Assembly (NCBI GenBank): GCA_024280895.1
Contig: JAJRPI010000056.1
Coordinates: 103,655-167,654 of the forward strand
Length of the DNA: 64,000 bases
Direction of reading: 5' to 3'
Origin: Alphaproteobacteria bacterium
GTDB lineage: Bacteria; Pseudomonadota; Alphaproteobacteria; Rhizobiales; JAKIUO01
Under the pieces are notes generated by a model. The model saw only the letters and a list, made by a program, of their open reading frames with translations. It had not been told where the DNA came from and searched no databases. Below, piece after piece: positions 1 to 64,000 of this stretch (the first letter of the stretch is position 1; every line of letters begins with the position of its first letter). Both the position numbers and the translations under genes were made by a program.

Positions 1-1080
1 ATTTTTTAGGATCCTGCGATCTTGGGTGGTCTGTTTGACTTTTCTAGGCTGATAGATTTGCCCCCTTGGCCTTTGGTAGGAAACCTCGAGTTGGTTGAGC
101 GTCGGTGCAGCGTTGCGTTGATCGGTGCGCGTGGTGGATAGTTTCAGCTTGATATTGTTCCAGTCTTCCCCGGTATTTTGTTTGACGAGGGCGTTGCGTG
201 CAATCAAAAGCGCCGGCTGAATTTTGGTGGTGCCTGTTGAAAGCCGGGCATCATAAAGCGGTTTCCAGCCAGCTCCCGTGATCAGATATCGCACGTTTAG
301 CTTGCCGCGCACCGCCTGTTTGGCGGACAGATATATCTTGATGCTCATCCTTGTTTTTTCGGCGCCCGCTTGCGCCGCCTTTGAGAATGAGGCCTGTTCC
401 TTTTTGACTTTTTTGTTCGTTTTTTCTATTTGCTGTTCCAGTTTAGTTATTTCGAGATCAAGCTGGTTTTTGCGCATGTTTATCTTGTGCTGCTTTGCGT
501 CCAGTTTGCTATCGGCCTGTTCCACCATGCCCAGAAATTGCGGCCAGTTCGGTATAGGGACTTCAATGGCGATCTTGCTTTTTTGTCCGTCGTTCTCAGG
601 CGGGTTGGCAAAGAAAGGCCGCTTCAAGAACCTTCGCGGCATGATCATCAAAAGTTTGCGGCGTCTTTTGATTGAGCTGATCTGCAGGGCCAGATAGGTT
701 ATTTCTTCTGTTTTCATCCGCTTTTGGGTTTGCAGTGTGTCGAGGCGCACTCGATCAGGCTCGCTCATTTCGAAAACTGGTTGGTCAGCGGTAGCGGGAG
801 AAATTTTGCGTACATCAACTGATCCAATGGTCAGTTTACCCTCGACCTTGCCGATCACCTTGACAGAATTTCGCAAAAGTTTCACAGGCAGGTGGTCAAG
901 CACAATAGTGTGGTCGCCAGCTTCAAGTGCAATGTCGATCGTTCGGGTGATCTGCGCCAGTTTTGGGAAAACGGTCACTGAGGATATTTTTGATTGGTAT
1001 GGTTCGTTGGTTTTATCGGCCGCAGACGGGGCGGAAGAAAAAAACAGAACAAGCAGGCCAGCTAAAATTCTCAAGCGCAT
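1..1080 (-). CDS. DUF4139/DUF4140-type (MuiA-like) exported protein, N-terminal 360 codons; the 3' end runs off the left window edge
   Basis: Hand translation of the minus strand from ATG (1078-1080) gives MRLRILAGLLVLFFSSAPSAADK..., open to position 1. It is absent from the ORF track because there is no stop in the window. It has a signal peptide and a central K/E/Q coiled-coil. WKPLYDARL and GEDWNNIKLKLST parallel WRPFYDARL and GEDWSNVKLSLST in the 11072-12820 protein. Confidence 0.75.
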   Translation of the reverse strand, partial: MRLRILAGLLVLFFSSAPSAADKTNEPYQSKISSVTVFPKLAQITRTIDIALEAGDHTIVLDHLPVKLLRNSVKVIGKVEGKLTIGSVDVRKISPATADQPVFEMSEPDRVRLDTLQTQKRMKTEEITYLALQISSIKRRRKLLMIMPRRFLKRPFFANPPENDGQKSKIAIEVPIPNWPQFLGMVEQADSKLDAKQHKINMRKNQLDLEITKLEQQIEKTNKKVKKEQASFSKAAQAGAEKTRMSIKIYLSAKQAVRGKLNVRYLITGAGWKPLYDARLSTGTTKIQPALLIARNALVKQNTGEDWNNIKLKLSTTRTDQRNAAPTLNQLEVSYQRPRGQIYQPRKVKQTTQDRRILKN

Positions 1081-1244
1081 AGGTCGGTTCCCTCAAACAT
1101 TGCTCCCCATGCGGTGTCACCGCCCTGCTTTTACAATCATCAGTAATATGGCGAGAATGTGTATCAATGGCGCGCAGAAGATTTGGCCGTATCCTGTCTG
1201 GCGAAGATCAGCGCCGTCAGCTAGCTTTTATGCGGTGAGGCAGA

Positions 1245-3029
1245 TTACCTCTCCCCCGTATCAATACAAAGCATGACGGGGCGACCACCTTCGATGGCAT
1301 AGGCGGGCAGGTTGGAGTTGCTGGCGCAGATTTTTCCATCTTTGGTAAAAGTCAGATCGCGCAAAAAGGTGACGCGGGTCGGAGATGGGTAACTGGTGAA
1401 TTCCAGTGTTTTGGGATTAAAGCGAAGAATGCGGTCAGACTGGTTGGTGGTGATCCAGATATGACCAGTGTCCGGGTGTACATTGAGGGCATAGGGGATT
1501 TCATACTCGCCAGACGCCAGCAATGGCAGCTTGAACGTTGTGAACTTTTTGCTTTGCGTATCAAAGCGCATCAAGCCGCCTTCGTTAAAGGATGGGATCC
1601 ACAAAGCCCCTTGCTTGTCAAACCGCAGGCGGCGCGGGCCGCTCATGGGAGTATCATATTCGGTGACTTTAAAGGTCTTTGGATCAACGACACCGATTTT
1701 TCCGGCATAGAGTTTTGAATACCAGATCTCGCCGGTTTGCGGATGCACATCAATACCGTATGGAAAGTTGAGGACCTTGCGTCCAAGGCCCGTGTACCAA
1801 TGAGGGGACATCCACATATGGGTATTTTGCTGGGGAAACCAGGAGGCGATTTTGAGCACGGTTGGAAACAGGGCATCTGTCAACCAGCGAAAAAAGCCGT
1901 TGGAGGGCAAATCGATCAGCGTGAATTTTTTGGTGTTGGGGTCAAAGCGCGCGACCTGATTGGAGGCGGGAACGGTAAACCACAAAATGCCATGCTTGTC
2001 GCGGCGGATGGTGTGCGGGTAGAGCGCATCGCCGCCAATTTGATAGGTCTTGAATTTTTTGGTTTCGATATTGAAGCTCAGCAAGGTGGAAGATAAAGAA
2101 CCGGTGATCCAGAACGTCTTATTGTCATCTTCAACTAGCGAATGTGGGCCATGCTTGCCGGTGAAAATGCCAATAGGCAGCTGCGCGCCCGAATAGAGAC
2201 CGCCCAGAGGTAAATCAATGTCCGGCATTTGGTGACGGATGATTTTGCCAGTTTTGCGGTCCAGCTCCCACACGACGTCATGGCCCTGGTCAACACCATA
2301 GAGGTGGCCGTCCGAGCCAACTTCGGTGTCGTGAATAAACGAATTGCCATCGCCGACCTGCCATTCTTCGATTTTCGCAGTAGCGAGCGCCGGGCTGACA
2401 ATATGGGACTGTTTGCGGGTCATAGGCTTGCCGTCAAATCCTTTGGCCAGTACATTTTTGAAAGACCGTTTGTCCCAGGGGGTGATGACCGTAAAATAGC
2501 CTTCCATGCGTTTGATGATCTCGCCCCATTCTTCTTCATCGCGGGGCTGGCGGGTCAATTCATTGCCGATCTGATGGCAATAATGGCATTGGCTGATAAA
2601 GGTGGCCTGGCGAGCCTTGTCGTGCCATTTAAGCTTGGTGACATGGGCGGATGCCGTGAGGCTGTCAGAGATTTGTTCGGGCGTGCGCAAAGGCTGCATC
2701 ATAAGGACCAGATTGATCTGGCTATCGGTGCTCAGGTTGATTTTTTTCGTTATATCGGCAAATCGGGGAGCGCGCACCCGCAATGAGATCGCTCCGGCCA
2801 AGCGGGTGGCCAAGGCAAAACGTCCGATCTTGTCGCTATAAACGGTGATCTTTCTATTGTTTTTTTTGTCAATCAGGCTGACCATCGCCCCTGCAACCGG
2901 GGTGCCTGCTGGTGACACAACGGTGCCAAACAGGCTCGCTGCCATCAACTTACTGCTGGGTGCCAGTGTGAGTGCTATGAGCACTGCTAGCAATATTTGA
3001 GAAAACTGTTTCATGAGTTCCAAACGCAA
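1245..3029 (-). CDS. Exported protein with a CarboxypepD_reg-like N-domain, one CxxCH haem motif and a beta-propeller (Vgb/SMP-30-like repeats)
   Basis: 594-aa ORF. The signal peptide is MKQFSQILLAVLIALTLAPSS, so ATG at 3014 is a likely alternative start. It contains SQCHYCHQIG and repeated hydrophobic-Gly-x-W/F blocks (GHIWITT, GEIWYSK, GILWFTV, TFWITG). Confidence 0.7.
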   Translation of the reverse strand: MRLELMKQFSQILLAVLIALTLAPSSKLMAASLFGTVVSPAGTPVAGAMVSLIDKKNNRKITVYSDKIGRFALATRLAGAISLRVRAPRFADITKKINLSTDSQINLVLMMQPLRTPEQISDSLTASAHVTKLKWHDKARQATFISQCHYCHQIGNELTRQPRDEEEWGEIIKRMEGYFTVITPWDKRSFKNVLAKGFDGKPMTRKQSHIVSPALATAKIEEWQVGDGNSFIHDTEVGSDGHLYGVDQGHDVVWELDRKTGKIIRHQMPDIDLPLGGLYSGAQLPIGIFTGKHGPHSLVEDDNKTFWITGSLSSTLLSFNIETKKFKTYQIGGDALYPHTIRRDKHGILWFTVPASNQVARFDPNTKKFTLIDLPSNGFFRWLTDALFPTVLKIASWFPQQNTHMWMSPHWYTGLGRKVLNFPYGIDVHPQTGEIWYSKLYAGKIGVVDPKTFKVTEYDTPMSGPRRLRFDKQGALWIPSFNEGGLMRFDTQSKKFTTFKLPLLASGEYEIPYALNVHPDTGHIWITTNQSDRILRFNPKTLEFTSYPSPTRVTFLRDLTFTKDGKICASNSNLPAYAIEGGRPVMLCIDTGER

Positions 3030-3235
3030 AACGATGTTCCAAATGGTGTTTCTCGTATCAATTCACAATCAATTCAATTAACCAGATTGTGCCTTATTGT
3101 CACGAAAAAACAAGGGTATATCAAGCTAGAACGATCAACCATTTTCAACTGGATGCTTGAGAAATGGTTGATTTTGTGTGCCGTTCCCCCCTAGATTCAT
3201 ATTGAAGTCATGAATTCAATGAGGCAGCAATTTGT

Positions 3236-4123
3236 ATGAGCTGGGATTTTAGCACGGCAGATAAGCAAAAGGGCAGGGTGGCAATTGTCACAGGGGCCAA
3301 TACGGGGCTTGGGTTTGCAACAGCCTCGGGACTGGCGCGGCTTGGCGCAAAAGTTATCCTCGCGTCACGCAGCGAACAAAGGCTCGATCAAGCAGCCAGC
3401 AAGATCCGCGCTCTATACCCTCAGGCAGACCTTTTGTGTCTCCAGATTGATCTGGGGGATCTATCGTCAGTACAAGTGTTTGCGGAGGCGTTTTTGCGTA
3501 CACATGATCGCCTTGATCTATTAATCAATAATGCCGGTATCATGATGACGCCCTATCAGCTGACGCCAGATGGTTTTGAACGCCAGCTGGCAGTAAACTA
3601 TATTGGTCATTTTGCCCTCACCAACCAATTGCTGCCTTTGATGAATGCGACCAGCAATGCGCGCATCGTGACGCTGTCAAGTCTTGCTCATAACTGGTGG
3701 AAGATTCAGCTCGACGATTTGCATTTTACGCGCGGCTATACTGCCAGAAGGGCCTATGGGCAAAGCAAGCTAGCCTGTTTGATGTTCTCTTATGAGTTGG
3801 CGCGCCGTCTTTTGCAAACCGGAAGCCAGACACGCTCGGTTGCGGCGCATCCTGGTTTTGCCAGCACCTCTTTGTTTCGCGATATGCCAAAGATTGCCCG
3901 ATCATTGATGCCTTTGGTCACGCAATCGGCACGGGCGGGCGCCCTTTCGACCCTTTATGCAGCGTTAGGGGAAGATATCAAAACAGGGGACTATTGTGGC
4001 CCATCGGGGTTTACCCAATATTGGGGACCACCCGCCAGGGTCTTTTCAAGTAAAGCCTCAAAAGATCAGTATGTGGCGTCACAATTATGGGATGCAACCA
4101 TGAGGATGATTGCCACTTCTTGA
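3236..4123 (+). CDS. Short-chain dehydrogenase/reductase (SDR), retinol-dehydrogenase-like
   Basis: 295-aa ORF with the cofactor motif TGANTGLG, NNAG, and catalytic YGQSK. Confidence 0.85.
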   Translation: MSWDFSTADKQKGRVAIVTGANTGLGFATASGLARLGAKVILASRSEQRLDQAASKIRALYPQADLLCLQIDLGDLSSVQVFAEAFLRTHDRLDLLINNAGIMMTPYQLTPDGFERQLAVNYIGHFALTNQLLPLMNATSNARIVTLSSLAHNWWKIQLDDLHFTRGYTARRAYGQSKLACLMFSYELARRLLQTGSQTRSVAAHPGFASTSLFRDMPKIARSLMPLVTQSARAGALSTLYAALGEDIKTGDYCGPSGFTQYWGPPARVFSSKASKDQYVASQLWDATMRMIATS

Positions 4124-4352
4124 GGTTGTCATATCGATTTATTAAAGTTTCAGCGCGAGGTCTTGCTCCGTAACTAAGAGCTGTATAAGCTCTATTCACG
4201 CGATAAGTAATTGGTGGAAGCTGATTATTGTCGCGTTGAGTTTTGCTTGCAACAATATTTACCCATCTTTTCAATCAAGAGAAACAAGATGGGGCGGTGC
4301 GCAGCTTAATAATAATAATGGCGCTTGGTGAGGGTAGAAAAGGGATAAATAA

Positions 4353-5501
4353 GTGAGATCAATTATTATTGTGCTGCTGTGCCTGTTTGGTTCGACACAG
4401 CCGATTGCTGCCGACCTCAAAAAAGGCAAAAAAATCAACAAGACATGTGCTTTGTGTCATGGTGCCTGGGGACAGGGGACGGCCGGAGCCAAATCGCCAC
4501 GCATTGCGGGTATGACCACCGGGTTTCTAGTCAAGATTTTAAGTGAATATCGCTCGAAGAAACGCAAGAATGCGGGCATGGTCGCGACCTCTGGTATTCA
4601 TAAAATGACCGACAAGCATATCGAAGATATTGCCACCTATCTGGCTGGTATTGATCTACGCAACGACCCACGCTTTGATGTCGACCATGCAGAGGGAGAT
4701 AAGGCCAAGGGCGAGGAAATTTTCACGTCCGAGTGCAAGGGGTGCCATCGTAAAAACGGTTATGGCAAGCCTAAAAAGGGCATACCGGCGCTGGCTGGCC
4801 AGCAAACCAAATATATCATCAATACGATCATGCGGTTCAAGGCGCGCAAGCGTGTCCATGATGATGATCCAGAAGATGACCTGTTCGACGAGATGTTTCC
4901 AAAGAAGGAAGATATGCTAAATCTGACGGCTTATCTCTCGACCCTTGATGATGTCACGGAGCCAAGGTCTGCGACCCTGCCCGGGGGCAAGACTATCCTT
5001 TCCAAAGGAAAAGCTGCCGCCAAGGGCGGTAAGAGCAAAACCGCCAAAGCGCCAACCCAGGAGACGCTACCTGGCGCCAGCGTCAGCGAAATCACCCAGA
5101 CTGTGGCCAAGATGGAGCTTGCTAAAAGTGTCTCGCGGGATGAGGCCATTGTTGCCATGCGCAATAAAGCCATTGAGCTTAATATGCGTCTGGTTGGCGA
5201 ACAACATGTCTCCAAGGCACTTGAACAACGGGGGGAGAAAACGCCCTATCTGGCAATATTCCAGTTCTGTAATCTGTCCGATGCCAAAGCCATTGTTCAT
5301 AACAACCCGCTCTATGCCGCCTATATGCCTTGCCGGATTGCCATGGTCGAAGATACCAGTGGCAAGACCTGGTTGATGATGCTCAATCTTGATATCCTCG
5401 TAGATAATACGCTGGTTTCAAAAGACATCGTCAAAACGGTTATCGGCGTCAATCAAAAGATGCTGGAGATTATGGTCGCTGGTACAACCGGCGATCTGTA
5501 G
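4353..5501 (+). CDS. Di-haem cytochrome c fused to a C-terminal DUF302 domain
   Basis: 382-aa ORF with a signal peptide and two CxxCH motifs (CALCH, CKGCH). An Ala/Lys/Gly-rich linker precedes a DUF302-like segment, YLAIFQFCNLSDAKAIV...YMPCRIAMVEDTSGKTWLMMLN. Confidence 0.75.
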   Translation: MRSIIIVLLCLFGSTQPIAADLKKGKKINKTCALCHGAWGQGTAGAKSPRIAGMTTGFLVKILSEYRSKKRKNAGMVATSGIHKMTDKHIEDIATYLAGIDLRNDPRFDVDHAEGDKAKGEEIFTSECKGCHRKNGYGKPKKGIPALAGQQTKYIINTIMRFKARKRVHDDDPEDDLFDEMFPKKEDMLNLTAYLSTLDDVTEPRSATLPGGKTILSKGKAAAKGGKSKTAKAPTQETLPGASVSEITQTVAKMELAKSVSRDEAIVAMRNKAIELNMRLVGEQHVSKALEQRGEKTPYLAIFQFCNLSDAKAIVHNNPLYAAYMPCRIAMVEDTSGKTWLMMLNLDILVDNTLVSKDIVKTVIGVNQKMLEIMVAGTTGDL

Positions 5502-5534
5502 ATCAATACAAAAAACGAAACGGCGGTCCTTGCG

Positions 5535-6224
5535 ATGGTGAACCTGGTTCAACTTCCAGAAGGGCCGCCGCCCGATTTTACCTATGATCCTCCCAAAAAG
5601 CCTTTTTTGGATATTGTCCATCAAGATGATGAGATTATACTGCTGAACAAGTCAGCGGGTCTCTTGAGCGTGCCGGGAAAGCAGCCGAGTCACAAGGATT
5701 GCCTGGAAACGCGTGTGCAATCAAAATTTCCATTTGCCAAGCCCGTTCATCGCCTTGATATGAGTACCTCTGGTCTATTGCTTTTCGGGATCAATCGGCA
5801 GGCTCATCGCTATTTGTCAATCGGTTTTGAGCGTCGTTTGGTCGACAAAACCTATAGCGCGCTTGTCTATGGGCATATGAACGAGAAAGAAGGGCTGGTC
5901 GATCTGCCGCTGATTTGCGACTGGCCCAATCGTCCGCGCCAAAAAGTCGACTTTGAGACCGGGCGGGCCTCACAAACGAGCTGGCGCGTTGTTGGCATTG
6001 AGGGCGACCATACAAGGGTCGAGTTGACACCGTTGACCGGGCGCTCGCACCAGCTGCGCGTGCATATGGCCAGCATTGGCCATCCCATATTGGGAGACAG
6101 GTTTTACGCTCATATAAAAGCCAGACAAGCGGCCCCTCGTTTGATGTTGCACGCCGAGGAGCTAAGTTTTTTGCACCCCAAAGATAGCGAACGGGTCAGC
6201 TTTAGTGCGTCCTGTCCGTTTTAG
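5535..6224 (+). CDS. rluA: RluA-family pseudouridine synthase
   Basis: 229-aa ORF with the catalytic-Asp motif HRLDMSTSGLLLFG and C-terminal HQLRVHMASIGHPILGD. Confidence 0.85.
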   Translation: MVNLVQLPEGPPPDFTYDPPKKPFLDIVHQDDEIILLNKSAGLLSVPGKQPSHKDCLETRVQSKFPFAKPVHRLDMSTSGLLLFGINRQAHRYLSIGFERRLVDKTYSALVYGHMNEKEGLVDLPLICDWPNRPRQKVDFETGRASQTSWRVVGIEGDHTRVELTPLTGRSHQLRVHMASIGHPILGDRFYAHIKARQAAPRLMLHAEELSFLHPKDSERVSFSASCPF

Positions 6225-6285
6225 TCGCGCCTTGTCCCTTTTAGAGGGGCGCGGGGTATAGAAAGGACAGGGGAGGCGCCAAAAC

Positions 6286-6325
6286 AAAGCCGCCCCAAAG
6301 TGAATTGGGACGGCTTCAATTTTTT
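6286..6325. terminator. Bidirectional intrinsic terminator between rluA and groEL
   Basis: The stem is gccgcccca (6289-6297) paired with tgggacggc (6306-6314), with one mismatch. A T-run follows on the plus strand (6320-6325) and an A-rich run precedes it, so U-tracts are present in both orientations. Confidence 0.5.
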
Positions 6326-6351
6326 CAGCTAGCTGAACAGGTTAGTGTGGG

Positions 6352-8064
<1,713 letters not shown>

Positions 8065-8115
8065 TTAAGTTGGTCAATTGGACCAGATTAGTTGTGATAA
8101 AACAGGGGAGAAGGA

Positions 8116-8406
8116 TTAACCCTCAATCACACCCATGATATCGCTTTCTTTCATGATCAGCAGGTCTTCGCCATCGATCTTGACTTCAGTGCCGGACCAT
8201 TTGCCAAACAGCACTTTGTCACCGACTTCGACGTCTGGAGAGATGATGCGGCCGCCTTCGTCGCGTCCACCGGCACCAACGGCGATGATTTCGCCTTCTT
8301 GAGGTTTTTCTGCTGCGCTGTCAGGCAAGATGATACCGCCTGCGGTTGTCAGCTCTTCGTCGACACGGCGTACAACGACGCGATCATGAAGGGGACGAAA
8401 TTTCAT
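8116..8406 (-). CDS. groES: Co-chaperonin GroES
   Basis: The conserved start [14 protein letters not shown] is at ATG 8404-8406 within ORF 8116-8547. The product is 96 aa and lies directly upstream of groEL. Confidence 0.95.
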
Positions 8407-8540
8407 TGTTTTTCTACTCCGGTTAAAGTTTTTAATGCGGGTCAGTTTCAACAAGACAATGGTTTTTGCATCAAAGCGGCCCTTGCAATTACGCAGGGGA
8501 GCTATGGGCGACACAGGGGGCCATCGGCTCATTGATACTG

Positions 8541-8567
8541 TTAGCACTCTACATTGGTGAGTGCTAA
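8541..8567 (-). promoter_or_regulatory. CIRCE operator (HrcA binding site) of groESL
   Basis: A perfect TTAGCACTC-N9-GAGTGCTAA inverted repeat lies 135 bp upstream of the groES start. Confidence 0.9.
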
Positions 8568-8580
8568 CAACTGTTCGGCT

Positions 8581-8609
8581 ATATAGATGTGAGAGGGGTT
8601 TTTGTCAAG
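8581..8609 (-). promoter_or_regulatory. Candidate groESL promoter (alphaproteobacterial sigma32/sigma70-like)
   Basis: The minus strand reads CTTGAC-N17-CTATAT immediately upstream of CIRCE. This resembles the alphaproteobacterial RpoH consensus CTTG-N17-CYTATNT. Confidence 0.45.
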
Positions 8610-8926
8610 ATCCAAACCATTCAATAAGCAAAGAATTTGCTTTCAGCGTTAAGATGCAAACTGCCGTTTAAGGGGTATATGAGGCCGTAATAAGAGCATC
8701 CCTAAAAGATACATATCTTGGATGAGATTTGTCTTTGGACAAGCGGCGAGAGATGTGGCAAACTGTCACTATATAATATCATGATATAAGAATGTCGGTT
8801 TTATCAGACATATCAATGAGTTTGATACGTAGCGGGAATTGACCGCTGTTTCGAAAAGATCGACCTTCTTTTACGGGGGGCGTCAGATCGTACCGACATT
8901 TAACAATCCAAGGAGCATATCGCACA

Positions 8927-9367
8927 ATGACCATAAATAGTTATCTGGACGCGCATCAGCCTATGTTGATCTCCTGCCGACCCGAAGATAGCGTGAAATC
9001 GGCGGCGACCCTGCTGGCCAGTAATAAAATCGGTGCCATGCCGGTGGTTGATGAAAAAGGCAAGCTGGTTGGCTTGTTGTCCGAGCGCGATATTGTGCGG
9101 GCCTTTTCCATGCGCAATTGCGATATCATGACCATGTTGGTGAAAGAGCTGATGTCGCCCAATCCCATCACCTGCAATTTTGATGATGAGATGGAGCGCG
9201 CCATGCGTCTGATGAACCGTCATCGTTTCCGGCATCTCCCCGTCATGAACGGTGAAGAGCTGGTTGGCATGCTGTCTATTCGTGATGCGCTGGAAGATAT
9301 GATCCGCAATAAAGAGCTGGAAGCCAATGTCATGCGCGATATCTCTATCGCCTCAAGGGTTAGATAG
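8927..9367 (+). CDS. CBS-domain pair protein
   Basis: 146-aa ORF with a strong SD (AAGGAG) upstream. It has two CBS repeats (IGAMPVVDEKGKLVGLLSERDIV and FRHLPVMNGEELVGMLSIRD). Confidence 0.8.
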   Translation: MTINSYLDAHQPMLISCRPEDSVKSAATLLASNKIGAMPVVDEKGKLVGLLSERDIVRAFSMRNCDIMTMLVKELMSPNPITCNFDDEMERAMRLMNRHRFRHLPVMNGEELVGMLSIRDALEDMIRNKELEANVMRDISIASRVR

Positions 9368-9466
9368 CGCTGTATTGTGGTGAATTGAGCCGTGCCATTC
9401 GTGGCGGGATGTTTAAGCGGCATTGAGAAGGACATGCCGGGTGGGACATAACTGTCCCCTCCGGTT

Positions 9467-10765
9467 TTATTTTAGATCTGTCAGGCGGGCATTGGCTTCG
9501 GTAATGCCAAGGCGCGCTGCCATATTATACCATTTGAGCGCATCGGTACGACTTCCTCTGACGCCATGCAGATTGACCCCTTTGAGATAGTTTGGGTCAA
9601 AGGTTTCTGCCAAGGCCATGGCCGAAATACCGCTGCCCAGGGTCGCGGCATATTGCAAAATCATACGTGCCGAGCTGATGTCGCGCTGTTTGAGATAGCT
9701 GCTGGCCCGTTTGAAAATCTGACTTTCCATATTGGGATCAATATTGGCAGCAGGAACAACCACGAGTTGTTCGAATTCACGAGATTTAGGGGGAAGCTTT
9801 GCTTTGGCTCGCAGTTTCGTGGTCGGCGATTTGCCGCCTGTTTTACGCAAGGCAAATAGGCCTTTTTGATTACGACCCGTTCTTTTTTCAAAAGCCTTGA
9901 TCTGGTCTTCCAGTTCTTGCGGCGTCATGAAAATTTCATTTGCCGATGGGGCTTTGAGAGAGCCTTTTTGGGGGGAAGCAGCCGTTGTCGAAATCCTTGA
10001 AGCAGTTGCCACTTGGGTATCATCAAGGCCGAGCATACCAGCCAGTGGATCAGACGCTTCAGGGGTGATAGATGTATTTTGCGCATATTGGGAGGCTGGT
10101 TTGGCGGACAGGCTGGCGACAACCCACGTATAAGTCTCGCCGGCTTTTGTTTGTGCTTTAGCCCAGTCGATACCTGTTGGCGACGCGAAGTGGGAAAAGG
10201 CCAGGGCGGAGACGAATAGCACTAAGACCGCACCAAGTGTTCCAGAAATATACACCCCCCATCTGGTTGGGCCGATGGGAAGGTCGGGAGATACGGGGAT
10301 GCCTGGTCTTGAACGGGGAATGTGCATGGCAGTCTCTGTGGGATAAGTTGCAAAGGGGGCCCCTTGTGAGGGATGGGCATGGGGGGGGTAGGCTTGGTCG
10401 AGCGGATCGATGGTCGACAAGAGTTCTCGCAGCCCATTTGTCGTAGAGCGATATTCTGGCAGAAAATCAACGGAGCCAGCAGGCATGTCATTTTGCGCAG
10501 AACCAGATGCTTTGTCCAGAGTTTGTTCATCAGCCAAACTCTTATGGCGCTTATTGCTGCTGGGCGACACAGATTGTTTTGTGGCCTCGGCTTTCTCGTG
10601 AGAGGAGCTGGCTTTAGAAGTGGTCTTTGCTGCCTCGATTGCTGGCAATATAATCATATCATGTTTCTGCTGGGTCGATTTGGATTTGCGCCGACGGGAC
10701 TTGCTTTGACGGCGTTTCCCGCTCGTGGAATCTGCGGGATCGGATGTGCCGATTTTCTTTGCCAT
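9467..10765 (-). CDS. Single-pass membrane protein with C-terminal Sel1/TPR-like repeats
   Basis: 432-aa ORF with a basic low-complexity N-terminus and one TM segment (WGVYISGTLGAVLVLFVSALAF). The C-terminus has a Sel1-like ALKWYNMAARLGITEANARL. Confidence 0.6.
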   Translation of the reverse strand: MAKKIGTSDPADSTSGKRRQSKSRRRKSKSTQQKHDMIILPAIEAAKTTSKASSSHEKAEATKQSVSPSSNKRHKSLADEQTLDKASGSAQNDMPAGSVDFLPEYRSTTNGLRELLSTIDPLDQAYPPHAHPSQGAPFATYPTETAMHIPRSRPGIPVSPDLPIGPTRWGVYISGTLGAVLVLFVSALAFSHFASPTGIDWAKAQTKAGETYTWVVASLSAKPASQYAQNTSITPEASDPLAGMLGLDDTQVATASRISTTAASPQKGSLKAPSANEIFMTPQELEDQIKAFEKRTGRNQKGLFALRKTGGKSPTTKLRAKAKLPPKSREFEQLVVVPAANIDPNMESQIFKRASSYLKQRDISSARMILQYAATLGSGISAMALAETFDPNYLKGVNLHGVRGSRTDALKWYNMAARLGITEANARLTDLK

Positions 10766-11071
10766 CTAGTCATTCCTCACACGTGCTATTTCAAGCAGCG
10801 CATATACTCTTTACACGTTACAACTTTCAAAAACGAATCGCAAAAACAAATTTTCCAGTTTCGTGATTGATCTACAGGTCAAATTCACCCATATCGATAC
10901 ATATGGCACAGATCTCTAGTGTTTCTTGCCATTACAAATACTGTAGGTGCAAATATAGTGCCATAGAATGATATATCGGAGATAAGTTCTTTACCATCAT
11001 ATATCGGCCTGATTTATTTGGCAAATAACTAATCCGCGTTATTCTCAAAATTGGTTACTAAAAAGGACTTT

Positions 11072-12820
11072 ATGATGCAATTTCGCTTTTTCTCTCTGGT
11101 TTTCACGCTTTTACTTCCGATCACGTATAGTTCTGCACAGGCTGGAGAGATTCTGATCAAATCGGCGGTGACAAATGTCATCGTTTTTCCATCCGGTGCG
11201 CAAATTGTCCGCACCGCAAAAATTGATCTGCCAGCTGGAGATCAGACCATTGTGCTGCAAGATTTGCCCGAGAGGCTGATCCCCAGCTCGCTGCGGGTTG
11301 AGGGAGCGGGCGGCAAAAGCTTTGAGATCGGATCGGTCGATAGCAAACGCATCTATGTCAATGTGAAAGACGTCAAGGGCGTGCTTGATAAAAGCGAGCG
11401 CAAAGAGTTAGAAGATCGGATTGAGGGCCTGGGCGATGATATGACGCTTTTGACGTCTCGTATCAGTGCCGCGCAAACACAGCGCCGCTTGATGGAGCGC
11501 CTGACCGATTTGCCAGCACAATCGCCGGGCCGTCCGTTTGACAAGCAAGGCGGCGGAGCCGGGGCCGGTTTGTTCTCCGTTGAGAACTGGGGCAATATTT
11601 TTGATCTGATTGGCACGCGATTGGCGGTGGCCGATGATCTTATCCTCAAATATAGCAAGCAGAAACGGGAAAAAGCCAAGAATATTGCCAAGCTGAAGAA
11701 GCGACTAAGCGAACAGCCTCCCAAGAAAGAGCGTCAGATGGAGGTGCGGGTGGCCGTTCATGCCGGGGCGCAGATGTCGGGTGTCCTGAAAATAAAATAT
11801 CAGGTGCGTGAGGCCTCATGGCGTCCCTTTTATGATGCGAGACTGGCAACGGGCAAAAAGGGTGTCAAGCCGACACTCGCGCTGTTGAGACGTGCTGGCA
11901 TTCGCCAGTGGACGGGAGAGGACTGGAGTAATGTCAAGCTTTCCCTGTCAACGACCACACCGCAAAAAGGAGCGCAGGCACCGAACTTGCGTCCAAAGCG
12001 GCTTGATCTGGTGACTAATTATCCTGCTGCTGCCAAACCAATGGCAGGTTTTATGGCGGACAAGGTGCGGGGCATGGCAGCCAGTGGAATGAGGTCCGAA
12101 GACATGATGGAGGCGGCACCAGCTCCAGCTCTTCGTCTAGAACAGAAAAAGAAGCGCTATGTGGCTCGCCAAAGACGTGCCAGTGTCCGTCAATACGCGT
12201 TCCAGGCGGTGTTTGATATTCCGGGTCAAATTAGCATTTTGTCTACGGGAGACGAGAAAAAAGTGGCTATCAGCAGCGACAAGATAGATCCCGGTTTGAT
12301 CATCAAGACCGTTCCCAAAATCAACACTACCGCGTTTCTTTATGCCAAATTCACTCATGACAAGAAGGCGACCCCGCTATTGCCGGGATCTGTGGCTCTT
12401 TATAGAGACGGCACCTTTACGGGTAATAGTCATTTGCCATTGGTCAATGCCGGTGATGAGTATGAATTGGGGTTTGGCGCGGATGATGCGGTCAAGGTGG
12501 TGCGATCTGAAGTTAAGCGCACCAAGGGGCAGGCAGGTGTTTTCACCAGCTCCAAGACCGATGAACAGCGTTATATTGTGAAGATTACCAATTTACATCA
12601 GAGCGCAATTGATGTGGAAGTGATCGATCAAATTCCATTTTCTGTGAATGAAAAAATCGTTGTACGTCTGCTGCCTAGCAGTACAAAGCCCAGCCGTCAG
12701 AATATCAAAGACAAGCGCGGCATTCTTGCATGGGACTTCAAACTGGAGCAAGGGCGCGAAAAGCTGATTAATCTCGATTATACGATCACCTGGCCAGCGG
12801 ATCGAACGCTATCGCGTTAG
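11072..12820 (+). CDS. DUF4139/DUF4140-type (MuiA-like) exported protein
   Basis: The ORF is 11051-12820. ATG at 11072 follows AAGGA and gives the signal peptide MMQFRFFSLVFTLLLPITYSSAQA. It has a central coiled-coil and WRPFYDARL. It is a paralog of the 1-1080 fragment. Confidence 0.8.
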   Translation: MMQFRFFSLVFTLLLPITYSSAQAGEILIKSAVTNVIVFPSGAQIVRTAKIDLPAGDQTIVLQDLPERLIPSSLRVEGAGGKSFEIGSVDSKRIYVNVKDVKGVLDKSERKELEDRIEGLGDDMTLLTSRISAAQTQRRLMERLTDLPAQSPGRPFDKQGGGAGAGLFSVENWGNIFDLIGTRLAVADDLILKYSKQKREKAKNIAKLKKRLSEQPPKKERQMEVRVAVHAGAQMSGVLKIKYQVREASWRPFYDARLATGKKGVKPTLALLRRAGIRQWTGEDWSNVKLSLSTTTPQKGAQAPNLRPKRLDLVTNYPAAAKPMAGFMADKVRGMAASGMRSEDMMEAAPAPALRLEQKKKRYVARQRRASVRQYAFQAVFDIPGQISILSTGDEKKVAISSDKIDPGLIIKTVPKINTTAFLYAKFTHDKKATPLLPGSVALYRDGTFTGNSHLPLVNAGDEYELGFGADDAVKVVRSEVKRTKGQAGVFTSSKTDEQRYIVKITNLHQSAIDVEVIDQIPFSVNEKIVVRLLPSSTKPSRQNIKDKRGILAWDFKLEQGREKLINLDYTITWPADRTLSR

Positions 12821-13478
12821 CTTTCACTCACGGCTATTCCGGCTTCCGCCGGGCCTCCGTTAGGGCGGGCTACTGCCCGACGGCCAGTCGGCCTTGCCGA
12901 TGAGTACATCGGTTTTTTCCACCTATAAAAAATCGCGTCTAAATAGTAAAGAATTCCGACCAACGGGAGGCAAGCGTGACTACGCGCCGCGCCGTAGCGC
13001 GCCCATAGCCCTCAAACAGCGGAGCGGTAGGGTGACAAATAAGCAGGCCGCGCGCAGCGCGCATAGCTGTGAGTGAGATTAAATCACCGATGTATTCCAT
13101 CGGCAAGGCCGACTGGCCGCCGCGCCATAGCGCGCCCTAACGGAGGCCGCGCGCAGCGCGAATAGCGGCGAGTGAGATTATAAACCACCGATGTATTCAT
13201 CGGCAAGGCCGACTGGCCGCCGCGCCATAGCGCGCCCTAACGGAGGCCGCGCGCAGCGCGCATAGCTGTGAGTGAGATTAAATCACCGATGTATTCCATC
13301 GGCAAGGCCGACTGGCCGCCGCGCCGTAGCGCGCCCTAACGGAGGCCGCGCGCAGCGCGAATAGCGGCGAGTGAGATTATAAACCACCGATGTATTCATC
13401 GGCAAGGCCGACTGGCCGCCGCGCCGTAGCGCGCCCTAACGGAGGCCGCGCGCGGCGCGAATAGCCGTGAGTGAGATT
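12821..13478. repeat. Array of ~100-bp GC-rich multi-hairpin repeats (REP/BIME/RIME-like)
   Basis: There is one inverted copy at 12821-12912 and a degenerate partial unit at about 12975-13080. Four direct tandem units follow at 13081-13179, 13180-13279, 13280-13378 and 13379-13478, with gagtgagatt recurring at 13071, 13170, 13270, 13369 and 13469. Each unit holds several short GC stems. There are no unique spacers. Confidence 0.9.
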
Positions 13479-13935
13479 AAGCCGCTGCAGCTGGCTCTGT
13501 CAGGATGGCATGCAAGCCGTGGCGGTCTTTGGTGACGCGCAGTTTTTCGATGGCAGAGGGCTCACGCAACAGGCGCGAGATACGGGCCAGGGCCTTTAAA
13601 TGGTCGGCACCGGCGCTTTCAGGTGCCAGCAGCACAAAGATCAGATCAACGGGCTGGTCGTCAATGGCGTCAAAATCAATGGGATCATCCAGTCTTGCGA
13701 ACAGGCCAATGATCTGCTTGAGACCGGAAATTTTGCCATGTGGTATGGCAATGCCGTGACCAACACCGGTGGAGCCGAGGCGTTCACGCTGCAACAAGGT
13801 ATCAAATACATCACGTTGATCAAGGCCGGTCAATTCTTCGGCCTGACTGGAAAGTTCCTGCAGGACCTGTTTTTTACTGCTGGCCTTAAGGAGCGGAAGT
13901 ATACCGTCTCTTGATATGAGATTGCCAAGATCCAT
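13477..13935 (-). CDS. ptsN: Nitrogen-related PTS EIIA (EIIA-Ntr)
   Basis: 152-aa ORF with the phospho-His motif GHGIAIPHGK, in the conserved position downstream of hpf. Confidence 0.9.
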   Translation of the reverse strand: MDLGNLISRDGILPLLKASSKKQVLQELSSQAEELTGLDQRDVFDTLLQRERLGSTGVGHGIAIPHGKISGLKQIIGLFARLDDPIDFDAIDDQPVDLIFVLLAPESAGADHLKALARISRLLREPSAIEKLRVTKDRHGLHAILTEPAAAA

Positions 13936-14125
13936 GAGTTTCGTCCCTTGTTACCGAGCACTCATCAAGTGATGCAGTGCCGTCGTGGTTTATCATTGTC
14001 AACTACAATACAGGGCGAGGTTTTGAAGTGAGTAACCAGCTTCCCAAGATCGTAACGACGGCACCGTGAAGCGCAAAATTCGCGCCAGATTTTTATCAAA
14101 ACACTATAGCGCGTGAATTTTGACC

Positions 14126-14701
14126 TTACTGCGACAATGTGCCCGGATCTATCCAGCCAATATTGCCATCATCGCGACGATACACCACATTTATACGCCC
14201 ATGCGCGGCATTTTTGAAGAGTAGAAACGGCCGATTTGCCAGATCCAGTTCCATAACGGCATCACTTACGGGCAACTCACGAATAATCGTTTGTTTTTCC
14301 GCGATAATAACGGGATTGAGGTCTTTGGGGTTTATTTCGTCGACACCTTCATGTTCCACGAGATAATCGGTGGCAGCCAGTTCAGCGGCGGAATTATGCT
14401 GATTATTGTGGTGATCGCGCAACCGGCTTTTATAGCGTCTAAGGCGCTTATCCAGGCGTTCAAGGGCGATATCAACGCTGGTATGTGCGTTGTCGGAGTT
14501 TCCTTGAGAATGAAGAGACAGTCCCGACCAGAGATCAACCGAGCAATTGGTGCTGAACTCGTTTCTAGTTTTTTCGATGCGAATATGCCCTGGAAAACTT
14601 CTTCCGACATATTTTTCCAACATGTCGTGAATGCGATCTTCCGTATATTCTCGCAACGCATCGCCAATATCCAGATTCTTACCCGTTATTTGTATTGTCA
14701 T
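14126..14701 (-). CDS. hpf: Ribosome hibernation promoting factor (long HPF / sigma-54 modulation protein)
   Basis: 191-aa ORF starting MTIQITGKNLDIGDALREY, with a C-terminal dimerisation-type extension. Confidence 0.9.
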   Translation of the reverse strand: MTIQITGKNLDIGDALREYTEDRIHDMLEKYVGRSFPGHIRIEKTRNEFSTNCSVDLWSGLSLHSQGNSDNAHTSVDIALERLDKRLRRYKSRLRDHHNNQHNSAAELAATDYLVEHEGVDEINPKDLNPVIIAEKQTIIRELPVSDAVMELDLANRPFLLFKNAAHGRINVVYRRDDGNIGWIDPGTLSQ

Positions 14702-15679
14702 ACTCTATGGCATCCTCCCAAAAAAATAGCATTTGGCCAGACCAAACTTTGTTTGTATCTGCGCAAGTCGAATCGTCAAGGCCTTGTCTTATAAGAGCAT
14801 ATCAAATATTGGCCTCAGATCCTTCGTTAACCTCGGATTTTCGCATAAAATCCAAATTTGTGTTTTTAATCAGCATCCTTGCATGATCCAACAAGCACCT
14901 AGCTGCGTCAAGCACCGAACCGGTCAATCCTACTACATATGTATAATGCGAAGGGTCTTTCATAGGGGGAGATGCGTCATATGGTGAAAATATATTTGGT
15001 TTGGACTCGCAAAAGCTATGATGCAGGGACCTACTAGATATTTATCTCACTATAGGACTATAGCACCGACTTAGAAGCGGGATGTTTCGCGATATTGGCG
15101 TGGGTTCGATGTCGAGGGCAGCAGGGGCAAAAGAAACAGCAAAAAATATGCGTGACCGTGGAAAAAAATATCTTGGGGGAGGCGGTAGATCGCACTTATC
15201 TCGTTGGTTTCATTTACCCCTGGCGGCCTTGGTTCGCGGTGATGGTAAGGGAGGGCTGGTCGGCGAGGTCAAATTAAGTCCGGTAACATTAAATGCGGGC
15301 CTCTAATGCGCAGAAAAAACAATTTATTTCACATCGGCTCTGTGAAGAACGTTTACAAAGAAAAATAAATTGAGAGACAAATATAGTAGTCACGCAAAGC
15401 TGAAAAAGGGGTTTTTAATTTTCATTTGTATATATCATAATTAGTTATAGAATTAATATATGAATTAAGTAGTTATTTTAATTTATAGCTTTATTTATAG
15501 TTGTTTTTATTAAACTTTAGTGAACTTATACTGCTGGTTAAATTTCTATTAATATATTGTTAATAATCACTTTCTATCTCGGATATATGAAGTGTGGGTC
15601 GTTGCGACGACCGAATGAAATTTATATTTTGATATGTTTAATAAAAATCACAAAAAAAGCAGATTTGGGAAGCAGCAAA

Positions 15680-17363
15680 ATGAAAATAGGGATCTTAATT
15701 CGCCATCGGATACTAATGATGGGGCTCATGAGCCTGATTGGTATTGTTCTTTTTTTATGCTTCAGTTTTGGTCATCCAGAATTATAGAGAAGCAAGTGAA
15801 TATAAGCGAAATTTTGGGTGAGGAATTGTCTCTCATTGGTGAGACAAGGTTAATCAACAAAGACTTAATTCTGGCTGCTATGGACTCCATCATTGATAAG
15901 GATGAGAAGAAGATTCAGGCCGAGCGGCAGAAAGTTATCGATGATTCCGTCGCCGCAATTATAGCAAATTGCGCTCAGCTGCAGATGATCTCGACCTTTC
16001 CAAAGGTGGCGCTTCGTTTAAAGGCCAGTTCGAGGATGTCGTCAGAGCCATATCAGTCGACTTGAAAAAAGCGATTGAGGGGGATGGGTCTGATAAGGAT
16101 TTTGCAAAACTGGATGATGTTATCGATTCAAGCGGAGAGGCGGTCGCCGGTTTTTTGGATCAACTAAATATTGCAGCACAAAAAAGGCAGATACTTGCCT
16201 TAGCGGACGTGGAATCCACGATGCACTTTGCTAGTCGCGTAAGTATGGGGTTATTTTTATTCTCTCTCTTGCTCATGCTACCATTATTGTACGTTACTGG
16301 AAAATATATCACTGACAGGTTAGCTGGGCTTACCTGGGCAATGGCTCATTTGGCAGACCGTGATCTTTCCACTGACATCCCCTTTACCGATAGTCGAGAT
16401 GAGATTGGGGATATGGCGCGGTCTCTTATTGTTTTCAAAGACACTATGGTCAAGGAGAAGGGCTTAACAATATCTCAGGAAAAAGAATCCAGAGCTCGTA
16501 GTGAGCGCAACAGGGTGATTTCAGAGCAGATATTACAATTTGAGGAAAAAATTAATAAAACGATTGGCATCTTCAGCACGTCGACAAGCCAGTTGGATCA
16601 AAATTCTCAAACGATGGCTGCCACAGCTGAGCGAGCGGCAAACCAGGTTGAAGCAGTCGCTGGGGCATCGTCCGACACGGAACGTAATGTAGATGCTGTG
16701 ACCATTGCAACAGATAGGCTTTCAAGTACGGTTTCTTCAATTTTAGAGCAAGTTCAGGGGTCAACGACGATCACGCAGAACGCTGTAGATCACGCAAAAG
16801 AAACCGGAGATCGCATTGAAGTGTTGAACTCAGCCGCAAAAGATATCAGTGAGGTTATTGAGATCATTACGGCCATAGCTGATCAAACGAATTTACTGGC
16901 ATTGAATGCGACTATTGAGTCTGCACGTGCAGGAGAATCTGGTAAAGGATTTGCCGTTGTCGCATCTGAAGTGAAAAATCTAGCTTCGCAGACGATGCAA
17001 GCAACCGAGCAAATATCTTCACAGATTTCTAGAATTCAAAAAGAGACCGTACGGTCGGTTGAATCAATAACCGGTATTCAGGGGGTTATCGACGAGCTGT
17101 CCGAGAATTCACAAGCAATGGCGAAGATGATTGAGGATCAACGCAGTGCAACAGAAGAAATATCTCTTCGTGCTAGCAGCGCGGCGGAGGGTACTAAACG
17201 GGCTGGTGAACATATTTCGGGCTTGCAACTGGTTGCCAGTGAAGTAGGTGATACCTCACGGTTGGTCAAAACAGCCGTGCAAGAGCTCACGGAACAATCT
17301 CGCACCATGCAAGAGAGCATCACGGGTTTCTTGGATACCGTCCAAGTGAACTCAGCGAAATAG
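15680..17363 (+). pseudogene. Methyl-accepting chemotaxis protein whose N-terminal sensor region is split over three frames (two 1-nt frame breaks); the intact ORF 15969-17363 encodes TM2-HAMP-signalling domain
   Basis: Frame A from ATG 15680 gives MKIGILIRHRILMMGLMSLIGIVLF (TM1). Frame B gives IIEKQVNISEILG...[10 protein letters not shown]. Frame C (15969-17363) has TM2, a HAMP domain and the conserved [29 protein letters not shown]. The breaks are at the T7 run 15750-15756 and within 15945-15990. Confidence 0.7.
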
Positions 17364-17472
17364 CGCTGGTTACCTCAAATACTGGTTTTGATATTCTGAG
17401 CACGGGTTTTCGCGTGCTTGGGAAGCAAAGGCAGCTATCTGGCGCTCGCTGGGGCGCGTCAAACAGCCGTTT

Positions 17473-19056
17473 TTACCCTGCTTGCGCGAGTTCCATTTTC
17501 TTTTGACGGCGGCGTTGCACGCTGGAGGGAATGTGTAGGGCTTCGCGATATTTGGCGACGGTCCGCCTTGCTATATCAACCCCGTCATCGCGCAACAAGG
17601 CGACGATTTTGTCGTCGGATAGCACTTTAGTAGCAGGTTCCGCGTCGATCAATTGCTTGATCTTGTAGCGCACGCTTTCCGACGAATAAGCTTCACCATT
17701 TTCCGAAGAGGCGATCGCGGAGGTGAAGAAATATTTCAATTCAAAGACGCCGCGCGGTGTGCCGATATATTTGTTTGAGGTCACGCGAGAGACGGTGCTT
17801 TCGTGCATCTCGATGGCTTCGGCAACGGTTTTGAGGTTAAGGGGGCGCAAATGTTCGATGCCGTGAACAAAGAACGCATCTTGCTGGCGCACGACTTCTT
17901 GAGCGACTTTCAAGATGGTGCGGGCGCGTTGATCAAGGCTTTTTGTGAGCCAGTTGGCGGTATTTAGACATTCGGACAAATATGTCTTGTCATCGGAGGA
18001 GCGAGCGCCCTTTGAGACCGTCGTATAATAGGTGCGATTGACCAATATGCGTGGCAGAGTTTCCGAGTTCAATTCCACATGCCAGCCGCCATTGCTGATC
18101 TGGCGCACAAACACATCTGGCACAACCGGTTGCACCATCGCTTGATCAAATTCATGTCCAGGTTTTGGATTGAGCTGGCGAATATGGGCGATCATTTCAC
18201 CTAATTCGTCCATATCGACGCCAACAGCGCGTTTCAATTCATTGATTTTGTGGGTGCCCAACAGCTCAAGATGATCGCATAATGTCTGCATTAACGGCGT
18301 TAAATCGCCTTGATCATAAAGCTGAATGGCCAGGCATTCGCCGATATCGCGGGCAAACACTCCGCTTGGCTCCAGAGTCTGCATGACATGCAAGGTGCGT
18401 TCAACAACCTCTAACGAGGTGCCTAACTGGTCAGCCAACTCCAACAGGTCCCCGCGCAGATAGCCCGCATCATCAATCATATCGATCAGGTATTGGCCGA
18501 TGATCAGTTGCACAGGGTCTTGAATGGTCAGATGCAATTGTCTGATGAGATGGTCGCGCAGCGAAATCGTCTCGGCAACATAAGCCTCAAGATTATTGTC
18601 GCCGCTGTCAAACCCGCGCCCGCCACCAGAGCCAAGCTGTTGCCAACCGCTATCAAGTCCGGCAGATGGCGCCAGAGCCCCTGCATCAGGGTAGACATCA
18701 TCAAAATTACTATCAAGATCGGAGACGCGTTCTTGCTGGCCGCTTTCACTGGCAAGATCGCTGAAACTGTCTGTTTGATCGCTGGACGTTTCGGGTTTAT
18801 CACCATCTTGCGAGATCCCGTCTTGTTTCTCCTGGTCTTTGACGCTGATGTCACCAGGGCGATCGTCTTGCGGCTCCACGGGAGCGCCTTCGTCTTGCTC
18901 TTTGCGCTCCAGCAGGGGATTGCGCTCAAGTTCGGCGTCGACAAATTCGTTAAGCTCAAGATTGGATAGTTGCAACAGCTTGATCGCTTGTTGCAGCTGT
19001 GGCGTCATCACCAGCGACTGGCTTTGCCGAAATTCAAGTTTTACAGACAGTGCCAT
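17473..19056 (-). CDS. rpoN: RNA polymerase sigma-54 factor
   Basis: 527-aa ORF with the N-terminal Gln/Leu-rich region I (MTPQLQQAIKLLQLSNLEL), an acidic region II and the RpoN box ARRTVAKYR. Confidence 0.97.
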   Translation of the reverse strand: MALSVKLEFRQSQSLVMTPQLQQAIKLLQLSNLELNEFVDAELERNPLLERKEQDEGAPVEPQDDRPGDISVKDQEKQDGISQDGDKPETSSDQTDSFSDLASESGQQERVSDLDSNFDDVYPDAGALAPSAGLDSGWQQLGSGGGRGFDSGDNNLEAYVAETISLRDHLIRQLHLTIQDPVQLIIGQYLIDMIDDAGYLRGDLLELADQLGTSLEVVERTLHVMQTLEPSGVFARDIGECLAIQLYDQGDLTPLMQTLCDHLELLGTHKINELKRAVGVDMDELGEMIAHIRQLNPKPGHEFDQAMVQPVVPDVFVRQISNGGWHVELNSETLPRILVNRTYYTTVSKGARSSDDKTYLSECLNTANWLTKSLDQRARTILKVAQEVVRQQDAFFVHGIEHLRPLNLKTVAEAIEMHESTVSRVTSNKYIGTPRGVFELKYFFTSAIASSENGEAYSSESVRYKIKQLIDAEPATKVLSDDKIVALLRDDGVDIARRTVAKYREALHIPSSVQRRRQKKMELAQAG

Positions 19057-19346
19057 TATTTTTGCCTATCCCTGAGCGAATTGCGCCTTTGTAATAATCT
19101 TGGCCCTTACTCTTTTGGAGTGAACCAGGATCAGGTCGCCTTATAATTATATCTTATACCAGCCTTAGAAATAAATCATCTATTCTAGAGGTTGTTACAG
19201 TTTTGCTTATAAACCCAAATCCTCAACAACATCTGACCATCGAGCTGGACAAAACTGTTGAAGTGATCGGGAAAACGGCCTTAAAGCGCACAAAAAAGGG
19301 AATTATCGGTAATGTATGGGGAGTTTACGAGTTTGCAAAAGGGTTA

Positions 19347-20189
19347 CTAAAGAATGAAATCTTCGCCAAGATAGACGCGCCGTACTTCTTCATTATGGGC
19401 GATTTCATAAGGCGTACCTTGTGTGAGCACCTGCCCCTCGGCGATGATATAGGTGCGATCAGTAATCGACAGGGTTTCGCGGGCACTGTGATCTGTGATC
19501 AGCACGCCAATACCACGCTGGGTCAAATGGCGCACCAGAACGCGAATATCATTGATGGCGATGGGATCAACACCGGCGAATGGCTCATCAAGCAGCACGA
19601 AAGAGGGGCGGCTGGCCAGTGCTCGCGCAATCTCCAGGCGGCGACGCTCTCCCCCCGACAGGGAAATGGCCTTTGATTTGCGCAAATGGGTGATGTGGAA
19701 TTCTTCGAGCAAGGCGTCAAGCTGTCCCCGGCGGCGTTTTTTGTCGGGTTCGACAAGTTCGAGCACGGCACTGATATTTTTTTCAACGCTGAGGCCGCGA
19801 AAAATAGATTCTTGTTGCGGCAGATAGCCAACGCCAAGACGGGCACGGCGATACATGGGCAAGCGCGTCACATCATGCCCATCGATCTGAATTTGCCCTT
19901 TATCTGGAGCAACTAGACCAGTGATCATGTAAAAGACGGTGGTTTTGCCGGCGCCGTTTGGGCCAAGCAGGCCAACGGATTCGCCGCGACCAACAGATAA
20001 GGATGCGCCGCGCACCACAGGGCGGCCTTTGTAGGATTTCCACACGGAATGGACGGTCAACCAGCCCTCTCCGGCAATGGGTTCGGGCTGTTGACGAACT
20101 GGCACAAGGGCGGACGACTGGGCGGACGCGTCCGAACCGTTACCACCCGCTTGGGATGTTTTTTTTCCAAATGACAATATCTTCAGCAC
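19347..20189 (-). CDS. lptB: LPS export ABC transporter ATP-binding protein LptB
   Basis: 280-aa ORF with a GTG start, Walker A GPNGAGKTT, signature LSGGERRR and Walker B FVLLDEP. About 45 aa of N-terminal extension make the start uncertain. Confidence 0.9.
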   Translation of the reverse strand: MLKILSFGKKTSQAGGNGSDASAQSSALVPVRQQPEPIAGEGWLTVHSVWKSYKGRPVVRGASLSVGRGESVGLLGPNGAGKTTVFYMITGLVAPDKGQIQIDGHDVTRLPMYRRARLGVGYLPQQESIFRGLSVEKNISAVLELVEPDKKRRRGQLDALLEEFHITHLRKSKAISLSGGERRRLEIARALASRPSFVLLDEPFAGVDPIAINDIRVLVRHLTQRGIGVLITDHSARETLSITDRTYIIAEGQVLTQGTPYEIAHNEEVRRVYLGEDFIL

Positions 20190-20275
20190 GATAATCGCAT
20201 ATCCTGTGTGAGCTCAGTCCACGTCATTGTCGCACAGACGGAGCCAAAATCAAATTTTGAGGCTCTGACCTCGTC

Positions 20276-21037
20276 TTATTGTTTCCCAGATGAGATGTCT
20301 TTTTGCCAGGGAAGAGGAGGTTTGTTGGTCGGTAAGGTGTTTTTCGGCGGCTTGGTCTTTTTTGCCTTGTTTTTTGCCGCCGCTTTTTTTGCTTTGACTT
20401 TGCCAGGAAAGAATACACCAGAGATGCGGGGCCGCTTGCCTTTTTTGCCACTGCTTGTGGTACTGGTTGTGCGGAATTTTGAACGACCGGTATTGAGGTC
20501 AATGATCAGCGTGTCGCCGCGCATGACATTGCCGCTTTGTGAAAGTATGACATTGCCGCCGATGGTGACAATTTTTGCCAGAACATCAAATTTGGCCCAG
20601 TCGGCGGTGGCAGATTGATTGTCCGGTGTGGTGATCGCCACCTTGCCGGTCGCATCAATACGCTTGATGCCCGCGGCTTCAGATTTTTTCTTCTTGCCGC
20701 CAGCGCCCCCGGAATAGGTCACTTTGAGCTTTTTGGAGATCAGTTGAAACTTGCCTTGAACGACTTTGACATTCCCAGTGAAAATGGCGACTTTCTTGTC
20801 GTCGAGGACTTCAAGGGCATCGGCTTCGATCTTGATGGGGTCATTATTATTCTTATTGGAAAAACCGCCAAAGCTTTCGGCAATGGATTGTGCTTGAACT
20901 GCGTTCAGGTGCGAAAAAGACAAGAATATAAACAAGGCAAATAGCGGCCGAGCAAGCCAGCTTGCCGCAAAGAGAGATCCCGCCTCGTGCCCGCCAAAGC
21001 TTGTAGCAATGGATCGTATTAGGTGTTTCATGCGCAT
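20276..21037 (-). CDS. lptA: LPS transport periplasmic protein LptA (OstA-like) with a Lys-rich C-terminal tail
   Basis: 253-aa ORF with a signal peptide and OstA_N-type strands (IKIEADALEVLDDKKVAIFTGNVKVVQG). Its position between lptC and lptB is conserved. Confidence 0.85.
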   Translation of the reverse strand: MRMKHLIRSIATSFGGHEAGSLFAASWLARPLFALFIFLSFSHLNAVQAQSIAESFGGFSNKNNNDPIKIEADALEVLDDKKVAIFTGNVKVVQGKFQLISKKLKVTYSGGAGGKKKKSEAAGIKRIDATGKVAITTPDNQSATADWAKFDVLAKIVTIGGNVILSQSGNVMRGDTLIIDLNTGRSKFRTTSTTSSGKKGKRPRISGVFFPGKVKAKKAAAKNKAKKTKPPKNTLPTNKPPLPWQKDISSGKQ

Positions 21038-21100
21038 TTGATAGCCTGTCTTGTAGGACGTTTATTCATCATCTCTTGTCTCTATGGTCCAAACAAGGGC

Positions 21101-21835
21101 CTATTTTGTCAGTGGTTTGTTTTTTCGTAGTGTGACTTTGACGCGGCCGTTGAACAAGACACTTTTTCGTGCACTCGACAGGGTCATGGTCGCGGCCTCA
21201 ATGGTGTTCTCATTTAAGGTCATGTGTACTGGTTGAGAGGTGGTGATCGTCTGCGTTTTCATATCGATATCAGCGCTATTCATTCGCACTTTCATGCCCT
21301 GATTGGAGGTGATGAGAATATTACCTTGCAGGGTCATTTTCTCACTTTTTGTATTATAATTGCCCTTGTTGGCGATCATTTTGATCCATTTTTTGTCTGG
21401 CTGTTCGAGGAATCCTGATATTTTATGCAGTGCCAACAGATGTGTTTTGGTGATCTGCTGCAGGGCATATTCCGCTTCGACTGTATAGCGGCCAAGCTTG
21501 TCGTTACCTCCAGAATAGCGCGGATTGATCATTTTGAGGCCTTCACTCGACAGATCAATCCCCTCGATACTGACCGGAAGGTCCACTGAAGCGAGGCGGG
21601 AGCCATTGGGGACAAAATATAGCCCCAAAATACCCAGAGATAGCAAAGGCAGCAAAAATTTCAGCGCTTTGGCCGCATAAGTGTGGCGCTTGGCTTTACC
21701 AAAGGCTTTTCGCTGATCTTCTTTGGACAAAATAGTTGGAAGATCAGCAAGATCGGCAGACTGAAATTGTGGAGCGGTGCTATACATAATATTGGGTCTG
21801 TTGGTTCCTTTGAAGGGGTACGTATTTTTAACCAA
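21101..21835 (-). CDS. lptC: LPS export system protein LptC
   Basis: 244-aa ORF with an N-terminal membrane anchor (ALKFLLPLLSLGILGLYF), a beta-jellyroll-like remainder and conserved synteny upstream of lptA. The start is uncertain; ATG at 21787 is an alternative. Confidence 0.75.
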   Translation of the reverse strand: MVKNTYPFKGTNRPNIMYSTAPQFQSADLADLPTILSKEDQRKAFGKAKRHTYAAKALKFLLPLLSLGILGLYFVPNGSRLASVDLPVSIEGIDLSSEGLKMINPRYSGGNDKLGRYTVEAEYALQQITKTHLLALHKISGFLEQPDKKWIKMIANKGNYNTKSEKMTLQGNILITSNQGMKVRMNSADIDMKTQTITTSQPVHMTLNENTIEAATMTLSSARKSVLFNGRVKVTLRKNKPLTK

Positions 21836-21923
21836 TCAATACGGTTAGAATTCGGCACGTCTTTATGTTTGGCAGCCCGAACATGTGCTTCCGCCCAAAC
21901 GCGCCCATTTACCTAAACCTTCC

Positions 21924-22538
21924 TCATGAATGTGAGAAAATATCTGTCTCAGGCCATCCTTCCAGATCGAGCAAGGCTCTGGTGGGGAGAAAATCGAAAC
22001 AGCTGGCAGCCAGTTGAGTGCGGTTTTCGCGGGCCAGCCGAATTTCAAGTTCATCGCGTAACTTGTGCAGATACAAGACGTCAGAGGCCGCATATTTCAT
22101 CTGGTCTTCGCTAAGATTGTCGGCGCCCCAGTCAGAACTTTGCTGTTGTTTGGAAATTTCGACACCTGCGAGTTCGCGGCACAGATCTTTAAGACCATGA
22201 TAGGAGGTATAGGTGCGGGTCAGTTTGGACGCGATCTTCGTGCAATAGACCGGTGTGGTCATGACGCCGAGGTGATGGTACAGCGTGGCGATATCAAAGC
22301 GTGCAAAATGAAATATCTTGGAGACGTTTGTATCCGCCAGCAATGCTTTAAGATTAGGGGCGTCATACTCGCCTGCAGCAAGCTGCACAAGATGGGCGTT
22401 GCCATCCCCAGATGACAGCTGCACCAGGCATAAGCGATCCCGCAGGGGGTTGAGGCCAAGTGTTTCCGTATCAATGGCTACCGAGGAACCAAAATCGACC
22501 CCGTCCGGCAGATCACCCTTGTGTAGTTCAATCGTCAT
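21924..22538 (-). CDS. rnd: Short RNase D-type 3'-5' exonuclease (DEDD family)
   Basis: The conserved start MTIELHKGDLP is at ATG 22536-22538 inside ORF 21924-22643. Exo motifs are AIDTETLGL and YAASDVLYLH. Confidence 0.85.
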   Translation of the reverse strand: MTIELHKGDLPDGVDFGSSVAIDTETLGLNPLRDRLCLVQLSSGDGNAHLVQLAAGEYDAPNLKALLADTNVSKIFHFARFDIATLYHHLGVMTTPVYCTKIASKLTRTYTSYHGLKDLCRELAGVEISKQQQSSDWGADNLSEDQMKYAASDVLYLHKLRDELEIRLARENRTQLAASCFDFLPTRALLDLEGWPETDIFSHS

Positions 22539-22900
22539 GGTTTTTGATCCCCTGATTTCAACATCTGTTATAGGGCCTCTTATGCCACGATCTTCATGAA
22601 GGGGACAAGTGATCATGCAGTCGTTTGCCCATCCGCCGCGCAATTACATTGGTCGCAAGGGCTAAAAGCTGTCTTTGCGATTTTAAGAGTTTGTTAACTA
22701 TAGGACTTGTTCATTTTTTATTAACCTTATTTGCTAGGTGAATATTAGCCAGTTTACCATAGTTTTTATCTTGTGTGACGGCGGTGGTTTTGTATTTTCT
22801 GTCATATAAATTAAGAACCTTTGGGGCTTAGGGCACATAAAAAACAAGCTTGAGTGATCTGCGGGTTTATTGGGGCTAGTGGTTTAAATTAGGAAATGTT

Positions 22901-23701
22901 ATGCGTAAAAATTTTGCACTTTTAGGTGCCACACTCGTGGTGTGTCTTGTGGTCAGGCCCGCGATGGCGGAAGAGACTGATATCGACCAATCATACAAGC
23001 TGGCTGCTTTGGCGGATCAAAAAATCGATACTATGGCGGCGTCTGAACCATCGGCAGCAAAAATGGTAAAGTCCGCTGCGCGACCGGTAAAAATCGTTAA
23101 AAAGAAACCAGTTAAAAAGAGAATTCCAGAACGCTTGGTCGCCAAGATCAATTTGAGTTCGCAGACCATGAAGGTGCTGGTGGACGGCAAGGTTAAACAT
23201 CATTGGAAAATTTCCAGTGGTGCCAAGGGCTTTCATACGCCAACCGGATCGTACAAGCCATATTATATGAATTCGATGCATTATTCGAAGAAATATGATA
23301 ATGCGCCCATGCCTCATTCGGTGTTTTACAGTGGTGGGTTTGCCGTTCATGCGACAAATTCGGTCAAGCGGCTTGGAAGCCCTGCCTCTCATGGATGCAC
23401 AAGACTATCACCAGGTAACGCGAAAAAGTTTTTCAATCTGGTCCGAAAATACAAAAAAGCGGGAACCCGTATCAAGATTTCCGGCTCGACACCCAAGTCT
23501 CGCGGCTTCAAAAAGCGCTATGCACGAGCATCACGCCCACGCCGCACCAGTTGGGACAATTACACGGGATATGCCGGAAACTATGTTAGCTATAGCGCTC
23601 GCCGCCGTCCCGCTGCCAATACGCGTCGTATCAGAATTGGCCGCCCGGTAAAACGCGTGAGACGTACGTCACATGGCCAGATCTTTAGCTGGCAATACTA
23701 A
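22901..23701 (+). CDS. L,D-transpeptidase (YkuD domain)
   Basis: 266-aa ORF with a signal peptide, the catalytic motif SHGCTRL and a basic C-terminal tail. Confidence 0.85.
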   Translation: MRKNFALLGATLVVCLVVRPAMAEETDIDQSYKLAALADQKIDTMAASEPSAAKMVKSAARPVKIVKKKPVKKRIPERLVAKINLSSQTMKVLVDGKVKHHWKISSGAKGFHTPTGSYKPYYMNSMHYSKKYDNAPMPHSVFYSGGFAVHATNSVKRLGSPASHGCTRLSPGNAKKFFNLVRKYKKAGTRIKISGSTPKSRGFKKRYARASRPRRTSWDNYTGYAGNYVSYSARRRPAANTRRIRIGRPVKRVRRTSHGQIFSWQY

Positions 23702-23754
23702 TACTGCCAAATACTAATCCTTGGTGTCACTAACCATCTGGATACACTGAAAAG

Positions 23755-23788
23755 TCAGGACGCGGAGAGCCCCGCGTCCTGATTTTTT
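23755..23788 (+). terminator. Rho-independent terminator after the L,D-transpeptidase gene
   Basis: The stem is tcaggacgcgg (23755-23765) paired with ccgcgtcctga (23772-23782), followed by TTTTTT (23783-23788). Confidence 0.8.
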
Positions 23789-23860
23789 GTGCCCGTTGGC
23801 CTGGCGTTTCTCCGGTAGCCAAGATGGCCGGACACCGAGCCAAATAACCTATTCCTGGCC

Positions 23861-25219
23861 TTAGACGACCCCATATGCCAGCATGGCATTCGCGACCTTG
23901 ACAAAGCCGGCAATATTGCTGCCTCGGATATAGTCGATGTGATCTGTACCAGCTAATCCACCATGCTCCAGACAGCGATCGTGAATGCCGCGCATCACAG
24001 TCTTTAAATGTTCTTGAAGTTCATCTTCACTCCATGAGAGCCGAGCCGAATTCTGACTCATCTCAAAGCCTGAAAGCGCAACACCTCCGGCATTTGCGGC
24101 TTTTCCGGGGGCGTAAAGTATTCGAGCGCCTCTGAAAAAGTGAATGCCGTCAAGGTTGGTCGGCATATTTGCGCCCTCCGCAACAGCAATGCAGCCGTTC
24201 TGGACCAGGCGGCGTGCGTCCGTGCCATTGATTTCATTCTCGGTTGCGCATGGAAAAGCCATGTCACATGGTACTGACCATGGTCGCTGACCTTCGTAAA
24301 ATGTTGCCCCTGGAAACCTATCGGCATATTCGGAAATACGCCCATGGTTTCGGGTCTTGTGTTCCTTTGTCCAATGTAATTTTTCCTCATCGATACCGTC
24401 GGGGTCATGAATAAAACCCAGAGAATCAGACAAGGTTACAGCCTTGCCGCCGAGTTGTGTGATTTTCTCGACAGCATGAGTGGCGACATTGCCGGAACCA
24501 GATACAACGCAAACCTTGCCGTCGATCGCGTTGCCGACACGACTAAGCATATTTTGAGCAAAATAGACGGCTCCGTAGCCCGTCGCTTCAGTCCGGACCA
24601 GACTGCCGCCATATTCGAGGCCCTTGCCTGTCAAGACGCCGGTAAAGCGGTTTGTAATTCGCTTGTGCTGACCGAACATATAGCCGATTTCCCGCGCGCC
24701 AACCCCGATATCTCCGGCGGGAATATCGATATTTTCGCCAACATGGCGATATAGCTCAGTCATAAATGACTGGCAGAACCGCATCACTTCGTGGTCGGAT
24801 TTGCCCTTTGGATTGAAATTGGAGCCGCCCTTGGCCCCACCCATCGGGAGACCGGTAAGGCTGTTCTTGAATGTCTGTTCGAAAGCCAGGAATTTCAAGA
24901 TGCTCTCTGTCACACCGGGATGAAACCGAATACCACCTTTGTAGGGGCCGATTGCATTGCTATTCTGGACCCTCCAGCCGCGCTGAACGCGAATGTTATT
25001 ATTGTCGTCTTCCCAACATACACGGAAACTAACGACGCGATCCGGCTCGGCAATACGCCTTAGAATTTGATACTCGTGATATTCTTTTTTATGTATTATG
25101 TAGTCGAAAATATCCTCTGCGACTTCACGAACCGCTTGTAAAAATTCCGGTTGGCCAGGGTTTCGTTTCCCGACGCCTTCCATAAATCCCTCGAAATCAA
25201 CATGATTTGATACAGACAC
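23861..25219 (-). CDS. gdhA: NADP-specific glutamate dehydrogenase
   Basis: The ORF is 23861-25252. A GTG at 25217-25219 lies 7 nt after AAGGAG and gives MSVSNHVDFEGFMEGVGKRNPGQPEF, which aligns with the GdhA N-terminus. The catalytic region is PMGGAKGGSNFNPKG. Confidence 0.93.
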   Translation of the reverse strand: MSVSNHVDFEGFMEGVGKRNPGQPEFLQAVREVAEDIFDYIIHKKEYHEYQILRRIAEPDRVVSFRVCWEDDNNNIRVQRGWRVQNSNAIGPYKGGIRFHPGVTESILKFLAFEQTFKNSLTGLPMGGAKGGSNFNPKGKSDHEVMRFCQSFMTELYRHVGENIDIPAGDIGVGAREIGYMFGQHKRITNRFTGVLTGKGLEYGGSLVRTEATGYGAVYFAQNMLSRVGNAIDGKVCVVSGSGNVATHAVEKITQLGGKAVTLSDSLGFIHDPDGIDEEKLHWTKEHKTRNHGRISEYADRFPGATFYEGQRPWSVPCDMAFPCATENEINGTDARRLVQNGCIAVAEGANMPTNLDGIHFFRGARILYAPGKAANAGGVALSGFEMSQNSARLSWSEDELQEHLKTVMRGIHDRCLEHGGLAGTDHIDYIRGSNIAGFVKVANAMLAYGVV

Positions 25220-25461
25220 GTGAAGTCTCCTTTTGACATAAGCCCCCCTCAAATATGACCCCTAATAAAACAACATGCGGTTCACTCGCTCTACAGATAG
25301 TCAAGTCCGACAAACTCTTTGGCACAAGCTCATATTGTTCCAAAGAGGCTGCCGGTCTCTTTGCGATAAATACAACATGAAAGCGTCAAGAAAGCGGCTT
25401 ATGAAATGCCCAGTGATCTTGAAGAATATCACTGTGGCGGGTATGAATTCAGGAATGCCAA

Positions 25462-25959
25462 ATGATTTATTCCAGGAGCATGACCGTGTCCCCAGCAACC
25501 GACGAAAAATACGAGGTCTGCATAGCGCAAAGACAAAATCTCGATCAGATCATTGCCCTATTGTCAGATGATCCATTGGGCCGCGTGCGCGAGCAATCAA
25601 TGGCCTCGACCCGATCCGATTATGAAGCTGCCTTTGTTGATATAGAACAATCAAGCGATAATTCTATTTTAGTTATCAAGCTGGCAGATGCTGTGATTGG
25701 CTGCGCGCAAATCACTATTATTCCCAATCTCACTTTCACAGGCGCGAAACGTTGTCAGATCGAGGGCGTGCGCGTGTCAAAGGAGTATCAGGGGCGAGGG
25801 CTTGGCAAGCTGATGATCGATTATGCGATTGATCAGGCAAAAAGTAGGGGGTGCAAAATCGTGCAGCTCACCAGTAACAACACGCGCACGGGCGCGCTTG
25901 AATTTTACGAGAAACTGGGCTTTGAAGCCTCTCATACAGGTTTTAAATTATACCTTTGA
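25462..25959 (+). CDS. GNAT-family N-acetyltransferase
   Basis: 165-aa ORF with the acetyl-CoA motif QGRGLGKLM and a terminal YEKLGF. Confidence 0.8.
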   Translation: MIYSRSMTVSPATDEKYEVCIAQRQNLDQIIALLSDDPLGRVREQSMASTRSDYEAAFVDIEQSSDNSILVIKLADAVIGCAQITIIPNLTFTGAKRCQIEGVRVSKEYQGRGLGKLMIDYAIDQAKSRGCKIVQLTSNNTRTGALEFYEKLGFEASHTGFKLYL

Positions 25960-26132
25960 GCGCGGTGATTTTTTATCTTACGGCTGTTCTTTGTTGCGCT
26001 TTGGCCTGCATCTATCGTTGTCCTGGCGCTTCACTGTTTGAGGACATTGGAGCGGCCTGCTCGGCGCTCGCCCAGTCGGGCTCTGATGGGGTTGGTGTTC
26101 TAGATCTCTTCTGCAAGGCGGGCCAGCCGAAT

Positions 26133-26909
26133 TTACCCTCTCCCATAAACATCATAAAAGAACCAGCTGGTGATGCAAATGCTGGCGATGATGACGGTGT
26201 TTCTTACAATTGCTTGGGGTAGGTGGCGCGCGATATAGGCGCTAATGGAACCGCCTGTGACGGTGCCTGCCAGAACGGCGAGGCCCGGTTGCCAGGCGAT
26301 GGCGTCCTCCATGATGAAATACACCACAGCAATGCTGGAAACACAGCTGGAAATCACCAGCTTGAGACCGGCCATCGTGCGAATATCGCTCATGCCCGAC
26401 AGTGCCAGATAAGACAGGCCGATGATCCCGAAACCCGCATTAAAGAACCCACCATAAATACAGATGATCAGCAACAGGGCCGAAAGAGACAAGGTGCCGA
26501 CAATCGAAGCGTGGCGATGATGTTTGGTGCGATCTTTTATCCATTGATTGATTTTTTTGCCAAAGATAAAGAGCAGGGTGGCAAATAGCAAAAGCCAGGG
26601 AACGATTTCAACGAACCGGGCTGGGGGCGTGCGTAATAAAAGCCAGGCGCCGATCATGCCGCCGATGAAAGCGGTGATCACTGTCAGGGGCAGGTTATTT
26701 TTGGCTTTCATCATCTCTCGGCGCAAGACCCAAGCCCCGGCCATGTAGCCCGGCATGGATGCAAACGTGTTGGTGGCATTGGCGCTGATGGCTGGAACGC
26801 CCGCCATCAACAAAGCGGGAAAGGTGATGAAACTGCCGCCTCCAGCAATCGAGTTCAGTGCCCCACCGAAAAATCCAGCGATGAACAAAAGAGCAGTTTC
26901 CATAAGCAT
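26133..26909 (-). CDS. TSUP (TauE/SafE) family anion exporter
   Basis: The polytopic membrane ORF is 26133-26987. The likely start MLMETALLFIAGFFGGALNSIAGGGSF is at 26907-26909. Confidence 0.8.
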   Translation of the reverse strand: MLMETALLFIAGFFGGALNSIAGGGSFITFPALLMAGVPAISANATNTFASMPGYMAGAWVLRREMMKAKNNLPLTVITAFIGGMIGAWLLLRTPPARFVEIVPWLLLFATLLFIFGKKINQWIKDRTKHHRHASIVGTLSLSALLLIICIYGGFFNAGFGIIGLSYLALSGMSDIRTMAGLKLVISSCVSSIAVVYFIMEDAIAWQPGLAVLAGTVTGGSISAYIARHLPQAIVRNTVIIASICITSWFFYDVYGRG

Positions 26910-27110
26910 GTTTATTCCAGCCTTTTGTTGGCAATTAGTGCCTGTTGGCAGTTGCCCTTGCCGGGCGGGCAGCTTTTCAGCTGGCAACAGGGGATGATCC
27001 CCTGTGCCCCAATTTGGTTAAGGGGGTTGGGGATTGATCCCCAACGTAATCCGCTAGGATGCCCACCCTTTGAGGGCAAAGCCACGTTGGGGATTTTATA
27101 GTCGCTCAAC

Positions 27111-27146
27111 GAAAAAGCGGTCATCCCGAAATTCGAGATGACCGCT
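27111..27146 (-). terminator. Rho-independent terminator downstream of pnp
   Basis: On the minus strand agcggtcatc pairs with gatgaccgct (27116-27125 and 27137-27146), followed by TTTTT (complement of 27112-27116). Confidence 0.7.
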
Positions 27147-27190
27147 TCAATGCTTAACTTATTGAAGAGAGTGTCTCTTCAATAATAGGA

Positions 27191-29313
27191 CTAGTCATCG
27201 CTGCCCTGTTCGATCTCTTTGCCGGTTTCCTGATCGACGACTTTCATCGAGAGGCGCACCTTGCCGCGATCATCAAAGCCCATCAGTTTAACATAGATCT
27301 CGTCGCCTTCATTGACCACATCCGTGACCTTGTTGACGCGTTGATCGGCCATTTGCGAGATATGCACGAGGCCGTCTTTGGGACCAAAGAAGTTCACAAA
27401 AGCTCCAAAGTCGACGACTTTGACGACTTTACCTTTGTAGATTTTGCCTTCTTCAGCTTCGGCGCAAATGCCGTTGATGGCAGCGATGGCTGCTTCAATG
27501 CTTTTGCTATCGGAAGAGGCGACTTTGACCGTACCATCGTCGGTAACATTGATCTTGGCACCGGTTTCTTCGCAAATGCCGCGAATAACATTGCCGCCGG
27601 GTCCGATAAGGTCGCGGATCTTGTTGACGGGAATAGTCATCACTTCGATACGTGGAGCGTGCTCACCAACATGATCACGAGATCCGTGCAAAGCTTTGTC
27701 CATTTCACCAAGGATATGTTCGCGGCCGCCTTTGGCTTGTGCCAGGGCAACCTTCATGATCTCTTCGTTGATACCAGCGATTTTGATGTCCATCTGCAGG
27801 GAGGTGATACCACGTTCGGTACCAGCGACCTTGAAGTCCATATCGCCGAGATGATCTTCGTCACCAAGGATATCGGACAGAACAACATAGTCGTCGCCTT
27901 CCATGATCAGGCCCATGGCGATCCCGGCGACCGGGCGCTCGAGCGGGACACCTGCATCCATAAGGGCAAGAGATGTACCACAAACGGTTGCCATTGAAGA
28001 GGAGCCGTTACTTTCAGTGATCTCGGAGACAACCCGCATCGTGTAAGGGAAATCTTCTTTCTTTGGCAGCAATGGGTGAATAGCACGCCAAGCAAGCTTA
28101 CCATGACCGATTTCGCGGCGGCCAGGAGTACCAAAGCGGCGCGCTTCACCAACCGAATAGGGAGGGAAGTTGTAATGCAACATGAAATTGTTGCGATAGC
28201 TGCCTTCCAGCGCGTCAATGATCTGCTCGTCTTCACCGGTGCCTAGTGTGGTGACGACAAGGGCTTGTGTTTCGCCGCGTGTAAACAGGGCTGAACCATG
28301 AGTGCGCTCAAGGACGCCAACTTCTGCAACAATGGGGCGAACGGTTGTCAGGTCACGGCCATCAATGCGTTTTTGGTTTTGATGAGATCGCCGCGAACGA
28401 CTTTCTTTTCAAGTGATTTGAAGGTATCGCCGAGTAATACTGACTCGGTGCCATCGTCTTTTTCGGGCATCAGCTCATCAAAGACTTTTTTCTTCAGCTC
28501 GGAGATGAGATTCTGGCGCTTGGTTTTCTCGGTGATCGCATAGGCTTCACGCAGACCAGCTTCGGCCATTTGTGCCACTTTGTCGGTGTAAGCGCTGTTG
28601 TCGATTTCTTTAAGATCCCAAGGTTCCTTGGCAGCTTTTTCCGCCAGGCGGATGATCATGTCGATGACAGGTTTTGATTCTTCGTGGCCAAACATGACCG
28701 CGCCGAGCATCACTTCTTCGGAAAGTTCCTGTGCTTCTGATTCCACCATCAAAACGGCGTCTTGAGTACCAGCAACCACGAGATCGAGATCACTTGCATC
28801 CATGTCTTCGCCGAGCAATGGGTTCAGGCTGTATTTGCCATCGGTATATCCAACGCGTGCACCAGCAATAGGGCCCATGAAGGGAACGCCAGACAGTGTC
28901 AGTGCGGCCGACGTTGCCACTAGCGCGACGATATCTGGATCATTTTCCAGATCGTGCGACAGCACGGTGATGATGATCTGGGTTTCGTTTTTGAAACTGG
29001 CAGGGAATAGGGGGCGGATTGGACGGTCAATCAGGCGGCAGGTGAGGGTTTCTTTTTCACCGGGGCGGCCTTCGCGCTTGAAAAATCCACCTGGGATTTT
29101 ACCGGCAGCAAATGTTTTTTCCTGATAATGAACGGTGAGGGGGAAGAAATCCATACCGGGGCGTACTGATTTTTCAGATACGGTACAGGCAAGGACAGTG
29201 GTGTCACCATATTTGGCGAGGACAGAGCCGTGAGCCTGACGCGCGATGCGGCCGGTTTCGAGGGAAAGGGTGCGTCCACCCCATTCGATTTCTTCTTTGT
29301 GTATTTCAAACAT
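27191..29313 (-). pseudogene. pnp: Polynucleotide phosphorylase (PNPase), reading frame broken by one missing base in an A-run
   Basis: The N-terminal ORF 28348-29313 ([16 protein letters not shown]...) and C-terminal ORF 27191-28183 (..FPPYSVGE.., KH, S1) are bridged in the -1 frame by [39 protein letters not shown]. Adding one A at the A5 run (plus-strand T5 at 28370-28374) restores ...IKTKKRIDGRD.... Confidence 0.9.
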
Positions 29314-29456
29314 ATCGTTTTCTTTCGGTCTTTATAATTGCTCGGGCCTCCTGGCCAAATGAGCACGGTCTAGCTTACGGATATTTTCTTTTGGTCGTTT
29401 GATGTCTCCCCACCCTGAAGTTTAAATAAGCCGGGCGGTGAAACATCTTGATGTAG

Positions 29457-29523
29457 GGTGCGTTAGCCAAGCGTCACACACCATTGAAAGCAGGGAAGGC
29501 GCGTTAAGCTTTGCTAACACACC
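29457..29523 (-). promoter_or_regulatory. Long hairpin in the rpsO-pnp intergenic leader (candidate RNase III/autoregulatory stem)
   Basis: The 16-nt arms at 29457-29472 and 29508-29523 pair in the minus-strand RNA with one G-U and one mismatch. The position matches the processed pnp leader known from E. coli. Confidence 0.35.
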
Positions 29524-29549
29524 TTGTAAATTCCCATTATTCTTTTGAG

Positions 29550-29819
29550 TTAGCGGCGCAGACCCAGACGTTTGATCAAGCCTTCATAGCGTGAAACATC
29601 TTTGCCTTTGACATAGTCAAGCAGGCGGCGGCGTGTGCTCACCATTTTCAACAGGCCGCGACGGGAATGATTGTCTTTCTTGTGGCCTTTGAAATGTTCT
29701 GTGAGGTTGACAATCCGCTCGGTGAGAACGGCAACTTGCACTTCGGGTGATCCTGTGTCGCCATCTTTGATGCCATATTCTTTCATCAATTCGGCTTTTC
29801 GTTCAGCAGTTATCGACAT
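29550..29819 (-). CDS. rpsO: 30S ribosomal protein S15
   Basis: 89-aa [19 protein letters not shown]...[19 protein letters not shown]. Confidence 0.97.
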
Positions 29820-29852
29820 CGAAACTCCTTTTAAAATCTAATGAGGGAGGGC

Positions 29853-30773
29853 CTATAAATTAAAAACCCTGGTTGGCTTCAACTCCCCGCGCTCGACAGT
29901 GCCGACTGCAATGAGTTCGCCTTGCAAGGTTGCATAGACTTCTCCGGTTATGATGGGGGCATTTGCACCGCGTAGCAGCACCGATTGCCCCTGTTTCAAT
30001 CGAAAGGCTTCATTTGCGTTTATGGCCAGCTCCGGGATGTCGTCCAGGGCGGTCTCCACGCAAAGCAATGTTGCAAGTAATACCTCTCGATCCGCGGCAC
30101 TATGGCTTAACTCACGTAGTTTATCCAGTGAAATCGACATGTCCTCGCCGAACTTGCCAACGCGGGTGCGGCGCAGTTCAACGACATGGCCAAAGCAGCC
30201 CAGTTTTTGTCCTAGATCGCGGGCAATAGCGCGTACATACGTGCCTTTTCCGCAATCGACCTGAAATTCACAATGATCGTCATCTGGCTGCATGGTGATC
30301 GACAAATCGTCGATACGCACAAGGCGTGAGGGCATGATCACATCCTCGCCTCGACGCGCCAGCTTATAGGCGCGCTCGCCCTTGATGTGAATGGCTGAAA
30401 AAGCAGGCGGTGTTTGCTCTATTTCGCCGATAAAACCGCTCAGCAGTGCCTCGATATCGGTTTTGGCAGGGCGCTGATCGCTCGACTTGATGACCTCGCC
30501 CTGCGCGTCATCGGTATTGGTCTGCTGCCCCCAGCGCACCATGAAGCGATAGCTCTTTTCGCCATCCATCACATAGGGCATGGTTTTGGTCGCCTCGCCA
30601 AACGCTACAGGCAGCACCCCGGTGGCCAGCGGATCAAGAGTGCCAGCATGGCCAGCCTTTTGCGCATCAAACACACGCTTCAATACATTAACGGCGCTGG
30701 TGGAGGTAATTTCGAGGGGTTTATCGAGAACCAGCCAGCCATGCACCGGCCGCCCCCGCTTGCGCCTTGCCAT
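29853..30773 (-). CDS. truB: tRNA pseudouridine(55) synthase
   Basis: 306-aa ORF with the catalytic motif GHAGTLDPLATGVL and conserved synteny rbfA-truB-rpsO. Confidence 0.95.
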   Translation of the reverse strand: MARRKRGRPVHGWLVLDKPLEITSTSAVNVLKRVFDAQKAGHAGTLDPLATGVLPVAFGEATKTMPYVMDGEKSYRFMVRWGQQTNTDDAQGEVIKSSDQRPAKTDIEALLSGFIGEIEQTPPAFSAIHIKGERAYKLARRGEDVIMPSRLVRIDDLSITMQPDDDHCEFQVDCGKGTYVRAIARDLGQKLGCFGHVVELRRTRVGKFGEDMSISLDKLRELSHSAADREVLLATLLCVETALDDIPELAINANEAFRLKQGQSVLLRGANAPIITGEVYATLQGELIAVGTVERGELKPTRVFNL

Positions 30774-31078
30774 GTTTTTTGTGTCTTTGTTCTATGATAG
30801 GGTGCCGAATGGCAGGAATGACGGGATTATGGGGTTCTGGGCGATCTGTCAATAGGGGATTTGTTAGCTGGTTTGTATTGGGGCGGGTTTTCAGTTTTCA
30901 TAATCGGGCGAGGTCATGATATTTGTTCGCTATCTGCACAGGATTTGCTGAATAGTGACATATGCTCTGCAAAACCGGGATCTAGAATAATGGTCATAGC
31001 GAAAGAGCGCTCGGACCATCTTCATGAATAGAGGGGGTAAGCCTTGACAGGTACGAGCATATTAAACAGGAGACGGTC

Positions 31079-31258
31079 GTGACAAAAGCCCTAAAGATGA
31101 CAGTAAAGATTGTAGCAGCGGTTATCGTATTGATTTTACTGGCTGGAATTTACAGGTTCAACTTCACAAATGATGATCTATATGTGCAAAATGCGCAGGG
31201 AATGTGGGTGAAAATGGATGAGGCAAAATCAGGAAAACCCGCCAAGGATAGCCGGTAG
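31079..31258 (+). CDS. Small hypothetical membrane protein (59 aa, below the ORF-track cutoff)
   Basis: A GTG at 31079 lies 5 nt after AGGAGA. The translation is VTKALKMTVKIVAAVIVLILLAGIYRFNFTNDDLYVQNAQGMWVKMDEAKSGKPAKDSR, with one clear TM helix. It is on the opposite strand to the surrounding superoperon. Confidence 0.4.
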   Translation: MTKALKMTVKIVAAVIVLILLAGIYRFNFTNDDLYVQNAQGMWVKMDEAKSGKPAKDSR

Positions 31259-31427
31259 GATTGGGGCCTGTCCGTTTTTTTGGCATCGCATGGGAACGAA
31301 GAGCTTGTCTCCTCATCCTGTTGAATCGAGGTGTGGGGATCAGCTCCTGCCGTCATGCGTGCAGATGCCAGCCTTGCAAAGAATAAATGGCCAGCGAGGA
31401 TATTTTCTTTTTTATCGTGCGGGGATC

Positions 31428-31829
31428 TCAATCCAGATCCTGCGCGACCTTGGGAGTGTCCAGCAGGTCGGTGATTTTTTCATATTCGTCATAGGAGACG
31501 TCGAGTTTGAATTTCAGCTCGGGCATATATTTGAGCGTTACCTTGTGGGCCAGCTCGCCGCGTATATAGCGGCAATGCCGGTTAAGGGCTTTGACGACCT
31601 CATCCCTGTTTTCACCGCCAAGCGGGGCAACAAAGGCTGTGACCTGGCGCAAATCAGGGGAGGTACGAACCTCTGAAACAGTGAGATTGACGCCAGACAG
31701 CACCTCATCATTGATCTCAATGCGCAATAGCAGTTCGGCCAGCGAATGGCGCAGGCTTTCTCCCACCCGCAGCTGGCGCTGGCTAGGGCCAACGCCATCG
31801 CGTCTATGGTTCTTTTTGCGCTCGGACAT
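31428..31829 (-). CDS. rbfA: Ribosome-binding factor A
   Basis: The ORF is 31428-31847. ATG at 31827-31829 (MSERKKNHRR) lies 8 nt after GGGAG. The conserved core is LRVGESLRHSLAELL...VSEVRTSPDLR. Confidence 0.9.
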   Translation of the reverse strand: MSERKKNHRRDGVGPSQRQLRVGESLRHSLAELLLRIEINDEVLSGVNLTVSEVRTSPDLRQVTAFVAPLGGENRDEVVKALNRHCRYIRGELAHKVTLKYMPELKFKLDVSYDEYEKITDLLDTPKVAQDLD

Positions 31830-31873
31830 AAGAAAACTCCCTTGCACCGGACCTTAAAGCAGGTCGTCAGCAG

Positions 31874-34477
31874 CTAGAGGCTCCGATCAATCATTTCGAC
31901 GGTGAAAGCCTCAATGACATCGCCGGGGCGCATGTCCTGATAGTTTTCAAAGGCCATGCCACATTCCTGGCCGCCTGCTACTTCCTTGACTTCATCCTTG
32001 AAGCGCTTGAGCGTTGATAGCTCGCCTTCGTGGATCACCACATTGTCTCTGATGAGGCGCACACCGGCTCCACGTTCCATTTTGCCATCTGTGACCCGGC
32101 AACCAGCGATTTTACCGACCTTGGTAATATTGAAGATCTCCAGGATCTCGGCATTGCCGATAAAGGTTTCGCGTCTTTCTGGTTTCAAGAGGCCGGACAT
32201 GGCGGCTTTGACGTCATCAACGAGGTCATAGATCACAGAGTAATAGCGGATCTCGATACCTTCTGCGCTGGACAATAGCTTGGCCTGGCTGTTGGCGCGA
32301 ACATTAAAGCCGACAATGATCGCGTTGGAGGCGGAGGCGAGCGTAATGTCGCTCTCATTGATGCCACCAACGGCTGAATGAACAATATTGGCGGTCACTT
32401 CATCTGTGCCAAGTTTATCAAGAGCGCCTTGAATAGCTTCGATAGAGCCCTGGACGTCGCCTTTGACGATGATCTTGAATTCTGATTTTTCAGCGTCGTT
32501 CAACTGCTCCATCATTTGCTCGAGAGATGTGCGGGCACCAGAGCCAGCACCGATCATATCGCGGCGTTTGCGTTCGCGATATTCGGTAATTTCACGGGCT
32601 CGTTGCTCATTTTCCACGACAGCAAACTGGTCCCCTGCATTGGGGGCGCTATTGAGGCCGAGCACTTCCACCGGCAAGGAGGGGCCAGCTTCCGCGATAT
32701 GGTCGCCTTGATCATTGACAAGGGCGCGGGCACGGCCCCAGCTTGGACCTGCAACAACAATATTGCCGACTTTAAGAGTGCCTCGTTGCACCAGCAAAGT
32801 GGCAACAGAACCGCGGCCACGTTCGAGTTGGGCCTCAATAACAAACCCTTCGGCCTTGCGTTCTGGATTGGCTTTGAGTTCAAGGATTTCCGCCTGGTTC
32901 AAGATGGCTTCAAGCAGGCCATCGAGATTGGTTTGTTTGATCGCCGATACCTCGACTTCGAGCACGTCCCCGCCCATGCTTTCAACAACGATCTCGTGTT
33001 GCAGCAAGTCGGTGCGGACCCGGTTAGGATCAGCTTCGGGCAAATCAATTTTATTGATCGCCACAATGATTGGTACTTCGGCGGCCTTGGCGTGATTGAT
33101 CGCTTCAATGGTCTGGGGCATGACGCCATCATTGGCAGCCACCACCAGCACGACAATATCGGTCACTTTGGCACCGCGAGCACGCATTTCAGTAAAGGCA
33201 GCATGGCCTGGGGTATCGATAAAGGTAATTTTGCCTTTATCTCCCTTGTCGACCTGATAGGCACCAATATGCTGGGTAATACCGCCAGCTTCTCCCGAAA
33301 CCACATTGGCCTCGCGAATAGCATCAAGCAGGGAGGTTTTACCGTGGTCCACATGGCCCATGATTGTCACAACAGGGGCGCGATGGAGCAGATCTTGGAG
33401 ATCGTCTTCTACGCCAATAAATCCTTCTTCAACATCGGATTCTGAAACCCTTTTGACCGTATGGCCAAATTCTTCGGCGATCAGCTCGGCCGTATCAGTG
33501 TCGATGACATCGGCGGCCGCCTGCATTTGGCCTTGTTTCATCAAGAATTTGATGACATCGACCGAGCGTTCGGTCATGCGGTTGGCAAGTTCTTGAATAG
33601 TGATGGTATCTGGCAGGATCACCTCGCGGGAGATTTTCTCTGCCGGGCCACTTGATGCAGCTGCGCGTCTTTGTTTTTGTTGGCGGCGCTTCAAGGAGGC
33701 AAGCGATCTCTGACGACCACCCTCATCAAGGGCGTTCTGGATGGTCAGCTTGCGCGAACGTCCGCGATTGTCGGTTTTGCTTCTGCTTGGCGAGGGTGTT
33801 TCAAGTTTGGGGCGGCGGTCTCGCAGATTGTCTTTACCTTGGGGAGCCGTCTTCGCCTTAGTGTATTCACCACGTTTTTCGGCTTGGGCTTCCGCGCTCG
33901 CCTGATCAACTTTAGGAGGCCTTAGGGTCGTTGGTTTTTTAGCAACTACGCTTGGCTTGGCCGGTTCAGCTTTTTCAACCTTGGGTTTGGCGGCTTCGAT
34001 TACGGCTTGTTTCTCGCGCTCGATTACGTCCAGTTTTTCCTGTTCGGCACGTGCAGCGTCATCTTTGATTTTTTGTGCCGCTTCCACAACGTCGCGTTCT
34101 CGCGCCATCTGCAGTGCGCGTGTTCTTGCATCCATTTCCGCATTGGAGAGTAGTTTGTCCGAAGCTCCGGCCGAAGATTTTCTGGGCCGGGCATTGCCTG
34201 AACCAGGCCTGCCACGTTTGGCGACAACCGGTCTGGGTGTCTCAACCTTTGGCGGTGCGCTGACGGGGGCAATCACGGGTTTTGCGACGGCAGGTGCTTT
34301 GGCACCGGGACGTGTTAGCACCCGTTTCTTTTTCTTTTCGACGACGACCGTTTTCTTGCGCCCTTGCGAGAAACTCTGTTGCACATGACCCGCATCGACC
34401 GTCTTTTCCAATTTGAGGGTCATGGTGCGAGAGCCACGAATGGTCTTGCCTTCATCAGTATCTTTATTGTCGCTCAT
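31874..34477 (-). CDS. infB: Translation initiation factor IF-2
   Basis: The ORF is 31874-34516. The alphaproteobacterial-type N-terminus [11 protein letters not shown] starts at 34477. G-domain motifs are [17 protein letters not shown] and NKID. Confidence 0.95.
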
Positions 34478-34567
34478 CCAGTAATAGGCCCGCAGGCCCT
34501 CCTTATCATACATCAAATCAATTCATGACCCGCTCCTGATTGTTGCGTCGAGCCTCATATTTCAGTT

Positions 34568-35305
34568 TCATAACAGGCTGTTATCTTTATCGATCCCATC
34601 CTGTTGGCGCGTATTAAAAGCGCCGCATTTTTGGTGCGCAAACGTAAAGCGCTTTGCCATCTCACCTCGTTTGAGACCTATGTGTATCACATTAGATCGT
34701 CCGAGTGCCAAACTCAATTCATCACCGGTAAACAATGCACTTAGTATACCAGTGATGTTTTTATGATCAATCGGATCACCCGTTTCAGGAGTGTTCCTTG
34801 AAATGAGATCATCCTCGTCGTCTCGTTCTTCTTTGGGCGGGTCAAAATACCTGTCCAGCTTGTCAGATCCGTTGCGCGAGGCCTCCATTGCATGCAAAAG
34901 CCACTTTACGTCGCCTTTGGCAAGTGCTCTTTTGATCTTTTCATATCCCGTTATCACATGACCTGCCTTGTTGGCCAGTGAAAGGGTATGTAGAGCATCA
35001 ATTCTCGTCAGCTTTTCTATCATATCAACAAGATCGTCGCTGACGAGTGCTTTTTCGCGAAACCCGCGCGCAAAACTGTTTTTCTTTATTGCCTCAGCAA
35101 TAGTTGCTCGGTCCGCTTTTAGCCAAAGTCCCCGCCCGGGCAGCTTGCAACGCAGATCCGGGGTGACCATTTTTTGCGGTGATAGAACGAAACGCAAAAG
35201 CTCTTCAGCCGGCAGCTTCTCTCTGGTCAGAGCGCATTGGCGAAGGGGCGATGGTTTGTCTTTTTTGCGCCTGCTGGTCCGTATTTTGGCCTTTGTGCCT
35301 ATAAT
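34568..35305 (-). CDS. YlxR/DUF448-type RNA-binding protein fused to an L7Ae-like domain; the start codon is probably non-canonical
   Basis: The track ORF 34568-35197 starts at a TTG inside the conserved domain. The in-frame upstream sequence encodes the hallmark RQCALTREKLPAEELLRF but has no ATG, GTG or TTG before the stop at 35324-35326. ATT (35303-35305) lies 5 nt after AAGGAG (35311-35316). The GRG motif is KLPGRGLWL. Confidence 0.6.
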   Translation of the reverse strand: MIGTKAKIRTSRRKKDKPSPLRQCALTREKLPAEELLRFVLSPQKMVTPDLRCKLPGRGLWLKADRATIAEAIKKNSFARGFREKALVSDDLVDMIEKLTRIDALHTLSLANKAGHVITGYEKIKRALAKGDVKWLLHAMEASRNGSDKLDRYFDPPKEERDDEDDLISRNTPETGDPIDHKNITGILSALFTGDELSLALGRSNVIHIGLKRGEMAKRFTFAHQKCGAFNTRQQDGIDKDNSLL

Positions 35306-35337
35306 AAAAGCTCCTTGTAAAATTCAATATTGAGAGA

Positions 35338-37008
35338 TCAGGTTTTAAAGACGCTGGCTTCGGTAGGTTCCGCTGGCTTGATGACGGCAGGAGCTACCTC
35401 TTCGCTGGCTTCTTCTTCTTCAACAGGTGGGTTGATAATCGCATCAAAGTCTTCTTGCGAGATGATCTCCGCTTTTAGTCTGGCCGTCATGACCATCAGC
35501 TCTGCAGCATTGCGGTCGATTTTGAATCCATTGAAAAAGCCTTCAAAATGCTTTCTCTCGCCATCGACCTTTTCGTACCAGCCTGTGAGATCATCTGTGG
35601 CGCAATAAGCGAAGTCTTTCATGTTGAACACGTCGTTTTCACCAAGCACAATCATCATGGGCAAGGTCATGCCATCCAGGCTGCGTAATTCCACATCGAC
35701 GCCCAGTTTCTTGCAGCGCTCCAGTTGATCGACTTCTTGTTGTTGCAAATAGTCTTTGGCACGGCCCTGGATTTCAGCGGCGGTATCTTCGTCAAAGCCC
35801 TCGATGGCCATAACTTCGGTCGCCTCTACATAGGCGACTTCTTCCACTGAGGTAAACCCTTCGGTGACCAGCAGCTGGGCGATGACCTCATCGACATTGA
35901 GGGTTTCCATGAAGCTGTTGGAGCGTTGTTCAAATTCGGCTTGGCGGCGCTCTGATTCTTCTTTTTCGGTGAGGATATCGATATCCCAGCCGGTCAGCTG
36001 CGAAGCCAGACGGACATTTTGGCCGCGCCGTCCAATGGCCAGAGACAATTGCTCATCAGGAACCACAACCTCGATGCGCGAGACTTCTTCATCGAGCACC
36101 ACCTTGGCGACCTCTGCGGGGGCCAGGGCATTGACGATAAAGGCGGCGGCATCGGGGGACCATTGAATGATATCGATTTTTTCGCCATGCAGCTCATTGA
36201 CAACCGCTTGCACACGCGATCCGCGCAGGCCCACACAGGCACCAACTGGATCGACAGAGCTGTCATTGGAGATAACGGCAATCTTGGCGCGCGATCCGGC
36301 ATCCCTTGCCACTGAGCGGATTTCGACAATGCCGTCATAGATTTCGGGTACTTCTTGCGCGAACAGTTTCGCCATGAATTCTGGTTTGGTGCGCGATAGA
36401 AAAATCTGCGGGCCACGCGCTTCCTGACGCACATCATGGATATAGGCGCGGATGCGGTCGCGGATCTGGAACATTTCGCGCGGGATACTCTCATTGCGGC
36501 GCATAATCGCTTCGGCGCGACCAAGATCGACAACCACATTGCCATATTCAGCGCGTTTGACAACACCCGAAATCACTTCACCAATACGGTCTTTATAATC
36601 GTGATATTGGCGCTCGCGCTCTGCTTCGCGTACTTTTTGCACGATCACCTGTTTGGCATTTTGAGCGGACACGCGGCCATAATCAAACGGCGGCAACAGA
36701 TCAATGATCTCGCCGCCGATCTCGATATCTTTTTCGAGTTCCTGGGCCTGTTTGAGGGTCATTTGCGTATGTTCGTTTTCAACTTCCTCGACGACGGTCA
36801 TGACGCGGGTGAGTTCAGTTTCCCCGGTTTTGATGTCGATCTTGGCGCGGATGTCGTTTTCGCTGCCATAGCGCGACTTGGCGGCTTTTTGCACGGCTTC
36901 TTCCATCGCCTCGATGACGATCATGCGGTCGATATCCTTTTCACGGGCCACCGCGTCGGCAATCTGCAGCAATTCAAGTTTATTCGCACTAACACCGGGT
37001 TGCGCCAT
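35338..37008 (-). CDS. nusA: Transcription termination/antitermination factor NusA
   Basis: 556-aa ORF with N-terminal S1 and two KH regions plus a C-terminal acidic repeat region, in rimP-nusA-infB synteny. Confidence 0.96.
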
Positions 37009-37151
37009 GGTGGCTCTCCATTTTTATGCCCTGTTGCCGAGCGGCTCGTTGAGGGCGTTATTTTATGCCCAATCGCCTTGCGGCTGCTTGAGGGCTGTTC
37101 TGAAACTATTTTGACGCGATTGACCAAAAACCGTCTGGTCAAACGCTTGGG

Positions 37152-37739
37152 CTATTCGTCTTTCAAATCCGTATCGGTACTTTGTGCTGATTTTCCGGCC
37201 ATTGCCGCCTTGATCAATTCATCGGTCAACACCAGTTTGGCATCTTCAATCAGTTGCGGGGCAAACCCCAGGATCTGATCGGTTTTTTGCTCGCCAACAG
37301 GGGCGCGCAGCAGCACTTCATTATCTTCATAGCCTTCAATGATGCCGCGAAAGCGCTTTTGGCCATCAATAGGCTGGTTGACTTTTATCTTGGCTTCATA
37401 GCCGATCCATTTCTCAAAATCCGACGGGCGCACCAGTGGGCGATCAATACCGGGACTTGAGACTTCAAGAAAATACCGGTCGCTGATCAGGTCATGGGCA
37501 TCCAGCAGGGGCGATAGATCACGGCTGATCTTGGTCAATTGATTGACATCAATATGTCCATCGGGGCGCTCTGCCATCACCTGCAGCGTGCCGCCATCGC
37601 GATTGGAAACCAGCACGCGCACTAGCCGATAGCCAAGGGCTTCAATCACCGGCTCGGCGAGAGCAGCAATATTACCCGCCACACCCGTTTCAACAACAAA
37701 ACGGCGTTCTTTTTCGAGATCGGTCTGCTCGCTCGTCAA
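37152..37739 (-). CDS. rimP: Ribosome maturation factor RimP
   Basis: 195-aa ORF with a TTG start, containing FLEVSSPGIDRPL, directly upstream of nusA. Confidence 0.9.
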   Translation of the reverse strand: MTSEQTDLEKERRFVVETGVAGNIAALAEPVIEALGYRLVRVLVSNRDGGTLQVMAERPDGHIDVNQLTKISRDLSPLLDAHDLISDRYFLEVSSPGIDRPLVRPSDFEKWIGYEAKIKVNQPIDGQKRFRGIIEGYEDNEVLLRAPVGEQKTDQILGFAPQLIEDAKLVLTDELIKAAMAGKSAQSTDTDLKDE

Positions 37740-38004
37740 AAGGCTTTTCCTTCAGGTTTTGTTCACCCCGAAAACAAAAAAAGAGCGGACCTCCCGAGCG
37801 CTAGCCCCTGAAGTCCACTCCATCAAAGACATCCGTCTTATTCAGGAATGATCGTGTATGATCTGTATATAGGAGTTGGTGGGGGGGATGCAAGGAAGAA
37901 CTTTGATTGCGGGGATTATGGTGAGCGAAGTCCAAAGGGGGCCGAAATAGCAGCAAGCATGACAGGCTGTTATTTCGGCTATCTCTGGGCTATGGGAGTT
38001 TGTT

Positions 38005-38352
38005 CTACTGTTTGAAATCCATTCCTCGCCGACACGGAATGGCATGGAATATACAGCTTTTCAAGCGGTTGACAGTCGAACAGTGCATGTTTTTCCGGGA
38101 AGCAATTTGCCAATGACTAAACTTTCTGCCAGCACGATTTGCCACCAGCCCCCGCCAAAGGCCTCGCGCATTTCTACGCGCCTGAGCTATGGTCTTTGCC
38201 TTAGCTCCCTTGGCTCTGACCAGATAGTTTTTGCAGGTTTTTGGTGTTAAATGTCTCGACGGACCGTTCAGTGTTACGGCTTGCGCTTGAGAAATGAATA
38301 GAACGCCGCAAGCAACAGTGACAATGGATTGGATAGTTTTGATATAAGACAT
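38005..38352 (-). CDS. Small secreted basic 4-Cys protein (one module of a family shared with 58911-59492)
   Basis: 115-aa ORF with the signal peptide MSYIKTIQSIVTVACGVLFISQAQA. The module has the form C-x(~49)-C-x9-C-x6-C, with AQARRNARGLW and a terminal PCR. Confidence 0.6.
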   Translation of the reverse strand: MSYIKTIQSIVTVACGVLFISQAQAVTLNGPSRHLTPKTCKNYLVRAKGAKAKTIAQARRNARGLWRGLVANRAGRKFSHWQIASRKNMHCSTVNRLKSCIFHAIPCRRGMDFKQ

Positions 38353-38385
38353 GTTTTTCTCTCTTTTTTCTGAGGATTGCCCGGT

Positions 38386-38724
38386 CTACCAGCCCGCTTT
38401 GACAAAGCAGTCAGGGACGGCTTCCTGGCAGGCGATCGATTTTGCATAGGCTTTGGAGTAGGGACCCTCCATGACAATCCAGTAGCCTTTTTTCATATTG
38501 GGATATCTGTTCGTGCGGTCGATAAAGGTGTCACCAAACATCTTGTTGCGTTTGCGGGCCATTTTCTTGCTTTTGAAGGTGCCAACGACCACGAAATATT
38601 TCGCGCCGCCTGGGCCGCCAATATAGGTCGGCGGGCTGCCAGCGGAAGAGGGCGCGCTGGTCAAGGGCAAGGCGGTGAGGATGATAGACGCGGCTATCAA
38701 GATTTTTGCTGATTTCTCAAGCAT
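38386..38724 (-). CDS. Small secreted protein, weakly SPOR-like
   Basis: 112-aa ORF with a signal peptide. YFVVVGTFKSKKMA....GYWIVMEGPYSKAYAKS resembles the SPOR beta-alpha-beta pattern. The functional call is tentative. Confidence 0.5.
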   Translation of the reverse strand: MLEKSAKILIAASIILTALPLTSAPSSAGSPPTYIGGPGGAKYFVVVGTFKSKKMARKRNKMFGDTFIDRTNRYPNMKKGYWIVMEGPYSKAYAKSIACQEAVPDCFVKAGW

Positions 38725-38921
38725 TGATGATCTCGCTTTTTGTGCTGGTTTTTGGTTCTATTTTCGTTGCGGGCCTGTCTAACAGGTGGCACCGGTAAGC
38801 ACGAAAAATGCAATTCGTTGCACGGTTTAGACGTTGCTAGCCTGCCGTGCTGTATCGCTGTATTTGATGCGATGTATTTTAGCATGGCAGGTTTTTTTCT
38901 TTCGTGATGTTTGATCGCAGA

Positions 38922-39098
38922 TTAATCGTCACTTGTGTCCCAAGAGCCGCTGCCACCGCCACTTGGGGTATCAATCTCGACTGAGCCTTCATCGATACCA
39001 ATATAGATATCTCCCACATCGAGATCCAGCTGCCAGGCGTTGGCGGCTGAAATAGATAGAATCGTTATGGCGGCAATTGTTGCAATCATTTTTTTCAT
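38922..39098 (-). CDS. Small secreted acidic protein (58 aa, below the ORF-track cutoff)
   Basis: An ATG at 39096-39098 lies 6 nt after GGGAG. The translation is MKKMIATIAAITILSISAANAWQLDLDVGDIYIGIDEGSVEIDTPSGGGSGSWDTSDD. Confidence 0.45.
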   Translation of the reverse strand: MKKMIATIAAITILSISAANAWQLDLDVGDIYIGIDEGSVEIDTPSGGGSGSWDTSDD

Positions 39099-39238
39099 AA
39101 TTCACTCCCGATCAATTTGATATTCTGGTTCAGTTATGCGGCACACACAGTTAGTAGTGGTGACTTGCAAAAAGGTTCAAATATAAATGAAGGTCGTGTT
39201 TTTTTAAGCGCGCATGGCGCTGAGCGGCGGGGTGTGGG

Positions 39239-39973
39239 CTACACTTTTACAAACCGCAAATGGGCTGGTGGGCGTCCCTCGCGCAGGGCCTTTTGGCCAT
39301 AGCGGGTGGCGGGCCAATCAACGGGGCGGGTGCGCCAGTCATTGGCACATTGAGCCGTCCAGACAAAGTCAGTGCGCATCGCCATATGTTTTAATGTCCA
39401 GGCGACATAATGGGGGATGTCGCTGGCAAAGCGCAGCTCGCAGCCGGGTTTTAACACCTTGGCCAGCAGGTCGAGGTTGCGTTGATTGATAAAGCGGCGC
39501 TTGTGATGGCGCTTTTTCGGCCAGGGATCTGGGTGGAGGAGGAACAGGCGGTCAATGCTTTGGGGGGCTAGAGCTTCCAGTATTTCTACGGCATCATCGT
39601 CATGGATGCGCACATTGCTCAAGCTTTGTTCGTCAATGGCCACCAGTAATTTGGCAGTGCCATTAAGGAATGGTTCGCAGCCAACGAGGCCGATGTCTGG
39701 GTTTTGCGCGGCCTGCCAGGCCAAATGCTCGCCGCCGCCAAAGCCGATCTCCAGCCAGGTTTTTGCAGGCTTGGACGCGAATAAATCGCAAGGAGCAAGA
39801 GTGTTTTCTCGTTCAGGTATGGACACGCGAAGCTGGGGCAACAGCTCATCGCATAGGTTTTGCTTGCGAGGGCTGAGCTTGCCACCCTTGGTGCGGCCAT
39901 GGACGTGGCGTCTGCGGGGGGTGTTTTTAATGGTCATAGACGAACAATCCGTGCGAATGACCGGTTTTCCCAA
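39239..39973 (-). CDS. trmB: tRNA (guanine46-N7)-methyltransferase
   Basis: 244-aa ORF with the SAM-binding motif LEIGFGGGEHL and HPDPWPKKRHHKRR. It has a TTG start in the track; ATG at 39937 (MTIKNTPRRR) is an alternative. Confidence 0.9.
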   Translation of the reverse strand: MGKPVIRTDCSSMTIKNTPRRRHVHGRTKGGKLSPRKQNLCDELLPQLRVSIPERENTLAPCDLFASKPAKTWLEIGFGGGEHLAWQAAQNPDIGLVGCEPFLNGTAKLLVAIDEQSLSNVRIHDDDAVEILEALAPQSIDRLFLLHPDPWPKKRHHKRRFINQRNLDLLAKVLKPGCELRFASDIPHYVAWTLKHMAMRTDFVWTAQCANDWRTRPVDWPATRYGQKALREGRPPAHLRFVKV

Positions 39974-39997
39974 GGGTAAACAAAGGAAATCGATTTT

Positions 39998-40086
39998 GTA
40001 GGGTGCAATTTATTGCACCGTTACGACCAATCTGCGAGCACGATGCAAGAGGTTAGGCCAAATCGGTGCAATAAATTGCACCCTAC
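39998..40086. repeat. Perfect 23-bp inverted repeat whose arms are each an 18-bp palindrome
   Basis: The arm gtagggtgcaatttattgcaccg (39998-40020) is matched by cggtgcaataaattgcaccctac (40064-40086). Each contains GGTGCAAT-(TT/AA)-ATTGCACC. The centres are about 65 bp apart, between the metK stop and the trmB start. Confidence 0.85.
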
Positions 40087-40137
40087 ATTTGGTCATGATG
40101 CGATATTGGCTCCTACGGAAAAACGAGGGTGACTGAC

Positions 40138-41307
40138 CTAGCTCATGGCGCTTTTGATAGCTTCGACGAGGTTGAGTTTTTCCCATGAGAAGCCGCCATC
40201 ATTGTCAGGCTTGCGGCCAAAATGACCATATGAAGCGGTGCGCTCATAGATCGGGCGGCGCAGATCCAGCTGTTTGCGGATGCCGCTGGGGGTCAGGTCC
40301 ATGACTTCCATCAAGATGCCAGAAAGCTTCTCTTCGCTGATTTTACCGGTGCCGTAAGTGTCGACATAAAGCGACAAGGGTTTGGCGACGCCGATGGCAT
40401 AAGATAGTTGCAGGGTACAGCGGTCGGCAAGACCGGCTCCCACCACATTTTTGGCCAGATAGCGAGCGGCATAAGCAGCAGAACGATCGACTTTGGAGGG
40501 GTCTTTGCCCGAAAAGGCACCGCCACCATGAGGGGCTGCGCCACCATATGTATCAACAATGATTTTGCGGCCGGTCAGACCCGCGTCCCCGTCCGGCCCG
40601 CCAATGACGAATTTACCAGTTGGATTGATATAAAATTCTTCGTCAGGGCACATCCAGCCGTCGGGCAAAACATCGCGTACGATACCAGCGACAACCTCTT
40701 CGACCTGATCGCGGGTTGCTTCTTCTGTGTGCTGGGTAGAGACCACAATCGAGGTGGTGCCAACCGGCTTGCCATCTTCGTAGCGCAGTGTCACCTGACT
40801 TTTAGCGTCGGGGCCCAGAATATCCGTTTCACCAGAGTGGCGGGCTTTGGCCATATCGTGCAGGATCTGATGCGCATAAGCGATGGGTGCTGGCATCAGG
40901 TCCTCGGTTTCGTTACAGGCATAGCCAAACATAATGCCCTGATCGCCGGCACCTTCGTCTTTTTCCTCGCCGCGCTCAACGCCTTGGCGGATATCGCTGG
41001 ATTGCTCATGCAGATAAATCTGCACTTCGGCGTTTTTCCAATGAAACCCATCTTGCTCATAACCGATTTCGCGCACGCAGCGTCGCGCGGCTTCTTCGAT
41101 GGCAGCATTGTCAACAGAGGCGGGGCCATAGGTTTCGCCAGCCAGAATGATCCGATTGGTCGTGGTCATGGTTTCACATGCGACTTTGGAAGAGGGTTCA
41201 GCTGCCAGAAACAGATCGACCACAGAGTCGGATATGCGGTCGCATATTTTATCCGGATGACCTTCTGAAACGCTTTCACTGGTGAACAGATAGTTTTGTT
41301 GGGACAC
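40138..41307 (-). CDS. metK: S-adenosylmethionine synthetase
   Basis: The ORF is 40138-41388. A GTG at 41305-41307 lies 7 nt after AGGAG and gives [20 protein letters not shown]. It contains [12 protein letters not shown]. Confidence 0.95.
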
Positions 41308-41504
41308 CTGAAATCTCCTAGAGTTGCACGGATGAGAATGAATGGTTGAATTGACGCCGTTTGTTGCAGCCCAAAGGATGTGGGTCAAGCGCGAAATGGG
41401 ATTGGGTATAAACTAAATATTGCATTCATACAGTAAGGTGATGAACTCGCGCTCACCCTCGTGCTGGCCACCTCAATGAGGGCTGGCATGCTTGATGTGT
41501 GAAT

Positions 41505-41951
41505 TTATGATTTTGCTTTTCCCGTGTCGCGCGCAGCTAAATCTTCGCTCGACAAGGTCCGCACGAGATCAACAATGCGCTTGCGCACCTTGGGATCATG
41601 GATGCTGACAAAAGCGCGTATCAATTCGAGGCCGTCTCTTGTGCTGATGAACTCATAAACGAAGTTTTCCATCTTGGGTTCGCTCATGCCGCCCATGCCA
41701 GCTGCCTGACCGGCAGCCATTGGCGCATCGTCAAAAAAGAACTGCACGGGCACTTCGAGAATTTGCGAAATATGATGCAGGCGTGAGGCTCCAATACGAT
41801 TGGTGCCTTTTTCATATTTCTGGATTTGCTGAAAAGTCAGCCCCATCTGATCGCCGAGTTTTTCCTGGCTCATGGACAAAAGCATACGCCGCAGTCGCAC
41901 GCGACTGCCAACATGTATATCGATTGGATTTGGTTTCTTTGCTACAGTCAC
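41505..41951 (-). CDS. XRE-family helix-turn-helix transcriptional regulator
   Basis: 148-aa ORF with the HTH segment MSQEKLGDQMGLTFQQIQKYEKGTNRIGASRL. Confidence 0.8.
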   Translation of the reverse strand: MTVAKKPNPIDIHVGSRVRLRRMLLSMSQEKLGDQMGLTFQQIQKYEKGTNRIGASRLHHISQILEVPVQFFFDDAPMAAGQAAGMGGMSEPKMENFVYEFISTRDGLELIRAFVSIHDPKVRKRIVDLVRTLSSEDLAARDTGKAKS

Positions 41952-42280
41952 GTTTGTCCTCGAAGCGGTTTATATGGTTGTTTTTATAAGCTTGATTGTC
42001 AGGCAGCTTGTATGACAGTCCAGAGCGAATGTCCTAAAAAAGATTAATGGCATGAAGCGGTGCGACCCGCCTGTTACCTTCCTTTCCACAATCAACAGTG
42101 TGTAACCAGAAAATGCAACTTATTTGCGAGTTCTTTTGCGGCTCTTTTGGCATTTTGATCGCCATGATTAATGGCAAAAGGACCAATATTAGCCGTGTCT
42201 CACAGTGAACGAACATTCATAATGGGCTATAAGTTATTCAACTGTATAGTGTGAAAAACAAAACCACACTCTGTGGATAT

Positions 42281-43911
42281 CTAGGGAGTGCTCCTTTTAA
42301 TGAGGAGAATCGTGCCAATTGCTCCCCCGATCACGAGCCAGAACAACCATTTTCCATAGCGCGCATAGATGGTTTTTCCGATTGCCACCGGCAAGGCGGT
42401 ATCAAGTATCCCCTTGCTGGCAAGTGGGAGCGATTGCCTGACCCGTCCATAAGGATCGATCACCCCAGATATGCCCGTATTGGCCACCCGCACCATTGGC
42501 AGACCCTGCTCGATGGCTCGAATGCGGGACTGAACAAAATGCTGATAGGGGCCGGTTGAGACGCCATACCACGCATCATTGGTGAGATTGAGCAGCCATT
42601 TTGGGCGCGGGCCTTGTTCAATAATCTCATGGGGAAACACGACCTCATAACAGATCAGGGGGGCAAAGGGCGGGGCATTGTCAAGACGCACCAGACGCGG
42701 TTGCTGCCCCGTTTCAAAGCGCCCACGCACCTGCACCATCTGGCGCAGGCCAATCGCTTCAAGCAATGATTGAAAGGGGAGATATTCCCCAAACGGCACG
42801 AGATGTTTTTTGTCGAATGTACGGGTGATACGGGCTTTGCCATCTATCACGTACAAGCTATTAAAGATCGCTTTTTCGGGTGTTTTATCTACCTGCTTTG
42901 AAGGTTTATAGCGCATGGCACCGGTGATCAGTGTGGTTTGGTCCGGCAGCAGCTTGTCGATGCCCTTGAGGGCCTCAACGGAGCGTGCCATGAAAAATGG
43001 CAAAGCAGATTCTGGCCAGATCAGATGGGTGATTGAGTTTAGCCCTTGAGGCGTTTGTTTGGTTTTTTGTGCCGATAGCTCAAGCATGGAGCGATAGATC
43101 GGACCAGCATTTCCGGGGCGCCATTTATCGACCTGTTTGATATTTGGTTGCACGAGGCGCAAAACCACATTGGGCACCTCTTTGTCGATCGCATTATACA
43201 GCCGGATATGCCCCCAGATGGAGGCGAGCGCCAAGCTGCTAACGATGATCAATGGCGCTTTGTAATATGCCAAACCTGTGCGCTTGTTTTGGTTTTTAAC
43301 CGGTTCGTTCTGATTTTTAAAGAGGGCGATCGCGGGCGAAGCAAATACCAATACACAAAAAACGACAGGGCATTGGGGCCGAGCAAAGATGAAAGCTGCG
43401 ATAGTCCAGCTTCCCCGGCAAACACATGACCAAGGGCATTCCAGGGAAAGCCCGTAAAGAGATGGCCGCGTAAGTATTCGGAAATGGCCAGCGCAACACC
43501 AAGGCTTAAAACACGTGATATGCCGGGCTTCCAAAACAAAGCGGCCAGGCCAATCGCAAGGCTGTAAAACAGTGCCAGTCCCGCTGGCATCAACGTCATG
43601 GCGATCGGCATGAGAAAAAGAAAGACGCCCGCTTCCACGAGGAATGCCTTGCCGATCCAGTAAAGACCGAACAAAAAATAGCCAAAGCCAAAGGCCCAGC
43701 CGATGGCAGCAGCTTTTTTAAAAAGCTGTTGGTGGCTTTGGGCGTGGCGCTCAACGGCCCCATCGATCAACCAGATAAGGACGGGCAGGGTGAGAAACAG
43801 TACCGGCCAAAGATGGAAGGGAGCTTGCGACAAGACGCTTAAGGCGCCAGCTGCAAAGGCTGTTGCTATTTGCTGCCACCCCCGCAGGGCATGCACGCGC
43901 CCGATAATCAT
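42281..43911 (-). pseudogene. lnt: Apolipoprotein N-acyltransferase, reading frame broken by one missing base in a T-run
   Basis: The N-terminal membrane ORF is 43249-43911. The C-terminal ORF 42281-43534 carries the CN-hydrolase domain (LICYEVVFP). Adding one base at the plus-strand A6 run (43357-43362) joins ...GPNALSFF to CVLVFASPAIALF.... Confidence 0.88.
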
Positions 43912-43928
43912 TTATTCCCCGGCATTAT

Positions 43929-45023
43929 CTATTCTCCGGCATCAAGGGCTTTGGGCGGCTGTTGATCTAAATGATCGCCGTTTTGGCGCTTTGAATCTTT
44001 ATCAGGGATATGGATGCGCAGGCTTTTGATGCGCCGCGGGTCAGCATTGAGAACTTCAAACTCTATGCCGCTTGGGTGGGCAACGATTTCACCGCGCACA
44101 GGAACCCGTTTGGCAAGTGCAAAAACAAGGCCGCCTAGTGTATCGAACTCGTCGTCTTCCTCGCTGGAAATAAGGTCATAACCAAGATGCAGTTCGAGTT
44201 CGGTGATGGGGGTACGTGCTTTGGCGAGCAGGCCTTTTTTGGGATGCGCGATGAGGGAAGCTCCCTCGTCTACATCATGCTCGTCTTCAATTTCGCCCAC
44301 CACTTCTTCGACCAGATCTTCAATTGAGACAAGGCCGTCGCTACCGCCATATTCGTCCACGACCAGAGCTAGATGCGTGCGCGTTGATTGCATGCGCAGC
44401 AACAGATCAAGTACGGGCATGCCCGGGGGCACATAGAGCATGGAACGGCGGATTTTAATGGAAGCAATGGTTTGCTCAAGGTCAATATCGGCCAGATTGA
44501 TGATCGGTTTTTTGGTTTCCACAAGACGCAGGGCCGTTTGTGCGCGTGCTTTGCGCTGTTTAGGTTTTGCTTCCTCACCATTTTCGCCCTGCTGGCGATT
44601 GGCGATCCACAGCATCAAATCCTTGATATGCACCATGCCGCGCGGATCATCGAGGGTTTCGCGATAGAGCGGAATGCGTGAATGGGAAGAAGTCTCGAAC
44701 AGGTTGAACAGCTCGCCCAGCGTTGCCAGCTCGTCAATGGCGATAATATCGGCTCGCGGCAGCATCACATCATCGACGCGCAAGGTGTCGAAGCGTAAAA
44801 TATTACGCAGCATGGAGCGCTCTTGACGGGAGAAGTCACGCGATGTGGCCAAGGCGTCTGTATGCAGCAGATTTAAAATCTGTTGTCTGGGAGAGGGAAG
44901 TGGCGCTAAGCCGAATATTCGTTTTAAACGTGTAAAAAAGCTTGGACTGTCCTCGTCGATCAGGTCGGCAGCGCAAGGGTCGGTATCAGTCAATTCAGTG
45001 GTCACCGCATTTTGGTCGTTCAT
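43929..45023 (-). CDS. corC: CorC/TlyC-family protein (CBS pair plus CorC_HlyC transporter-associated domain)
   Basis: 364-aa ORF in the conserved miaB-phoH-ybeY-corC-lnt synteny, with a CBS pair and a C-terminal [19 protein letters not shown]. Confidence 0.85.
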
Positions 45024-45068
45024 TTTGTTTTGGAGCCTTGGTTTTCAAAGTTGAATGATAGCACTGTT

Positions 45069-45569
45069 TTACTCATCGCGATAGGGGGAAGGGATATGCA
45101 AAGAGGCCAGAATTTGACACTCTAGTTCTTCCATCAAGCTAGCCTCGTCTGGTTCCTCATGATCATAGTCAAACAGATGCAAAATACCATGCACGACAAG
45201 ATGGGCAATATGATGACGTAACGGCTTGTCCTCGTCCCTGGCTTCCAGGGTGAGCGTTTCCAGGGCGAGGATGATATCCCCCAGTGGTTCGGGGCCTTGA
45301 TGAAGATCGGGAAACTCATTGTCGAACGGAAAAGACAGCACATTGGTGGCTTTGTCTTTGCCCCTGAACTGATGGTTGAGCTGCCGGACCTGCTGGTCGT
45401 TTGACAGATTGATCGCCACCTCAAAGGGGCCTTGGGCACCTAGCAGTTTACTGGCTTTTGCGCAGGCAGCATTGGCGGCTTGCGTGATCAGCGGCTCAAG
45501 TTCGTCGAGCTCATGCCAAGGCTCATGGCTGACAATAAGGTCGAGGGTGAGTTCCGTTGGTTGGGGCAC
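45069..45569 (-). CDS. ybeY: rRNA maturation endoribonuclease YbeY
   Basis: 166-aa ORF with the zinc motif HLVVHGILHLFDYDH. Confidence 0.93.
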   Translation of the reverse strand: MPQPTELTLDLIVSHEPWHELDELEPLITQAANAACAKASKLLGAQGPFEVAINLSNDQQVRQLNHQFRGKDKATNVLSFPFDNEFPDLHQGPEPLGDIILALETLTLEARDEDKPLRHHIAHLVVHGILHLFDYDHEEPDEASLMEELECQILASLHIPSPYRDE

Positions 45570-45571
45570 GT

Positions 45572-46657
45572 TTATTGCGTGTTCCTGTCGGTCTTTTTAC
45601 GCGGCTCTTTGCGCTTTTTTTCTTTATTATCATAGGCGTTGACGATGCGCGTGACGAGATCGTGACGCACCACATCCTTGCCGGTGAAGCGGATATGGCC
45701 AATACCTGCAATGTCTTGCAGCAGCGAGCTGGCATCGATCAATCCAGAGCGTGTGCCGGCGGGCAGATCGATTTGCGAGGGGTCTCCGGTGACGATCATG
45801 CGTGAGCCCTCGCCAAGCCGGGTCAGGAACATTTTCATTTGCATGGGCGTGCAGTTTTGCGCTTCATCAAGGATGATCAGCGCATGAGACAAGGTGCGGC
45901 CGCGCATAAAGGCCAGAGGGGCAATCTCGATGGTGCCGCTCTCAAGTCCAAGCTCGACCTTTTCGGTTGGCAGCATATCATAGAGGGCGTCATAAAGGGG
46001 GCGCAGATAAGGGTCGATTTTCTCGCGCATATCGCCGGGCAAGAACCCCAGCCGCTCCCCGGCTTCCACAGCCGGGCGTGACAGGATCAATCGATCAATG
46101 AGGCCGAGTTCAAGGGCGGCTGAGGCATACGCTACGGCCAGATAGGTTTTGCCGGTGCCAGCTGGGCCAACAGAAAAAGTCAGCTCATTTTTATCAATGG
46201 TGCGCAGATAGTCGCTTTGCAATTTCGTGCGGCCGGTAACCAGGCGCTTTTTGGTTTTGATCTGCGCTGCACCGTCAGGGCTGCTTTTAACAATCGCGCG
46301 CTTCGATGGTTTTTTGGTTGGTTTGCGCGGGGCTTTTTTGCGTGTGGTAGAACGCGACGGTACTGGCATCATCGGATCAAGGTGGCGAATGGTGCCATCA
46401 ACTTCTGCAGGGGTGATTTGTTCCCCGTGCCGCAAACGGTGATAAAGGCCTTCCAGCACGGATTTGGCGGTTTTAATGGCATGAATTGAACCAGACAAGG
46501 TGATCAGATTGCCATTAGTGTGGGTTTCAATGCCCAGCCGGTCTTCGATTAGAGCGAGGTTTTCATCAAACTCCCCCAGCAGTTCGCGAATGAGGTTATT
46601 GTCCTCGAATTCAAGAACAAGCTGCTTGATTTCACCTTTTTTTACGGTTTGCGGCAA
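45572..46657 (-). CDS. phoH: PhoH-family ATPase (YbeZ-like)
   Basis: 361-aa ORF with an N-terminal KH-like region, Walker A GPAGTGKTYLAV and DEAQN. Confidence 0.9.
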   Translation of the reverse strand: MPQTVKKGEIKQLVLEFEDNNLIRELLGEFDENLALIEDRLGIETHTNGNLITLSGSIHAIKTAKSVLEGLYHRLRHGEQITPAEVDGTIRHLDPMMPVPSRSTTRKKAPRKPTKKPSKRAIVKSSPDGAAQIKTKKRLVTGRTKLQSDYLRTIDKNELTFSVGPAGTGKTYLAVAYASAALELGLIDRLILSRPAVEAGERLGFLPGDMREKIDPYLRPLYDALYDMLPTEKVELGLESGTIEIAPLAFMRGRTLSHALIILDEAQNCTPMQMKMFLTRLGEGSRMIVTGDPSQIDLPAGTRSGLIDASSLLQDIAGIGHIRFTGKDVVRHDLVTRIVNAYDNKEKKRKEPRKKTDRNTQ

Positions 46658-46733
46658 TCATATCTCCTTGGTACGCTCGCACACTGGATATTCCCCGGAT
46701 GATAAATTTGGGCGATAAATGAGGGGCGATAAA

Positions 46734-48095
46734 TTATACGAGCTCTTTATTTTGGGCCTTTTTCAGTTCGCCAGCAAGGCTATTTCGTGTTGTGTCGACA
46801 ATTTCCACTTCGACAATGCGCCCCATCATCTCGTCGGGCGCAATCACATGCACCAGTTGCAGATAGGGAGAGCGCCCCACCAATTGGCCCGGTTCGCGGC
46901 CGCGCTTTTCAAGCAAAATGGGTAGTTTTTTGCCAATCTGGGCGCGATTGAACTCCAATTGCTGTTCTTTCAGCAAGGTTTGTAATCGTTGCAGACGCTC
47001 GCTTGCCACATGTTTTTCAACCTGATCTTCCATGAGCGCCGCCGTGGTGCCGGGGCGGGGGCTATAGGTGAAAGAGTAGGCTTGGGCATATTTGATGTCG
47101 CGCACCAATTGCATGGTGTCTTCGAAATCCTGATCTGTTTCACCGGGAAAGCCAACAATGATATCGGTGGACAGGGCAATATCGGGGCGGGCTTCTCGCA
47201 CACGTTCAAGGATCTCGCGATATTTATCGATTTTATGGTCGCGGTTCATGGCTTTCAGGATTTTATCGGAGCCAGACTGGAAAGGCAGATGCAGATAAGG
47301 CATGAGCTTTTCGATCTCTTTGTGTGCCTCGATCAGATCGTCGCTCATATCATTGGGGTGGCTGGTGGTGTAGCGAATGCGCTCCAGCCCTTCTACCTTG
47401 GCAACTTTTTTGATGAGACGCGCAAGGCTTACAGGCTGGCCCTTTTTATTGGCCCCATGATAGGCGTTGACGTTTTGCCCTAGCAGGGTGATTTCCTTGG
47501 TGCCGTGGCGCGCCAGCTCAATGGTCTCCTTGACGATCTCTTTGACGGGGCGTGAATATTCTCCCCCTCTTGTGTAGGGCACCACGCAAAAGGTGCAAAA
47601 TTTATCGCAGCCTTCCTGCACGGTGATAAAGGCGGTCAGTTTTTTAATGGAGCGGCCGGGCAGATGCTCGAATTTGAGGTCGGTTGGAAAATCGGTGTCA
47701 ACGATGCGTTGCTTGTGCTGCTCGGCGGAAAAAATATAGTCGGGCAGGCGGTGATAGCTCTGGGGACCGATGACGATATTAACGATGGGGGCGCGAGCCA
47801 GGATTTCTCGGCCCTCTGCCTGCGCCACGCAACCGGCCACAACAACCGTTGTTTCTTCGCCATTTTGTAGGCGCTTATTGCGGATCAGCTTGATACGTCC
47901 AAGGTCTGAATAGACTTTTTCGGCGGCCTTTTCACGGATATGGCAGGTATTGAGCACCACCACATCAGCCTGTGCCATCTCATCGGTGCTCTCAAAGCCA
48001 ATTTCGCCCATCACTTCAAACAGGCGGTCACTGTCATATTGGTTCATCTGACAACCATAGGTTTTGACAAATAGTTTTTTCACTGCACGGGGCAT
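46734..48095 (-). CDS. miaB: tRNA-i6A37 methylthiotransferase
   Basis: 453-aa ORF with the N-terminal YGCQMNQYDS, the radical-SAM motif CDKFCTFC and a C-terminal TRAM region. Confidence 0.95.
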   Translation of the reverse strand: MPRAVKKLFVKTYGCQMNQYDSDRLFEVMGEIGFESTDEMAQADVVVLNTCHIREKAAEKVYSDLGRIKLIRNKRLQNGEETTVVVAGCVAQAEGREILARAPIVNIVIGPQSYHRLPDYIFSAEQHKQRIVDTDFPTDLKFEHLPGRSIKKLTAFITVQEGCDKFCTFCVVPYTRGGEYSRPVKEIVKETIELARHGTKEITLLGQNVNAYHGANKKGQPVSLARLIKKVAKVEGLERIRYTTSHPNDMSDDLIEAHKEIEKLMPYLHLPFQSGSDKILKAMNRDHKIDKYREILERVREARPDIALSTDIIVGFPGETDQDFEDTMQLVRDIKYAQAYSFTYSPRPGTTAALMEDQVEKHVASERLQRLQTLLKEQQLEFNRAQIGKKLPILLEKRGREPGQLVGRSPYLQLVHVIAPDEMMGRIVEVEIVDTTRNSLAGELKKAQNKELV

Positions 48096-48323
48096 TCAAG
48101 CGGCCTTTTCTGGCTCAAAAAGATCATTCTTGTCGCCTTGTATTCTCATTCTTGATCAAGGTCCATCCAATTCCTTCATTCTATCAAAAACGCCCGAAGC
48201 GGGCCTTTTAACGTGCTTCAAATCCGTGAGGGGAATATCGCATGAAAATAAGCAACAATTTTGGCAGATTGTCAGGACGCCCATAAAAACCTATAACCAA
48301 TGTCATAATTATAGTGAGGGAAC

Positions 48324-48902
48324 ATGGAGCAGTATCTGCTCATATTGCTGTCAACCGTGCTGGTAAACAATGTGGTGCTCGTGAAATTTCTCGGGCTATG
48401 CCCCTTCATGGGCGTTTCAAATCGCTTTGCCGGGGCCATCGGCATGGGGTTGGCGACGACATTTGTGCTAACCTTGTCGGCCGCTTTGAGCTGGTTGCTG
48501 GAGACTTATTTCCTGCGACCATTGGGGCTCGATTTTTTGCGCCTTGTGACATTCATTCTGGTGATCGCTGCCATCGTGCAGTTTACGGAAATCGCCATTC
48601 GGCGTATTTCACCGATCCTCTATCAGGTTCTGGGGGTCTATTTGCCATTGATCACCACCAATTGCGCGGTGCTGGGAGTGGCTTTGTTGAATATTGATGA
48701 GCGGCACGGGTTTGTCCAAAGTCTGCTGTTTGGATTTGGGTCGGCGATTGGCTTTACGCTGGTGATGGTGATGTTTGCTGGCATAAGAGAGCGGTTGGAA
48801 TTGAACGATGTGCCGCTGCCCTTCAAGGGAGCGCCAATTGGATTTATCACCGCTGGCATGTTGTCCATGGCCTTTATGGGTTTTTCGGGACTGGTCAAAT
48901 AG
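48324..48902 (+). CDS. rnfA: Rnf electron transport complex subunit A
   Basis: 192-aa polytopic [35 protein letters not shown]. Confidence 0.93.
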
Positions 48903-48956
48903 GGCGAGCCAATAAAGGGCTACGGGCCAATCAGGGTTACGAGAAAGGGTTGGAAA

Positions 48957-49547
48957 ATGCTGATAGCTGTTGTAGCTCTTGCCGCCCTTGGCGTGTTGTT
49001 GGGCGTTATCTTGTCGATGGCGGCGCGCTTTTTATCTGTCGATTCTGACCCGCTGGCCGATGAACTGGAGCAGATGTTGCCAAACCTGCAATGTGGGCAA
49101 TGTGGTTTCGTTGGCTGCCGCCCTGCTGCTGAAGCCTTGTCCGCAGGGGAAATCGAGGTCACCTTATGCCCTCCAGGAGGAGTGGCGCTGGCCGCCAAAC
49201 TGGCTGAAAAACTGCATGTCGAGATTGATCTTAGCAAAATGGATCACGAGCCACTGGTGGCCTTTGTGCATGAGGAGCGCTGTATCGGCTGCACGAAATG
49301 TATTTTGGTCTGCCCAACTGATTGCATCATTGGCGCGCCCAAAAAACTGCATACGGTCATTGCCTCGGCCTGTGTTGGTGGCGCGGCTTGCCTTGAAGTC
49401 TGCCCCACTGACTGCATCGAGATGGTGCCGGTGACGATCAAGGAAGCCAGCGTGCAATCCTGGAACTGGCCAAAGCCCGGCTCGCCGCAATCCAGCTCCT
49501 CACTGCACTCCAAGTCTTCCCAGCTTGCAACGGGGGGTGCGGATTGA
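48957..49547 (+). CDS. rnfB: Rnf complex subunit B (Fe-S)
   Basis: 196-aa ORF with a membrane anchor, CGQCGFVGC, and the two ferredoxin motifs CIGCTKCILVCP and CVGGAACLEVCP. Confidence 0.92.
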   Translation: MLIAVVALAALGVLLGVILSMAARFLSVDSDPLADELEQMLPNLQCGQCGFVGCRPAAEALSAGEIEVTLCPPGGVALAAKLAEKLHVEIDLSKMDHEPLVAFVHEERCIGCTKCILVCPTDCIIGAPKKLHTVIASACVGGAACLEVCPTDCIEMVPVTIKEASVQSWNWPKPGSPQSSSSLHSKSSQLATGGAD

Positions 49548-51064
49548 TGAAACTTTTCGAGATCAAAGGCGGCGTCCTTCCCAAAGACCATAAGGAATTA
49601 AGTGCCAACAAGGCCATTCAAGAAGTACCCATGCCCCTGGAGTTGTCCTTGCCCATGCACCAGCATATCGGCATTGCTGCAAAGCCCATGGTGCAGGTCG
49701 GGGAACGTGTGACCAAGGGCCAGCTGATCGGTCTGTGCGCCACGCAATGTCTGGAGGGATCGGCCAGCAATAATCGCATCACAGCACCGGTTCATGCGCC
49801 AACATCCGGGCGCATTAGCAATATTGCCATGCAGAGATCGCCGCATCCCTCTGGCCTGCCAGAGATGATGGTGACACTGCAACCAGATGGCGCAGATCGC
49901 TGGGGGGCGCTGCCGCGCGCGCTTGACCCAGCAAGCAGCTCGGCGAGCGAACTTGTGGAGCGGATCCAACAAAGCGGTATTGTTGGTATGGGCGGAGCGA
50001 TGTTTCCAACCGCCGCCAAGCTTGAGGCTCGCAAGTATAGTGACTTACACAGCCTGATTATCAATGGCGCGGAATGCGAGCCCTATCTTACCGCCGATGA
50101 TCGCTTGATGCGCGAACAGGCACAAAAGATTGTCGACGGCATTGTCATCTTGCAGCACATTTTGAACGTCCCTAATGTTATCATCGCCATCGAAGATCGC
50201 CGCGTCCACGCAGTCGATGCTATGCGCACCGCCATTGGCGCGCATAAAGGCATGAGCGTTGTCTTGGTGCCAACCCGCTACCCTATGGGATCCGAAAAAC
50301 ATCTTATTAAAGCGCTGACCGGCCAAGAAGTGCCGTCCGGGTCTTTGCCCTCATCTCTTGGTCTGATCGTCAATAATGTGGGTACTGCTTACGCTATCCA
50401 TGAAGCCGTGCGACTTGGCCAGCCGCTCATTTCGCGCATCGTCACCGTATCTGGCGGCGCAATTAAAAATCCCGGTAATTATCATGTTTTGCTGGGCACC
50501 AAAGTCTCGCATCTGGTGGAGACTTGCGGCGGCTTTTCGCAACAGCCCGAACAGATGATGATCGGTGGGCCAATGATGGGGCTGCCTTTTAGCGATCTTG
50601 AAGTGCCGATCACCAAGGGCACCAATGGCATTTTGGCGCTGACAAAATCGGAAGTGAAGCCCGGCACCCATCGCCCTTGTATTCGTTGCGGCGCTTGTAT
50701 TCCCGCCTGTCCGAGCGGCCTGGAGCCACAAGATCTGTTTGTGTTGGTGCGCAATGAAAAGATCGAGCCAGCGATTGATGCAGGTTTGGCCGATTGTATT
50801 TTGTGCGGTGCCTGTTCATATGTCTGCCCCTCCCATATTCCGCTCGTGCAATTTTTCAACTATGGCAAGGGGCAGGCGCTGGAGATGAGAAATGAGGTAG
50901 TGCGCGCTGCGCGTTTGAAGCAATTGTCGGATGAACGGTCAGTTCGGGTTGAAGAAAAAGCCCGCCAGAAAAAAGCCAAACAAGAGGCGCGCAAAAAAGC
51001 CATTGCCGCTCGCAAAAAAGCGCAAGAGCAAGAACGCGCACAAGCGGGCGAGGTCAAGGCATGA
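49547..51064 (+). CDS. rnfC: Rnf complex subunit C (NADH/FMN-binding, 2x[4Fe-4S])
   Basis: The track ORF starts at 49544. The ATG at 49547 overlaps the rnfB stop (TGATG). It has CIRCGACIPACP and CILCGACSYVCP, and a K/E/A-rich C-terminal tail. Confidence 0.93.
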   Translation: MKLFEIKGGVLPKDHKELSANKAIQEVPMPLELSLPMHQHIGIAAKPMVQVGERVTKGQLIGLCATQCLEGSASNNRITAPVHAPTSGRISNIAMQRSPHPSGLPEMMVTLQPDGADRWGALPRALDPASSSASELVERIQQSGIVGMGGAMFPTAAKLEARKYSDLHSLIINGAECEPYLTADDRLMREQAQKIVDGIVILQHILNVPNVIIAIEDRRVHAVDAMRTAIGAHKGMSVVLVPTRYPMGSEKHLIKALTGQEVPSGSLPSSLGLIVNNVGTAYAIHEAVRLGQPLISRIVTVSGGAIKNPGNYHVLLGTKVSHLVETCGGFSQQPEQMMIGGPMMGLPFSDLEVPITKGTNGILALTKSEVKPGTHRPCIRCGACIPACPSGLEPQDLFVLVRNEKIEPAIDAGLADCILCGACSYVCPSHIPLVQFFNYGKGQALEMRNEVVRAARLKQLSDERSVRVEEKARQKKAKQEARKKAIAARKKAQEQERAQAGEVKA

Positions 51065-52149
51065 GCCGGGCAAAAACCATCAGCGCGCCGTTTACGCACG
51101 CCATCACGAGTGTGCCGCGCACCATGCTGCTGGTGATGCTGGCGCTGGCCCCGGCCACCGCGTTCAGCCTTTATCAATTTGGCTGGCCCGCCATCATTTT
51201 GTTTTTCATCATTATTGGTTCAAGCCTGCTTTTTGAGGCATTGTCTTTGCTAATTGCCAGAAAACCGGTGACGCCGTTCTTGCTGGATGGGTCGGCGGTG
51301 CTGACCGGTTGGCTGGTGGCCATGGCGCTGCCCCCTTGGGCCCCGTGGTGGATTGGCGTGCTTGGCGGCTTTATCGCCATTGTTTTTGGCAAGCATATAT
51401 ATGGGGGGCTTGGGCAAAATATTTTCAATCCGGCCATGGTGGCGCGCATTGCGCTGCTGATTTCATTTCCCCTTGAGATGACGTTTTTTATGCAGCCCCA
51501 GCCTTTGTTTGCGCAGCAAAGCCCCAATTTCTTGCAAGCCATGGACATTATTTTCATGGGCGGCATCAATATAGATGCTTTGACCAGCGCCTCCACCCTG
51601 ACGCAGATCAAAGTGTTGCAGTTCGATGGACAATCAATCGAGGCGGCAACTGGTTTGGTGAGCTACTTGCCGACCGCCATGCTGGGGGTGTTGCCCGGTA
51701 GCATGGGGGAGATGTCAGTGCTTTCACTTATTGTTGGCGGCGTGTTTCTGCTGGCCCTGCGCATTATCAGCTGGCACACACCGGTTGCAATGTTTGCCAG
51801 TATGGCGCTGATCGCCGGTATTGCGCATTTTTTCAATCCCGCTTTTCACCCCGGCATGTGGACCCATCTGTTTTCGGGCGGGTTTGTGCTTGGCGCTTTT
51901 TTTATCGCAACCGATTATGTCACGCAGCCAGTGTCCAATAGCGGACGGTTGATTTTTGGCGCAGGTGTCGGCGCGCTGACCTTTGTCATTCGTGCCTATT
52001 CGATTTTTCCTGAAGGGGTCGGTTTTGCGATTCTTTTGATGAACGCCATGACGCCGCTCATCGATCACTATATCAAACCGCGTATTTTTGGCCGGTCCAA
52101 AAGCGGCGAGCCGCTTGCCAGTGAGCAGCTCGAAAGGGGGCGGCAATGA
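51061..52149 (+). CDS. rnfD: Rnf complex subunit D
   Basis: 362-aa polytopic ORF with an ATGA overlap with rnfC. It is an NqrB/RnfD-type sequence. Confidence 0.92.
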   Translation: MSRAKTISAPFTHAITSVPRTMLLVMLALAPATAFSLYQFGWPAIILFFIIIGSSLLFEALSLLIARKPVTPFLLDGSAVLTGWLVAMALPPWAPWWIGVLGGFIAIVFGKHIYGGLGQNIFNPAMVARIALLISFPLEMTFFMQPQPLFAQQSPNFLQAMDIIFMGGINIDALTSASTLTQIKVLQFDGQSIEAATGLVSYLPTAMLGVLPGSMGEMSVLSLIVGGVFLLALRIISWHTPVAMFASMALIAGIAHFFNPAFHPGMWTHLFSGGFVLGAFFIATDYVTQPVSNSGRLIFGAGVGALTFVIRAYSIFPEGVGFAILLMNAMTPLIDHYIKPRIFGRSKSGEPLASEQLERGRQ

Positions 52150-52793
52150 ACTGGGTCGAAAGTAAAAACCCGGTCGTACATGCGGGATTGTTAGGGGGCA
52201 TTGCGCTGGTTGCTGGCGTCTTTTTGATCCTTGGCAATATGGCAACAAAGCAATCGATCAAAGATCGCCAGCACGAAGATCTGGTGCGCTCGCTAGAGAT
52301 TGTCATTCCCGATCAACTGCATGATAATGATTTGAGCGCAAAGGTCATGCACGTGCAAGATGCGGCAGGTCAATCGCATGAAGTTTATCGAGCACGCAAG
52401 GCGGGCAAGATAACAGCGATTGCTTTTGCGCGGGCCATTCATGGCTATATGTCCATTCATTTGATCATGGGCATTGATGCGAGCGGTGAGATATTGGGCG
52501 TGCGGGTGTTGTCCCATGAAGAAACGCCGGGGCTTGGAGACAAGATTGAGGTCGCCAAAACTGACTGGATCACCAGTTTTGATGGCCTCTCGCTGCAAAA
52601 TACACCGCGCGGCCAATGGGGCGTAAAAAAGGATGGCGGCATGTTCGACCAGTTTTCGGGTGCCACCATCACCCCGCGCGCCGTTGTCAAAGCGGTACGC
52701 GAGGGATTGGAGTTTTTCAAATTCAAGAGGGCTGAACTTTTGTCGAGCGACAATCGAGCAATCGATAAAGATGCGAGAGGGGCGGGCTCATGA
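52146..52793 (+). CDS. rnfG: Rnf complex subunit G (FMN-binding)
   Basis: 215-aa ORF with an ATGA overlap. It has the FMN attachment region [10 protein letters not shown] and ETPGLGDKI. Confidence 0.92.
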
Positions 52794-53500
52794 GCACGGA
52801 TGCACCAGACTATCGCACGATCATCGCGGATGGCCTGTGGACGCGCAATGTTGTGCTGGCGCAATTGCTGGCGCTTTGCCCCTTGATGGCGGTGACAGCG
52901 ACCGCCACCAATGGTCTTGGCATGGGTATGGCAACGACCTTTGTGCTGGTGGCATCGGGCTTTTCGGTTTCCTTGTGGCGCGGGTTTATCACCCCCGAAA
53001 TCCGTATTCCGGTATTTGTGTTGATCATCGCCTCGCAAGTCACACTGGTTGAAATGGGCATGAACGCGTGGCTGCATGAGCTCTACAAGGTGCTCGGCCT
53101 GTTCATTCCGCTGATTGTTACTAATTGCGCCATTTTAGGGCGCGCCGAGGCATTTGCATCTCGTAATGATGTCATCCCCTCGATGGTGGACGGGTTTTTC
53201 ATGGGGGTTGGGTTTACCGCCGTATTAGTGGTTATTGGCGGCATCCGTGAAGTGCTCGGTTCGGGCACCCTGTTTTTCAACGCGTCCCTATTGTTGGGGG
53301 AGCATTTTTCATTTTTGGAAACGGTGGTGTTTGGCGGCGATTATAAAGGGTTCTTGCTGCTCATTTTGCCGCCCGGCGGATTTATCGTGCTGGGTTTTTT
53401 GATCGCTTTCAAAAATGTCATTGATGCGGCCCGCGTAAAACGCGCCACCGCGCAGGCGTTGGATCATGGGGCGGAGCCAACGCAGGAGCGGGCGGCTTAG
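52790..53500 (+). CDS. rnfE: Rnf complex subunit E
   Basis: 236-aa polytopic ORF with an ATGA overlap, containing [21 protein letters not shown]. Confidence 0.92.
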
Positions 53501-53781
53501 TGGCCAAGATAATTGAAATTTCGGTGGCTTGTGCCCATCCCAATGATGGTTTTTGGCGGACCATGTCGGTGAGCGAGGGCACAACCGCCCTTCAGGCGAT
53601 CCAAAATTCGGGAGTGCTGGAGCATTTCAAGGAGCTTGAAACTGATACGCTTAGTATCGGTATTTATGCCGTGCCAGCCAAGCTCGATACCATATTGGTG
53701 CAAGGGGATCGGGTAGAAATTTATCGCGAGCTTCTGGTTGATCCAAAAACCGTACCCAGAAAGGCCAAAAAGAAAAAATGA
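53500..53781 (+). CDS. rnfH: RnfH-family ubiquitin-fold protein
   Basis: 93-aa ORF whose GTG overlaps the rnfE stop (TAGTG). It contains GDRVEIYRELLVDPK, typical of RnfH/UPF0125. Confidence 0.85.
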   Translation: MAKIIEISVACAHPNDGFWRTMSVSEGTTALQAIQNSGVLEHFKELETDTLSIGIYAVPAKLDTILVQGDRVEIYRELLVDPKTVPRKAKKKK

Positions 53782-53844
53782 GTTCGTTCACTTTGATTGA
53801 CTCATCCCTCAAGCTTTTCTATTAAGAGCCCATGCCAGTTGATC

Positions 53845-54180
53845 CCTGCGGGAGAGATCATTGTGTCTGACTTAAGAGACGATATGGCGCCGAAGGAGCA
53901 ACCGCCCCAAAAAAACGACGGGAAACTCTCAGGCAAACGGACCGCAGGAAGATGGCACTCTGGAAAGCAGGTGCAGGGTTGACCCCGCACCTCACCGAAG
54001 GGGTAAGTTGGTTTTCTGGCGGGTAGTCGCTGGATGCGTGTTTTATGCGGAGAACCGGATCGTAGATCCGGCAAGGGCAAGCGCCCGCCGCGTGTTGCGC
54101 GCCCTCGCGGAGGCCCGCCGTCAGGCGGAGTGGCCGTGAGCGATATAAACCAATCAAATCTCTCAGGTTCCGTGACAGAG
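53845..54180 (+). promoter_or_regulatory. Tandem glycine riboswitch (aptamer 1 at 53845-53948; aptamer 2 at 53958-54180 with a large internal insertion)
   Basis: In aptamer 1, P1 is cctgcgg/ccgcagg and the conserved elements GGGAGAG, GCGCCGAAGGAGCAA and CTCTCAGGCAAACGGAC are present. In aptamer 2, P1 is ctctg/cagag, with TCACCGAAGGGGTAA and CTCTCAGGTTCCGTGACAGAG about 155 nt apart. It lies directly upstream of gcvT. Confidence 0.85.
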
Positions 54181-54254
54181 GGGGTGTGTGTCTTTGCCAT
54201 AGTCTGGCATAGATGGCGCTCGCATTGAGGTCTCGGATTGAGGGAGAATGGTAC

Positions 54255-55421
54255 ATGTCGGATCAACAGGGGGATAGCCCCCTAAAGCGCACGCCGCTTT
54301 ATGATTTTCACAATAAACTGAATGCCAAAATGGTGCCGTTTGCGGGCTATGAAATGCCGGTGCTGTATCCGCTTGGGGTGCTCAAGGAACATCTGCATGT
54401 ACGCGAAAAAGCTGGATTGTTTGACGTCTCTCATATGGGACAGGCTTTCTTGATCCCCGCCGATGGCGAGTTTAAAACCGCTGCGCATGCTCTGGAAACA
54501 CTGGCACCGGGTAATTTTGCTATTTTAAAGCCTGGACGCCAACGCTACTCGCAGCTGCTCAATGATGAGGGTGGCGTGCTGGATGATTTGATGGTGACGC
54601 GTCTTGGTATGGAGGGGCATGAGCACTGGGTCTATGTGGTGGTCAACGCCGCTTGCAAGACCCGTGATTTCGCGCTCATTGAAAAAAGCATGCCCGATAA
54701 TGTCGAAATGAAAATTCTCGATGATATGGCGCTTATCGCCCTGCAGGGACCAAAGGCCGTTGATGTGCTGGCAGGGTTTGCCCCACAAGTCGCCGATATG
54801 GCGTTTATGAGTTCTCTTGATCTACCCGTCAGCGTCGATGAGCAAGAGATGTGGATGCATGTTTCGCGCTCTGGATATACGGGCGAAGATGGCTATGAAT
54901 TGGCTATTAAATCCAAAGATGTCGAAACATTCTGGCGTGCGCTTGAAGCTCACCCCGATGTGGAAGCGATTGGCCTTGGCGCTCGTGATAGCTTGCGTTT
55001 GGAAGCAGGGCTTTGCCTTTATGGTCACGATATTGACGAGACCACAACACCCATTGAAGCCAATCTCACCTGGTCCATTGGCAAGCGTCGCCGTGAAAAT
55101 GGTGGCTTTCCCGGTGCCGAAAAAATTCTTGCTCAACTAAAAGATGGCCCAGCCAGGAAACTGGTGGGTATCAAGCCAGAGGGACGCGCCCCGGCGCGTG
55201 AAGGAACCAAGGTGTTCAGCACAGATGGCGCGGAGATCGGCATTGTTACCAGTGGTGGTTATGGACCATCGGTGGGCGGTCCGGTGGCCATGGGCTATGT
55301 AAGCACCAAGCATAGCGAAGCGGGCACAGCACTGGAGCTTGAAGTGCGGGGCAAGCGCCTGCCAGCACTCGTTCAGCCCTTGCCATTTGTGGCGCATAAT
55401 TTTTATCGCAAAAAGAAATAA
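54255..55421 (+). CDS. gcvT: Glycine cleavage system aminomethyltransferase (T protein)
   Basis: The track ORF is 54213-55421. ATG at 54255 lies 8 nt after GAGGGAG. It contains TPLYDFH and DVSHMG. Confidence 0.95.
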   Translation: MSDQQGDSPLKRTPLYDFHNKLNAKMVPFAGYEMPVLYPLGVLKEHLHVREKAGLFDVSHMGQAFLIPADGEFKTAAHALETLAPGNFAILKPGRQRYSQLLNDEGGVLDDLMVTRLGMEGHEHWVYVVVNAACKTRDFALIEKSMPDNVEMKILDDMALIALQGPKAVDVLAGFAPQVADMAFMSSLDLPVSVDEQEMWMHVSRSGYTGEDGYELAIKSKDVETFWRALEAHPDVEAIGLGARDSLRLEAGLCLYGHDIDETTTPIEANLTWSIGKRRRENGGFPGAEKILAQLKDGPARKLVGIKPEGRAPAREGTKVFSTDGAEIGIVTSGGYGPSVGGPVAMGYVSTKHSEAGTALELEVRGKRLPALVQPLPFVAHNFYRKKK

Positions 55422-55460
55422 ATCTAACAAACACCAAAAGAAAAGATGAGGAGGCATTTG

Positions 55461-55838
55461 ATGTCGAAAACCTATTACACAAAAGAACACGAATGGATCA
55501 TGGTTGAGGACGGGGTGGGCACCATTGGCATTACGGATCATGCCCAGGAACAGCTCGGCGATATTGTGTTTGTTGAATTGCCAGAACCCGGCCTTGAAGT
55601 GGAGCAGGGTGATGAGGCCTGTGTGGTGGAAAGCGTCAAGGCGGCCAGTGAAGTCTATGCGCCCATTAGCGGTGAAGTGGTCGAGGCCAATGAAGCGCTT
55701 GGCGAGAATGCCGCTTTGGTCAATGAAAGTGCCGAAACTGATGCCTGGTTCATTAAAATCAAGCTGTCCAATGCGGATGAGCTGGAAGAGTTGATGGATA
55801 AAGCGGGTTACGAAGAATTCGTTGAAAGTGAGAGCTAA
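55461..55838 (+). CDS. gcvH: Glycine cleavage system H protein
   Basis: ATG at 55461 follows GAGGAGG and gives [13 protein letters not shown]. The lipoyl-lysine motif is [13 protein letters not shown]. Confidence 0.95.
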
Positions 55839-57184
55839 TGCGTTATCTGCCTTTGTCGCCAAATGATCGGCGCGAAATGCTGGCCAAAGTTGGTGTTGAC
55901 CATGTCGATGCCCTGTTTGCCGACGTGCCTAAAGACAAGCTATTGGACAAACTGCCTGATCTGCCAATGGCGGCCAGTGAAATCGAGGTAGAGCGCCAAT
56001 TGTCGCAAATGGCGGCGCGCAACTTGTCCGCCGGTCAGGCCAAAGGCTTTTTTGTCGGGGCGGGGGCGTACCGTCACCATGTGCCAGCAACCGTTGATCA
56101 TCTTATTCAGCGCTCCGAGTTTTTGACGGCTTATACGCCTTACCAGCCAGAAATTTCGCAAGGCACCTTGCAGGTCCTGTTCGAGTTTCAGACACAGATT
56201 TGCATGCTCACCGGTATGGATGTCGCGAACGCCTCCATGTATGATGGATCTACCGCGACTGCTGAAGCCGTGTTAATGGCGCGGCGCGTGACCCGGCGCA
56301 AAAAAGCAATTCTGTCGGGCGGCTTGCATCCGCAATATCGCGCGGTTGTGGAAAATATGGAGCGTTTTTCGGGGGGGGATCTGGTTCAGATGACCCCATC
56401 GATTGCTAAAGCCGAAGATTTGATCGATCAGATCGATGATGAAACCGCTTGTGTGGTGGTGCAATATCCAGACTTTTTTGGTCAGATCAGCGATTATAGC
56501 GCACTGGCAGAGGCGGCCCATGCTAAAAAAGCTTTGCTGATTATTGTGGTCACCGAAATTGTATCGCTGGGCGCGATCAAATCGCCAGGGTCAATGGGCG
56601 CCGATATTGTCGTGGCCGAGGGGCAGTCTTTGGGCTGTGGCCTTGATTTTGGCGGTCCCTATGTGGGTTTGTTTGCAACACGTCAAAAATATATCCGCCA
56701 GATGCCGGGGCGCCTTTGCGGAAAAACCGTCGATGTCGACGGGCAGCAAGGTTTCGTGCTGACCCTGTCGACCAGAGAGCAACATATCAGACGCGAAAAA
56801 GCCACAAGTAATATCTGCACAAATTCAGGTCTTATGGCGCTGGCTTTTTCCATTCATTTGACCTTGCTGGGTGAAAAAGGCTTGCGCCAACTGGCCATGA
56901 TCAATCATGCCAATGCCGTGCAGCTGGCCAATCAGCTCGGCAAGATAAAGGGCGTTGAAGTGCTCAATGACAGCTTCTTTAACGAGTTCACCATCCGCGT
57001 TCCTGGCAGCGCCCATGATCTTGTTGAGGCGCTGGCGGCCAAACAAATTCTCGCCGGTGTGCCCGTGTCGCGATTATTGCCGAAGGACAAGCTTGATGAT
57101 CTATTGCTCATCGCGGTTACCGAGATGAATAGTGGCGATCAGCTCACGACCCTTGCTGCGACCATCGAGGGAGAAATCAAATGA
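55838..57184 (+). CDS. gcvPA: Glycine dehydrogenase (decarboxylating) subunit 1
   Basis: 448-aa ORF with a TAATG overlap with gcvH, starting [15 protein letters not shown], with [11 protein letters not shown]. Confidence 0.95.
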
Positions 57185-58770
57185 GCATGAACAAACAAGG
57201 GCGCAAGACCGATATCAAACAGCCCACCAGCGATCGCATTGATGCAAAGACCTATTCGGGCAACAAGGCTTTGCAGATCGAAGAACCGATCCTGTTTGAT
57301 CTGGGCGATACGCAGACAACGGGCGTTGATTTTGCCGATGTTGCGCCGTTCGAAAATCGCCTCAACGGCATGGAGCGTGCCGAGGAATTTGGCCTGGCCG
57401 GTCTGTCAGAACCTGAAACCATGCGCCATTATGTGCGCCTGTCGCAAAAGAATTACAGCATTGATACCGGCATTTATCCGCTCGGATCTTGCACGATGAA
57501 ACATAATCCGCGTCTCAATGAAAAAATCGCCCGTTTGCCCGGCTTTATGGATATTCATCCGTTGCAGCCGCAATCAAGTGTACCTGGTGCCATTGATCTG
57601 ATGAGCGAGTTGGCGCATTGGCTGATGGAGTTGACGGGCATGAAGGCGATTGCCCTGTCGCCAAAGGCTGGCGCACATGGCGAACTTTGCGGCATGATGG
57701 CAATCAAGGCGGCCCATGAGGCCCGCGAAGCCCAAGAAGAGGGGGGGGCGACCAAAAATGTCGTGCTTGTGCCTGATAGCGCGCATGGTACGAACCCTGC
57801 AACGGCGGCGCTGATCGGCTATAAAATTCGCTCGGTACCAGCGCAAGAAGATGGCACGGTGACGGCCGCCTCGGTCAAAGAGGCGCTCGATGATGATGTC
57901 GCCGCCATCATGCTCACCAACCCTAATACGGGCGGCGTGTTCGAGCGCGAGATCGTTGAGATCGCCAAGCTGATCCATGAAGCTGGCGCCTATTTTTATT
58001 GCGACGGCGCCAATTTCACGGCTATTGCCGGCAAGGTGAAGCCGGGCGAACTTGGTGTCGATGCCATGCATTTCAACTTGCATAAAACCTTCTCAACGCC
58101 GCATGGCGGTGGGGGGCCAGGTTCCGGACCAGTGGTTTTGTCAAAGCGCCTTGCGCCCTTTGCGCCATTGCCTTTTCTTGTAAAAGACGGGGAGAGCACA
58201 AGGTTGGTGGAAAATGCCAGCGATCATGTCAGTGAGGCCAGCCCGTTTGGGCGCATGACCGCTTTTCACGGACAGTTTGGCATGTATACACGGGCCCTTA
58301 CCTATATGATGAGCCACGGCTCTGATGGTTTGAAACAGGCCTCTGAAGACGCAGTGCTCAATGCCAACTATCTGCGCGCTTCGCTGTCAGATTACATGTC
58401 GCTGGCGTTTGGTGAAGATCATATCTGCATGCACGAGGTGCTGTTCGATGATGCGTTTTTGAAAGACACAGGCGTCACCACACTGGATTTTGCCAAGGCG
58501 ATGATTGACGAGGGCTTCCACCCCATGACCGTCTATTTTCCGTTGATTGTGCATGGCGCGATGCTGGTTGAGCCAACGGAAAGTGAGAGTAAAGCCTCAT
58601 TGGATCAATTTATTGAGGTGATGATTGCTCTGGCTAAACGAGCCAAACAGGGCGACGCCGAGCCGTTTTTAAACGCCCCTCGCTTTACGCCAAGGCGCCG
58701 GCTGGACGAGACAGGAGCCGCTCGCAAACCGATTTTGCGCTGGTCATCTGAAGATGAGGTGAATATGTAA
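57181..58770 (+). CDS. gcvPB: Glycine dehydrogenase (decarboxylating) subunit 2
   Basis: 529-aa ORF with an ATGA overlap. The PLP-lysine region is [16 protein letters not shown]. Confidence 0.95.
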
Positions 58771-58910
58771 CAATGAGTCAACTTAAAACAGTTGCTTGAA
58801 CCTTGCTCAACAAAGTCCTAAGCTAAACCAAGTACGCGCCTTTAAGAATATATGGAGGCGTTGCCTACGTATGGGGGAGTACGATCAATTTATAGAGAGG
58901 GTTAAAATAA

Positions 58911-59492
58911 ATGTTTTACAGATTGATGGGTCTAGCCACTGCCGCTGGGCTGGCTTTGAGCCTTGGTGTATTGCCCGCAAGTGCTCAAAAAACCAAAAAA
59001 ATGGTCAAGCCTTTGGAGCGCGAGTGTAAAGCCAAGCCCGTTTCACGCACGGGTGGTCGCGCCAGATTTAAGATCACGGCGCGTAAAAAAGCCCGTGATG
59101 CCTGGCGCCAGAAGATTCGTGAAAAAGAAGGCAAGCAATGGGCTTCATGGTTATTTTCCAAAGATGCAAAGTATAACTGCTTCAAGGAGAAGGGGCGCAA
59201 TCGTTGCACCGTGATTTCCACGCCATGCAAACTAAGCGCCGTGTTAAGTGGGCCGGGCAAGGTTTGCTCTTTCTACAAGATCGCTGGAACGGGGAAACCC
59301 GCCAAGCTGAAAGAATGGGCCAAGCATAAAGCTCGCAAGGTCTGGGCTGCTAGAGTGCGCGATTTCTATGGCACCAAAATGGATACATGGTTGCTGGCCA
59401 ACAGCAAAGAGACCAAATGCACGGATCACGCAGATGGTACGCATACCTGTACTGTGACATCGCAGCCTTGCCGATTCCGTATTTTGAACTAG
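58911..59492 (+). CDS. Secreted basic protein with two tandem 4-Cys modules (same family as 38005-38352)
   Basis: 193-aa ORF with a signal peptide ending in ASAQ. Module 1 runs CKAKP...ARKKARDAWRQKI...W..W...C..8..CTVISTPCK. Module 2 runs CSFYK...AKHKARKVWAARV...W...C..8..CTVTSQPCR. Confidence 0.65.
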   Translation: MFYRLMGLATAAGLALSLGVLPASAQKTKKMVKPLERECKAKPVSRTGGRARFKITARKKARDAWRQKIREKEGKQWASWLFSKDAKYNCFKEKGRNRCTVISTPCKLSAVLSGPGKVCSFYKIAGTGKPAKLKEWAKHKARKVWAARVRDFYGTKMDTWLLANSKETKCTDHADGTHTCTVTSQPCRFRILN

Positions 59493-59513
59493 ATCAGGCG
59501 AAAATAACAATAC

Positions 59514-59552
59514 AAAGGCCAGGCTTTGAACATCTCAAAGTCTGGCCTTTTT
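59514..59552 (+). terminator. Rho-independent terminator
   Basis: The stem is ggccaggctttga (59517-59529) paired with tcaaagtctggcc (59535-59547), with one mismatch, followed by TTTTT (59548-59552). Confidence 0.8.
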
Positions 59553-59566
59553 GTGCGAGTAGCAAT

Positions 59567-59609
59567 AAAAAAGGCGGTTAAAGCACTGGGTTTCAGTGTT
59601 TTAACCGCC
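59567..59609 (-). terminator. Rho-independent terminator for the minus-strand gene 59728-59943
   Basis: The stem is ggcggttaaagcact (59573-59587) paired with agtgttttaaccgcc (59595-59609), with one mismatch. The A6 run at 59567-59572 gives a U-tract after the stem on the minus strand. Confidence 0.7.
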
Positions 59610-59727
59610 GATCTACGCAATACTCTTTAAATAAATGGGTCATAACGCGACCACTGATAAAAACTACTCAACTCAACGAAACAGATCGTTTAACGCAATA
59701 CAAAGCCAACAACTCATACGCTTTTGT

Positions 59728-59943
59728 TTAATTGGGGCGCCTTGTTGGAGTACACATGGCTAGAGCGATAATTATCTCGGCCTTGTCCCAATCGGCGGGA
59801 TCAGTCTCAAGCTTAAAAAGACCATAGGAGCGCACGGCGTCGGTTGGGGTGCCACCACGACGGTCAATTGCCGTGCAGTAATTGTGGGCGCGACCAACAG
59901 CTTCCGTCCATTGTGCAGGGTTGACCTGGTTCTCAATATTCAT
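59728..59943 (-). CDS. Hypothetical small cytoplasmic protein (71 aa)
   Basis: The ORF has its own downstream terminator. I recognise no family. Confidence 0.4.
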   Translation of the reverse strand: MNIENQVNPAQWTEAVGRAHNYCTAIDRRGGTPTDAVRSYGLFKLETDPADWDKAEIIIALAMCTPTRRPN

Positions 59944-60115
59944 AGCGGTTTTTCCTTCCAGATGCTGATTGGTTATCGAATGTGTCGATAACTTTTCGTT
60001 GCCTTGGATGAGTTAGCCAGCGTGGAATGGTGAAAATGGGCACGAATTGTGATTTGATTGTGGTTGTCCACGGATCACCTGTCAGGCACCCCGTTTATCA
60101 ACAGGCACTGATTAA

Positions 60116-60670
60116 TCAGTGCGGGCAGCTGTTTTTCATACGCAAAGCCACCATCAGCCATGTGCCAAGGGCAACCGCCCCAGCCAGTAGCGATAATAGA
60201 AAATTATACCCGGAAAAAGAAAGACCAAATAGCCGAAATTCGGCGATATCACAACGGATCACTTTGGTCTTGTTGAGGGCTTCCAGCAGACCGCCAGTGC
60301 CGCCGCCAAGCTTGTCCAGCTGATCTCCAGTGCAAGATGTGGGGCCAGCCCACCATTTCCATTCGACGCCCGCATGAAAACCGGCAAGATAGGCATTGTA
60401 CAAAAAGCCAAACCCAATAATGCCCATGAGCAACAAAGCCAGATAGCTAAGGTTGAATTTTGATTTGGAGCTAAAAAACACAAAAATCGAGGCAATCAGG
60501 GCGAAATACCACGCATTGCGCTCAATGAGGCAGAGCGGGCAGGGCTTATAGCCACCAATATGTTCAAAGCCCAGAGCCGACAGTGAGACGGCAGCAGACA
60601 GTAAAAACAACAAGGCAGCGCTGGCGGCCAAAGGGTTGTCATCAAATTTAGCTTGCAGATTGGCGAGCAT
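60116..60670 (-). CDS. dsbB: Disulfide bond formation protein B family
   Basis: 184-aa four-TM ORF with the first redox pair CPLC (KPCPLCLIERNAWY) and a second Cys pair in the large periplasmic loop. Confidence 0.8.
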   Translation of the reverse strand: MLANLQAKFDDNPLAASAALLFLLSAAVSLSALGFEHIGGYKPCPLCLIERNAWYFALIASIFVFFSSKSKFNLSYLALLLMGIIGFGFLYNAYLAGFHAGVEWKWWAGPTSCTGDQLDKLGGGTGGLLEALNKTKVIRCDIAEFRLFGLSFSGYNFLLSLLAGAVALGTWLMVALRMKNSCPH

Positions 60671-60797
60671 GAAGGCTGGTTTCCTGGATTGTTAAAAGCA
60701 TTCTCAAAGGGGTTGTTTAAAACCCTGTGGGATCTGATACGTCATTCAAGCACAAAAATAAATGGCTTGGTGACTACAAATTTAGGTGATCAGCAGG

Positions 60798-61415
60798 TCA
60801 GGCTAACATTTTGATCAAACCAAAGCCGCCAAACAGCAAGACAAAAAAGATGATGGTGACGAGGCCAAAATAGCGCTCGATAAACGAGCGGATCTGCGGA
60901 CCGAACCAGTAGAGCATGGCGCTGACCGCGAAAAACCGGATCGTGCGGGCAATAATACTGGCGATCAGGAAAACCGGGAAGGCAAGCCCTGTGACGCCGC
61001 TGGCAATGGTTATGACTTTGTAGGGGAAAGGCGTGATCCCCGCCATCAGCACAATCCAGGCGCCCCATTCATTATATTGCGCTGCAAAGGAGCTGAACTT
61101 TTCGCCATAGCCATAAAAATTGAGTACTGGCTGGCCGATCATATCAAACAAAAAATAGCCGATCGCATAGCCAAGCATGCCGCCAAGTACCGAAGCAATA
61201 GTGGCGTAAGAAGCGTACACAAAGGCTTTGGCGCGCTTGGCCAGGACCATGGGAATGAGCATTATGTCCGGGGGTAGGGGGAAAAAAGAGCTCTCGGCAA
61301 ATGATACCAATGACAAAGCCCATACGGCTTTGGGGTGCTCGGCCATTTTCATCATCCAGTCATAAAGGCGTCGAAACATGTTTTTCCCTAAATCCGGTTG
61401 CACCGATCTGTTCAT
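60798..61415 (-). CDS. YqaA/DedA-type (SNARE-associated) membrane protein
   Basis: 205-aa polytopic ORF with FAESSFFPLPPDIMLIPMVL, typical of the YqaA subfamily. Confidence 0.8.
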   Translation of the reverse strand: MNRSVQPDLGKNMFRRLYDWMMKMAEHPKAVWALSLVSFAESSFFPLPPDIMLIPMVLAKRAKAFVYASYATIASVLGGMLGYAIGYFLFDMIGQPVLNFYGYGEKFSSFAAQYNEWGAWIVLMAGITPFPYKVITIASGVTGLAFPVFLIASIIARTIRFFAVSAMLYWFGPQIRSFIERYFGLVTIIFFVLLFGGFGLIKMLA

Positions 61416-61593
61416 TTCTATTAGCTGTTCCTACTAGCGCAATGCCGCTATTGTGTGAAGGAATTTTCCTGTTGTGCGGAAAAGTGCCTGATCCCTCATT
61501 CTGTCCTTGCTCATAGAGGCTGCGCACGATAAGACACTTTGGAGCAATGGCGAGTTGGTCCGGGTCAGCCCCGAAAAACGACGCTTGCCGATT

Positions 61594-61680
61594 GCCCCTG
61601 TGGCGGAACTGGTAGACGCGACAGATTCAAAATCTGTTGTTCGTAAGGACGTGCCCGTTCGAGTCGGGCCAGGGGCACCA
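61594..61680 (+). tRNA. tRNA-Leu (anticodon CAA)
   Basis: It folds by hand. The acceptor is GCCCCTG/CAGGGGC and the anticodon stem ACAGA/TCTGT carries the loop TTCAAAA. It has a long variable arm, the T-arm GCCCG-TTCGAGT-CGGGC, discriminator A and an encoded CCA. Confidence 0.93.
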
Positions 61681-61939
61681 ATAACTTCAATAAGTTAGCA
61701 GGAAAATAGCGCATCCCTCCCTTGAGGATAGATGCGCCATGATCACATGGAATAATGATTTATGCGATGGTGAGGAATTTGATGGTGTCACGGCTTGATT
61801 GCTGTGATATGTTACGCTCGTTATCAGGAGAAGTCGGAGCTTTGGATCATATGATCCAGCATACGATAAAAAGCAGAGTAGATGAGCGACAGGCTCTCTT
61901 GGTGACACCCATGAAATTGACACTCGGATTGCCATTATT

Positions 61940-62929
61940 TTGAAGTATTTTAGTATCTTGTTGAGTATGGTCGCCGTTTTGGTGACTTTTATCTTTGGCC
62001 CGGCAACTGCTGGCCCGACGCTATTGATGGATGCGCAAAGCGGCAAGATCTTTTATGCGGAAGATCAGGATTTGCCTTGGCATCCCGCTTCCACGACAAA
62101 ATTAATGACAGCCTATCTGGTTTTTGAGGCCATCAAAAACGGCAAATTAAAGCTCACAGATGCGGTCCTGCAATCGGAGCGCTCCATATTGGAGCCGCCA
62201 AGCAAAATTGGCTATCCCGTTGGCATTGGCATGTCTGTCGAACTTGCCCTGCAATCCCTGATCATCAAATCGGCCAATGATGTGGCGGTGATGCTGGCGG
62301 AAAAAATTGGCGGCTCTGTTGAGGGCTTTTCGGCTCTCATGAACGCCAAGGCCAAATCGCTTGGCATGAGCAATACGAATTTCGTCAACCCAAATGGCCT
62401 GCATGATATCAAACATGTATCGACGGCGCGCGATCTGGCGCTTTTGACCCGGGCTCTGTGGAAAGACTTCCCCGAACATCGCGCCCGCTTTTCTCGTGCA
62501 TCAATGAAAATTGGTCGCCGCAAGCTGCGTTCTTATAATTCGCTACTGCGGACCTATGAGGGCACGGATGGCATGAAGACGGGCTTTGTGTGTGCCTCGG
62601 GGTTTAATATTGTTGCCAGTGCCACCAGAAATGGACACCGTTTGATCGCTGTTGTTCTGGGAGCAAAAAACCCGGGACAACGCGCCGAGCGTACGAAAGC
62701 TTTGTTGACCTATGGTTTTGAGCATTTCGAGTGGAAGATGCTTCTTGGCGGCAAAAAGAAAGAGCTGTTTCTGGCTGGTTTTCCAATGGGTGAAAATCAT
62801 AGCGCGGCACCCGCCAATATGCGGCCAATCGCCTGTCCACCGCGACGCCGCGTTGTGCGGAGCAAAGCCAGGAAACGCAAAAAAAAAGGCACCGGCGCAA
62901 GCGCGGTGGGTAAACAAAGCTTTTCTTGA
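61940..62929 (+). CDS. D-alanyl-D-alanine carboxypeptidase (PBP5/6, peptidase S11)
   Basis: 329-aa ORF with a signal peptide, SxxK (ASTTK), SxN (SAND) and KTG (MKTGFV), and a basic C-terminal tail. The start is TTG at 61940 or ATG at 61967. Confidence 0.88.
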   Translation: MKYFSILLSMVAVLVTFIFGPATAGPTLLMDAQSGKIFYAEDQDLPWHPASTTKLMTAYLVFEAIKNGKLKLTDAVLQSERSILEPPSKIGYPVGIGMSVELALQSLIIKSANDVAVMLAEKIGGSVEGFSALMNAKAKSLGMSNTNFVNPNGLHDIKHVSTARDLALLTRALWKDFPEHRARFSRASMKIGRRKLRSYNSLLRTYEGTDGMKTGFVCASGFNIVASATRNGHRLIAVVLGAKNPGQRAERTKALLTYGFEHFEWKMLLGGKKKELFLAGFPMGENHSAAPANMRPIACPPRRRVVRSKARKRKKKGTGASAVGKQSFS

Positions 62930-62951
62930 TGAGGGCTAAAGGTGAACCAAG

Positions 62952-64000
62952 ATGGATGATATGAAGAAGAAAAACCGGCCTCCTCAATCACACCAAAACA
63001 GCCTGCGCGAAAAGCAACCCCAAGGTGGTCCTCAAAAGCCATCCGCCCCTCTCCAGAATTCCGACATTGAAATCAATCAGATTATTGAACGTGTTTTATC
63101 GCGCCGTACCTTTGTTCGTGGTAGCGCAGCCTTTGGTATGGCAGCGCTGGTGAGCGGTGGATTGCGTGTTCGTGGTGCCAGCTCCCTTGCACGCAATCTT
63201 TTGTCATTTCAGGCGGTCGTTGCCAATCGCCGCGATAGCGTCACCGTGCCCCCTGGTTATAACTGGGACGTGGTGCTGTCTTGGGGCGACGAGCTGTGGT
63301 CCGGCAGTCAGCCGTTTGACGAGCGAACAGGTGGGACGGGCCGCAGTCAGGAAATGGCTGTTGGTGATAATAATGACGGCATGTATCTGTTCACGCATGA
63401 AGGCCGCTCGATATTGGCGCTCAATAATGAATATGCCAACCGCCCCACCTTGTTTGGCAATCGCGATAACCATCGGCCGCAAACAGCTGACGATGTGCGC
63501 AAGGGCATGGCAGCACACGGCGTGACGATTTGCGAGATTTCTCAAACCAGGGGTAATTGGTCCATCGTCAAAGATAGCCCGTTCAATCGGCGCATCACGC
63601 CAACCACCCCCATGGCGATCACCGGCCCGGCCGCCGGACATGATTTGATGAAAACTTTGGCTGATCCAACAGGCACCAGATGCCTTGGCACCTGGGCCAA
63701 TTGTGCCAATGGTCATACGCCGTGGGGCACCTATCTGACCTGTGAAGAAAATTTCGACGGGTATTTTACGCAAGACGACGATGATGAGGACATCTCCGAC
63801 GAGTTGGAGCGCTATGGCTTTGGCAGCAAGGACTGGGGTTATAACTGGGCGTCAAGCGATGAGCGCTTTGACCTTTGTAAAAATCCTAATGAACCCAACC
63901 GCGTTGGTTATGTGGTGGAAATCGACCCCTTTGATCCAAAATCAACGCCAAAAAAACGCACCGCCCTTGGCCGTTTCAAGCATGAAAATGCCGAGCTGGT
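62952..64000 (+). CDS. phoX: Tat-exported PhoX-type alkaline phosphatase (DUF839), 5' partial; it continues past the right window edge
   Basis: Hand translation from ATG 62952 gives MDDMKKKNRPP...LSRRTFVRGSAAFGMAAL (twin-arginine signal) ...VTVPPGYNWDVVLSWGDELW...GTWANCANGHTPWGTYLTCEENFDGYF. It is absent from the track because there is no stop in the window. Confidence 0.85.
   Translation, partial: MDDMKKKNRPPQSHQNSLREKQPQGGPQKPSAPLQNSDIEINQIIERVLSRRTFVRGSAAFGMAALVSGGLRVRGASSLARNLLSFQAVVANRRDSVTVPPGYNWDVVLSWGDELWSGSQPFDERTGGTGRSQEMAVGDNNDGMYLFTHEGRSILALNNEYANRPTLFGNRDNHRPQTADDVRKGMAAHGVTICEISQTRGNWSIVKDSPFNRRITPTTPMAITGPAAGHDLMKTLADPTGTRCLGTWANCANGHTPWGTYLTCEENFDGYFTQDDDDEDISDELERYGFGSKDWGYNWASSDERFDLCKNPNEPNRVGYVVEIDPFDPKSTPKKRTALGRFKHENAEL

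Follow-up and report, generated by a model that had tools for sequence, protein, structure and literature searches.

Within the 64-kb stretch of alphaproteobacterial DNA analysed here (the window), the glycine cleavage operon occupies positions 54255-58770 on the plus strand, with gcvT (54255-55421), gcvH (55446-55838), gcvPA (55838-57184) and gcvPB (57181-58770) identified by the Pfam domains GCV_T, GCV_H, GDC-P and GcvP2_C. Its upstream neighbour is the end of an rnf operon, comprising rnfE (52790-53500) and rnfH (53500-53781), and the synteny of the gcv operon is kept in all relatives. The intervening leader contains two glycine riboswitch aptamers on the plus strand, separated by 1 nt: aptamer 1 (53839-53954) is a full-length match to the Rfam model RF00504 at 68.7 bits (gathering score 32), and aptamer 2 (53956-54182, an insertion included) matches model positions 7-88 at 28.0 bits (E 0.0014). 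We collected the orthologous rnfH-gcvT leaders from 11 relatives, giving 12 orthologs with the window, and the arrangement of two adjacent aptamers with gcvT-H-PA-PB directly downstream, which defines a tandem glycine riboswitch, is conserved across all 12.

At the gathering threshold, a search of the whole window with RF00504 returned aptamer 1 only, and aptamer 2 was recovered by a permissive local search of 53780-54280 (501 nt), its 28.0 bits falling below the threshold of 32. All core segments of aptamer 2 align to the model; the 144 nt that do not align fall in the loop capping the distal P3 hairpin (P3b), and the shortfall in score coincides with this insertion. The insert-bearing ortholog L002 has an aptamer 2 of 31.1 bits. 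For L121 and L003, which have no insert, the RF00504 scores are masked by the tandem model RF03166 (67.9 and 70.4 bits; gathering 110). An earlier, sequence-only reading of this DNA had placed the second aptamer here, and the covariance model agrees, with the insertion in the P3b terminal loop. The conserved landmarks on which that reading relied, TCACCGAAGGGGTAA (53992-54006), (T)CTCTCAGGT (from 54159/54160) and GACAGAG (54174-54180), are right within 1 nt, and the spacing it put at ~155 nt in aptamer 2 and ~25 nt in aptamer 1 measures, from GYAA to CTCTCAGG, 153 nt and 24 nt, respectively. A motif search caught 26 other alphaproteobacterial tandem leaders, in which this distance in aptamer 2 is 20-60 nt; values of 153-155 nt occur only at four insert-bearing loci.

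The riboswitch core, the P5 tracts and the Shine-Dalgarno region are intact. P1 of aptamer 2 pairs CUCUG (53958-53962) with CAGAG (54176-54180), the core strands of this aptamer are identical in the 12 orthologs, among which GUAAGU and UCAAAUC, the flanks of J3a/3b, vary only by single substitutions in L120, L121 and L123. The J1/2 segment of aptamer 2 reads GGAAAG against a consensus of GGAGAG in all orthologs, insert or not, and this departure is unrelated to the insert since insert-less orthologs carry it too. A putative P0 leader-linker helix, read from the sequence and invariant in the orthologs, would join UGCCA (53833-53837) to UGGCA (53954-53958); its flanks, GUUGAUCC and GGAAGAU, are kink-turn-like. 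The P0 kink-turn and P5 motif classes were defined previously (PMC7161355), the P5 pseudoknot joining the P3b loop of aptamer 1 to a polyG past aptamer 2. The candidate partners here are CCGCCCC (53902-53908) in the aptamer 1 P3b loop and GGGGG (54180-54184) at or just past the aptamer 2 P1, both tracts being invariant in the 12 orthologs. In the same work, the inter-aptamer alpha and beta A-minor contacts use P3 adenines together with the neighbouring P1, and the gamma contact lies in J3a/3b (PMC7161355); the tip of the aptamer 2 P3b is without an assigned tertiary contact. Downstream, a Shine-Dalgarno sequence, GAGGGAGA (54240-54247), precedes the gcvT start codon (54255-54257).

The apical loop of the aptamer 2 P3b holds about 145 extra nt, of which the right-hand ~100 nt come from a repeat family. 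All parts of the insert are on the plus strand. The insert is closed by the P3b basal stem, GUUGGUUU (54007-54014) with AAACCAAU (54147-54154), and 8/8 of its pairs are kept in the four insert-bearing orthologs, with two wobble changes and one compensatory change. The sequence-only reading had regarded this helix as the insert's own; the pairing is real, but it belongs to the ancestral P3b and not to the repeat, since the insert-less L119 has a TTGGTT/AACCAA stem too and the stem of the insert-bearing L118 resembles that of the insert-less L124. The first ~37 nt of the insert form the left arm (54015-54051), in which hairpin A (54015-54022 with 54027-54034) precedes a strand (54036-54050) whose predicted partner is the H3 region of the repeat unit (54088-54102). 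The left arm is conserved in the window, L001, L002 and L118, and a query comprising 54008-54054 found no match beyond the orthologous inserts by blastn-short and nhmmer over 0.9 Mb. The remainder (54052-54146) is one ~100-nt mosaic unit in the 'unit' orientation, with hairpins H1 (54055-54071), H2 (54075-54086) and H4 (54115-54128) on either side of the H3 region and an outer stem (54104-54110 with 54134-54140); its profile alignment extends to 54153 and so reaches into the 3′ strand of P3b. The proposal that the extra segment is a repeat copy therefore holds for 54052-54153, and fails for 54015-54051, which matches nothing else. Hairpin A and the following TGCGTGTTTT (54015-54044) had been flagged as terminator-like, and were rejected as a leader terminator since the T-run is conserved in neither L001 nor L118. 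Two minus-strand open reading frames (53802-54266 and 53858-54256) were likewise dismissed as spurious, given that the riboswitch explains the region and that the indels between alleles are not multiples of three.

Sequence comparison assigns the insert to the intergenic repeat family with statistical support. A profile built from array units only detected it by nhmmer with E-values of 5e-4 (window), 8e-6 (L001) and 4e-6 (L002) in ~0.6 Mb searched; blastn of the insert against the window gave E-values of 3e-7 and 4e-6, and a 19-mer core found six matches at three or fewer mismatches against 0.03 expected. The alignment of insert and unit spans the whole unit (54052-54153), with conservation of the linkers GGCAA, CGGAGG and (A)GCCGTGAG, and the four hairpins H1-H4 co-vary across family copies through compensatory changes. 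The earlier wording, a 'diverged copy', is borne out as to the copy (blastn 3e-7; profile 5e-4 to 4e-6) and less so as to the divergence: a 27-mer of the riboswitch copy is identical in an unrelated metagenome contig (L088), its variant 'gccgtgagcgatataaa' is present in L106, and copies in L106 and L112 match it at the 3′ end. With variants that recur in other family members, the riboswitch copy is not particularly diverged. Permissive searching of the repeat cluster and the insert with Rfam gave no known RNA family, only noise (mir-4876, sR44 and Entero_5_CRE).

The window contains two loci of the family with seven copies, and the second locus, a cluster, lies between the convergent genes for a DUF4139/DUF4140 protein (11051-12820, plus strand) and a PTS EIIA-2 protein (13477-13935, minus strand). 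The cluster begins with an inverted copy (12818-12919, minus strand; nhmmer E 4e-25) that starts at the TAG stop of the DUF4139/DUF4140 gene and, in the sense of that gene's mRNA, ends with a hairpin and TTTTTT, a terminator-like site being located at 12896-12913. A degenerate plus-strand copy with an internal insertion follows (12948-13085; nhmmer E 9e-10 and 7e-16), and then four head-to-tail plus-strand units of ~100 nt (13081-13483; E about 1e-25 to 1e-27; TRF period 100, 4.4 copies, 92% matches) with four minus-strand terminator-like sites, the last unit supplying through its GATTAA the TAA stop (13477-13479) of the PTS EIIA-2 gene. A scan of the metagenome with a 22-base two-block pattern yielded 36 matches, from which the profile confirmed real copies in seven contigs, the remainder being chance matches; viral contigs scanned for the family gave no match. 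An additional copy ~7 kb downstream of gcv occupies a locus common to L117, L122 and L123. Copies are usually clustered and of mixed orientation, occur head-to-head as well as in tandem, and carry alternative H1 and H2 modules.

In six of the seven clusters with an adjacent gene (window, L111, L097, L087, L112, L106 and L092), the gene-proximal copy abuts or overlaps the stop codon in reverse-complement orientation; that of L111 is shortened and without the terminator hairpin. Read in the sense of the upstream gene's mRNA, the reverse complement of the unit finishes with the H1 hairpin and then a T-run. A terminator scan of 12600-13700 found five sites, all in this sense, versus 1.1 expected by chance, and a terminator-like hairpin with T-run is also present in most metagenome copies. 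The reverse complement folds more stably in 17 of the 20 full-length copies outside the riboswitch. By analogy, the family would be a REP/BIME/RIME-like mosaic intergenic repeat with a unidirectional, predicted terminator-like module. The riboswitch copy is in the opposite orientation to the post-stop copies, with this module on the antisense strand of the gcvT leader. The family does not have the features of a MITE, as a single unit has no terminal inverted repeat (TIR) and no duplication flanks the riboswitch copy, and no TIR, target-site duplication or mobilising enzyme was found for it at the loci covered here. Head-to-head repeat pairs could mimic long TIRs.

The sequence-only reading had asked whether the insert is confined to one strain. 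It is not: it is common to four species-level lineages, the window, L001 (95% GcvT identity), L002 (90%) and L118 (87%), and absent from eight orthologs. The four long alleles share the same junctions, orientation and left arm, and so descend from a common insert-bearing ancestor. P3b is a short hairpin of 19-32 nt in L121 (94% GcvT identity), L117/L123 (89-90%), L119, L120, L124 and L003, measuring 20-27 nt in the more distant L003, L120 and L124. A further close relative, L122 (92% GcvT identity), retains the remnant TCGCGGAGGCCCGCCGAT-GGC, which matches the L001 insert at 21 of 22 positions (shuffle p<0.001), and at least one internal deletion has therefore occurred. When the short alleles of L121, L117 and L119 were examined as deletion scars, local alignment to the long allele was not significant (p 0.3-0.6); between L121 and L117/L123 the short alleles agree at 16 of 18 positions. 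In a neighbour-joining tree from ~4 kb of the operon, L118 with its insert branches outside a clade in which both states are intermingled, and within this clade the window pairs with L001 (bootstrap 96) and the short-allele L121 is their sister (81); deep nodes are weak (51 and lower). The insert is old and has been lost or shortened in close relatives. A single ancient insertion with several later losses or allele replacements accounts for this pattern most simply, although L121 and L117/L123, given their near-identical short alleles, are poorly explained by simple loss.

Comparison of the long alleles indicates that the insert is under purifying selection where it is kept. For the window against L001, L002 and L118, identity is 0.93, 0.94 and 0.82 in the repeat unit; the corresponding values are 0.64, 0.52 and 0.47 at gcvT four-fold sites, 97, 94 and 92% in aptamer 1, and 92, 74 and 66% in the expression platform. 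Across the four long alleles, 17% of paired insert columns vary versus 52% of unpaired columns (Fisher p=1.3e-5), and 97.5% of stem cells pair versus about 38% in slid controls. Compensatory covariation within these four insert-bearing sequences is not significant, 140 of 500 column shuffles reaching the observed value, and the case for constraint was therefore built on the contrast between stems and loops together with a strand-asymmetry control. On the sense strand, polymorphic stem pairs comprise 11 Watson-Crick to G·U exchanges versus one Watson-Crick to A·C (p=0.006); the same procedure applied to the antisense strand gave the reverse (1 versus 6), and the consensus fold is -70.1 kcal/mol for sense versus -50.5 kcal/mol for antisense. 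The sparing of stems and the sense-strand G·U bias show that, unlike family copies elsewhere, the nested element has been kept as a sense-strand RNA structure. Family-invariant motifs are relaxed in the riboswitch copies, with AATAGCC replaced by AGTGGCC, AATGTCC or AATGGCC, and GGAGG by GGACG in L118.

We consider it probable (about 0.75) that a repeat unit entered P3b and has been kept as a folded sense RNA which is dispensable and leaves the sensor probably working. In this account, one unit together with the ~37-nt left arm would have entered the apical loop of the aptamer 2 P3b in the ancestor of an uncultured marine alphaproteobacterial clade, and the insert would fold as a self-contained multi-helix domain under the old P3b stem. 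With the insert closed by that stem, the P3 strands and the glycine pocket should be held together, such that the sensor most likely still works; a retained glycine response would also parallel that of engineered constructs, in which Spinach2 or Broccoli fused at P3b yields glycine-responsive sensors (PMC12422784). The orientation of the unit in the leader is opposite to the terminator sense, and sense transcription should consequently not be terminated. Only in the observed orientation would the unit leave the leader without a terminator, and this is plausibly why an insertion in such an orientation survived. The comparisons establish where the insert lies, its membership in the family, its shared ancestry and its loss in L122, as well as the purifying selection and the sense-strand bias; retained glycine sensing, a translational mechanism, the reason for tolerance of this orientation and autonomous folding as the cause of the constraint are inferred. 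The insert is dispensable given that other lineages carry short alleles, one of them a deletion remnant.

The strong purifying selection could equally reflect a function acquired by the domain, and the insert may instead have been exapted to bind a protein or RNA, or to alter folding kinetics, thereby tuning the glycine response or adding a second input; we regard this as unlikely, though the most serious of the alternatives. Selection on the insert is as strong as on the aptamer cores and specific to the sense-strand structure, the unique left arm would have co-evolved for pairing with the H3 region of the unit, engineered sensors show energetic coupling of P3b to ligand binding (PMC12422784), and the insert lies between the P3 strands, upstream of the strand that would compete for the Shine-Dalgarno sequence. 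Against exaptation, the close relatives L121, L117, L122 and L123 manage the same operon with an identical aptamer core and no insert, motifs invariant elsewhere in the family have been relaxed, and the free variation of unpaired positions (52%) fits a need to fold rather than a sequence-specific site. We therefore favour a constrained passenger, since close relatives do without the insert, the family motifs are relaxed and the loops drift. The proposal that a dispersed terminator-type repeat was domesticated as a new peripheral aptamer domain, modulating glycine sensing (through the affinity, cooperativity or folding kinetics of the switching aptamer) or supplying a second regulatory input, is rather doubtful; were it true, it would be a natural counterpart of the engineered P3b fusions, with repeats supplying new riboswitch modules.

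Other explanations are considerably less probable. Aptamer 2 might have become a structural 'ghost' partner after the insertion and the GGAAAG change, leaving the switch to run on aptamer 1 alone, as its sub-gathering RF00504 score and off-consensus J1/2 could suggest; ghost aptamers are known from singlet riboswitches, and in B. subtilis a single binding event is enough (PMC7161355, PMC13104608). This appears improbable given that every other core position matches the model, that the core is invariant across the 12 orthologs, and that the score deficit is as expected from a 144-nt insertion penalty (compare L002 at 31.1 bits). Recurrent insertion into a P3b hot spot would account for the interleaving of insert and no-insert states in the operon tree, and hairpin loops could be favoured targets, but the junctions, orientation and otherwise-unmatched left arm shared by the four long alleles, and the internal-deletion remnant in L122, make several independent insertions slightly less probable still. 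The least credible alternative, and one largely refuted here, is that the long P3b is an ancestral variable hairpin whose likeness to the repeat is coincidental, or that the family descends from the riboswitch domain. P3b is indeed the most variable part of the leader in the clade, and neither the left arm nor the closing stem is repeat-derived. However, the independent profile E-values (5e-4 to 4e-6), the same four-hairpin order with invariant linkers and the identical 27-mer in the unrelated L088 are hard to reconcile with coincidence; the family occupies many loci in a stereotyped post-stop arrangement whereas the riboswitch holds a single unit in atypical orientation, and the distant orthologs L003, L120 and L124 hold only 20-27-nt hairpins. 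The two findings that would have told against the sequence-only reading, a second aptamer situated elsewhere or related long segments without likeness to the repeat, were both absent, and its central proposal, a repeat member within a peripheral hairpin of a tandem glycine riboswitch upstream of gcvT-H-PA-PB, is supported by the covariance model and the profile together.

How the switch would act on gcvT can be sketched from the region between aptamer 2 and the start codon. No terminator-like site was found there, and a translational ON switch is proposed for that reason, with low confidence. In the minimum free energy fold, a predicted ligand-free alternative, the aptamer-2 core strand UCUCUCAGGUUCCG (54159-54172) pairs with CGGAUUGAGGGA (54234-54245), covering the Shine-Dalgarno sequence, the z-score of the fold being only -1.27. 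The corresponding UUCC(R)U/A(Y)GGAA pairing has G-C, A-U or G-U at the variable position in six orthologs and is mismatched in five, and RNAalifold across the 12 orthologs did not recover the helix. The predicted sequestration of the Shine-Dalgarno sequence is suggestive only.

Riboswitch aptamers are usually viewed as compact and slowly evolving, with peripheral helices that vary by small length changes. The class of the switch and the general kind of the repeat are already known; the nesting of one inside a conserved aptamer of the other, and its maintenance there as RNA, are new. The leader resembles the tandem glycine riboswitch found upstream of gcvT (RF00504; 'ON-AMT' class, PMC7161355) in its two consensus cores, P0/kink-turn-like pairing, polyC and polyG tracts and downstream glycine-cleavage genes, and differs from it in the ~145 extra nt of the aptamer 2 P3b, in having no intrinsic terminator after the aptamers, and in the J1/2 sequence GGAAAG. 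The repeat is similar to REP/BIME, RIME and Sm-repeats, as far as these are described where they are cited (PMC2573895, PMC1273637), in that GC-rich hairpin modules with conserved linkers form intergenic mosaics, single or clustered, in both orientations, mostly at gene 3′ ends and between convergent genes. The likeness to RIME is one of described architecture; in contrast to REP, the unit is ~100 nt with four hairpins rather than 35-40 nt, its units overlap stop codons, and no RAYT or other mobilising gene was identified at the loci covered here. SPRITE of Streptococcus pneumoniae (PMC3184786) are likewise terminator-like dispersed repeats, whereas the element described here is from another phylum, has another sequence, is larger and mosaic, and its termination is predicted.

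Searches of open-access full text found no report of a REP- or MITE-type element within a riboswitch aptamer. The closest structural parallel is provided by the engineered Spinach2 and Broccoli sensors (PMC12422784), in which a ~100-nt structured RNA is likewise carried on a glycine aptamer P3b stem and the glycine response is retained. Those sensors are synthetic, with designed transducer stems, while the graft here is natural, repeat-derived and, judging from the ortholog comparison, evolutionarily maintained. The nested repeat has been evolving as sense-strand structured RNA over a period in which synonymous sites have come near saturation, while sister lineages removed it, and it illustrates a way in which riboswitches could acquire new domains. 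The natural series of insert, remnant and no-insert alleles offers a probe of how much extra structure P3b tolerates and of its effect on ligand response. The insertion also has a practical effect on annotation: with aptamer 2 placed below the Rfam threshold, an automatic pipeline would call this tandem switch a singlet.

The J1/2 segment of aptamer 2 in the gcvT glycine riboswitch (53964-53969) reads GGAAAG, versus GGAGAG in the RF00504 consensus. Because this variant is invariant in 12 of 12 orthologs, insert-bearing and insert-less alike, it is a clade feature with no relation to the insertion. Other peripheral helices have also grown in insert-less relatives: P2 of aptamer 2 is ~50 nt long in L124 (9815-9862), and P2 of aptamer 1 carries ~15 additional nt in L120. 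Neither P2 expansion resembles the repeat family, and growth in the two leaders arose independently. The relative with an insert remnant, L122, is a 5x long-read contig in which many genes are split (rnfB/C/D, gcvT and gcvPB), and so contains frameshifts due to sequencing error. At 110 nt, the deletion behind the remnant is too big for an error of this kind, although the evidence for it comes from an assembly of low quality.

Downstream of the aptamers, TRF detected a 13-nt direct repeat, CTCGCATTGAGGT / CTCGGATTGAGGG (54219-54243), which lies directly upstream of the gcvT Shine-Dalgarno sequence and overlaps it, and which may supply alternative pairing partners in the expression platform. The entire riboswitch is also spanned on the minus strand by a pair of antisense ORFs, one of 154 aa (53802-54266) and one of 132 aa (53858-54256); these could be called by gene finders and are very probably spurious.

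A truncated repeat-family copy missing hairpin H1 sits at a common locus near a VTT-domain gene in three relatives' contigs (L117 17470-17546; L122 20113-20193; L123 7665-7745) whose riboswitches are without the insert; the corresponding place in the window holds no repeat copy. Gene finders call an ORF of 96-112 aa over this truncated copy, which has 0 Pfam matches and is probably spurious. The metagenome contig L111 contains an apparent ortholog of the 12.8-kb repeat locus (2740-3083), with a 593-aa ORF followed by an inverted copy and then direct copies. Its unit content is unlike that of the window locus and includes a doubled TTAATCTCACTCGCGGCT end; this difference shows that the array is evolving quickly.

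Repeat units also abut stop codons or overlap them. The TAG stop of the DUF4139/DUF4140 gene (12818-12820) is the start point of the inverted unit, and the TAA stop of the minus-strand PTS EIIA-2 gene (13477-13479) falls within GATTAA of the last unit. Stop codons are likewise abutted or overlapped by units in four metagenome contigs (L097, L112, L087 and L106). This placement suggests either a TAA/TAG-like target preference or selection for immediate termination. The terminator-like hairpins of the units are themselves overlapped by minus-strand sigma-70-like hexamers (13376-13405 and 13177-13206; TTGCCG-18 nt-TATAAT, 10/12 matches), which may reflect chance or outward promoters borne by the elements.

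Elsewhere in the window lies a tRNA gene (61594-61677; Rfam, 55.3 bits). Its variable arm is long, and its anticodon, as read off the Rfam alignment, is CAA, identifying it as tRNA-Leu.
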